In this document: in pieces, positions 1 to 32,000 of the stretch
Layout of the letters: the number at the start of each line of letters is the position of its first letter
Numbering within the stretch: the first letter of the stretch is position 1
Assembly: GCF_018336915.1 (NCBI RefSeq)
Contig: NZ_CP064923.1
Span: forward strand, 1,380,001 to 1,412,000
DNA from: Acaryochloris marina S15
GTDB taxonomy: Bacteria; Cyanobacteriota; Cyanobacteriia; Thermosynechococcales; Thermosynechococcaceae
Direction of reading: 5' to 3'
Length of the DNA stretch: 32,000 bases
Notes under the pieces: model-generated
Told to the model about the DNA's origin: nothing
The model's database searches: none
The model's input: the letters and a program-made list of their open reading frames with translations, nothing else
Translations under genes and position numbers: made by a program

Positions 1-276
1 AAAAGGGCCAATTCCATTGCCAAAAGCAGAAGCAGCAATACCATTACTGGTGCAATCTGCAACTCCTCGACCAACAATACTTCGCCCTAAAGGATGAGTA
101 TTGACCTGTGTATTAACCAAAGAACCTTGTTGATTCAAATCGACAGCCGGATTCGCTGTGGATTGGGCATTGTTGGGAGCATCAATATTATTAGTGGTTG
201 TTTGGGCTAGAGCAGAATGAGATGAAATTGCTAAAAACCCAACAACTGATGCACAGAAAAGAAAACGAGGGCGCAT
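1..276 (-). CDS. secreted protein, N-terminal part only (gene runs off the window start)
   Basis: ATG at 276-274 preceded by GGAG (revcomp of 283-290). The frame stays open to position 1 (92 codons). The N-terminus MRPRFLFCASVVGFLAISSHSALA-Q looks like a signal peptide, followed by N/T/Q-rich sequence. Confidence 0.45.
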   Translation of the reverse strand, partial: MRPRFLFCASVVGFLAISSHSALAQTTTNNIDAPNNAQSTANPAVDLNQQGSLVNTQVNTHPLGRSIVGRGVADCTSNGIAASAFGNGIGPF

Positions 277-295
277 AAGTGAATTCTCCTGAATT

Positions 296-325
296 ATAAA
301 AGGGGCAACGGGATAACGTTGCCCC
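296..325 (-). terminator. Rho-independent terminator downstream of the 346-741 gene
   Basis: Perfect 9-bp stem ggggcaacg (302-310) / cgttgcccc (317-325) with a 6-nt loop. On the minus strand the hairpin is followed by TTTTATAATT. Confidence 0.6.
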
Positions 326-345
326 AAGAAATATACTTAATTCAG

Positions 346-741
346 TTAGAACGAGAAACCACCTGTTACTCTGTGGGTTTTGTTGATTCCAGAGTAATCG
401 TAGCTGTCTGTATTGTGTACGTTGGTTGTTCTGGAGAGCTTACCATCTTCAGTTGCAGAGCTGATAGTTGAAATGGTTGAGTGGTCAGTTTCCTCAAACC
501 AGACCCCATCTTTATCTCCAGATGTGGTGGTAGTTGCATCAACATGCTTAGTGGAGGTTGAACCTGCCCAGGTTGTAGCATCGTAGGTCTCATGAACATT
601 CACATTGGTTGTGGAATGACCGTTAAAGATGCTCTTGACTCTATAGCTGTTCTCAACATAGGACTCGCCAGCTGCAGCAGGTAATGCGGCAGCGCCAAGG
701 GAGATTAGGACCGCAAGAGGTGCGATTTTTTGAAGTTTCAT
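346..741 (-). CDS. small secreted Thr/Ser-rich protein of unknown function
   Basis: 131-aa ORF. Signal-peptide-like MKLQKIAPLAVLISLGAAALPAAAG, T/S/N-rich body, C-terminal GGFSF ending in Phe. Followed by an intrinsic terminator. Confidence 0.6.
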   Translation of the reverse strand: MKLQKIAPLAVLISLGAAALPAAAGESYVENSYRVKSIFNGHSTTNVNVHETYDATTWAGSTSTKHVDATTTTSGDKDGVWFEETDHSTISTISSATEDGKLSRTTNVHNTDSYDYSGINKTHRVTGGFSF

Positions 742-1381
742 GAGTAGTTACCGCTGAAAGTGTTTAGTAGCAATGGGCTTGGTGATGAAAGCTCGCCCAA
801 GAGATAAGTGCAAACAAATAAAGCCTGCAACAGAATTAGCATTAAAAAGCAAAAACACTGACACCAGAATCCATCTCATGTCTTAAAGCACCAACTGCTC
901 ATAAAGAACATCCCCCTGTTAGTGCTTGATGGTGTATTTTTGCTGTCAAATCAACTTGCCTAAACCATCTAGATCAGGTAGTTGAACTTTAATAACTAAC
1001 GTTGCAATACAATATATTGCCCGTGTTTTGCGTTTCAAATTACCCCATGGAACAAAACAGCGAAGTTGTAAATCTAATTGAATTACAACACCGAATACCT
1101 GATTTGCTCTGACAATAAATAATTTAATTCACAAGCAAACTGTAGTCTGGATTTTTTTGCCCCTAGTGCTTTTTCACAAAATATTCACTCACCTAGAGAA
1201 AAAATTAAGAGATATCTTTTTTAGCTAGAGAGTATGAGACTATACCTAGCCTTATACTTCAGATCTTTAAGTAGAAATGGCATCATTTTATAAAGAAGAT
1301 TGAAGTTTATAGTAGTTTTAATTAGAAGTTTCTTTCTCTTGTAATATCTCTGTTTTGTATTGTGTTGGTACAAGAGTATTT

Positions 1382-1427
1382 ACTTATTCCCTCAGACAGA
1401 AAGGCAAGGATGTCTGAAGGAATAAGT
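1382..1427. other. 17-bp-stem hairpin (one mismatch) just downstream of the aldo/keto reductase stop; possible terminator or RNA-stability element
   Basis: acttattccctcagaca (1382-1398) pairs with tgtctgaaggaataagt (1411-1427) across a 12-nt loop. No clear T-run on the minus strand, so a terminator role is uncertain. Confidence 0.35.
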
Positions 1428-1488
1428 AAGCGTTTGGAAGAGGCCATAACGCTTGTGTCATAGTGATGAGCCGAAAGCCATCATTCAA

Positions 1489-2670
1489 TCAGCTTTGAGA
1501 TAATCTCTGAATGGATTGCCCACCTAGTTGTAAGTGTGTCTGTGATAGGAGTTCAGGTATTTTTTCAGCATGGGGGCTAGCTCTTAAGCATTCCTTCAGA
1601 TCCAAGTTGGACAAATGGGTTGCTTTTTGACCGGGGAACCAGTGACTGGCTTGCCCTAGGAGGTTGTAGCGCATCTTGGCATAGTCTTGCATGTCATAAG
1701 CTAGAGCTAGATTTCGCAACCATAGAATGACGGGAATATTGATATTGCCGGGCGTTTGCTCATGGGTTGGCAGGCCTTGATGCCAAGTGTTGACCCAGTC
1801 TTCGCCTAGGGTTGAGATTGCTGCTGCTTGCAGCCGCTCCAAGATCGGTGGTAGCAAGGTCTCTGCTTGTTCGAGTAGCTCCAATGTTTTCAGATGTTCA
1901 TCAAAATCACTGGGGCGAGCTGCACCCAAACTGAGGGTATGGACTTGGGGATGACTTAAGCAGAATAAGTCGTTGAATACTATGGGGCTGAGGGGTTGGC
2001 ATAGCTCAACTAACTTTGGCGAAGGTTTATACAACATGCCCCCCTTATCCGAAGGACTAATAATAAATACCCCGACATCGTGTTGGGTCGCAGCTTCAAT
2101 CGCTGCCCAATTGAACTGGTTGATGTAATACCAGTGCAAATTGACGTAATCGAATTGATTGGTCTGAATCGTTTCTACGATTAAATCGGTGGGGCCGTGG
2201 GTAGAGAAGCCCACAAACTTGACCTTGCCTTGTTCTTGCAATTGGCGGGCGATATCAAGACATCCGCCAGGGCGAAGGGTGAACTCCAGTAATTCGGGGG
2301 TATTAATGCCATGAATCCCTAGCAAGTCGACATAATCGAGTTTTAGGTTTCGTAGCGATTGCTCAAAGGTCTTACGAAATTCTTGGGACTTTTCTTTGGG
2401 GGCAACCTTAGTTTGAATAATTAATTGATGGCGAGGGAATGTCGGTAGAATTCGGCCAAGCTGAAGTTCTGAAGTGCCATAGCCTCTGGCCGTTTCAATA
2501 TGATTAATCCCTAGCTCAATTGAGCGACGAATAGTGGCGTCGAGGTTGTCTTGATTGGCTTTAGGAACTTTCCAGCCAGGTTCATCTTTCCAAGAATGCT
2601 GATATCGCATTCCACCGCAGGAAAAGACGGGTATTTGCAGTTCTGTTCTGCCAAATCGACGATACTGCAT
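1489..2670 (-). CDS. aldo/keto reductase family oxidoreductase
   Basis: 393-aa ORF. N-terminus MQYRRFGRTELQIPVFSCGGMRY...INHIETARGYGTSE and later FVGFSTHG / IISPSDKGG are typical AKR (TIM-barrel) motifs. GGAGG lies upstream of the ATG. Confidence 0.85.
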   Translation of the reverse strand: MQYRRFGRTELQIPVFSCGGMRYQHSWKDEPGWKVPKANQDNLDATIRRSIELGINHIETARGYGTSELQLGRILPTFPRHQLIIQTKVAPKEKSQEFRKTFEQSLRNLKLDYVDLLGIHGINTPELLEFTLRPGGCLDIARQLQEQGKVKFVGFSTHGPTDLIVETIQTNQFDYVNLHWYYINQFNWAAIEAATQHDVGVFIISPSDKGGMLYKPSPKLVELCQPLSPIVFNDLFCLSHPQVHTLSLGAARPSDFDEHLKTLELLEQAETLLPPILERLQAAAISTLGEDWVNTWHQGLPTHEQTPGNINIPVILWLRNLALAYDMQDYAKMRYNLLGQASHWFPGQKATHLSNLDLKECLRASPHAEKIPELLSQTHLQLGGQSIQRLSQS

Positions 2671-2827
2671 GGTTACCTAGCCTCCGTTGACTAAATCCTG
2701 ATGGATGTGAGCTTTATTTTGAATTTGTGGGGGGAAACGTGGGTGTTGTGCGGACTTGTAACCAGACTAAATAAGTCCCCAAGATCAGGGCGGTCAAAGA
2801 TTCCAAAAGAATGAGACCATTCATTTT

Positions 2828-3139
2828 TCAGGTCAGATCCCAGATAGGAGCATAGAAGTAATGCCCCAGGGTTAACTGCCCCATTGCAACATAGAGATAT
2901 AACAGCCCAAAGGCTAGGGTTCGATGCCCTTGCTGCCAGCAGATATAGCCTGTTATGCCAATGGGCGTCATCACAAACCAAAGAATATCCACTAGCAAAG
3001 GATTAAACCAAGTCGGTTCGGGATATTGATCAAAGAACAGAACGTTGTCGACATAGTGCAAAATCGAAGTCACGATGCAGACCACAAGCATGGCTAATAA
3101 CCAGTGGGTATGGTTCTTAGCAGATTGACGTTCGTGCAT
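2828..3139 (-). CDS. small integral membrane protein (about 3 TM helices), unknown function
   Basis: 103-aa ORF with hydrophobic segments WLLAMLVVCIVTSIL, LLVDILWFVMTPIGITGYI and LAFGLLYLYVAMG. No recognisable family. Confidence 0.5.
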   Translation of the reverse strand: MHERQSAKNHTHWLLAMLVVCIVTSILHYVDNVLFFDQYPEPTWFNPLLVDILWFVMTPIGITGYICWQQGHRTLAFGLLYLYVAMGQLTLGHYFYAPIWDLT

Positions 3140-3206
3140 AGGGCTGAATAGGGAGCTGGTGAACAGATGCGATCCGGAATTTATATCTTTTGTATTGTAG
3201 GCAAGA

Positions 3207-4496
3207 TTATTCCTGGATGGCGCTTACGGCTAATATCCAGAGGATAGACCCGTCATCACTCCATTCGATCTGCTGAGGAATGCCATGATAGTGAGTCTCC
3301 AAGTCTCGGGCAATTGAAGCGATTTTTTGTACTAATTTTGAGGGAAGCAGTTGAGGTGCGCTAAGGGCCTGGGAACTAGCCTCTTCTGGAACAGAAACCC
3401 GAATCTGTTGAGTTTGGGGATGCATCAATGCCTCAGCGGGAGTGGAACCTGGACCACCAATAATCACCACGGTAGTGGGATCACTATTTTGGATGTCTTG
3501 ACTCCTGACCAAGCCACTATATTGACCTTTGACTTGGACTTGAACCATGACCGCAACTCCAGAATCTCTAGAATTGGGAGAGGACGGAGTTGCACTATAG
3601 GCCGAGCGACAAGCTCGAATGATCTGTGCTAAAGCTCGACGAGAAGTGATTTGGAAAACAGGTTCGGGGGGAGTGCCACTTAGCATAGCCCCAATAACAC
3701 TAGATCGAATCATTAGGGGTTGGCTAGGGCTGGGGTTGAGGAGTTGAATCAGTGGATCCGCGTCATCACCTGGGGACAGCAGCCAGCCTGGGGGCACCTT
3801 GTATCCCAAGGCTTTGAGCTGGCTGAGAGTAACGGCTAAGGACCCAACTTGGTCTGCATTGAGGGAATGGTCTAACGTACGGATGTTGCGATCGCGTTGA
3901 AAGAAACCGAATAAATGGGCATCATTAGCTCGATCTAGGGGCATTAACTCACCTGAACTTGAACCCATCGAAGGGGAAGCCGGGGGCTGGGGCACTTGCT
4001 CATCCGCCCAAGCTAGGACAAAACTGAGGCCCATGGCCGCCATAATCTGCGAACTTTGTTGGGTATATAGTCCGACGAGTAGAGGAAACAGGACTAATAG
4101 CCCCAATCGTCCAATGCGCCTTTCGCGCAGCAAGGTAATACCGATGCCTCCGATTAACAGCATCAAAAATGCAATCTGCCAGCTATAGATCACGCCACCA
4201 GCGATGATGCCCAGCAGTCGTTTCGATTTTCTGAGCCAAAACTGCCCACATACCAGGGCAATTAGGGCAATGATCCACCAGGTCGGATCTCGGGGAAAGT
4301 AATATTGAGCTAAACAGACACTGGCGATTCCTTTACTGGCCTCTATCCCCATCTCTAAGAATGTTGCTCCATAGCGCCATGGGGTTCTTGGAGGGATAGG
4401 CAGGTGTTGATTCAACCATTCCGATGCTGGTATGCCCCCCAACAAAGGACATAGGACAAAGATGAGTAAGCATCCCCAAACTTGGATTAATGTCAT
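3207..4496 (-). CDS. membrane protein: PlsY-like polytopic N-terminal domain fused to a PEP/pyruvate-binding (PPDK_N-like) C-terminal domain
   Basis: 429-aa ORF. N-terminal ~165 aa are hydrophobic (CLLIFVLCPLLGGIPASEWL ... EASKGIASVCLA) and resemble the PlsY family. The C-terminal part has GSLAVTLSQLKALGYKVPPGWLL, resembling the GGKxxxLxxLxxxGxxVPxGF start of PPDK_N domains. Domain calls are by eye only. Confidence 0.55.
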   Translation of the reverse strand: MTLIQVWGCLLIFVLCPLLGGIPASEWLNQHLPIPPRTPWRYGATFLEMGIEASKGIASVCLAQYYFPRDPTWWIIALIALVCGQFWLRKSKRLLGIIAGGVIYSWQIAFLMLLIGGIGITLLRERRIGRLGLLVLFPLLVGLYTQQSSQIMAAMGLSFVLAWADEQVPQPPASPSMGSSSGELMPLDRANDAHLFGFFQRDRNIRTLDHSLNADQVGSLAVTLSQLKALGYKVPPGWLLSPGDDADPLIQLLNPSPSQPLMIRSSVIGAMLSGTPPEPVFQITSRRALAQIIRACRSAYSATPSSPNSRDSGVAVMVQVQVKGQYSGLVRSQDIQNSDPTTVVIIGGPGSTPAEALMHPQTQQIRVSVPEEASSQALSAPQLLPSKLVQKIASIARDLETHYHGIPQQIEWSDDGSILWILAVSAIQE

Positions 4497-4509
4497 AGGC
4501 TATTTAGCT

Positions 4510-5169
4510 TTAGGGAGATAACCGTTCAAGGGTCCACTGCTGATCTGTATATCGATAACAGAGTCGGTCATGCAGACGGCTGGTACGTCCTTGCCAAAAT
4601 TCGATCAGATGAGGGTTGATCCGGTAGCCCCCCCAATGGGGCGGACGAGGAATTGGTTGGTTCTGATATTTCTGTTCCAACTTTTGGAGACGCTGGTCCA
4701 GAATATTGCGATCGCTGATCACTTGGCTTTGTTCCGATGCCCATGCCCCTAGTTGACTACTTCGGGGTCTACTCTCAAAATAGGCCTCCGTTTCTTGATC
4801 ACTCACTTTTATGACTTCCCCTTCAATTCGGACCTGGCGTTCTAATTCTGCCCACCAAAAGACCAAGGCCGCCCAGGGCCTTTGGGCCAAATCTTGTCCT
4901 TTGCGACTGAGGTAATTCGTATAAAAAACGAATCCCTGTTGGTCAAATCCTTTTAATAACACCATGCGCGCGGATGGCTTACTGTCTGCCGAGACTGTCC
5001 CTAAAGTCATAGCATTGGGCTCTGGTAATTCTGCTTGGACAGCTTGCTCAAACCAAGACTGAAACTGAAGGATGGGATTGGCATTGACCTCTGTTTCTAG
5101 AAGAGCCTGCTGTCGATAATCACGGCGCAGATCTGAAATGGAGGTTTGTGTTGGATCGATTAAAGACAT
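4510..5169 (-). CDS. pdxH: pyridoxamine/pyridoxine 5'-phosphate oxidase
   Basis: 219-aa ORF with hallmark PdxH motifs: LRRDY near the N-terminus, RMVLLKGFDQQGFVFYTNYLSRKG, QVRIEG, IEFWQGRTSRLHDR, and a C-terminal LSP. Confidence 0.92.
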   Translation of the reverse strand: MSLIDPTQTSISDLRRDYRQQALLETEVNANPILQFQSWFEQAVQAELPEPNAMTLGTVSADSKPSARMVLLKGFDQQGFVFYTNYLSRKGQDLAQRPWAALVFWWAELERQVRIEGEVIKVSDQETEAYFESRPRSSQLGAWASEQSQVISDRNILDQRLQKLEQKYQNQPIPRPPHWGGYRINPHLIEFWQGRTSRLHDRLCYRYTDQQWTLERLSP

Positions 5170-5293
5170 CAGGGCTTGCTTACTCGAATACTCATAATTT
5201 CTTAGGTATAACTAAACCTGGATAAACTTGGTTGACCGCTGATGGACAGGCGCTCTTCAATTATCGGGCATCCCCATCAGCATCGATCTAAAA

Positions 5294-5503
5294 TTGGCTC
5301 AATCTCTACTCAAGGGCAAACTGGCACGTCCAGATACAGATGAAATGTTTGTCGTCCTCTCTGGCTCTGTTGCCATTGACACTGAGAATGGCAGTTTTAA
5401 CCTGGTCCAAAATGATTGTTTGGTGGTTAAATCTGGCACACAACACCGCGCCAGAACAGAGTCAACGGCGACACTGATGACCTTGATTCGTCCAACCCCT
5501 TAA
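5294..5503 (+). CDS. cupin-fold fragment or small cupin protein (non-ATG start; possibly a gene remnant)
   Basis: 69-aa ORF with a cupin-like core DEMFVVLSGSVAID...NDCLVVKSGTQH. It starts at TTG, and the frame is open only back to 5243 with no ATG. The usual upstream HxH metal motif is absent. Confidence 0.3.
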   Translation: MAQSLLKGKLARPDTDEMFVVLSGSVAIDTENGSFNLVQNDCLVVKSGTQHRARTESTATLMTLIRPTP

Positions 5504-5524
5504 CTTCTTGATCCCATCTTGGTC

Positions 5525-6004
5525 ATGAACGCTTTGTCTCTGCCCCTGCAAATACCTGGACTCATATTACGACCGTGGGACATCCAAGATGCAGGAGCAT
5601 TTCAAAAATATGCTGACAATCTAGATATCTGGCGGAATATGCGGGATGAGTTCCCTTGTCCCTGTACGCACCAGGATGCAGAACGGTGGATTGATCAAGC
5701 CCTTCACAGGGCTGATGGACTATATTGGGCAATTGCCACTGACCAAGAAGCCATCGGTTCCATAAGTCTGCTGATCCATGATGATATTCGTAGGTATTCC
5801 GGAGTATTAAGTTACTGGGTTGGTCAGCCTTTTTGGAGGCAAGGTATCGCCACAGCAGTGATTGCAGGGATTAGTGACTATGGCCTAACAGAACTCAACT
5901 TAATCAGAATCTATGCCAAGGTGTTTAGCACCAACCTGGGTTCTATCCGAGTGTTGGAAAAGAATGAGTTCAAACAAGAAGGATATTTTCGTAAAGGGGT
6001 GTAA
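5525..6004 (+). CDS. GNAT family N-acetyltransferase (RimJ/RimL-like), C-terminus apparently disrupted
   Basis: ATG at 5525 (the track's start at 5519 is TTG). LILRPWDIQDA, SYWVGQPFWRQGIATAVI and IYAKVFSTNLGSIRVLEKNEFKQEG are typical of RimJ-type GNATs. The expected C-terminal strand appears out of frame at 5994-6050 (see findings). Confidence 0.75.
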   Translation: MNALSLPLQIPGLILRPWDIQDAGAFQKYADNLDIWRNMRDEFPCPCTHQDAERWIDQALHRADGLYWAIATDQEAIGSISLLIHDDIRRYSGVLSYWVGQPFWRQGIATAVIAGISDYGLTELNLIRIYAKVFSTNLGSIRVLEKNEFKQEGYFRKGV

Positions 6005-6170
6005 AGAGGGGCAGTTTTTTGATTAAGTGGTCTATGCAAAAGTTGTTTAGTATCGCCAGAGCTATGGGCGAATTCTCTCGACTGTGAACCTTAAGTTTGG
6101 AATAGGGGGCTGAGAGAATCTCACCATGGCAAAACCCTTTGCTTACGCAGAGAGAGGCTGTTGCTATTCT

Positions 6171-9100
6171 TTACTTCTTGGCAGATACCTCTGGGGGAGC
6201 GGCTTTGATAATTCCACACAATTTCCGATCTTGGTCTTTGACCGTAGAATTGGTTCTTAGATAATCGTCTAATAGGTCACACCCTAGATCCATCAAGCGA
6301 TCAAAGTTAAGATTCCATACTCTCACCGTGCGGTCATCACTGGCGGAGGCGATGGTCTGACCATCCGGACTGAAACTGACGCCCCCCACACGACCACTAT
6401 GGCCTTCTAGGGTGGCTTTGAGCTGACCGTCCCAGCCCCATAGTTTGACCGTGCGGTCATCACTGGCGGAGGCGATGGTCTGACCATCCGGGCTGAAACT
6501 GACGCTCCACACACGACCGCTATGGCCTTCTAGGGTGGCTTTGAGCTGACCGTCCTGGCCCCACAGTTTGACCGTGCGGTCATCACTGGCGGAGGCGATG
6601 GTCTGACCATCCGGGCTGAAACTGACGCTCCACACACGACCGCTATGGCCTTCTAGGGTGGCTTTGAGCTGACCATCCCGGCCCCACAGTTTGACCGTGC
6701 GGTCATCACTGGCGGAGGCGATGGTCTGACCATCCGGGCTGAAACTGACGCTCCACACACGACCGCTATGGCCTTCTAGGGTGGCTTTGAGCTGACCATC
6801 CCGGCCCCACAGTTTGACCGTGCGGTCATCACTGGCGGAGGCGATGGTCTGACCATCCGGGCTGAAACTGACGCCTAACACACGATCGCTATGGCCTTCT
6901 AGGGTGGCTTTGAGCTGACCGTCCTGGCCCCACAGTTTCACCGTTCGGTCATCACTGACGGAGGCGATGGTCTGACCATCCGGGCTAAAACTGACGCCCA
7001 ACACACGACCGCTATGGCCTTCTAGGGTGGCTTTGAGCTGACCGTCCCGGCCCCACAGTTTCACCGTTCGGTCATCACTGACGGAGGCGATGGTCTGACC
7101 ATCCGGGCTGAAACTGACGCCATTCACCCAATCGGTATGGCCTTCTAGGGTGGCTTTGAGCTGACCGTCCCGGCCCCACAGTTTCACCGTGCTGTCATCA
7201 CTGGCGGAGGCGATGGTCTGACCATCCGGGCTGAAACTGACGCCTAACACACGACCGCTATGGCCTTCTAGGGTGGCTTTGAGCTGACCGTCCCGGCCCC
7301 ACAGTTTGACCGTGCGGTCATCACTGGCGGAGGCGATGGTCTGACCATCCGGGCTGAAACTGACGCTCCACACACGACCGCTATGGCCTTCTAGGGTGGC
7401 TTTGAGCTGACCGTCCCGGCCCCACAGTTTGACCGTGCTGTCCGAACTGGCGGAGGCGATGGTCTGACCATCCGGGCTGAAACTGACGCCATTCACCCAA
7501 TCGGTATGGCCTTCTAGGGTGGCTTTGAGCTGACCGTCCCGGCCCCACAGTTTGACCGTGCGGTCATCACTGACGGAGGTGATGGTCTGACCATCCGGGC
7601 TAAAACTGACGCCCAATACACGACCACTATGGCCTTCTAGGGTGGCTTTGAGCTGACCGTCCCGGCCCCACAGTTTGACCGTGCGGTCATCACTGGCGGA
7701 GGCGATGGTCTGACCATCCGGGCTAAAACTGACGCCTAACACACGACCGCTATGGCCTTCTAGGGTGGCTTTGAGCTGACCGTCCCGGCCCCACAGTTTG
7801 ACCGTGCGGTCATCACTGGCGGAGGCGATGGTCTGACCATCCGGGCTAAAACTGACGCCCAACACACGACCACTATGGCCTTCTAGGGTGGCTTTGAGCT
7901 GACCGTCCCGGCCCCACAGTTTGACCGTGCGGTCATCACTGGCGGAGGCGATGGTCTGACCATCTGGGCTGAAACTGACGCCATTCACACTACTGCTATG
8001 GCCTGGTATGCCTGGGGTTTGGAGGGGAAAGGGGGTAGTCGGTTGCCATAGCTTAATAGTATGGTCACTACTAACGGAAGCCATGGTCTTGTTTCTGCTA
8101 AACCGAACTTGGTAAATCCATCCCTGATAGCCTACTTGCGCGTTCTCTGAAGTTGGGAACACCAAAGGGGACAACCAATTTTTAAGACTCCACAGTTTCA
8201 CCATGCGGTCCGAACTGGCGGAGGCGATGGTCTGACCATCCGGGCTGAAACTGACGCCATTCACCCAATCGGTATGGCCTTCTAGGGTGGCTTTGAGCTG
8301 ACCGTCCCGGCTCCACAGTTTCACCGTGCGGTCCGAACTGGCGGAGGCGATGGTCTGACCATCCGGGCTGAAACTGACGCTATTCACCCAATCGGTATGG
8401 CCTTCTAGGGTGGCTTTGAGCTGACCGTCCCGGCCCCATAGTTTCACCGTGCTGTCCGAACTGGCGGAGGCGATGGTCTGACCATCCGGGCTGAAACTGA
8501 CGCCTAACACACGACCGCTATGGCCTTTTAGAGTGGCTTTGAGCTGACCGTCCCGGCCCCATAGTTTCACCGTGCTGTCCGAACTGGCGGAGGCGATGGT
8601 CTGACCATCCGGGCTGAAACTGACGCCTAACACACGACCGCTATGGCCTTTTAGAGTGGCTTTGAGCTGACCATCCCGGCCCCACAGTTTCACCGTGCTG
8701 TCCGAACTGGCGGAGGCGATGGTCTGACCATCCGGGCTGAAACTGACGCCATTCACCCAATCGGTATGGCCTTCTAGGGTGGCTTTGAGCTGACCATCCC
8801 GGCCCCACAGTTTCACCGTGCTGTCCGAACTGGTGGAGGCGATGGTCTGACCATCCGGGCTGAAACTGACGCCCAACACACGACCGTTATGGCCTTCTAG
8901 GGTGGCTTTGGGCTGACCGTCCCGGCCCCACAGTTTCACCGTGCTGTCCGAACTGGTGGAGGCGATGGTCTGACCATCCGGGCTGAAACTGACGCCCAAC
9001 ACCCAATCGGTATGGCCCTGCAAGCGATTGTATTCCTTGGTGTGGTAGAGGGTCTGGGCCATAGCAGCCACTACATCTGCTTTCCCCTGTCCCACCAGTT

Positions 9101-10784
9101 GGAATTGGTTGACCTGGCGGGCCGCTTCTAGGCCCTTCAAAATGGCTTCTATCGGTTGATGGCTAAAAAATCGAGCCTGGGAGAGGTTGGTCTTGGCCAC
9201 CACCGTTTGGATTCGCGCTTCTCGCCTACTCTTTTCCGCCCGTTGCCGCTGCACCGCTTCGCCCTGCCGGGCTCTGACTGCCGCAATTCGCTGTTGCTCA
9301 GCTTCCTGACGTTTGGTTTCCGCCAGCCGCTTTTGCCGGGCCTCTTCCTGGCGAGCCACAACCGCCTCTTGCCGCTTTTGTTCAGCAATTTGACGCTGCT
9401 GAGCTTCTTGCCGTTGGGCTGTTTCCGCCACTCGCCTGGCAATATTTGCCTGCACCCGCCGAAGATCAGCCTCCTGTCGTGCCCTATCGGCTGCTTGGCG
9501 TTCAAGGACTGCCTTCTTTCGTTCTGTATCAGCAACATCTCGCTGCTTCACCGCGTCCTGTCTGGCGGCTTCGGCTGCCTGATATTGGATCCAGATAAAG
9601 AAAGCTGAAGGAGCCGGAGCCATTAAAAAAGTGATCCCTAGACCCAAGGCTACCCGCTGCAAGCGTTTTTTCCAGTTAATGGGCAAGTGTCGCTTCACCC
9701 AGGTCTGATCAAACACTCGGTGGTAGATGGGATTCCGCACCTGTAGGTGCCCCTCGTCCTGGCGCACCACCCCCGACAACCGTAGATGGGACTGCACCAG
9801 GGACTGCTCCTCCACCGCTACCGGGTGCTGCTGCCGCCACACCTGCCGATAGGTCGTCAACCCCGCTGCCAAATCTGGCGACCGCTTTGTCAACATATCC
9901 CGGACAAACTGCAAATTGCTATCCTGCTGGCTCTCTTGCCCAAAAAAAGTGCGGTCCACCACCGCCGCCACCGCATCCTCAGACCAGTCCTGCGACTCCG
10001 ACTGCACCAAGGCTTGACATAATCGCTGGGTCAGATAGGGATGTCCCTCCGTCCACTCCAAGACCCAGCCCAGCACCTCGCGACTGGGCTGTTCCGCCAA
10101 CCCCAATCCCGCCATTAGGGGCATTGCTTCATCTAAAGAGAAGTCAGCTAAATCCACTCGCTGGCCGACATTAAAGGGAGTTCGGGTCGGATCTTGAATC
10201 AGATCGCTAGGCGTGGCGACCCCCAACAATACAAAGGAAAGCCGCCCCAGTTCAGGTTGGGTGGCCCGCGCCAAATAGAGGTAGCGAATAGCGGCAAAGA
10301 AATCATCCGTAAAGTTCAGCCTTAACGTCGAGTCAATCTCATCTACAAAAAAGACGACCGGCTCCTCCAGCTCCGACAGCACCACCTCTTGGAAAAAGCG
10401 CGTTAGCCGCTGGGTATCCCCCAGCTCCGACTGGCGCTGCCACCAGGCAATAACATCCGTATCGAGATCCAGTTCATCTTCAATAGTGGTCAAAATGCCC
10501 AGATACCATTTATCTGCCGAGACCTTAGTCCCCAACTGCTGCAAATCAATAATGACCGAGCGAATCCCCTCTGCTTCTAACTGCTTTGCAGTCTTGATCA
10601 TCAGGCTGGACTTGCCCATTTGCCGAGGGGTCAACACATAGGTAAAAATCCGATCCCGACAGAGAACCAAAAGTTCCTGATCCGCTTGGCGAGAGAGGTA
10701 AATCCCTTCTCCTGCCTGAACGGTTCCACCCACAACAAAGGGAGTCTGCTCAGCCACGAAGATGCTCCTGAAAATACTCCGCAT
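6171..10784 (-). CDS. STAND-type P-loop NTPase (AAA-like) - hydrophobic segment - charged helix - 22x WD40 repeat protein
   Basis: The long ORF is open to 10865 in the track. I prefer ATG 10784 (alternative GTG 10757), because upstream residues overlap the preceding gene and the conserved module starts at FVVGGT. Motifs: Walker A TPRQMGKSS, Walker B VVFFVDEID, TPFNVGQ, GHPYL. Then VALGLGITFLMAPAPSAFFIWIQY, an R/E/Q/A-rich ~135 aa stretch, 22 GH...WD units, and a tail NLNFDRLMDLGCDLLDDYLRTN that I recall as typical of cyanobacterial WD40 proteins (from memory). Confidence 0.9.
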   Translation of the reverse strand: MRSIFRSIFVAEQTPFVVGGTVQAGEGIYLSRQADQELLVLCRDRIFTYVLTPRQMGKSSLMIKTAKQLEAEGIRSVIIDLQQLGTKVSADKWYLGILTTIEDELDLDTDVIAWWQRQSELGDTQRLTRFFQEVVLSELEEPVVFFVDEIDSTLRLNFTDDFFAAIRYLYLARATQPELGRLSFVLLGVATPSDLIQDPTRTPFNVGQRVDLADFSLDEAMPLMAGLGLAEQPSREVLGWVLEWTEGHPYLTQRLCQALVQSESQDWSEDAVAAVVDRTFFGQESQQDSNLQFVRDMLTKRSPDLAAGLTTYRQVWRQQHPVAVEEQSLVQSHLRLSGVVRQDEGHLQVRNPIYHRVFDQTWVKRHLPINWKKRLQRVALGLGITFLMAPAPSAFFIWIQYQAAEAARQDAVKQRDVADTERKKAVLERQAADRARQEADLRRVQANIARRVAETAQRQEAQQRQIAEQKRQEAVVARQEEARQKRLAETKRQEAEQQRIAAVRARQGEAVQRQRAEKSRREARIQTVVAKTNLSQARFFSHQPIEAILKGLEAARQVNQFQLVGQGKADVVAAMAQTLYHTKEYNRLQGHTDWVLGVSFSPDGQTIASTSSDSTVKLWGRDGQPKATLEGHNGRVLGVSFSPDGQTIASTSSDSTVKLWGRDGQLKATLEGHTDWVNGVSFSPDGQTIASASSDSTVKLWGRDGQLKATLKGHSGRVLGVSFSPDGQTIASASSDSTVKLWGRDGQLKATLKGHSGRVLGVSFSPDGQTIASASSDSTVKLWGRDGQLKATLEGHTDWVNSVSFSPDGQTIASASSDRTVKLWSRDGQLKATLEGHTDWVNGVSFSPDGQTIASASSDRMVKLWSLKNWLSPLVFPTSENAQVGYQGWIYQVRFSRNKTMASVSSDHTIKLWQPTTPFPLQTPGIPGHSSSVNGVSFSPDGQTIASASDDRTVKLWGRDGQLKATLEGHSGRVLGVSFSPDGQTIASASDDRTVKLWGRDGQLKATLEGHSGRVLGVSFSPDGQTIASASDDRTVKLWGRDGQLKATLEGHSGRVLGVSFSPDGQTITSVSDDRTVKLWGRDGQLKATLEGHTDWVNGVSFSPDGQTIASASSDSTVKLWGRDGQLKATLEGHSGRVWSVSFSPDGQTIASASDDRTVKLWGRDGQLKATLEGHSGRVLGVSFSPDGQTIASASDDSTVKLWGRDGQLKATLEGHTDWVNGVSFSPDGQTIASVSDDRTVKLWGRDGQLKATLEGHSGRVLGVSFSPDGQTIASVSDDRTVKLWGQDGQLKATLEGHSDRVLGVSFSPDGQTIASASDDRTVKLWGRDGQLKATLEGHSGRVWSVSFSPDGQTIASASDDRTVKLWGRDGQLKATLEGHSGRVWSVSFSPDGQTIASASDDRTVKLWGQDGQLKATLEGHSGRVWSVSFSPDGQTIASASDDRTVKLWGWDGQLKATLEGHSGRVGGVSFSPDGQTIASASDDRTVRVWNLNFDRLMDLGCDLLDDYLRTNSTVKDQDRKLCGIIKAAPPEVSAKK
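6282..9017 (-). repeat. in-frame tandem array of 123-bp (41-codon) WD40 units: 7 near-identical + 1 degenerate + 14 near-identical
   Basis: Period 123 bp, measured directly (for example cggtcatcac at 6331 and 6454). Units share long identical runs such as ggcggaggcgatggtctgaccatccgggctgaaactgacgc. The degenerate unit spans about 8004-8156. Confidence 0.95.
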
Positions 10785-12276
10785 ACAGTCGACACCGAGG
10801 CAACACCTGCTGCCCCTCCCGCCGAACCAGCCCCGCCCCTCTAAGCTTAAAAAATAAATGTTCATCCGAGCAGGTCTGCTTCTGAATCACCTGGATCAGT
10901 CCAGCTCTTAAAGGCGTTTGGTCATACATCCGAAACAGGTGATAGCGCAAATGGTCGCCAAACGGTCCCCGATCCTCAATCGCCTCAGCCAACAACTGCT
11001 TCAGGGTATATTCTTCAGTTGCCAACAGATACAAGGCCCGTCGGATCAAATAGGGGTGGCCTTGCAACCAGTCCATTAGCTGGGTTAGCTCTTTTTTGTT
11101 GCAAGGTTGGCCATGACGCTGGTTGAGGTCGGCTACCTGCTCTGCCGTAAAATCCGTCAGCTCTAAGACCTGCCCCACATTAAAGGGAGACTGGGTTAAA
11201 TCGGCAATCAGTTGATAGGGTTCCGTCGACGTGACCAGAGCCAGGTCGAGCTTTTTCCAAACCTTCTTGCGAGCGCGGTTATTGTGCCAGCTACGCAGCA
11301 TACCAAAAAAGTCCGACCGAAACTCCGTACCAAAGATCGCATCCACTTCGTCCATGGCTATCACCACAGCAGTATCCAGCTCTTTGAGTAAATATTTAGC
11401 CAAATATCGGGTACAGCACCTGCCAGGGCTCAGGGCCTCATTCCAATAGTCGGCCACCCGATCCTCTAGCTCTAACTCATCCGTTAGCGCCGAGCAAAAA
11501 CCTTTAAAAAAGCCATCAGCACTAGCAAAATTGGTCTGGTCAAAGAGCTGGAAATCTAAAAAAGCAACGACTTTGTCCGCCTCAGTCGCTGCATTCATGA
11601 CTTGAATCAATAACGAACTTTTGCCCATCTGGCGCGGGCCTTTAATCGTGACGGTCACCCCGTCCCGTTGAATCGCCGATAAGGCCAACTGATCCGTTGG
11701 CCGCTGGATATATAAAGCCGAGTCAGGATCCATGGTTCCTTCCGGCAAATCTAGACTTTGGGGCTGGGCCGCATAGTTGGGGGGCGGTACCTTCATTTTC
11801 CCCTCAGGTTGACCAGGGTTGACCGTCTGCTCTGCAGCCGTGGGACTCAAACCATTCCCCGTCACCGCCTGCTGTAGCTCCTCAATCAGCGTTGGGGTGT
11901 CTTTTAAGCCTTTCCAAACAGCCCAGTTTATGCCATTTAAATAAGCACTCAGGGGATACTTAAATGGTTCAGAATAATCGATGCGTACGGGCAGAATAAC
12001 GGGTCGCCCCTGTTGCTCCTTGGCCAAATGGTGGGCCATTTCCAGTTCACCCTTCACCATTTCACTCTGGACAGAGCTGGTCGACAAAAACACAATCAAA
12101 AAATCGGTGCGCCGCAGCTCTTTCTCGATCCGTTCAGCCCAATGGGTCCCTACCCCCATCCGTTTTTGATCGATAAAGACATCATGTTGAATTTTTAGGG
12201 CCTGATATAAGGCTAGAGCCACGGGTTCATCTGGCTCAACATCTCGCTTATAGCTGATAAAAACCCTTGCACACAT
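10750..12276 (-). CDS. TIR-domain protein fused to a STAND-type P-loop NTPase (AAA-like), with no repeat/sensor domain
   Basis: 508-aa ORF. N-terminus MCARVFISYKRD...DVFIDQ...DFLIVFLSTSSVQSEMVKGELEMA is TIR-like (candidate catalytic Glu77). Then Walker A GPRQMGKSS (nt 11614-11640), Walker B VVIAMDEVD, SPFNVGQ and GHPYLIRRALY. The motif order is paralogous to the N-terminus of the downstream WD40 gene. Confidence 0.85.
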   Translation of the reverse strand: MCARVFISYKRDVEPDEPVALALYQALKIQHDVFIDQKRMGVGTHWAERIEKELRRTDFLIVFLSTSSVQSEMVKGELEMAHHLAKEQQGRPVILPVRIDYSEPFKYPLSAYLNGINWAVWKGLKDTPTLIEELQQAVTGNGLSPTAAEQTVNPGQPEGKMKVPPPNYAAQPQSLDLPEGTMDPDSALYIQRPTDQLALSAIQRDGVTVTIKGPRQMGKSSLLIQVMNAATEADKVVAFLDFQLFDQTNFASADGFFKGFCSALTDELELEDRVADYWNEALSPGRCCTRYLAKYLLKELDTAVVIAMDEVDAIFGTEFRSDFFGMLRSWHNNRARKKVWKKLDLALVTSTEPYQLIADLTQSPFNVGQVLELTDFTAEQVADLNQRHGQPCNKKELTQLMDWLQGHPYLIRRALYLLATEEYTLKQLLAEAIEDRGPFGDHLRYHLFRMYDQTPLRAGLIQVIQKQTCSDEHLFFKLRGAGLVRREGQQVLPRCRLYAEYFQEHLRG

Positions 12277-12747
12277 TACCGGACAAACCTAGAAAAAACT
12301 GAGGACAGTGTTACGACGCGCCTGCAAATATTTAGCCAGAAAGTATAGATAACCTATCCAATATTTATCAGATGTTGTGCCCATAATTACGAGAAAAATT
12401 CCATAAAATCTTAAATTCTACCTAAACTTCTGCTTCATGTTCCCATTACTTTTATCCCACCCCTTACTCCCTTTCCAAGTCATATGATTTAACGCAAAGG
12501 TCAATAGAATTACCTTCCAGTAAAGGCGATTAAACCGATGCATTACCCTCGATATGCCCGCATCGAACCTCTACCAGCAGGCTTTTTTATCCAGAAGTAT
12601 ATATGGAGAACCCGTTCCTAAATCAGGTGCTGCATTCCAAAGCGGGGTAGCGTATCGAAAGCGGAAAGATATTCTCTGGACTTAGTTTGGCTCTATCGTA
12701 GAAACAGATATCGTACCGAACCTGATCAAGACTTTGTCAGAACAAGC

Positions 12748-13170
12748 GTGACTTCCATTCAGATTGCAACAACGGATGACCAGATTCGGGCCTGTTACCC
12801 GGTGATGGTGCAGTTAAGAGCGCACCTAACACTCCTCGACTTTGTTACTCAAGTCCAAAGCCAGATGCAGGCCGGGTACCAATTGGCCTATGCATCCAAT
12901 TCAGAGTGTGTCTGTTCTGTTGCTGGGGTTCGAATTAGCGAAAGCCTAGCTTGGGGCCGATTTTTGTATGTGGATGATTTGATCACCGATGCACAGATGC
13001 GATCGCAAAACTACGGACACCAACTGTTAGATTGGCTCATCCAGTATGCTCGTCAGCAAGACTGTGCTCAATTGCATTTAGATTCTGGGTTGCAACGTTT
13101 GGATGCCCATCGGTTTTACCAGCGGGAAGGCCTGCAAATCAGCAGCTATCATTTTGCCCTCAAGCTCTAA
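12748..13170 (+). CDS. GNAT family acetyltransferase
   Basis: 140-aa ORF with a GTG start. LYVDDLITDAQMRSQNYGHQLLDWLIQYARQQDCAQLHLDSG...AHRFYQREG matches the GNAT acetyl-CoA-binding core (Q/RxxGxG/A-like followed by a helix). Confidence 0.75.
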   Translation: MTSIQIATTDDQIRACYPVMVQLRAHLTLLDFVTQVQSQMQAGYQLAYASNSECVCSVAGVRISESLAWGRFLYVDDLITDAQMRSQNYGHQLLDWLIQYARQQDCAQLHLDSGLQRLDAHRFYQREGLQISSYHFALKL

Positions 13171-13181
13171 AGGAGACTGTC

Positions 13182-13547
13182 ATGCCGACTTTTATAGACC
13201 AGCCTACGATCATCACTGCTGCTGGGAATAAACCCAAACGGATTGAAGAATTTTGTGGACGAGTGAATTCCAAGCATGACCATATTAGCGTCGCCCGCAT
13301 GGTATCTCCCGCAGGCTGGCAAGAACCCGGACAAAAACCCGAATTCCAGGAAATGACCGTTGTCTTGCAAGGATTATTGCGAGTTGAATATGAAGGGGGC
13401 GTATTGGAGGTGAACGCAGGCCAAGCCATTGTTACAGAACCCGGAGAATGGATTCGATACAGTACACCCAATGGCGCCGAATATATTGCAGTCTGCTTAC
13501 CTGCCTTTTCGCCCGAGACCGTTCATCGGGACGCTGATGACATCTAA
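13182..13547 (+). CDS. cupin domain protein
   Basis: ATG at 13182 with AGGAG at 13171-13175, 12 nt after the GNAT stop; the track ORF from 13032 is an upstream read-through artefact. The 121-aa product has a cupin-like core EMTVVLQGLLRVEYEGGVLEVNAGQAIVTEPGEWIRY. Confidence 0.7.
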   Translation: MPTFIDQPTIITAAGNKPKRIEEFCGRVNSKHDHISVARMVSPAGWQEPGQKPEFQEMTVVLQGLLRVEYEGGVLEVNAGQAIVTEPGEWIRYSTPNGAEYIAVCLPAFSPETVHRDADDI

Positions 13548-13586
13548 ACGTTGCTATTGCTCAAGGTCACTGGGCCAAAGGTGGCG

Positions 13587-15260
13587 TTACTCAATTCTGA
13601 CAAAACCTGCTTGTTCGATGAGCTTTTGCCCCTGTTCGCTCAACATCAAGTCTGTATAGGCTTCTCCAATCAACTGTTCCCGGTCTTTATTCTCTTTGAC
13701 GATGACGTAGAGGGGGCGGGTAATGGGATAGCTACCATCTCGGAAGGCAGCTAAGTTAGGCTGATTACGAGCGGGGGGACAATTTTGGGTTGGCTTTCCC
13801 TGTTGGGGTGGTATCCGCTGATCTTGACTGAGACCTAAGGGAATGGGTTTGCCAATACATTGATAGAGCACTTCAGCTGCTGAAGCGTAGTAAATACCGC
13901 CAGTGGCACGGTTTAATTGGCGCAAGGCATCTGTGGTGGAGTAGATGGGGACAACGCTAGAACTAAAGGGTTCATTCTGCAGCACATACTCTTGAAAATA
14001 ATCAGCGGTGCCGGAATCTCCAGATTGGCGAGAAAAAGGAATAATATCTTGATCGGGGCCACCTAGCTGATTCCAATTGTTGATATTGCCTAGATAGATG
14101 TCTCGCAGTTGGGCAACCGTTAACCCTGGCACATTTAAGGAGGGGTGAACGACGACTGCGATACCATCCAAGCCGATAGCATGTTGGGTAACTTTGAAGC
14201 CTCTTTTGATGGCGATCGCATATTCTTCGTCATTGAGCGGTCGGGTGGATTGGGTAAAGTCAATTTTGCCATCCAAGAGCATTTTGATGCCTTGACCCGA
14301 ACCAGGCGTGCCCTTGACCGTTTCTACATAGCGTAATTGAAGGTTGGGATACACCTCTGCGATCGCATCTTCAACTTCGGGACGTATCAATGCCCAAGTG
14401 GCGCTACCACCATAGTTATAAAGCCCTTCTGGAACATCTGGCACCTCTGAAAAAGTGGGTGTGAGTGCCAAAGTAGCAGCGCCCTGACCGGGGCTGAGCT
14501 GGAGTTGGTTCGGCGACCGTAACCATCCCCAAAACCCTGCAATTAAGAGGAGCAACGTCACTAAGGATGCTTTGAGATAGAACTTGCTCAGCTTGGATTT
14601 CTGGATAGATGGGGGTTGAACGGGGGCAGGAGGCTCTTCGGGGCTCGACAACCGCTGCACGGAATAGGCCCGCTCTGGCAGGATGATGGTGGAGGTTTGA
14701 GGGTTTTCGTCTAAGTCTATGGGACAGCTTTGTCTAGATGTCGAAAACGCCATTTCTGTGGGTGTGGGTAATTTATGGGCCGGAACGGCACCATGGCGAT
14801 AGAAGGTCATCAGATCGTCGATCAGATCCTGTTCTTCCAGGGGATGATATCTCAATATCTCCAGGATTCGTCTGACCCGACCAATGGCCGTAGGCAAAAT
14901 ATTATCTTGCTGAAATCCAGGGAATAAATCTTCAGCGCCCTGTTCTAGAGCTAATCGCCGCTCAGTGGACAGGACTTTTTGGCGTAACCCTGCTGTCAGG
15001 ATCAGCTTGAGATCGGGGTAATTGTCGTGATACCACCGACAAACATCAAAGGCATTCAGTTGCTGAGCCCCTAAGTCCACTAACAGCAAGCCAATATTGG
15101 CCCGTTCAATGGCATCTCGTTGGCCTGCTAGTTGCGAAAAACTGATTCCGGCAGGCTCTTCAATGACTTCGATCTGCTGGGATTGTAGGGCTGTTGTCCA
15201 TACTTGAGCCTGAAATTTTAGAGGCTGTAGGAGCAGTACAGATTTGCTGGCGCTATACAT
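13587..15260 (-). CDS. receiver-like domain - TM helix - PstS-family (PBP_like_2) phosphate-binding domain protein
   Basis: 557-aa ORF. The N-terminal ~125 aa have a CheY-like layout (VLLLQP...GLLLVDLG...KLILTAG). One hydrophobic helix, VTLLLLIAGFWGWL. The C-terminal half has GGSATWALI...GTPGSGQGIKMLLDGKIDFTQSTRPL, typical of PstS-type periplasmic binding proteins. Confidence 0.7.
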   Translation of the reverse strand: MYSASKSVLLLQPLKFQAQVWTTALQSQQIEVIEEPAGISFSQLAGQRDAIERANIGLLLVDLGAQQLNAFDVCRWYHDNYPDLKLILTAGLRQKVLSTERRLALEQGAEDLFPGFQQDNILPTAIGRVRRILEILRYHPLEEQDLIDDLMTFYRHGAVPAHKLPTPTEMAFSTSRQSCPIDLDENPQTSTIILPERAYSVQRLSSPEEPPAPVQPPSIQKSKLSKFYLKASLVTLLLLIAGFWGWLRSPNQLQLSPGQGAATLALTPTFSEVPDVPEGLYNYGGSATWALIRPEVEDAIAEVYPNLQLRYVETVKGTPGSGQGIKMLLDGKIDFTQSTRPLNDEEYAIAIKRGFKVTQHAIGLDGIAVVVHPSLNVPGLTVAQLRDIYLGNINNWNQLGGPDQDIIPFSRQSGDSGTADYFQEYVLQNEPFSSSVVPIYSTTDALRQLNRATGGIYYASAAEVLYQCIGKPIPLGLSQDQRIPPQQGKPTQNCPPARNQPNLAAFRDGSYPITRPLYVIVKENKDREQLIGEAYTDLMLSEQGQKLIEQAGFVRIE

Positions 15261-15632
15261 TAAGTTGAGCAGTGCGGGCTGCTATTGAGTAAAGACGGTA
15301 CGCTCGAATTCTGGGCAGGTTCGACATCTAGGGTTTGTGTAAACCGTAAAGCCCAAGTCTAGCCACTGTGTTATTTTATGGCAAATTTCATACGAGTGAA
15401 AGAATAAAATGACATGATTTAAGGACTTTTAAATCTAGATCACCCCCGCTACACTTGAAGCGCGGTTAACTCGAAAGAGGATTCATTTGTCCATTTCTTG
15501 CAGGAGTCGCTGGGGTGGTAGAACTTGCTCCCTAGGCCCTTACTATGATAGGTACACAGCAAGCACCCGTCTCAATTTTGATTACCTTATAAAGAAGGTG
15601 ATTGCACACCCCACCCAGGTGAGGAAGATCTG

Positions 15633-18182
15633 ATGAAATCCAAAACTCTCAACACATCTATTTGGTACAGCGTTGTTCTCTCGACTTTGCTATTGAGTCC
15701 TGCGTTTGCCCAGTCTTCTTCATCACCTGCTGTCCCTGTCGTAGATCAGCAAGAGATGCAGCGGCTGTTGGAAGAATTGCAAAAGGAACGAGAAGGCCAA
15801 AAACAAGCCCAGGCAGAGGCGACTCAAGCCGTTAATCAAACCACAACTTTATTTAACTGGTTTTTAGTGGTGCTGGGGTTGATTCTGGCCACTGCCATTG
15901 CAAGTTTGATTCTCCTGCGACGGGCCGTGGTGCATGAGGTCGCAGAGGTGGTGCAAAAACACCTGCGAGAGATGCGGGACTTGAAAGGACATCTGGCGGA
16001 TGCAGCGGATGCTGTAGAGGTGATTCTGCAAAAGGCCGAAGATCTCGATACGGACTTACATCAAGAGTCGGAGCAGTTTCATCAAGACTTAACCAGCAAG
16101 CGCCAGCGGTTGTCAGATATGCTGGCAGAATTTTCCACCAAGCAACAGCAAATCCTCCATAAAATCGAAGGGTCATTGACGGATACGGAAGCTGCGATCG
16201 CAACCTTTGAATCCGATTCAACCGCCAAATTTGCCACCCTAGATACGGAACTGAGAACCGAACAGGAAACGATTCTGGCCCATCTCAAACGCCTCGGTGA
16301 AGAGATTGAACCCCAGTTGTTTACGGTCGAGTCCGATGCCCAGGCTCAAAAAACAGAATTTCTAGACCGTTTGAAGCAGTCCGAGACAGATTTCAAAACC
16401 CAATTGTCCCAACTCTTAAACAAGAGCGAACAGGAGCAGGACAAGATCCTGACACGGGTCGAAAAAATGAGCAATGATTTTGGGCCGCAAATGTCGGCTT
16501 TACAAGCCGTTGCTCAAACGGAGAAAGAAACCTTAATTGGCTATCTTGCCACCTCTAAAGCGGAATATGTCACCCAACTGTCTGACCTTCAGCAAGAGGC
16601 CCGTAAACAGTGGGAACTGATTTTGCAAAATCTCAAACAGCTAGAAAGTGATTTCACCCCCCAGCTTGAGGAGATTGAAGGCCAGCTCCAGGTGAAGGCG
16701 AACGAGAAAAAAGATTCATTCCTCCTGCGTCTCAAACAGGTCGGTACCGAAATTACCCGTCAGCTCACAGAAGCGCAAGAAACCTTCCAATCCCAGGCCA
16801 GTGAGACACTGCAACGGCTCCAGGTACAAGAGTCTGAATTCACGACTCAGCTATTCAACTACAGAACTCAGTTAGATACTGAAAAGACCAATGCCCTAGC
16901 CGATGTTCAGGCCCTGACTGACAATGCCTCTACTCTGCTGGTAGACCTAAAGACAGAGGTGCAAACGACCCAAGAGCAGGCGGTTCAAGACCTCGAAGCG
17001 CTGACCCTACAGGTGTCCAGTCAGCTGGCCGACTTGAAGACGAATTTGCAAGGTTCCCAAGAGCAAACCCAGCAGTCTTTGCAAGCCATAGAAGCGAAAA
17101 CAGAACAGGATCTAGCGACCATTACAACGGATGCCCAAGCTCGCAAAGATCAGATTCTCAAACAGCTAGCAGCCCTATCTCCAGCCCAGCTCGCTGGAGA
17201 CGCCGTGGCAGAAATTGATCAGAAATTGCAGACGGCATTGGGGCCTTTAGAGCGCCTACAGGCCAATCATCCCGATCTATTCCTGGATGTTGCGGACTAT
17301 ATCCGGCAAGGAGACGAGCTACTAGCGAACAGCAATTTCCGCCAGGCCCTCTCTGTCTATAATCAGGCGTTGGAGCTAAAAGCCGATGATCCTCAACTTT
17401 GGTGCCAACGGGCCGAAACCCAGAGCGGGCTAAAGCTGTTTGAAGAAGCTGTCGGCTCCCTAGATAAAGCGATTGAGCTGACCCCAGAGGATCCTAAGCT
17501 TTGGCAACGCCGAGGCCAAGTGTTGAAGGACTTACAGCGATATGAAGGCGCGCTCGGGGCTTTCAAAGAAGCGGCAAAGCTGCAGCCGGAAGAGCCCCAC
17601 AACTGGATGGACTGTGGCACTTTACTAGAGCGTCTCCAGCGCTGGGATGAAGCCCTCTCTACCTATGACCGTGTGATTGCCATTGAACCGAACCATCGCA
17701 ATGCCTGGATGAATCGAGGATTTGTGATGGGCATCCTCCAACGTCATGAAGATGCCTTTGCCTCGTTTGATCATGTCGTTCAACATGAATCTGAGGATGC
17801 TGCTGCCTGGTTGAATCGGGGATTAGCTCTGCAAGTTTTAGAACGCCATGAAGAAGCGTTTGAGTCCTTTGAACATACCGTTAATCATAAGCCTGAAGCC
17901 TATAAAGCCTGGAGCCATCGAGGGTATGCCCTGATCAAGCTAGAACGTGATCGTGATGCTCTGGTTAGCCTCAACAAAGCCCTAGAGATTAATGCGGATT
18001 ACCCCAATGCTTACTATGGCAAAGCAGTCTGCTATGTCCTCCAAGGTGAGACAGCCTTAGGTTTAGAAAATCTAGAGCGGGCCATCAAGCTGAACCCAAG
18101 CTTTCGAGAACAAGCCCGCAGTGATACTCACTTCGTTGATTTTCGTGAGGATGAATGGTTCCGTGAACTGGTCAACCGCTAA
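15633..18182 (+). CDS. membrane-anchored coiled-coil protein with C-terminal TPR repeats
   Basis: 849-aa ORF with GAGGAAG RBS. Signal-like N-terminus (LLLSPAFA-Q), TM LFNWFLVVLGLILATAIASLILL, ~450 aa Q/E/L/T-rich helical region with a 29-residue periodicity, then about 8 TPR-like units (for example FRQALSVYNQALELKADDPQLW, AWMNRGFVMG, AYYGKAVCY). Confidence 0.8.
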   Translation: MKSKTLNTSIWYSVVLSTLLLSPAFAQSSSSPAVPVVDQQEMQRLLEELQKEREGQKQAQAEATQAVNQTTTLFNWFLVVLGLILATAIASLILLRRAVVHEVAEVVQKHLREMRDLKGHLADAADAVEVILQKAEDLDTDLHQESEQFHQDLTSKRQRLSDMLAEFSTKQQQILHKIEGSLTDTEAAIATFESDSTAKFATLDTELRTEQETILAHLKRLGEEIEPQLFTVESDAQAQKTEFLDRLKQSETDFKTQLSQLLNKSEQEQDKILTRVEKMSNDFGPQMSALQAVAQTEKETLIGYLATSKAEYVTQLSDLQQEARKQWELILQNLKQLESDFTPQLEEIEGQLQVKANEKKDSFLLRLKQVGTEITRQLTEAQETFQSQASETLQRLQVQESEFTTQLFNYRTQLDTEKTNALADVQALTDNASTLLVDLKTEVQTTQEQAVQDLEALTLQVSSQLADLKTNLQGSQEQTQQSLQAIEAKTEQDLATITTDAQARKDQILKQLAALSPAQLAGDAVAEIDQKLQTALGPLERLQANHPDLFLDVADYIRQGDELLANSNFRQALSVYNQALELKADDPQLWCQRAETQSGLKLFEEAVGSLDKAIELTPEDPKLWQRRGQVLKDLQRYEGALGAFKEAAKLQPEEPHNWMDCGTLLERLQRWDEALSTYDRVIAIEPNHRNAWMNRGFVMGILQRHEDAFASFDHVVQHESEDAAAWLNRGLALQVLERHEEAFESFEHTVNHKPEAYKAWSHRGYALIKLERDRDALVSLNKALEINADYPNAYYGKAVCYVLQGETALGLENLERAIKLNPSFREQARSDTHFVDFREDEWFRELVNR

Positions 18183-18195
18183 TAAAGCCTTAAAC

Positions 18196-18233
18196 AAAAG
18201 CCCTTCACCAATTGCTCAGTGAAGGGCTTTTGC
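18196..18233. terminator. bidirectional Rho-independent terminator between the convergent TPR gene and ftsH
   Basis: Stem agcccttcac (18199-18208) / gtgaagggct (18219-18228) with a 10-nt loop. It is flanked by A-run and T-run sequence, so either strand reads hairpin plus TTTTG. Confidence 0.7.
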
Positions 18234-18252
18234 TATGGAAGTTCAACTAGGA

Positions 18253-20154
18253 CTAGAGAGCGACAGGCTCCTGTTCATCCGCAGTCTGGACATGGACTTC
18301 AGGATGGACCTTAGCCAGCATCTCCCGGAGACCATCGCCCTCAATCACTTCCTTCTCCAGCAACTGCTCAGAAATCATCTCCAGCAATTCCTTATTTCCC
18401 TTCAGGATAGTCAGCGCTTCCTGGTGAGCCGTCTCCACAATGCCCTTAACTTCCTTATCAATCGCCTTGGCCGTCTCATCACTGACAGCACGGCGAGCAT
18501 TCATCCCCCCACCGAGGAAGTTATTCTGCTGCCCCTTGTCATAAGCTAGAGGACCTAACACCTCACTCATGCCGTAAGACGTCACCATCTGCTCCGCTAG
18601 ATCCGTCGCTCTTTGTAAATCATTAGAAGCACCCGTCGTGATACTACCGAAGATGACCTCCTCTGCAGCCCGTCCACCTAACAGAGTGGCAATCTGACCG
18701 CGCAGCTCAGCCTCATTCAACAAGAACCGATCTTCCGTAGGCACTTGCAACGTGTAACCCAAGGCAGCCATACCGCGAGGAACAATGGAAATCTTCTCCA
18801 CTTGATCTGAACCGGACATCTTGGCCCCGACAAGGGCATGACCGACCTCGTGGTAAGCCACAATCTTCTTCTCCTTCTCATTGAGCACACGGCTCTTCTT
18901 CTCTAGACCAGCCACCACTCGCTCAATCGCTTCAGCAAAGTCTTGAGTCTCCACCACCTTGTTGCCGCGTCGGGCTGCTAGTAGTGCCGCTTCATTCACC
19001 AAGTTGGCTAAGTCAGCCCCGGCAAAACCAGGAGTACGAGTGGCCATAGCCTTAAGGTCAACATTGTCACCGAGCTTCACTTTCTTGGCATAGATTTCCA
19101 AGATAGCCAGACGACCCGTGAGATCAGGACGGTCTACCAGTACTTGACGGTCAAATCGACCGGGACGCAGTAGTGCTGGGTCTAAAGTCTCAGGACGGTT
19201 AGTTGCAGCAAGAACGATAACAGTTGCATCTCCAGCCCCAAACCCATCCATTTCAGTTAGGAGCTGGTTGAGGGTTTGTTCCCGCTCATCATTCCCGCCG
19301 ACAAAACCATTTCCACCAGACCGAGATTTACCAATGGCATCCAATTCGTCAATAAAGATAATGCAAGGCGCTTTCTTCTTAGCTTGTTCAAACAAGTCCC
19401 GGACTCGGGCCGCACCAGTACCAACAAACAGTTCTACAAATTCTGAACCCGAGATACTGAAGAACGCAACCCCAGCTTCACCGGCGACAGCCTTAGCCAT
19501 CAACGTTTTACCCGTTCCCGGAGGACCCACTAGAAGAACACCCTTGGGAATCTTGGCACCAATATCAGTGAAGCGCTTAGGAGACTGGAGGAACTCGACA
19601 ATTTCTTCGAGTTCAGCTTTAGATTCTTCTACACCAGCAACATCATCAAAGGTGACCTTATTGTCATCGCCTTCGACATAGACTTTGGCTTTGTTCTTAG
19701 TCACAGACAGAGCACCTTGGGGACCACCACCGCCCATGCCACCACGACTAAAGAATTGGAAGATGGCGACGAAGATAACGGGGGGAATCACCCAGCTTAG
19801 TAGGGTGGTGAACCAGCGATTGCTTGGAGGAGGCGTGGCTGCGAATTCAACGCCTTTGGATTCGAGGAGCTTGGGGAGTTCTAGGTCAAAGATAGGAGTG
19901 GTTTCTAAAAGCTGAGCTTGTTCAGCTACTCCCTCTTTTAGCTTGTAACGAATTAATTTTTGCCCCACAGACACTCGGGCAACCTGCTCATCTCGGACTT
20001 GTTCAATGAAGAAGCTATAGGGAACCCGTGGCACTCTAGGACCCATGACATAGGGTAAGGCCAAATTTGCAATTAACAAGATTGCAGGTAGAAATAGCAG
20101 CAGACTTGTAATTAGGTTTGGACGGGGACGTTGAGGCTTGTCTTTAATCGGCAT
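18253..20154 (-). CDS. ftsH: ATP-dependent zinc metalloprotease FtsH
   Basis: 633-aa ORF. Two N-terminal TM segments, AAA Walker A GPPGTGKT, Walker [13 protein letters not shown] region, and the Zn motif HEVGHAL. Confidence 0.95.
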
Positions 20155-20187
20155 GGTTCGCTCCCTAACTTTTGATAAATCGCTTGT

Positions 20188-20415
20188 TCAGGTGGCTGGA
20201 GAAGCTCCCACTTTATTTGAAGACTCTGTACGTTCTAACCATTCAAATACTTGGTTTAGTTGCTTAAGAGAAACAAAGCCAAACTGCCAAAGAATGATGG
20301 GAAGTTGACTCGAAAGATGATGTTGCTGGCGAATCGCAAGTGCGATCGCATCAGCTGGGATCAACAGCTCGTCTCGCAAGTATCGAATGAGTTTGGTTTG
20401 AGCAGAATAGTTCAT
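20188..20415 (-). CDS. small conserved cyanobacterial protein (DUF2949-like)
   Basis: 75-aa ORF 33 nt upstream of ftsH on the same strand. The pattern LIRYLRDELLIPADAIALAIR...LPIILWQFGFVSLKQLNQVFEWLE matches my recollection of the DUF2949 family. Not verified by HMM. Confidence 0.55.
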   Translation of the reverse strand: MNYSAQTKLIRYLRDELLIPADAIALAIRQQHHLSSQLPIILWQFGFVSLKQLNQVFEWLERTESSNKVGASPAT

Positions 20416-20557
20416 GGTTGAGAGTCGTCAAGGGAGTAAGGCGGAGATTGAATCTCTAAGTTTTGAAGGCAACTTTCTTCATCGTATCGATTTCAGTAAA
20501 AATCCACCTTGGACAATCGAAATATCAATGTTTTAGGCTGGGCGACATTAAATCAGT

Positions 20558-20755
20558 TTAGGCAAGGAGACCTAAGCGCTTGCCATTATCACGGGCAAGA
20601 CGAATCCAGCTTTGGCGCTGAGTCCGTTCAATACCAATTTGATTGCAGAATTTGGTAATGGCTTTTGAATGCAGAGCGATCGCTTTGCCTCTGAGTTTGG
20701 TAAATCGAGGGGTACCAACAGCAGTGCGAGTAAGAACAACGATAGGTGCAAACAT
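20558..20755 (-). CDS. pgr5: PGR5-like protein (cyclic electron flow regulator homologue)
   Basis: I place the start at ATG 20755 (GGAG 8 nt upstream) rather than the track's 20815. The 65-aa product MFAPIVVLTR...FTKLRGKAIALHSKAITKFCNQIGIE...RLARDNGKRLGLLA closely follows the cyanobacterial PGR5-homologue pattern (Ssr2016-like) as I recall it. Confidence 0.7.
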   Translation of the reverse strand: MFAPIVVLTRTAVGTPRFTKLRGKAIALHSKAITKFCNQIGIERTQRQSWIRLARDNGKRLGLLA

Positions 20756-20766
20756 AGTGGACTCCG

Positions 20767-20784
20767 TATGTAACGTTATGTTAA
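20767..20784 (-). promoter_or_regulatory. HLR1-like direct repeat (one mismatch), immediately downstream of a TTGACA-N17-TAGTAT promoter candidate for the PGR5-like gene
   Basis: The minus strand reads TTAACATA-AC-GTTACATA, against the HLR1 consensus (G/T)TTACA(T/A)(T/A)-N2-(G/T)TTACA(T/A)(T/A). Candidate -35 TTGACA at 20810-20815 and -10 TAGTAT at 20787-20792. Confidence 0.45.
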
Positions 20785-21441
20785 CCATACTAATTAAAAT
20801 GTTACGAATTGTCAAGACTGAGTTTGACTTTTAATGAAGTCTCTGAAGTGAAATCTATTTAGCTAAAAAAGAGGCTCCAGTTAAAATAAAGAGAGTTAAA
20901 TAGCTAATTAAGGATTTTTATAAGATATAAATCGTTTATTTAATAATTTTTGCTTTAATTTCAGCTCTATATTTTTTAGAATACAGTCTAATAAGGTGTA
21001 CTAATGCTGTTATTCAAGAATTTTTATAACTCAAATTTGTAAAGTATTTTACAAAAAGCACGGTTAATGTAACGTCATTGTGAACTGAATTGGGGTTGGT
21101 TTGAATCTATTGCGGTCCCGCTGCTAGCAGAAGAGATTAGCTCACAATCGTAAATTACAGGTTTAGGAGTGCAAACGTTTGCTCTACCCCATCTGTTTGT
21201 AGCAGCGTTGAGTGACCTAGCCTCTGAATCATCGAATAAGGCTGGCGAACTGAGAGTGATCCCCCATGAGAAAATTTCCCGTCTAGGCAAAAGCCTATCG
21301 GGATTGGGGCTAATACCAATTAGCACCTAAGAGTGTAATTTTGATTATTTGCTAAGCCAACTCAGTCTTGGATTTCACAAGTTTGAGAGTTACACCTTCA
21401 GGCACAGCTTGGTATAAGACTGGCGGGAGGTGTTCTCGCGA

Positions 21442-22398
21442 TTAAATAGCCATATATTCTTGCAGCATCACTTTTTGCGATCGCAAAATCTTAAAGGCTT
21501 CTCGCTCCACCCGGCGGACCCATTCTCGGCTGACGTTCAGACGTTCTCCCACCTTGGCTAAGGTCAGTGGATTTTGGTCAATCAAGCCGTATCGCAACGT
21601 AATCACTTCCCGTTGTTGGGGGCTAAGATCCTGTAACAGCTTCGTTAAATCAGACCGTAGCGAAGAGGCCGTGGCATATTTATCTGGAGATTCATTCGGA
21701 TCTTCCAGCAATTCCCACAGTTCTGTATTTTGCTGGTCACCAATCTGAATATCTAAGGAAATGGAGCGGCGAGCGTAGCTGAGGTAGTCCTCAATTTTTT
21801 TAGGGGGCAGATCCATCTCTGCTGCCAGCTCCGCCACAGTGGGGTCGCGATGTAGTGTTTGAGACAGTTCGCGTCTTACCTTGCGCAGTTTACTGAGCTT
21901 TTCATTGATATGAATAGGGAGGCGAATGGTTCGTTCTTGTTCTGCGATCGCACGGGTCATGGCTTGGCGAATCCACCAGTAAGCATAAGTAGAAAAGCGA
22001 TAGCCTTTCATCGGGTCAAATTTCTCGACACCTCGTTGGAGGCCAATTGTACCCTCTTGAATTAAATCCAAAAATTCAACTTTAGCTTTGTTGTACTTCT
22101 TGGCAATCGAGACCACCAGGCGCAAATTAGATTCCACCATTTTGCGATTGGCTTTTCGGCCTAACTTCAGCTCTTTCTGGAGTTGTGAGACCGATATCTC
22201 AGCTTTGTCCGCCCATTCTGCCTGTGTGGGTTCTCGATCTAAGTGCTCTTGGAGGCCCTGTTTGAGATCTTGCAAAGTCATAAAACGTTGTACCTGTTTG
22301 CCAAAGATGATTTCCTCTTCGTGATTCAACAGAGGAAACCGACCTATCTCTCGTAGATAGGTCGTAATGGAATCTTTGCTAACAGATGAATTGTTCAT
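21442..22398 (-). CDS. group 2 sigma-70 family RNA polymerase sigma factor
   Basis: 318-aa ORF. TYLREIGRFPLLNHEEEIIFGKQVQ (region 1.2), NLRLVVSIAKKY / DLIQEGTIGLQRGVEKFDPMKGYRFSTYAYWWIRQA (regions 2.1-2.4), and LTLAKVGERLNVSREWVRRVE (region 4.2 HTH). Confidence 0.92.
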   Translation of the reverse strand: MNNSSVSKDSITTYLREIGRFPLLNHEEEIIFGKQVQRFMTLQDLKQGLQEHLDREPTQAEWADKAEISVSQLQKELKLGRKANRKMVESNLRLVVSIAKKYNKAKVEFLDLIQEGTIGLQRGVEKFDPMKGYRFSTYAYWWIRQAMTRAIAEQERTIRLPIHINEKLSKLRKVRRELSQTLHRDPTVAELAAEMDLPPKKIEDYLSYARRSISLDIQIGDQQNTELWELLEDPNESPDKYATASSLRSDLTKLLQDLSPQQREVITLRYGLIDQNPLTLAKVGERLNVSREWVRRVEREAFKILRSQKVMLQEYMAI

Positions 22399-22423
22399 GT
22401 CTACGGAGAGTTGAGATTATTGG

Positions 22424-22452
22424 ATATAAAAGACCCCAGCGTAAAGCTGGGG
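22424..22452 (-). terminator. Rho-independent terminator after the first Hlip gene, about 25 nt upstream of the sigma factor start codon
   Basis: The minus strand reads CCCCAGC-TTTAC-GCTGGGG followed by TCTTTTATAT. Confidence 0.65.
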
Positions 22453-22519
22453 CTAATAGACAAGGAAGAAGAGAATATTGGGGGTAGCTATATATTTCGC
22501 AAGCTACCCAAGCTGACAT

Positions 22520-22672
22520 TTAGAAATTTAGTAAAGCTGCAACTTGACCGACAATCCCTTGACCAGTCATGACTTCAGTCACGATGGCTAGGAAGAAGCC
22601 CATCATTGCTAGACGACCACCAAAAGTCTCTGCAAAGTCGGTGAAGCCCCAGATTGGATTTTGTGTACTCAT
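22520..22672 (-). CDS. hli: high-light-inducible protein (Hlip, one-helix CAB/ELIP/HLIP family)
   Basis: Start trimmed to ATG 22672 (GGAG upstream). The 50-aa product MSTQNPIWGFTDFAETFGGRLAMMGFFLAIVTEVMTGQGIVGQV carries the Hlip signature ExxxGRxAMxGF plus a single TM helix. Confidence 0.85.
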   Translation of the reverse strand: MSTQNPIWGFTDFAETFGGRLAMMGFFLAIVTEVMTGQGIVGQVAALLNF

Positions 22673-22701
22673 GTCGTTTGACTCCGTAATCGAAATAACC
22701 T

Positions 22702-22719
22702 TATGTAAATAAATGTAAC
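22702..22719 (-). promoter_or_regulatory. perfect HLR1 (RpaB-type) direct repeat in the promoter of the first Hlip gene
   Basis: The minus strand reads GTTACATT-TA-TTTACATA. TTGACA (22736-22741) lies 18 nt upstream of TACATT, so HLR1 overlaps the putative -10 region. Confidence 0.7.
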
Positions 22720-22825
22720 TGCTCTTGTAACGATTTGTCAAGCATTTGTGTAATCTTTTTTCAACCGTTCTCTAGATATGGGTGAAGTAAATACATTGCT
22801 CCAGTTTGCATTGCATTTTGTAGAT

Positions 22826-22852
22826 AATAAAAAACCCAGCGCAATGGCTGGG
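22826..22852 (-). terminator. Rho-independent terminator for the upstream two-gene Hlip transcript
   Basis: The minus strand reads CCCAGC-CATTGC-GCTGGG followed by TTTTTTATTATC. Confidence 0.65.
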
Positions 22853-23020
22853 CCTGGATGAGAGTGATAACACTAATAACTAAATATGATTAGAGAACTC
22901 ATAACCGATTTACGGATAGAATTCTTCATTACGTAATCAAGGTCGCGGTAACCTTAATCTTTACTGCTTGCCCAGCTAAAGTGAGAGGAGAGACAAACAC
23001 TAGCGGGTGGAAAGAATTTC

Positions 23021-23170
23021 TTAGAAGCTAAACCAAGCGATGAGCTGGCCCAGAATACCTTGACCTGTCAAGGCTTCAGTGATGATGGCTAGAGTAAAGC
23101 CAATCATAGCGAGGCGACCATTCCAGGTTTCGGAAAAGACGCTAAAACCAGAAGAAGGTTGAGTATTCAT
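23021..23170 (-). CDS. hli: high-light-inducible protein (Hlip); not in the supplied ORF track (49 aa)
   Basis: Hand translation gives MNTQPSSGFSVFSETWNGRLAMIGFTLAIITEALTGQGILGQLIAWFSF*. AGGAG lies 9 nt upstream of the ATG. Canonical ETWNGRLAMIGF motif. Confidence 0.85.
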   Translation of the reverse strand: MNTQPSSGFSVFSETWNGRLAMIGFTLAIITEALTGQGILGQLIAWFSF

Positions 23171-23233
23171 TGTGATTTAATCTCCTAAATAGTCAGCTTG
23201 TAATTCATAAAAGGTCGAGAGCAAAATAGCGGC

Positions 23234-23377
23234 TTACATCAAGCCCCAGAAATGCAAAACGCCTTTACCTGTGACTAGCTCAATTACGATGGCGGCATAG
23301 AAACCAACCATGGCTAAACGGCCACTCCAAGCTTCAGCAAAGGGATTAAATCCGAAGAAATTATTAGAGGTATTCAT
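23234..23377 (-). CDS. hli: high-light-inducible protein (Hlip); not in the supplied ORF track (47 aa)
   Basis: Hand translation gives [51 protein letters not shown] upstream. Its stop is 63 nt from the next Hlip start, so co-transcription is likely. Confidence 0.85.
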
Positions 23378-23415
23378 GTGTGTGGACTCCGTGGAACTCA
23401 TGTGTGTTGTAACCT

Positions 23416-23433
23416 TATGTAAATTAATGTAAC
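23416..23433 (-). promoter_or_regulatory. perfect HLR1 (RpaB-type) direct repeat in the promoter of the distal Hlip gene
   Basis: The minus strand reads GTTACATT-AA-TTTACATA, followed after AG by a third near-repeat GTTACAAC. TTGACA (23449-23454) lies 17 nt upstream of TACATT. Confidence 0.7.
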
Positions 23434-23662
23434 AGCAACATAAAGAAATGTCAACGAAAATCTCTAGTTTTTAGGGTGCGATCGTCTTCGAGCTGCTGTA
23501 ATTCTTTACAGGCTTAGTTTTTAGCTGCTTTATGAATGCTTGACTAGCCGTTGTCGATCATTATCAAGCGAGAGATCGAGACAGGCTTTCTCCACACAGA
23601 TCTAGAAAATGCCTCACCGTGTTCCAAATATCAATCGCTATGGGGCTGTCGGCTAACGAAGC

Positions 23663-24481
23663 TCAATGGGTCCCCGGTCGAAATAGATGTCGATGTTCAG
23701 GATGATACAGCCGTGATCTCGCTTGAGAATGAGTGGCCTGCAATGCTGGACTGATTAAGTAGAGGGTCGTCCGAATCAACTCATGGTCTTCAGTTGCCTT
23801 TGCCATCTCAGATAACGGCACAACCCACATTTGTTCATCGGGCCACCCTAAGCGAAAGCCGATGGCTACAGGGGTATCCGGTTCATAATGAGCCAGCAAT
23901 TTTTGTTGAGCCTGGTCTACATGGCGGGCACTGAGATACAAACAAAGGCTGGCTTTGTGAGCTGCTAAACTGGCAAGCTCTTCTGCTTGCGGAACTTGAG
24001 TTCGGCCACTAATACGCGTCAAAATAATCGTCTGTACCAGTTCGGGTACGGTGAGTTCCACCTGCAATTTAGCTGCAGCAAGCTGGAATGCACTAATACC
24101 AGGGATAATTTCGAAGGGAATATCTGCTTCTGCCAAAGCCTGTATTTGCTCGTGAACAGCCCCATACAGACAGGGATCGCCTGAGTGGAGTCGAACGACT
24201 GAAAGATGCGATCGTACCTTCTCAATCATCATCGGAACGATATCTTCGAGGGTCTTGGTCGCGGTGGGGATCAATTCTGCTCCGTCATGGCATAGACTCA
24301 GCATTTCCTTAGGCACCAGAGAATTGGCATAAACCACTACATCTGCCTGTTGGATAATGCGCTGAGCCTTAACGGTGAGTAGCTCAGGATCTCCTGGTCC
24401 CGCTCCTACGATATAAACGGCTGGTAATAGGGACTTGCTGGACGTAGGTTGCTCAAGAAGCTCAGGAGAAGGGGGAGTCAT
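23663..24481 (-). CDS. cobM: precorrin-4 / cobalt-precorrin-4 C11-methyltransferase
   Basis: 272-aa ORF. VYIVGAGPGDPELLTVKA, VVRLHSGDPCLYGA and IPGISAF are hallmark motifs of tetrapyrrole methylases, with the CobM/CbiF layout. Confidence 0.88.
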   Translation of the reverse strand: MTPPSPELLEQPTSSKSLLPAVYIVGAGPGDPELLTVKAQRIIQQADVVVYANSLVPKEMLSLCHDGAELIPTATKTLEDIVPMMIEKVRSHLSVVRLHSGDPCLYGAVHEQIQALAEADIPFEIIPGISAFQLAAAKLQVELTVPELVQTIILTRISGRTQVPQAEELASLAAHKASLCLYLSARHVDQAQQKLLAHYEPDTPVAIGFRLGWPDEQMWVVPLSEMAKATEDHELIRTTLYLISPALQATHSQARSRLYHPEHRHLFRPGTH

Positions 24482-24534
24482 AGGATTTCAATTCAACTTA
24501 AATATCAATGAAAAAACAGAGCTGCAGTATCCCA

Positions 24535-25371
24535 TTAAGAGGCCTGCTTAGTATCCGGCAAACTACGCTTTAGCAAATACAACCAGCTCAAGCCGAGAAG
24601 GCCAATACCAATGCCAATCAAGCTCACGACTTGAGCAATTCTTAAGGGCCCAAGCATTAAACTATCCGTCCGCAATCCCTCAATCCACAGCCGACCCAGG
24701 CTATAGGTCACCGCATAGACCAGAAAGAGCGTGCCTTTTTTGGCTTTAGGGAACCTAAAAAACAATGCCAGCAAGATTCCCAGTACCATCAGATTCCATA
24801 CCGATTCATAGAGGAAGGTGGGGTGAAAGTAGGCTGAATTTCGATAGGCAAGTGGACGGCGTCCTGTTGGAATGAACAGCTTCCAAGGCAGATCAGTGGG
24901 ATCACCAAAGGCTTCTGAATTAAAGAAATTCCCCCAACGGCCGATGGCTTGCCCCAAGATTAAAGACGGAGCCACCAGGTCCGCTAATTGCCAGAAAGAA
25001 ACTTTATTCAGACGACTAAAAATCGTGGCCGCCAACATGCCGCCGAGGATGGCGCCATGAATAGCAATTCCCCCGCGCCAAATAGTGGCCACCTGATCCA
25101 AATGTTGACTGTAGTACTCCCATTGGAACAGGACATAGTAAAGACGGGCACAAGGGATGGCTCCTATGACCAGCCACATTACCAAATCACTGATGACATC
25201 TGGCTTAATCCGACGGTACGTAGCCAAATGCTGCGAGAGTTGTAATCCCAAAACGATCGCAGCTGCAATCAGGACGCCATACCATCGGATTACCACAGAA
25301 CCAATCCGGAAGATTTCTGGTCCAGGAGAGGTGAAAACGGCCCAATAGGTTGGCGGCAAATTAACGAACAT
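24535..25371 (-). CDS. lgt: prolipoprotein diacylglyceryl transferase
   Basis: 278-aa polytopic ORF with Lgt motifs: [36 protein letters not shown] and HPTFLYES. Confidence 0.92.
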
Positions 25372-25506
25372 GGTTAATACACAGGCATGGATTCATCAGG
25401 AGCTTTAGCCCCAGTGCATAGTATCGCACCCCATGCTTAAGAACCGTCGTATTGATGCGTAGGTTCATATGGAAAAAAAGGAAGGTATGGCATTGGTCCT
25501 GCCTGG

Positions 25507-25749
25507 TTACTCAGCCGATTGCGCTTGCTCCAGTAAAGATTGCCAGCCTGGTTTCCATAACCCTCGATTTTTCAAGGCTTTGGCATTCACCCAAAATCGA
25601 ACCGTTTCGTCACAAGCAGCAACTAACTCAGCAAAAACCAGAGAACCTTCATTCTTGCGATTGACAACCCGAAAATGTCGCCAACCAAAGGTTGAAGATT
25701 GAGCGGTCCATTTGGAGCCAATCAAATGAGGGTGTTTCTGTTTTTTCAC
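25507..25749 (-). CDS. Trp-rich small conserved protein (TIGR02450-like)
   Basis: 80-aa ORF. The pattern LIGSKWTA...GWRHFRV...W...W..GW matches my recollection of the TIGR02450 tryptophan-rich family. Not verified. Confidence 0.6.
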   Translation of the reverse strand: MKKQKHPHLIGSKWTAQSSTFGWRHFRVVNRKNEGSLVFAELVAACDETVRFWVNAKALKNRGLWKPGWQSLLEQAQSAE

Positions 25750-25803
25750 AATCAGACGTCACACTTGGTGACAAGTGAATGGAGCGATTAACAATCAATA
25801 ATT

Positions 25804-26892
25804 CTAAAGAGTGACTGGAGACGTTAAACCCAGAGCTGCCAGGAGCTGATCAATATTGCAGTGCTGATTGATCATTTCCTGAATACATTCAACTTTAATG
25901 CGCTCATGCACTTGGGCACGTTTGAAGGCTTTCTCGACGATTTCAACGGTGGTTAGGGTATCTGAATCAACTAACAACACGGGGATCTCTAGATCTTTAG
26001 CCCGGTTCAGTACCAATTCATTGGGGGGGAAATGCCCGGTCAAAATCAAACAATGGGTAGAAGACTCCAAAGCCGCAAGTTGAAGATCGGTGCGATCGCC
26101 TCCTGTCACCACAGCCATGTTTCGACCTTTTCGGAAATACTTTAAGGCAGAATTGACATTCATTGCCCCAATGGTTAGCTCTTCCACCATGAGGTTTAAG
26201 TAGTCATGACCGCACAGGATGTCAGCTTGGAGCTGTTGAACCAACTCCGATACACTGACGCTGCGCAGTAAAGCGTTACTAGGCAATACCCCTAAAACAG
26301 GGATTTGTTTCGTTTCAAGGAAAGATTGCACTGTTGATTGCAATAGTTGTTGTTGTTCAACGCTCACATCGTTGAAAATGACGCCCACCAAACGATTACC
26401 AAGGGTGGCCTTCGCATTGAGCACAGCATCAATCATGGCGAGATTGTGAAAGCGGCTCACTAACACGACTTCTGCATCTAGTGCTTGAGCCATTTGAGGT
26501 AAAGATACGTCAAATAGATATCCTTCTGAAAGAGAGCCAGGACCTTCTAAAATCACAAGGTCAACATCATCTTTCTTTTCTAACTGATGTAGTTGTTCTA
26601 CATAGTTAGTCGCATCTCCATCTTCAAGCTGTTGCTGAATATGTTGAGGATGAATAGATAACAGGGTAGGGTAAACCTGCTCTGGCGTGAGCCCGAGGGT
26701 TTCAGCAATGAATTTAACATCAATGTCCAGTCCGTCATCGGCCAATCCCTCAGCGTACGTGCCGATAGGTTTAGCGTAGGCCAATCGGTATCCCTTACTG
26801 ATCAGAGATTGAGCAAGGCCCAGAATGGCAGCTGACTTACCACTGAATGCTTCAATGGAACCAATCAGCAGATGTTTTGACGCCTTTTGCAC
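25804..26892 (-). CDS. phosphotransacetylase-N-terminal-like protein (P-loop DTBS/CobQ-type domain plus DRTGG-like domain)
   Basis: 362-aa ORF. N-terminus LLIGSIEAFSGKSAAILGLAQSL...YAKPIG (dethiobiotin-synthetase-like P-loop). The C-terminal part has VVTGGDRTDLQLAAL...LILTG (DRTGG-type). Confidence 0.7.
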   Translation of the reverse strand: MQKASKHLLIGSIEAFSGKSAAILGLAQSLISKGYRLAYAKPIGTYAEGLADDGLDIDVKFIAETLGLTPEQVYPTLLSIHPQHIQQQLEDGDATNYVEQLHQLEKKDDVDLVILEGPGSLSEGYLFDVSLPQMAQALDAEVVLVSRFHNLAMIDAVLNAKATLGNRLVGVIFNDVSVEQQQLLQSTVQSFLETKQIPVLGVLPSNALLRSVSVSELVQQLQADILCGHDYLNLMVEELTIGAMNVNSALKYFRKGRNMAVVTGGDRTDLQLAALESSTHCLILTGHFPPNELVLNRAKDLEIPVLLVDSDTLTTVEIVEKAFKRAQVHERIKVECIQEMINQHCNIDQLLAALGLTSPVTL

Positions 26893-26918
26893 TCCGAGAA
26901 CTCCTCATGGATTAGGGG

Positions 26919-27299
26919 TTAATCATCTAGCTTTAACAGCTTACGATAGAAAGTCTTGGGAAAATCAGCAACTTTAGTGCGTCGGTAGTTGGTAATGACT
27001 TCGATTAAAAAACCAATAAATTCGAAATTCGTAATCGTGAGTTCGTAATTTAAGTCCCCGTCATTATCAAACTGGATGCGGCAACGGGTTAGGTCTGCAG
27101 GCAATTTAGAAACATTCCATGTCGCCACAAAGGGAATATTGCTTCCCCCTTCGATGCCCCGTTGCCCTTCTAAGTTGTTATTTTGATAAAGCGAGATCGC
27201 CAAAGGTAGTAAATCTCTTTTACCGCCTTGGTAATAGGGCAGGTAGACATTGACGTCTCGTGGGGTAGCAGGTTGAATAGCATCTAAAACTTGGGTCAT
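26919..27299 (-). CDS. hypothetical protein
   Basis: 126-aa ORF, same strand as and 26 nt upstream of the Pta-N-like gene. No recognisable motifs. Confidence 0.5.
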   Translation of the reverse strand: MTQVLDAIQPATPRDVNVYLPYYQGGKRDLLPLAISLYQNNNLEGQRGIEGGSNIPFVATWNVSKLPADLTRCRIQFDNDGDLNYELTITNFEFIGFLIEVITNYRRTKVADFPKTFYRKLLKLDD

Positions 27300-27544
27300 C
27301 TAACAACGTCCTCATTGACCGATCAATCAATAAACCTCATGTATGAAGTATGGGCAAGTCCGTGACGAATTTTACTGTTTGACCTGAATTTTTCTGCTTT
27401 TCTCCCAAAATGCTTCCCCTTCTTGAGAAGCCAGAAGGTCAAGCACACCAAATATATAAAGATATATATACAGTTTATGGTATACGTGGTGGGTAGAACC
27501 AATGGACCTCTGCCGGTAAAGTTGCTTAGCTGGAACAGAAGATT

Positions 27545-28519
27545 ATGGCTCCCCTAGTTGCAAATTACTATCTGACCTACCGCTGTAATGCACGATGTCA
27601 TTTCTGTGATATCTGGGCATTAGATCCAGGTAAGGAAGCAGATTTCGATACGATCGAGCATAATCTAGAGGATTTAAAGCGCCTGGGAGTCAAATACGTT
27701 GACTTTACAGGGGGAGAACCTCTTTTAAGAGCAGATGTTGGCGAAATCTACCAGACTGCCAAGCAGCTTGGTTTTTACACCAGCATGACCACCAACACCA
27801 TCCTCTATTTAAAAAAAGCCCATGAAGTCAGAGGGCTAGTCGACTTCCTCAATTTCTCACTGGATGGTCCAGATGCAGAAACTCATGATCACTCAAGAGG
27901 GGTCAAGATTTTTGACAATTTAGTCGAGTCGGTCAAGTTAGCTCTGGAGCTAGGTGAATATCCAGTTCTTAACCATACGGTGACGGCTCAGAACTACGAG
28001 CGAATTCATGAGGTGGCTGAATTAGGTGCGCGCCTGGGTGTCAGAGTATGGCTGAATCCAGCATTCACCGCTTACGCGAACTATAACAATCGGAAAAATC
28101 CAACCCCTGCCATTGTCGAAGCGATTGAATCGAGTGGTAGAAAGTACCGAAATCTGGGCTACAACAAAGCAGCTTTAGAGTTCATCCGGGCTGGGGGGAA
28201 TGATACCCAAAACCCAAGGTGTAAAGCGGTTGATGCAGTGATCGCTATTTCTCCAAATGACGAGTTGCTGCTTCCTTGCTACCATTTCGCTCAAACAGGC
28301 GTACCAATAGAAGGCAAACTGTACGATATGTACCGACAATCCGAAATTGTCGAAGAATATCGTCAATCCCAAGGTCAACTGAAGGTATGTGAAGGGTGTA
28401 CAGTCTGGTGTTATCTCATTCCCAGTTTCTTCCAAGGCGTTGATAAATATTGGGTCCTAAACCAAGTAAGTTATGTCGGAGAATTCCTGGCCAGAAAACG
28501 ATTCTTGCAACATGTCTAA
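27545..28519 (+). CDS. radical SAM protein with a Cys-rich C-terminal region
   Basis: 324-aa ORF. Canonical CxxxCxxC (YRCNARCHFCDIW) at the N-terminus, then FTGGEPLL. C-terminal cysteines (CKAV...LPCYHF...KVCEGCTVWCY) suggest an auxiliary cluster. Confidence 0.85.
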   Translation: MAPLVANYYLTYRCNARCHFCDIWALDPGKEADFDTIEHNLEDLKRLGVKYVDFTGGEPLLRADVGEIYQTAKQLGFYTSMTTNTILYLKKAHEVRGLVDFLNFSLDGPDAETHDHSRGVKIFDNLVESVKLALELGEYPVLNHTVTAQNYERIHEVAELGARLGVRVWLNPAFTAYANYNNRKNPTPAIVEAIESSGRKYRNLGYNKAALEFIRAGGNDTQNPRCKAVDAVIAISPNDELLLPCYHFAQTGVPIEGKLYDMYRQSEIVEEYRQSQGQLKVCEGCTVWCYLIPSFFQGVDKYWVLNQVSYVGEFLARKRFLQHV

Positions 28520-29894
28520 CGTGAAATCTCCTTGGCCAGAAGACTCGGAACTCCCACAGCTTTCTGATGTGGAAATTGATTACCCCGAAGGTGAAGGTCG
28601 GCGACGCAAAGCGGCTTTGATGCTCGCCTTAATCTGGAGTTGTACGATTTCTCTGCACCTGTTTTCAGTCGGTTTCTGGGCTGTTTGTTGCCTGACAACC
28701 ATTATTAGTATGCACTGGCTGCGGATGATTCGGGCGTCTGCACTGCCTACTGTAGAGCCATTAAGTTTAGACAAAGCTGAAACTGAATATCCCTTTGTAT
28801 CGCTTTTAGTATCGGCAAAAAATGAAGAAGCAGTCTTAGGGGCTCTAGTTAAAACCCTCTGTAAACTAGACTATCCTGCCGAACGGTATGAAGTATGGAT
28901 TGTCGATGATAACAGTACTGATAAGACACCAGACGTTCTGGCACAATTGTCTGAAGAGTATTCTCAACTCCATGTGCTGCGACGATCGGCAGAAGATGGG
29001 GGCGGAAAGTCAGGTGCCTTGAATCAGGTTTTGCCCTTGACCCAAGGCGACATTATTGGGGTTTTTGATGCAGATGCTCAGGTCTCTGCTGATCTACTCT
29101 GTCGAGTTTTACCTCTGTTTGATGATCAGCAGATGGGCGCGGTCCAAGTTCGTAAACAGATTGCGAACGCTGATACAAATTTTTGGACCCGAGGTCAGTC
29201 CGCTGAAATGGGATTAGACCTGTATCTTCAACAGCAACGGATTGCAGTGGGAGGAGTGGGTGAGCTTCGAGGTAATGGTCAATTTGTCCGTCGCCAAGCG
29301 TTGGCCAGTTGTGGCGGTTGGAATGAGGCGACTATTACCGATGATTTGGATTTGACCTTCCGCTTACATCTGAATCATTGGGATATCGGTATTTTGCCTC
29401 TGCCTGCTGTGCGAGAGGAAGGGGTGACCCGGGCTGTCGCCCTTTGGCATCAACGGAATCGTTGGGCAGAAGGAGGATATCAACGGTATTTAGATTATTG
29501 GCCCTTAATTATTCGTAACCGCTTAGGGCCCCGTAAAACCTTTGATTTAGTCGTGTTTTGGTTTGCTCAGTATGTCCTTCCCACTGCGGCTGTGCCTGAC
29601 TTGGTGATGGCCACAGCCCGCAATCAGCTTCCTTTGTTAATGCCGATGACCAGTGTGACTATGTTGTTGTCCTTGGTGGGGATGTGGAATGGGTTAGATC
29701 GCATTCGTAGAGCTGAACAAGTTGCCCCTTCACCGTTTGTGATGTTCTTACAAACGGTAAGAGGGACTCTATATACTTGCCATTGGTTTTTGGTGATGGC
29801 CTGTGTCACGGCCCGGATGTCCATTCGACCAAAACGCTTGAAATGGGTAAAAACCCTTCGTCAGGATGACTACCAGATTTATGTACCTGATTAG
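28473..29894 (+). CDS. membrane-bound family 2 glycosyltransferase
   Basis: 473-aa ORF; an alternative start ATG 28512 overlaps the radical SAM stop by 8 nt. N-terminal TM helices, then VSLLVSAKNEE, VWIVDDNSTD, GVFDADA and HQRNRWAEGG (the Q/RxxRW motif), followed by C-terminal TM helices. Confidence 0.85.
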   Translation: MSENSWPENDSCNMSNVKSPWPEDSELPQLSDVEIDYPEGEGRRRKAALMLALIWSCTISLHLFSVGFWAVCCLTTIISMHWLRMIRASALPTVEPLSLDKAETEYPFVSLLVSAKNEEAVLGALVKTLCKLDYPAERYEVWIVDDNSTDKTPDVLAQLSEEYSQLHVLRRSAEDGGGKSGALNQVLPLTQGDIIGVFDADAQVSADLLCRVLPLFDDQQMGAVQVRKQIANADTNFWTRGQSAEMGLDLYLQQQRIAVGGVGELRGNGQFVRRQALASCGGWNEATITDDLDLTFRLHLNHWDIGILPLPAVREEGVTRAVALWHQRNRWAEGGYQRYLDYWPLIIRNRLGPRKTFDLVVFWFAQYVLPTAAVPDLVMATARNQLPLLMPMTSVTMLLSLVGMWNGLDRIRRAEQVAPSPFVMFLQTVRGTLYTCHWFLVMACVTARMSIRPKRLKWVKTLRQDDYQIYVPD

Positions 29895-30066
29895 CTGAGG
29901 CAGTTCGAGGGGTTTGATTGAATGCCGCTCTTATCACTGAGTCCGATTAGGTAAGCGTCTTTCAGCTTCCATAAGCCTACGTAACCCGAACATAGGTTAA
30001 GTCCTGTCATAAAAAAAAATCGAGGCGTCAATAGGCGAATACCTTCAGCAAAAAGGATCAAGCCCA

Positions 30067-30675
30067 TTAAAGAGGGTTTTTGGATGGCAGTAATTTCGCT
30101 ATCCCTTTTTCTGTGCAAATAGCCTTTAAGGGTTGGTCCCAAGATTCAGTGGGAAGTTGCTCTAAGAGATCTCGTTCAAAGACAATTCCGATGGTTGGGA
30201 TATCAGCCCAACTGGGTGAGGCTAATAAGCGGTCGTAATATCCACCGCCATACCCCAAGCGATACCCGTTGCGATCGCAAGCCACAGCTGGCACCAAAAT
30301 CAGATCAATCTCATCAGCCGATAACTCAGGAAAATCTGGATAAGGTTCCCAAATTCCATACTTACCCTTTTGCAGCATTTGGGAGTTTAGGGGATTACAG
30401 CGATGCCAAATCAAATGCTGTCCCACACATCGAGGGAGGCCCCACTCTCGGTCTTGTCCTTGTAAAAACAGCCAGCTTAAATCGGGTTCTTGTCGAAATG
30501 TCATATAAGCCAAAACGGTTTTGGCTTGCCCCCAGAGGGATGAATCTAGTAACTGCTGGCAGAGAGTCTGACTAAAAAGACGCCATTGCTCAACAGGCAT
30601 CGATTGACGCTGCGTCAGCAATTGACGTCTCAAAGTATTCTTGTCGAGTTGAGGATTAGAGCCAGAAGACTGCAC
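30067..30675 (-). CDS. 5-formyltetrahydrofolate cyclo-ligase
   Basis: 202-aa ORF. LRRQLLTQRQSM..., LILVPAVACDRNGYRLGYGGGYYDR is the family signature. Confidence 0.88.
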   Translation of the reverse strand: MQSSGSNPQLDKNTLRRQLLTQRQSMPVEQWRLFSQTLCQQLLDSSLWGQAKTVLAYMTFRQEPDLSWLFLQGQDREWGLPRCVGQHLIWHRCNPLNSQMLQKGKYGIWEPYPDFPELSADEIDLILVPAVACDRNGYRLGYGGGYYDRLLASPSWADIPTIGIVFERDLLEQLPTESWDQPLKAICTEKGIAKLLPSKNPL

Positions 30676-31340
30676 TAAAACTGGGTTGCCACCAATAAGA
30701 ACAAACTATCCACTAGCAGCGTGCCCAATACAGATCCTGAGAAAGCCCACCAACAGAGCTGGTCTTTTTGCCCTGTCCAGGTATCCGGGGGCAGTAAGGG
30801 GCGAATACTCATCACACAGAGTCCAACCACTAAAACCATCGCCCAAAATTGTCCCCAAGGGGTTTGGGTATGCTCTAAAGCTTTTGGCAATAGTGCCATA
30901 GCTTCTGTTTGATCCGTTTGAATCAAGACTCGCCAGGTGGGCATTAAATCCACCAGGAAGAAATACACATCCGTGACGGTTGAGCCAATCAAAGACCCTA
31001 AAAAGAACAGAGAGCCAATTTTAAGACGGGAATTGAGTAAGGCCCAAATGGCGATGGGTAAACCAATCGCTTCCATCGGCACGTGCCATAAAGGCTCTGC
31101 TCGAAACCAACCCCAATAAATTGAGCCGGAGAACCAGGCCAAAGCAAAGCCAAACAGCAAATCACCCCAGATTTGAGTTTTGTCTTGACGCATCAACCCA
31201 TAACTTCCCAAAAGCCACCCTCCTGTGGCCACCAGACTTAGCCATGGCCAAGTCCTCACCAAAGGCGCTTGGATCAGCACAGGTAAGGACACCAAAAACA
31301 TCGCGGCGCTGAATAGCATCCAGCTCTGAAACGTCCCCAT
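30675..31340 (-). CDS. polytopic membrane protein, unknown function
   Basis: The ORF is open to a TTG at 31385; the first ATG is at 31340. About 6 hydrophobic helices. The stop shares one nucleotide with the start of the downstream cyclo-ligase gene (30675). Confidence 0.6.
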   Translation of the reverse strand: MGTFQSWMLFSAAMFLVSLPVLIQAPLVRTWPWLSLVATGGWLLGSYGLMRQDKTQIWGDLLFGFALAWFSGSIYWGWFRAEPLWHVPMEAIGLPIAIWALLNSRLKIGSLFFLGSLIGSTVTDVYFFLVDLMPTWRVLIQTDQTEAMALLPKALEHTQTPWGQFWAMVLVVGLCVMSIRPLLPPDTWTGQKDQLCWWAFSGSVLGTLLVDSLFLLVATQF

Positions 31341-31625
31341 GCTTTGAATGGTTTGCCTGAGGGAGCTTTGAAAAGTTTGTTTCAAGGATTATTCTCCAGA
31401 TTTTTTCAAAGTTATAAAAATGCTAATAATTCAATATGATTGATTAGGCAATAATCGTTAATATTCGTTAATATTTTGCGTTTATTGAGTCATCCTTAAG
31501 GTGGCATGTAATTCAGATTAGTGTATCACGGGAAGGTCTGATGGCTGTGCCTTCTACAACCTAGCTACAACTAGCTCTCCTGCTTGAATTACTAATAATT
31601 AATTAAACATATCTCCTCAAATCTA

Positions 31626-32000
31626 ATGCGCATTATTTTGCAAAGAGTTAATGAATCACGGGTCGAAGTTGCGGGTCAAATGATTGGCGAAATTCAAAAA
31701 GGTCTCAATTTATTAGTAGGAATTACCCCTTCTGATACGGAGCAAGAAGTGGCTTGGATGGCCCGTAAATGTTTGGAGCTACGAATCTTTCCCGATTCGT
31801 CGGGCAAGCTGTCCCAGTCTGTCCAAGATATAGAGGGCGAATTACTCGTGATTAGCCAGTTTACATTGTATGGAGATTGTCGGAAGGGGCGGCGGCCTTC
31901 CTTCGATCAAGCGGCACCCGGTGCCATCGCAGAAAAGATTTATGATCAATTCGTGGCCAAACTGAGAGCCAGCGGTTTACAGGTCGAAACGGGACAGTTT
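31626..32000 (+). CDS. dtd: D-aminoacyl-tRNA deacylase (3' end beyond the window)
   Basis: Hand translation gives [33 protein letters not shown]...[26 protein letters not shown]...VETGQF. The SQFTL and G.RPSF motifs are Dtd hallmarks. 125 in-frame codons run to the window edge. Confidence 0.9.

Follow-up and report, generated by a model that had tools for sequence, protein, structure and literature searches.

Two overlapping genes at the locus

The window, a 32,000-nucleotide stretch of the Acaryochloris marina S15 genome (NZ_CP064923.1:1380001-1412000), carries two overlapping genes, here called A and B, whose features are listed in Table 1. Both open reading frames lie where the sequence-only reading had placed them and encode the domains it had assigned, i.e. 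a TIR domain and an ATPase in A, and an ATPase and 22 WD40 blades in B. The only uncertainty in the two frames is which of two codons starts B. The 8-nt overlap given by the GTG start was also seen in 5 of the 25 genome loci and in five metagenome loci; it recurs at L005, L012, L015, L018, L026, L028, L029, L033 and L034. The overlap of the reading frames points to co-transcription and probable translational coupling. The surroundings in the window are housekeeping genes, with no defence island there.

Table 1. Features of the A/B locus (positions counted from the first nucleotide of the window)
Feature	Position	Strand	Description	Basis
Gene A	10750..12276	-	TIR-AAA_35 putative executor protein, 508 aa, no sensor domain	ORF + Pfam
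TIR domain of A	11911..12264	-	residues 5-122; TIR_2 E 1.6e-21	
Glu77 codon (GAA)	12046..12048	-	predicted catalytic glutamate of the TIR NADase	
AAA_35 module of A	10765..11748	-	STAND-like NBD, helical and winged-helix parts; residues 177-504; PF14516 E 3.8e-113	
Walker A of A, K219	11620-11622	-		
Walker B of A, D309/E310	11347-11352	-		
A end/B start overlap	10750..10784	-	35 nt with ATG 10784, 8 nt with GTG 10757	
Gene B	6171..10784	-	AAA_35, TM helix, long helix and putative WD40 sensor, 1537 aa from ATG 10784; alternative start GTG 10757	ORF + Pfam
AAA_35 module of B	9708..10721	-	residues 22-359; E 2.5e-36	
Walker A of B, K58	10611-10613	-		
Walker B of B, D148/E149	10338-10343	-		
Transmembrane helix of B	9585..9650	-	predicted, single; residues ~379-400, VALGLGITFLMAPAPSAFFIWI; Kyte-Doolittle maximum 1.7	
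Long helix of B	9165..9527	-	E/R/Q/A-rich, stalk or coiled coil; residues ~420-540; single helix of ~120 residues in AF2	
WD40 array of B	6282..9017	-	21 canonical 41-residue repeats and one divergent blade, giving 22 blades in three propellers	

Gene A encodes a TIR domain fused to an ATPase module. Its product is identical to the Acaryochloris marina protein P0001, and its AF2 model has a mean pLDDT of 88.7. The TIR domain scores 77.5 bits against the Pfam TIR_2 model (cut-off 28), and its fold matches AbTir (7uxu, TMt 0.68 by Foldseek). The candidate catalytic residue proposed earlier, Glu77, stands, as it aligns with the glutamate in 'NYELD' of AbTir and with that of the SPARTA TIR, and 65 of 65 A-type relatives have it. 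NAD+ cleavage is the output we would predict for this domain. The AAA_35 match of A reaches 378.1 bits (gathering threshold 27), and the protein stops right after the winged-helix part of this module. The best fold match of A is the TIR-NLR RPP1 (E 1.4e-12, Foldseek), followed among others by the archaeal ATPases 2fna (TMt 0.59) and 2qen (TMt 0.57), Avs3/4, CED-4 and ORC/Cdc6.

The product of B (AF2 model, pLDDT 82.5) starts with its own AAA_35 module, which scores 125.6 bits against the threshold of 27 and has 2qen, 2fna, ORC/Cdc6, MalT and Avs3/4 as its top Foldseek matches. The stalk beyond the membrane helix gives weak compositional matches to TolA and P83, leads into a two-helix cap (residues 544-581) and has a comparable counterpart in B orthologues. 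The WD40 array that follows is matched by Pfam in 21 stretches (E 3.5e-274) and appears at the DNA level as 21.7 copies of a 123-bp period (TRF); after it the protein ends in a short cap that has two Cys and reaches position 6174. The repeats share a mean nucleotide identity of 92%, and their variation is limited to 8 of the 41 positions, where the nonsynonymous to synonymous ratio is 680:67, versus 138:328 elsewhere. We take these eight to be surface positions of the WD40 fold.

The ATPase modules of A and B are paralogues by sequence comparison, with 29% identity over 349 residues (BLASTP, E 2e-36), and the earlier claim that effector and sensor are split over two paralogous ATPases is borne out. 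In neither lineage do the Walker A, Walker B and GHP motifs vary, and the Walker residues are kept in both window proteins. In each module a P-loop NBD is followed by a helical domain with the GxP motif and a winged-helix domain, as seen from the AF2 models and motifs. Foldseek matches across the modules include RPP1, CED-4, Avs3/4, MalT, Apaf-1 and MNS archaeal ATPases. The nearest structures of both modules are 2fna and 2qen of the archaeal MNS clade (SSO1545, PAB2304; Pfam ATPase_2). The TIR and STAND-like assignments thus agree with the TIR_2 and AAA_35 matches and with Foldseek. As to the NTPase family, the STAND-like fold and AAA_35 were recovered, but membership in NACHT or NB-ARC was not, with no Pfam match to either in A or B at E <= 0.01; AAA_35 is the best Pfam match, next to weak ones to ATPase_2, AAA_16 and AAA_22. 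AAA_35 is presumably the Npun2340/2341 family, which Leipe et al. are said to have placed within the MNS clade of STAND ATPases in 2004, and the two modules probably belong to this branch. The family is named after two neighbouring genes of Nostoc punctiforme, which suggests the same pairing there; the searched literature offered no functional account of these two genes.

Pairing of A and B across genomes

The pairing of A with B is not due to chance. A B-type gene lies immediately downstream of the A-type gene in 25 of 25 genome loci, and in all five look-ups that started with a B-type protein the gene directly upstream was of A type, so that the predicted neighbour conservation was seen in 30 of 30 related loci examined. 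More distant AAA_35 clades are paired likewise (L030-L032). The A and B modules also co-diverge (Mantel r 0.83, a value reached by 0 of 2000 permutations). At least ten natural fusions unite A-type and B-type modules in one polypeptide, in both orders, e.g. B-TIR-A (P0241), TIR-A-B (P0249), TIR-A-B-TM (P0296), A-B-WD40 (P0334) and B-A (P0309, P0343 and P0349).

The co-divergence and the fusions in both orders back the earlier suggestion that the two proteins may hetero-oligomerise, although synteny, fusions and co-divergence are also compatible with two homo-oligomers acting in series. The same three observations, as evidence for direct contact, could fit a toxin/antitoxin-like arrangement, in which contact between the ATPases would let B keep the TIR protein A in check until loss or sequestration of B freed A. 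The overlapping start, from which B is translated after A, and the intact ATPase motifs of both agree with such a scheme. However, one would hardly expect a simple antidote to be a receptor of 1500 residues with a diversified sensor array, and STAND precedents act by ligand-induced assembly; we regard this arrangement as very improbable.

Membrane topology of B

B is, as judged from its sequence and those of its relatives, a conserved single-pass membrane protein. Of 140 relatives, 135 have a hydrophobic segment of ~22 residues at a fixed offset, a median of 326 residues past Walker A; its position is kept while its sequence varies. K/R residues are richer on its N-terminal flank in 88 relatives, versus 16 with the opposite, a moderate bias (3.7 vs 2.6 K/R).

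The WD40 sensor of B is most likely extracytoplasmic, i.e. periplasmic, to judge from the domains that relatives, rather than the window protein itself, carry past the helix. One close relative has PAN_4 (63 bits) and then WD40 in the same protein; another B relative has a lambda-lysozyme homologue (E 7e-23); and a sister clade has Amidase_3 behind TM and WD40. PAN_4, the lambda-lysozyme-like domain and Amidase_3 after the helix are what make an extracytoplasmic sensor the most likely reading. Other post-TM domains in close relatives are weak PPC and Sel1 matches and faint CarboxypepD_reg/PEGA ones. The earlier view of B as an intracellular NLR-type sensor probably needs revision in view of the helix and the extracytoplasmic-type domains behind it. 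Against a periplasmic array stand the moderate size of the positive-inside bias and the fact that WD40 propellers of the canonical G-beta type are as a rule found in the cytoplasm.

The latter fact also favours a cytosolic split NLR, with both proteins in the cytoplasm, the hydrophobic segment tethering B or being buried, and the WD40 array binding an intracellular phage protein, as happens in Avs or Apaf-1-like STANDs, upon which B recruits its TIR partner. One relative without the TM helix has PAS and GAF instead, which are cytoplasmic-type domains, and in fold the STAND modules are similar to Avs3/4 and Apaf-1/CED-4; among bacterial Apaf-1-like STANDs, some have WD40 sensors (PMC13581612). 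Yet a single hydrophobic helix in 135 of 140 relatives must set the two ends of the protein across the membrane, the ATPase must face the cytoplasm, and PAN_4, the lambda-lysozyme-like domain and Amidase_3 occur on the WD40 side. A wholly cytosolic pair therefore appears unlikely to us.

Effector diversity and distribution

The N-termini of the A-type proteins vary. TIR is found in 46 of the 63 representatives, CHAT in 14, a Ser/Thr kinase in 8 and trypsin in 4, and PNP, calcineurin-like phosphoesterase and EAD7 also occur; in a Chlorohelix variant the A partner is Pkinase-AAA_35-LuxR HTH. Trypco1 was found as a neighbour at a related locus. The module is widespread in cyanobacteria, Chloroflexota and Acidobacteriota with a patchy distribution across phyla, and identity across phyla is ~60%. 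Copies were found on plasmids and beside Tn7-like genes, and some copies are disrupted by IS elements; at L029 these hit A and not B, which is uninformative as to whether B restrains A. No phage-borne copy was found among the relatives, and the neighbours of related loci gave generic PADLOC matches only, counted without a baseline.

Some of these data could be explained by a non-immune transmembrane signalling pair. B would sense an envelope, peptidoglycan or cell-cell cue, e.g. in filamentous or aggregating bacteria, and A would turn it into a physiological response such as NAD+ turnover, phosphorylation or transcription. The replacement of TIR by a kinase and LuxR HTH in some A-type proteins suggests that the module is a general transducer and not necessarily a death switch; moreover, relatives have peptidoglycan-related sensor domains, and many STANDs regulate transcription, e.g. 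MalT, itself a structural match of B. The cross-phylum identity is unusually conservative for a defence gene, and both this and the housekeeping setting in the window speak against a defence role. However, domains typical of death or conflict effectors dominate the outputs, i.e. CHAT, trypsin and TIR with its catalytic Glu in place; EAD7 and Trypco1 are adaptors known from described conflict systems (PMC7159879), and neither the patchy distribution, plasmids, transposon neighbours and IS-inactivated copies nor the surface-restricted variation of the WD40 repeats fits a non-immune pair well. We consider such a role quite improbable.

Comparison with known systems

The pair is a genuine variant of NLR-like systems, probably not described before, made of a transmembrane sensor STAND and a TIR executor STAND. 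Neither protein matched a system-specific model of PADLOC-DB v2.0.0 over its full length, and no Avs or NLR model matched. The partial matches were TIR-level ones at <= 33 bits, a WD40-driven match to HEAT-ARM_XIII and P-loop-only matches to PDC-S01. The sequence-only reading had not recognised the pair as a named system, and none was found for it in PADLOC v2 or in the searched literature.

Thoeris membership was rejected (ThcB4 34.9 bits vs 220, far under the cut-off; ThsB_TIR 20.2 bits vs 21.2). In a Thoeris-like scheme, infection would prompt the TIR domain of A to make a diffusible messenger derived from ADPR, and this would activate an effector, either B or an unlinked protein, without A and B forming a direct complex. 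A two-gene TIR operon is often a Thoeris variant (bioRxiv 10.64898/2025.12.03.692087), the TIR domain of A does match the ThsB and ThcB4 models weakly, and some Thoeris effectors share with B the presence of a TM helix. But B has a full paralogous ATPase and no domain recognisable as messenger-binding, such as SLOG, Macro or SIR2, and the repeated fusion of A and B in one chain argues for direct contact. The chance of a messenger-based scheme seems slight.

A close likeness in organisation is found in paired sensor/helper NLRs of animals and plants (NAIP-NLRC4; the NRC, ADR1 and NRG1 networks; RRS1/RPS4-type pairs), where sensor and effector are also split over paralogous STANDs and the active form is proposed to be a hetero-oligomer, as it is for A and B. 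Plant sensor/helper pairs are often genetically linked. The A/B pair differs in having AAA_35/MNS-like instead of NACHT/NB-ARC modules, a bacterial operon with overlapping reading frames, both ATPase motif sets intact and a membrane-spanning sensor partner whose sensor is probably extracytoplasmic. Single-chain STAND defence proteins (Avs1-7+, bNACHT, TIR-NLR/Rst_TIR-NLR) have an N-terminal effector, TIR among others, a STAND and a C-terminal repeat sensor, as A and B do combined, and the fold is like that of Avs3/4; in A/B, however, there are two genes with an ATPase in each, and a TM helix and stalk between ATPase and sensor.

A computational precedent is nSTAND2, which the available text of Kaur, Iyer, Burroughs and Aravind (2021, PMC8195603) describes as a mobile two-gene operon with a STAND core in both products, predicted to form a toroidal hetero-multimer with the effector fused to one partner. 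It resembles A/B as two paralogous STANDs forming a predicted heteromer, while its sequence family is unrelated (BLASTP E 3.1 vs the nSTAND2 alignment). Its effector-bearing partner has eroded NTP-binding motifs and GT4 or HEPN, and the system is mostly proteobacterial, whereas both A and B keep the Walker A Lys and the Walker B Asp-Glu; the same text makes no mention of a TM-anchored sensor such as that of B (PMC8195603).

Proposed mechanism and implications

We lean slightly towards a model in which A and B form one signalling machine for abortive defence, with B as a transmembrane receptor and A as a cytoplasmic TIR executor joined in a hetero-oligomer. The ATPase of B would be in the cytoplasm, while its TM helix and ~120-residue stalk would put the three propellers in the periplasm; A would be soluble and cytoplasmic, with a TIR NADase domain in front of its own copy of the ATPase module. 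A ligand could cluster the propellers or bind to their variable top face, and the B ATPase would be switched to an ATP-bound, assembly-competent state. On the cytoplasmic side of the membrane, the B module would then pair with that of A into a hetero-oligomer, either alternating or nucleated, for which NAIP nucleating NLRC4 offers an analogue. The TIR domains borne by A would thereby be gathered and activated through Glu77, and the cleavage of NAD+ would lead to cell arrest or death.

We speculate, more tentatively, that the pair may be a bacterial transmembrane innate-immune receptor, i.e. a prokaryotic sensor/helper NLR pair combining the topology of Toll-like receptors with the mechanics of NLRs. 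An extracytoplasmic sensor built as a solenoid or of repeats, a single TM helix and a cytoplasmic TIR assembly would be common to Toll-like receptors and B/A, but in the former TIR is a scaffold on the receptor chain, while here it is a predicted enzyme on a separate protein that would be recruited via its ATPase module, and the homology is in the TIR domain only. The diversifying WD40 array, or in relatives a peptidoglycan-binding domain, could survey the periplasm for invaders or envelope damage, so that sensing would come before, or independently of, genome entry, and the signal would reach the ATPase of B through the single helix. If this is true, surface-type and NLR-type sensing, which are separate in eukaryotes, would be joined in one ancient two-gene module.

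Domain architecture of the gene pair

Gene A encodes a TIR domain joined to an AAA_35 (PF14516) ATPase module and stops directly behind this module, without any sensor domain, while gene B encodes a second AAA_35 module followed by a hydrophobic segment, a long helix and WD40 repeats. The two modules are clear paralogues (29% identity over 349 residues, E 2e-36). The Pfam domains and this paralogy bear out the split TIR-ATPase/ATPase-WD40 gene pair proposed in the sequence-only reading of this DNA. Its motif and codon coordinates are all correct, including Glu77 (GAA at 12046-12048), and the 22 WD40 blades that it counted are all found, one of them being divergent. The two genes overlap by 35 nt with the B start ATG 10784 and by 8 nt with GTG 10757, and the 8-nt overlap is also seen in many related loci. 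The domains, the paralogy, the coordinates and the recurring overlap therefore confirm the original observation. The product of A is 100% identical to one A. marina protein.

Features of genes A and B and of two nearby genes in the window
Feature	Position (nt)	Strand	Residues	Size or content	Basis
Gene A	10750-12276	-		508 aa
TIR_2 domain of A			5-122		Pfam, E 1.6e-21
AAA_35 module of A			177-504	full-length	Pfam, E 3.8e-113
G-T-x7-Y-x2-R-x2-D motif of A	11692-11739		180-195
Gene B	6171-10784	-		1537 aa
G-T-x7-Y-x2-R-x2-D motif of B	10680-10727		20-35
AAA_35 module of B			22-359		profile match, E 2.5e-36
Hydrophobic segment of B			379-400	22 residues
Predicted helix of B			420-540	uninterrupted helix, then two-helix cap	AF2 model
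WD40 array of B, C-terminal				21 canonical 41-residue repeats and one divergent blade
Cap after last WD40 blade of B	6174-6300		~1496-1537	'DLGCDLL...RKLCG'
PBP_like_2 protein gene	13587-15260	-		557 aa
TPR protein gene	15582-18179	+		866 aa

The G+C content is 0.53-0.60 across B (0.59 in the WD40 array), versus 0.51 in A and 0.45-0.49 in the flanks (window 6001-11000), which could be due to the codon composition of the repeats or to a foreign origin. The window shows no mobile-element genes flanking the pair, and a promoter and terminator scan gave sites not above the level of shuffled sequences. The ORFs inside B at 9149-9538 (-), 9156-9608 (+) and 9887-10174 (+) have low-complexity translations and were rejected as mechanical artefacts; long alternative-frame or antisense ORFs of B fall mostly in the charged-helix region. 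Matches of B to TolA, P83 and PilP were rejected as compositional or repeat artefacts, the weak TolA match being compositional; the helix-plus-stalk design of B is similar to that of TolA. The gene adjoining the pair encodes a C-terminal PBP_like_2 (phosphate-binding-protein-like) domain behind a hydrophobic segment, its N-terminal ~200 residues having no assigned domain, and its linkage is not conserved in related loci. The TPR protein has its repeats only at ~580-840, and its N-terminal ~580 residues have no Pfam match.

ATPase modules and the TIR domain

The AF2 model of A (mean pLDDT 88.7) matches the TIR-NLR RPP1 (E 1.4e-12), Avs3, Avs4, CED-4 and ORC/Cdc6, as well as the archaeal ATPases SSO1545 and PAB2304 (2fna and 2qen, TMt 0.59 and 0.57). 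The model of B residues 1-640 (pLDDT 82.5) has the same archaeal ATPases as its top matches, followed by ORC/Cdc6, MalT, Avs3/4 and Apaf-1. By the fold matches of both models, the two modules are of the STAND/ORC type, with a nucleotide-binding domain, a helical domain carrying an invariant G-H-P and a winged helix, and their closest clade is MNS. A sequence search of the PDB gave no solved AAA_35 structure, and its RecA matches were limited to the P-loop. We suspect that AAA_35 is the Npun2340/2341 family of Leipe et al. 2004, whose name would come from a pair of neighbouring genes in Nostoc. Kaur et al. 2021 (PMC8195603) speak of an "MNS clade (Npun2340/2341 family)".

We aligned 65 A-type and 30 B-type proteins. 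Both lineages keep, without exception, the Lys of Walker A, the Asp-Glu of Walker B, GHP and a pair of arginines (R328 and R334 in A), and neither A nor B has degenerated into a pseudo-ATPase. Glu77 of the TIR domain, put forward earlier as the candidate catalytic residue, holds up: it is kept in 65/65 A-type relatives and lines up with the Glu that is catalytic in AbTir ('NYELD') and in the SPARTA TIR-APAZ. A G-T-x7-Y-x2-R-x2-D motif precedes the P-loop domain and is also invariant in both lineages (G180, Y189, R192 and D195 in A). Neither monomer model shows this motif well ordered, and it may serve as an arm between subunits.

Pairing of A and B across genomes

Protein A, used as the query against one genome per species, gave 25 loci in cyanobacteria, Caldilineaceae, Pyrinomonadaceae and an Abditibacteriota plasmid, with A-type genes 55-64% identical to A. 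At all 25, the next gene on the same strand has an N-terminal module 50-62% identical to that of B and only ~30% identical to that of A. Look-ups begun from B-type proteins, which came from a protein search, found an A-type gene directly upstream in 5 of 5 cases, in one of them (L029) split by two IS elements, so the two genes are indeed kept as neighbours elsewhere, as the sequence-only reading would have it. The distance matrices of the A-type and B-type modules are strongly correlated across the 25 pairs (Mantel r 0.83, 0/2000 permutations).

We searched exhaustively with the ATPase module of A and obtained 9,508 cluster representatives at 50% identity with E <= 1e-3, 2,178 of them with E <= 1e-30. 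Among the best 150 of the 9,508, at least 10 are single-chain proteins with one A-type and one B-type module in either order: B-TIR-A (P0241), TIR-A-B (P0249), TIR-A-B-TM (P0296), A-B-WD40 (P0334), A-B (P0281, P0359 and P0384) and B-A (P0309, P0343 and P0349). These fusions, being of the "Rosetta-stone" kind, are the most telling evidence of coupling. Together with the synteny and the co-divergence they argue that the A and B modules touch each other. A diffusible signal of the Thoeris type linking the two proteins is very improbable, given the shared ATPase module and the fusions. Two further proteins considered as fusions, P0121 and P0122, were rejected, both being tandems of B-like AAA_35 modules; P0122 has no TM helix after its second module and neighbours APH/EcKL kinase, nucleotidyltransferase and CYTH genes.

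More distant AAA_35 clades are likewise paired on three plasmids. On a Nostoc plasmid, Trypco1 is followed by Trypsin-TIR-AAA_35 and this by AAA_35-TM-WD40-Amidase_3; a Tolypothrix plasmid has HTH-TIR-AAA_35, then AAA_35-TM-WD40. On a Chlorohelix allophototropha plasmid (locus L030, 1777-8413) the two genes stand in reverse order, AAA_35-TM-WD40 (1469 aa) coming before Pkinase-AAA_35-GerE/LuxR HTH (738 aa), which has a 52% identical A-type module and an output other than TIR. This partner suggests that the paired ATPase core is able to act through phosphorylation or transcription rather than NAD+ cleavage. In L029 (991-6008) the A-type gene consists of a TIR fragment, two DDE_Tnp_1_4 IS transposases and an AAA_35 part, and the downstream B-type gene is intact and short; it looks like a decaying copy of the system.

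Membrane helix and location of the sensor

B is a membrane protein with a conserved helix. Among 140 B-type relatives, 135 have a hydrophobic stretch of ~22 residues, which lies a median of 326 residues downstream of Walker A; its position and character are conserved and its sequence is not. A lone helix of this kind has to leave the ATPase on one side of a membrane and the C-terminal region on the other, and the ATPase depends on ATP of the cytoplasm. The flanks carry 3.7 Lys/Arg on the N-terminal versus 2.6 on the C-terminal side, the N-terminal flank being richer in 88 relatives versus 16.

The domains that replace or accompany WD40 after the helix support a sensor outside the cytoplasm. 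P0174, a B-type relative, has PAN_4 (63 bits) immediately behind the helix and ahead of the WD40 repeats, and a sister clade has an Amidase_3 cell-wall amidase behind WD40. Two other relatives, P0134 and P0150, have a homologue of phage lambda lysozyme behind the helix (E 7e-23 to 3d3d/1am7). With Ile in place of the catalytic Glu ('AWTIGT' for 'AWSEGT'), it is probably an inactive, peptidoglycan-binding sensor. Other post-helix matches are weak PPC, Sel1 with DUF2610, and faint CarboxypepD_reg/PEGA. The sole full-length relative without the helix, on the Abditibacteriota plasmid, has PAS and GAF instead, domains that are typically cytoplasmic. From these homologous architectures, an N-in/C-out topology for B seems fairly probable. 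A split NLR wholly in the cytosol, with B as a cytosolic sensor, which the sequence-only reading can be taken to imply, does not sit well with a single helix that is conserved and has PAN_4, lysozyme-like and Amidase_3 domains behind it, and we regard this picture as unlikely.

The gene pair of P0134/P0150 at locus L033 (465-2288) adjoins Tn7-like tniQ/tniB/tnsB-like genes and an integrase. The short cap after the last WD40 blade has two Cys ~20-25 residues apart and is also present in the B proteins of L002, L005, L011, L014, L019, L020, L021, L025, L031 and L032; if disulfide-bonded, this pair would fit an oxidising extracytoplasmic location.

Variation among the WD40 repeats

The 123-bp WD40 repeats of B are on average 92% identical, and their amino-acid differences occur only at 8 of 41 positions (3, 4, 5, 7, 8, 21, 23 and 25). 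Nonsynonymous to synonymous codon differences are 680:67 at these positions and 138:328 elsewhere. The variable positions, which directly follow the GH dipeptide or lie on either side of the tight-turn Asp, presumably line the top face of the propeller. Because each holds just two or three residue types, the variation looks like shuffling of a few repeat types, not hypermutation. The pattern is reminiscent of fungal NLRs, whose WD40 repeats are highly conserved but diversified at the surface.

Effectors and genomic setting

The A-type proteins always end in the ATPase module and vary at the N-terminus, where 63 representatives carry TIR (46), CHAT (14), Ser/Thr kinase (8), trypsin (4), nucleoside phosphorylase (2) and calcineurin-like phosphoesterase (2). 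In some proteins the TIR is itself preceded by EAD7, CHAT, trypsin or a cyclase domain. This set is the effector vocabulary of the conflict systems in Kaur et al. 2020 (PMC7159879).

The pair could alternatively serve non-immune envelope or cell-cell signalling, a reading favoured by the kinase-LuxR variant, the high conservation and the housekeeping genes that surround A and B in the window. Against it speak the prevalence of TIR, CHAT and trypsin among the outputs, the presence of adaptor domains, and the related copies found on plasmids, beside transposon genes and disrupted by IS; we regard it as quite unlikely. A PADLOC census of 118 neighbouring ORFs gave generic kinase- and helicase-type matches only, and leads to no defence-island conclusion because it has no background for comparison. 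No copy was found in the phage genomes searched, and plasmids searched for DNA nearly identical to the locus gave no match.

Proposed mechanism

The coupling of A and B, their intact motifs and the conserved helix of B are observed. We infer the topology, geometry, trigger, enzymatic output and biological role of the pair to be as follows. B would be a single-pass receptor and A a cytoplasmic executor. Ligands would bind or cluster the external propellers, upon which the ATPase of B would become assembly-competent, pair with that of A and nucleate it. The TIR domains would thus be gathered, and Glu77-dependent NAD+ cleavage would lead to growth stop or cell death; CHAT or trypsin proteases or kinases may be co-deployed in relatives. 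That B would instead inhibit A has very little likelihood. The boldest reading, a periplasm-surveying hybrid of TLR and NLR logic, is offered tentatively, its chances being somewhat below even.

Relation to known systems and implications

In the known bacterial STAND/NLR-like defences, such as Avs and bNACHT, one cytosolic chain binds phage proteins intracellularly. The nearest functional analogue of A/B is given by sensor/helper NLR pairs, e.g. NAIP-NLRC4, and the nearest in topology by Toll-like receptors. The nearest published prokaryotic idea is nSTAND2, a two-gene operon for which Kaur et al. 2021 (PMC8195603) predict a hetero-multimer. It is a separate family in which one partner is inactive and the effectors are GT4 or HEPN, and we rejected it as the identity of A/B because of this inactive partner and the lack of sequence similarity (BLASTP E 3.1).

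PADLOC v2 models gave domain-level matches only for A and B, and NCBIfam profiles nothing specific. No description of a TIR-AAA_35 plus AAA_35-TM-WD40 pair was found in the openly readable literature searched, including Kaur 2020, Kaur 2021, the 2024 DGR paper and the 2026 Nature STAND and 2025 Thoeris surveys, and a text search on AAA_35/PF14516 gave nothing relevant. The pair matches no named defence system in PADLOC v2 or in the papers searched; the sequence-only reading did not recognise it as one either. A/B is a genuine two-gene module, intact and widely distributed, and is best placed among the NLR-like/STAND conflict systems as a probably undescribed form that is split, membrane-spanning and presumably heteromeric.

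The family is large, with ~9,500 cluster representatives of the ATPase module at 50% identity. In the loci examined, sensing and execution are divided between two co-evolving paralogous ATPases, with the sensor predicted to lie across the membrane. If our model is correct, the pair would be the first prokaryotic counterpart of sensor/helper NLR pairs and would tie periplasmic surveillance, either before entry or upon envelope damage, to a TIR effector. It would also offer a tractable system for STAND ATPase switching via a single transmembrane helix, and would assign a concrete role to AAA_35, so far an uncharacterised Pfam family, and to many of the near-identical WD40 arrays that abound in cyanobacteria.

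What the first reader, a model, noticed from the sequence alone, without database searches (positions are those of the whole stretch)
6282..9017. Near-identical 123-bp WD40 units with variation confined to a few cassette-like codons
Seen in sequence: 22 units of 41 codons. Units 1-7 (8157-9017) and 9-22 (6282-8003) are almost identical at the DNA level; unit 8 is degenerate. Amino-acid differences cluster at a few positions. After GH the units read TDW / SGR / NGR / SDR / SSS. Two residues later they read NG / LG / WS / NS / GG. Other variable spots are the SSDSTV versus SDDRTV patch and GR / GQ / GW / SR in the WGRDG loop. The variants recur as combinations (TDWVNG, SGRVLG, SGRVWS) scattered along the array. 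Unit 13 (7389-7511) is a block-1-type unit (TDWVNG + SSDSTV, using the gtgctgtccgaactgg codon variant) embedded in block 2, and it is identical to unit 3 except for the last residue. Established knowledge: in WD40 propellers the residues just after GH lie on the top ligand-binding face. Fungal HET-E/NWD-type NLRs show the same pattern of highly conserved repeats with a few hypervariable surface positions, maintained by repeat shuffling. Inference: this array is undergoing concerted evolution or unequal recombination that diversifies a recognition surface.
Basis: partly seen in the sequence, partly recalled or inferred. Interest (0 to 1): 0.7.

Follow-up and report, generated by a model that had tools for sequence, protein, structure and literature searches.

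The report
Hypervariable WD40 sensor array, TIR-linked
The array is real: 22 almost identical WD40 blades whose differences sit on the ligand-binding face, in a membrane-anchored ATPase paired with a TIR "suicide" protein, which is a bacterial example of an already described pattern.

Summary
Window 6282-9017 (minus strand) holds 21 in-register 41-codon WD40 units plus one 51-codon degenerate unit. The units average 92% nucleotide and 88% amino-acid identity. Amino-acid variation concentrates at codons 3, 4, 5, 7, 8, 21, 23 and 25, which include the three canonical WD40 top-face hotspots (R1-2, R1, D-1), and at one bottom-loop codon (32). Multi-nucleotide cassettes recur on different backgrounds, and 75 of 171 site pairs fail the four-gamete test, so the units exchange segments.

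The window is Acaryochloris marina S15. The gene encodes AAA_35 NTPase, one hydrophobic helix, a charged helical stalk and the 22 blades. It overlaps by 8 nt an upstream TIR-AAA_35 gene. This gene pair is conserved in most of 17 related species. It is absent from the 98%-ANI strain Moss Beach and present in a more divergent strain, whose first unit differs only at the hypervariable codons.

The best reading is the ligand sensor of a split, NLR-like TIR conflict system.

Three caveats apply. Positive selection is not shown: omega is 0.93 on an a priori top-face set and 0.25 elsewhere. Copy number and unit order are unverified, because short-read contigs break at the array edges. Hypervariable hotspots in highly repetitive bacterial WD40 proteins were already described (Hu 2017; PDB 2YMU).

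The parts
6171..10757 (-). Gene B: AAA_35 NTPase, hydrophobic helix, charged helical stalk, 22 WD40 blades and a Cys-containing tail. 1528 aa from a GTG start at 10757; the ORF stays open up to an ATG at 10865.
   Evidence: ORF and translation. The GTG at 10757 overlaps the stop of gene A (GTGGCTGA). The gene caller used the same start on two independent Logan contigs.
9708..10721 (-). AAA_35 (PF14516) P-loop NTPase domain of gene B, with intact Walker A (GKS) and Walker B (DEID).
   Evidence: Pfam E = 2.8e-36. G48, K49 and D139-D142 are invariant in a 56-sequence alignment. The AF2 model has pLDDT 85.9. Foldseek finds archaeal ATPase_2, ORC/Cdc6, MalT and Avs3/4.
9594..9650 (-). Single hydrophobic segment ALGLGITFLMAPAPSAFFI, a predicted membrane anchor. 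The 15 residues before it carry net charge +6.
   Evidence: Kyte-Doolittle 19-residue mean of 1.71. An equivalent single segment follows AAA_35 in at least 12 relatives, with means of 1.85-2.6 where it was the top-scoring segment. No dedicated topology predictor was available.
9204..9593 (-). A/E/Q/R-rich charged segment of about 130 aa, an inferred helical stalk (coiled coil or single alpha-helix).
   Evidence: Composition is visible in the translation. There is a weak low-complexity hit to Borrelia_P83. The sister strain carries a 14-aa indel here. The helical or coiled-coil state is inferred, not tested.
8157..9017 (-). WD40 block 1: seven 41-codon units, mostly of SSDSTV type. The last 11 codons of unit 7 are divergent.
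8004..8156 (-). Degenerate 51-codon WD40-like unit separating the two blocks.
   Evidence: Its sequence is PTSENAQVGYQGWIYQVRFSRNKTMASVSSDHTIKLWQPTTPFPLQTPGIP.
6282..8003 (-). WD40 block 2: fourteen 41-codon units, mostly of SDDRTV type. One block-1-type mosaic unit lies at 7389-7511.
   Evidence: The block is about 78% identical to the 14-blade Nostoc punctiforme protein 2YMU.
6174..6311 (-). C-terminal tail LNFDRLMDLGCDLLDDYLRTNSTVKDQDRKLCGII..., containing two cysteines.
   Evidence: A similar two-Cys tail is present in Stigonema L002, Mastigocoleus L005 and Synechococcales L012.
10750..12276 (-). Gene A: TIR_2 (11911-12264) plus AAA_35 (10765-11748), 508 aa. It lies immediately upstream of gene B and overlaps it by 8 nt.
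   Evidence: Pfam gives TIR_2 at 1.6e-21 and AAA_35 at 3.8e-113. The two AAA_35 domains are 29% identical. The exact protein is QUY43881.1 of A. marina S15.
6101..12756 (.). Strain-variable segment carrying genes A and B. It is absent at the syntenic site in the AP026075 strain and, as 5644-12743, in strain Moss Beach.
   Evidence: blastn of L021 and L027 against the window. G+C is 0.51-0.60 here against 0.42-0.49 in the flanks. No terminal repeats were found.

Best explanation
The array is the ligand-binding sensor of a two-gene, NLR-like conflict (abortive-infection type) module in Acaryochloris marina S15.

**Components.** Gene B encodes an active-looking AAA_35 P-loop NTPase, a membrane-anchoring helix, a long charged helical stalk and 22 WD40 blades. 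The blades probably form one 8-bladed and two 7-bladed propellers. Gene A, translationally coupled upstream, encodes a TIR domain fused to a paralogous AAA_35 domain.

**Proposed mechanism (inferred).** A ligand binds the propeller top faces. This releases or re-orients the AAA_35 domain of B. That domain co-oligomerises, NTP-dependently, with the AAA_35 domain of A. The TIR domains are brought together and NAD+ is degraded.

**Evolution of the array (shown).** The blades are recently amplified or homogenised, at about 92% nucleotide identity. They keep exchanging sub-unit segments by intragenic recombination or gene conversion. Synonymous variation is spread evenly along the unit, whereas amino-acid variation concentrates on the top-face positions that make contacts in WD40 proteins. 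This yields a set of blades with different contact residues on an invariant scaffold.
For: - **Anatomy:**
- **Domains:** WD40 and AAA_35; TIR_2 plus AAA_35 in the overlapping upstream gene. The Walker motifs are invariant.
- **Fold of AAA_35:** an NBD, helical and winged-helix arrangement. Its nearest solved folds are archaeal ATPase_2, ORC/Cdc6, MalT and Avs3/4.
- **Conserved gene pairing:** of the 15 of 17 related loci that carry an overlapping or abutting upstream ORF, 11 show the TIR motif; all 5 of those that were scanned are TIR_2-AAA_35 or CHAT-TIR_2-AAA_35. Two of the 15 have a helix-turn-helix-like N-terminus before AAA_35, and two are N-terminally truncated fragments.
- **Variable C-terminal modules on the same AAA_35 clade:** WD40, TPR, pentapeptide repeats and CHASE2.
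- **Accessory status:** the module is absent from the syntenic site in strain Moss Beach, whose flanks are 97-99% identical, and in the AP026075 strain. It is present in a strain only 88.7% identical.
- **Top-face concentration:** the hotspot rule places R1-2, R1 and D-1 at codons 5, 7 and 23. All three are among the six most variable positions here, and they are the top three in the Stigonema homologue. Nonsynonymous sites are enriched on the top face (p = 2.9e-4) while synonymous sites are not.
- **Mosaicism:**
- **Between-strain evidence:** in the first 49 nt of unit 1, all 6 differences lie in codons 3, 4, 5 and 7, while the AAA_35 domain is 95.3% identical.
- **Closest solved structure:** 2YMU, a 14-blade recently amplified cyanobacterial WD40 protein.
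Against: - No function was tested. PADLOC has no model for the pair beyond generic TIR hits, and no paper on this pair was found.
- Omega on the a priori top-face set is 0.93, not above 1, so relaxed constraint could explain the pattern.
- Single-sequence AF2 of the WD40 region was poor (pLDDT 49.9), so the 8+7+7 propeller arrangement is unverified.
- If the hydrophobic segment is a true transmembrane helix, the propellers lie outside the cytoplasm. That differs from classical cytosolic NLR sensing.
- Array copy number and unit order rest on a single assembly.
Confidence: 0.6

Rival explanations
1. The array is a recently amplified WD40 propeller with no diversifying function. Blades were duplicated recently. 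Surface positions tolerate change, so they drift, while core positions are purified. The mosaic pattern is a by-product of recombination between near-identical repeats. The protein could be a scaffold rather than a variable receptor.
For: - Omega is about 0.93 on the a priori top-face codons, indistinguishable from neutrality.
- Only a handful of variant cassettes exist, and many units are identical or nearly so.
- Recently amplified cyanobacterial propellers such as 2YMU are known as a class. Hu 2017 treats them as young repeats.
Against: - Changes at the hot codons are radical and multi-nucleotide: TGG/CGT, GAT/GGT, TCG/GAT.
- The three most variable positions coincide with the three contact hotspots in two independent arrays.
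- The orthologous first unit of a sister strain differs only at these codons.
- The partner is a TIR protein, and the module is a strain-level accessory element.
Confidence: 0.25
2. The array is wholly or partly an assembly artefact. Its copy number, unit order and some unit-to-unit differences could come from mis-assembly, or from mis-polishing of long reads with short reads that cannot be placed uniquely in a 2.7-kb near-identical array.
For: - Independent short-read (Logan) contigs from the same strain stop at window 8973 and 6354, the two edges of the array. The sister strain's contig stops in unit 1.
- Many database homologues are annotated 'partial'.
- The exact protein was not found in the protein collection, although its neighbours were.
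Against: - The reading frame is intact over 912 codons, with no frameshift.
- The differences are coherent in-frame codon cassettes, not scattered indels.
- A homologous 14-unit array with the same variable positions occurs on a 5.4-Mb Stigonema contig. A 14-blade relative has been crystallised.
Confidence: 0.1
3. The protein is an envelope or cell-surface structural or adhesion protein rather than an immune sensor. It would be anchored in the membrane, with a long stalk presenting propellers in the periplasm for cell-cell or host (red alga) contact. The TIR protein would act as a scaffold.
For: - A conserved single hydrophobic segment with positive charges before it, a long charged stalk, and a conserved Cys pair in the tail.
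- Sister architectures carry CHASE2 and CarboxypepD_reg-like modules.
- S15 is an epiphyte of red algae (PMC9029297).
Against: - There are two intact P-loop NTPase domains, plus a TIR domain with a glutamate at a fixed position in the S15 protein and in the 11 TIR-bearing partner ORFs.
- CHAT-TIR partners occur in relatives.
- The combination of a variable C-terminal module, an NTPase and a death-type effector is the signature of conflict systems (Kaur 2020, PMC7159879).
Confidence: 0.05

Closest known systems
Highly repetitive (HR) / recently amplified WD40 propellers of cyanobacteria, e.g. the Nostoc punctiforme WD-40 repeat protein in PDB 2YMU and the derived WRAP constructs 7BID-7BIG and 6R5Y-6R60
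   Same: - 41-residue units with nearly the same consensus: [41 protein letters not shown] against [41 protein letters not shown].
- A 14-unit block, and variation at position 7 (R/W/N).
- Hu 2017 already notes that HR WD40 repeats are conserved except at predicted interaction hotspots, and that half of such proteins are bacterial.
   Different: - There are 22 blades in two sequence-distinct blocks.
- The blades are fused to an AAA_35 NTPase through a hydrophobic helix and a stalk, and paired with a TIR gene.
- More positions vary here (codons 3-5, 7, 8, 21, 23, 25).
Fungal HET-E / HET-D / NWD (HNWD) NACHT-WD40 NLRs of Podospora anserina
   Same: WD40 repeats with more than 85% internal identity, a few variable positions on the binding surface, and exchange between repeats (Dyrka 2014, PMC4986451). 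They are linked to a cell-death-type effector and are polymorphic between strains.
   Different: - The NTPase is AAA_35, not NACHT.
- The effector (TIR) is on a separate polypeptide that has its own NTPase.
- A membrane anchor lies between the NTPase and the repeats.
- Positive selection and repeat-number polymorphism are not shown here.
Bacterial antiviral STAND / NLR-related proteins (Avs1-5, bNACHT)
   Same: The same logic of effector, oligomerising P-loop NTPase and variable repeat sensor. Avs3, Avs4 and EfAvs5 are among the structural neighbours of the AAA_35 model.
   Different: - The structural similarity is only moderate (query-normalised TM-score 0.40-0.42). The best hits are archaeal ATPase_2 proteins and ORC/Cdc6.
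- There is no PADLOC hit for gene B's NTPase.
- The system is split into two genes, each with its own NTPase.
- The sensor is WD40 behind a hydrophobic helix.
Apaf-1 (WD40-sensing apoptosome NTPase)
   Same: WD40 propellers C-terminal to an oligomerising NTPase act as the ligand sensor. Apaf-1 aligns over 530 residues of the array (E = 1e-62). It has 7- and 8-bladed propellers (own knowledge), as inferred here.
   Different: Apaf-1 has an NB-ARC NTPase, diverged blades, no membrane segment, and a CARD effector on the same chain.

Membership tests
Highly repetitive / recently amplified WD40 proteins (Hu 2017; 2YMU class) | Tandem WD40 repeats recognised by profile | tested here: met
   PF00400 gives 21 stretches, E = 5.3e-274. 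2YMU matches at E = 6.5e-259.
Highly repetitive / recently amplified WD40 proteins (Hu 2017; 2YMU class) | High internal repeat identity (above 85% over at least 100 aa, the criterion used by Dyrka 2014) | tested here: met
   Mean identity of the 19 complete units is 88.3% amino acid and 92.2% nucleotide.
Highly repetitive / recently amplified WD40 proteins (Hu 2017; 2YMU class) | Residual diversity at predicted top-face hotspots (R1-2, R1, D-1) | tested here: met
   Codons 5, 7 and 23 are all among the six most variable positions. The chance probability is 0.0019.
Highly repetitive / recently amplified WD40 proteins (Hu 2017; 2YMU class) | Folds into closed 7- or 8-bladed propellers | tested here: inconclusive
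   The single-sequence AF2 model has pLDDT 49.9. The arrangement is inferred only from about 78% identity to 2YMU.
Fungal HNWD / HET-E type NLRs | NACHT nucleotide-binding domain | tested here: not met
   Pfam finds AAA_35, not NACHT or NB-ARC. Foldseek best hits are ATPase_2 and ORC.
Fungal HNWD / HET-E type NLRs | Effector domain on the same polypeptide, N-terminal to the NTPase | tested here: not met
   Gene B starts directly with AAA_35. TIR is on gene A.
Fungal HNWD / HET-E type NLRs | Positive diversifying selection at a few surface codons | tested here: inconclusive
   Omega is 1.75 for codons chosen post hoc and 0.93 for the a priori top-face set, against 0.25 elsewhere. No recombination-aware codon model was available.
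Fungal HNWD / HET-E type NLRs | Exchange or shuffling between repeats (concerted evolution) | tested here: met
   75 of 171 site pairs show four gametes, and the 7-nt TDW+N cassette occurs on four backgrounds. This is within one gene only; exchange between paralogues could not be tested.
Fungal HNWD / HET-E type NLRs | Repeat-number polymorphism among isolates | not testable with these tools
   Short-read contigs of S15 and of the sister strain end at the array edges.
Bacterial antiviral STAND (Avs / bNACHT) | STAND-class NTPase (NBD, helical and winged-helix domains) recognisable by family models | tested here: inconclusive
   The AF2 model shows an NBD, a helical region and a beta-hairpin winged-helix-like end. 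Avs3, Avs4 and MalT are among the hits at query-normalised TM-score of about 0.4, but ORC/Cdc6 and ATPase_2 score better. There is no PADLOC hit.
Bacterial antiviral STAND (Avs / bNACHT) | Demonstrated protection against phage | not testable with these tools
Diversity-generating retroelement (DGR) targets | Nearby reverse transcriptase and template repeat, with adenine-specific changes | tested here: not met
   No RT is present among the window ORFs. The variant codons are swaps such as ACC/AGC, GAT/GGT, TGG/CGT and TCG/GAT, not A-directed changes.

The most novel reading that the evidence does not exclude
The hydrophobic segment may be a genuine single-pass anchor, N-terminus inside. The charged stalk and the 22 hypervariable WD40 blades would then lie outside the cytoplasm, in the periplasm or thylakoid lumen. 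The AAA_35 domain inside would recruit the TIR-AAA_35 partner.

This would make the pair a bacterial transmembrane pattern-recognition receptor with Toll-like logic: an extracytoplasmic repeat sensor, a transmembrane helix and cytoplasmic TIR signalling. It would be built from different parts, diversified by repeat shuffling, and not yet described as a defence system.
Probability: 0.2. Interest if true: 0.7.

Novelty: new member of a known kind. Interest (0 to 1): 0.4.

Why it matters
The array adds a clean prokaryotic example of a pattern best known from fungal NLRs: near-identical repeats whose contact residues vary and are reshuffled. It comes with direct evidence of sub-unit mosaicism and one between-strain comparison.

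It also points to a widespread, apparently uncharacterised two-gene module, TIR-AAA_35 plus AAA_35-anchor-repeat sensor, in cyanobacteria and a few other phyla. That module is a reasonable candidate defence system and may sense at the cell envelope.

In practice, such arrays break short-read assemblies. They are therefore under-represented or truncated in databases, where many homologues are labelled 'partial'.

Tried and rejected
- **AF2 on the whole WD40 region without an alignment.** It gave pLDDT 49.9 and could not be used to map residues. The tools return no coordinates, so top and bottom assignment rests on the published hotspot rule and on homology to 2YMU.
- **Exact look-up of the WD40 protein.** Three alternative starts were tried and none is in the collection.
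- **Genome-contig scan.** It returned no Acaryochloris locus, only relatives at 37-62% identity.
- **Metagenome-contig scan.** A 32-nt pattern from the conserved part of the unit gave 0 matches.
- **Protein search with the last three units plus the tail.** The best hits were only 58-66% identical and none were named Acaryochloris, so no second allele of the array was recovered.
- **Literature search for AAA_35 / PF14516.** The hits were irrelevant string matches. Kaur 2020, Kaur 2021 and Doré 2024 describe related conflict systems (iSTAND, VMAP, DGR targets) but not this pair.
- **iSTAND ternary system, rejected.** There is no MoxR or vWA gene nearby, and the Walker motifs are intact.
- **DGR, rejected.** See the membership test.
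- **Mobile-element borders.** No direct or inverted repeats of 9 nt or more were found at the two indel edges. The window holds no transposase, integrase, tRNA or Rfam match.
- **Promoter and terminator scans.** Counts were no higher than in shuffled sequence.
Full report
**1. The observation**

Tandem Repeats Finder reports a single array in the window, at 6325-9017, with period 123, 21.7 copies and score 3546. It lies inside one intact minus-strand ORF, 6171-10865.

Cut in the GH register, the array has 21 units of exactly 41 codons. Seven lie at 8157-9017 and fourteen at 6282-8003. A degenerate unit of 51 codons sits between them at 8004-8156. The last 11 codons of unit 7 and the last 13 of unit 22 depart from the consensus.

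The 19 complete units share on average 92.2% of nucleotides and 88.3% of residues. The codon variant GTGCTGTCCGAACTGG occurs five times in block 1 and once in that unit, with none expected by chance.

**2. Where the variation lies**

Among the 19 complete units, 30 of 123 nucleotide sites vary. Thirteen codons vary in amino acid: 3, 4, 5, 7, 8, 19, 21, 23, 25, 31, 32, 36 and 41.

Wu et al. 2012 (PMC3419727) define the top-face hotspots from sequence alone:
- R1 and R2 are the two residues enclosed by V/L/I in strand a.
- R1-2 lies two residues before R1.
- D-1 is the residue before the tetrad Asp.

In this unit, GH-x-x-x-V-x-x-V...S-x-D, that places R1-2 at codon 5, R1 at codon 7 and D-1 at codon 23. 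All three are among the six most variable positions (7, 4, 3, 5, 21, 23). In the Stigonema homologue L002 they are the three most variable positions.

I fixed a top-face set in advance from WD40 topology: the D-A loop (codons 41 and 1-5), R1 (codon 7) and the B-C turn (codons 23-25).
- It holds 13 of 21 nonsynonymous segregating sites (binomial p = 2.9e-4 against 10/41).
- It holds only 2 of 9 synonymous sites, close to the 10/41 share expected.

**3. Selection**

Nei-Gojobori omega gives different answers depending on how the codons are chosen.

| Codon set | Omega |
|---|---|
| Nine codons chosen because they vary (post hoc) | 1.75 |
| All remaining codons (relative to the nine) | 0.08 |
| A priori top-face set | 0.93 |
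| Bottom loops | 0.25 |
| Strands | 0.26 |

The first contrast is circular, because the codons were picked for varying. The honest statement is that constraint is strongly lifted on the top face. An excess over neutrality is not shown. The units are also not independent samples.

**4. Mosaicism**

The seven-nucleotide haplotype encoding TDW plus N (sites 8, 11, 13, 15, 19, 20, 21) occurs on four different downstream backgrounds:
- TCG/AGC/G81 in unit 3
- TCG/CGC/G81 in units 6 and 7

Of 171 pairs of informative biallelic sites, 75 show all four combinations.

Independent recurrence of 7-nt haplotypes is implausible. Segments shorter than one unit must therefore have been exchanged between units, including between the two blocks.

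**5. The gene and its partner**

The window is from Acaryochloris marina S15. Its FtsH4, RpoD-type sigma factor, PNP oxidase and the TIR protein match QUY43885, QUY43888, QUY43879 and QUY43881 exactly, on a 5,881,945-bp record.

Gene B most likely starts at the GTG at 10757, which overlaps the stop codon of the upstream gene (GTGGCTGA). The gene caller used the same start on two independent Logan contigs. From N- to C-terminus, gene B encodes:
- An AAA_35 domain (PF14516, E = 2.8e-36), with invariant Walker A and B residues.
- One hydrophobic segment preceded by six net positive charges.
- An A/E/Q/R-rich stretch of about 130 residues.
- The 22 blades.
- A tail with two cysteines.

An AF2 model of the N-terminal domain, built with a 56-sequence alignment, is confident (pLDDT 85.9). 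Its nearest solved folds are archaeal ATPase_2 proteins (2QEN, 2FNA), ORC/Cdc6, MalT and Avs3/Avs4, with query-normalised TM-scores of 0.35-0.49. This is an AAA+/STAND-grade NTPase, not NACHT or NB-ARC.

Gene A (10750-12276) encodes TIR_2 plus AAA_35. Its AAA_35 domain is 29% identical to that of gene B. A glutamate occupies a fixed position in the SEMVxGE motif of the S15 protein and of the 11 partner ORFs that carry the TIR region. From my own knowledge of bacterial TIR NADases, this is the expected place for the catalytic Glu. That assignment is an inference.

**6. Conservation and distribution**

Scanning one genome per species returned 17 loci with relatives of gene B's N-domain, at 37-62% identity. 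They come from cyanobacteria, one Blastocatellia genome and one Verrucomicrobia genome.

In 15 of the 17 loci an ORF abuts or overlaps the start of the gene. Eleven of these show the TIR motif, and two more are truncated fragments. Of the seven scanned with Pfam, five are TIR_2-AAA_35 or CHAT-TIR_2-AAA_35, and two have a helix-turn-helix-like N-terminus before AAA_35.

The same AAA_35 clade carries WD40, TPR with CarboxypepD_reg, pentapeptide repeats or CHASE2 at its C-terminus. The single hydrophobic segment after AAA_35 recurs in at least 12 relatives. The two-Cys tail recurs in three complete WD40 homologues.

Stigonema L002, on a 5.4-Mb contig, has fourteen 41-residue units that vary at codons 3, 4, 5, 7, 22 and 23.

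**7. Strain comparison**

In strain Moss Beach the flanks are 97-99% identical to S15, and the published ANI is 98% (PMC9029297). In the AP026075 strain the same core genes flank the site. Segment 6101-12756 (5644-12743 relative to Moss Beach) is missing in both.

A third lineage, SRR12447953, is only 88.7% identical over the region but does carry both genes at the same site. Its contig ends 49 nt into unit 1. Within those 49 nt, all six differences from S15 lie in codons 3, 4, 5 and 7, giving TDWVL in S15 against SSRVW. By comparison, the AAA_35 domain is 95.3% identical. This is a small sample, but it shows directly that alleles differ at the hypervariable codons.

The segment has higher G+C (0.51-0.60) than its flanks (0.42-0.49). 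It has no terminal repeats and no mobility genes.

**8. Reliability of the assembly**

Logan short-read contigs of SRR12447961 are identical to the window, but they stop at 8973 and at 6354, the two edges of the array. Copy number and unit order therefore rest on the deposited assembly alone.

The open frame over 912 codons and the coherent codon cassettes argue against gross error.

**9. What is already known**

- The closest solved structure is 2YMU, the 14-blade Nostoc punctiforme protein. Its units share nearly the same consensus and also vary at position 7.
- Hu et al. 2017 catalogued 305 highly repetitive WD40 proteins, half of them bacterial. They noted that these are conserved except at predicted interaction hotspots.
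- Dyrka et al. 2014 summarise the fungal case: more than 85% internal identity, four selected codons on the binding surface, concerted evolution and repeat-number polymorphism.

The array is thus a new member of a known kind. What I did not find described is the TIR-AAA_35 plus AAA_35-anchor-WD40 gene pair. PADLOC gives only generic TIR hits for gene A and nothing for gene B's NTPase, and the literature searches were empty.

**10. Verdict**

The best explanation is the ligand sensor of a split, NLR-like TIR conflict module. The most novel reading still open is that the sensor is extracytoplasmic, which would give the system Toll-like logic.

Noticed in passing
window 10750-12276 (-), overlapping gene B at 10750-10757: A TIR_2-AAA_35 gene is translationally coupled to the WD40 gene. 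Overlapping or abutting upstream AAA_35 partner ORFs occur at 15 of 17 related loci from several phyla. Most carry TIR, some with an added N-terminal CHAT domain, and two have a helix-turn-helix-like N-terminus. PADLOC has no model for this pair.
   Followed up: yes
window 6101-12756 (5644-12743 relative to Moss Beach, L027): The two-gene module is a presence/absence polymorphism within Acaryochloris. It is missing in the 98%-ANI strain Moss Beach and in AP026075, and present in a more divergent strain (SRR12447953). Its G+C is higher than that of the flanks. It has no terminal repeats and no mobility genes.
   Followed up: yes
window 9594-9650 and 6174-6311: A single hydrophobic segment with positive charges before it lies between the NTPase and the stalk. 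The C-terminal tail has a conserved pair of cysteines. Both features recur in relatives and hint that the propellers may be extracytoplasmic.
   Followed up: partly
window 8973 and 6354; L018, L019, L020: Short-read (Logan) contigs of the same strain and of a sister strain end exactly at the array edges. Many database homologues are labelled 'partial'. These arrays systematically break assemblies.
   Followed up: yes
window 6171-10865: The exact product of the WD40 gene was not found in the 15-billion-protein collection with any of three tested starts, although both neighbours are present (QUY43879, QUY43881). Only one accession number lies between them, yet two genes are there (the GNAT gene at 5519-6004 and the WD40 gene). 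One of the two may be unannotated or marked as a pseudogene in the record.
   Followed up: partly
window 15633-18182 (+): An 849-aa protein has TPR repeats in its C-terminal third. Its N-terminal 590 residues have no significant Pfam match. It is conserved at this position in all Acaryochloris strains examined.
   Followed up: no
L021 5127-7021 (AP026075): The FtsH4 orthologue is called as two overlapping ORFs (464 and 170 aa) in this strain, against a single 633-aa gene in S15 and Moss Beach. This could be a frameshift or a sequencing error.
   Followed up: no
L020 8892-9037 versus window 9428-9531: The charged stalk differs between the two strains by a 14-residue indel and is the least conserved part outside the array (86% identity). 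Stalk length appears to be variable.
   Followed up: no
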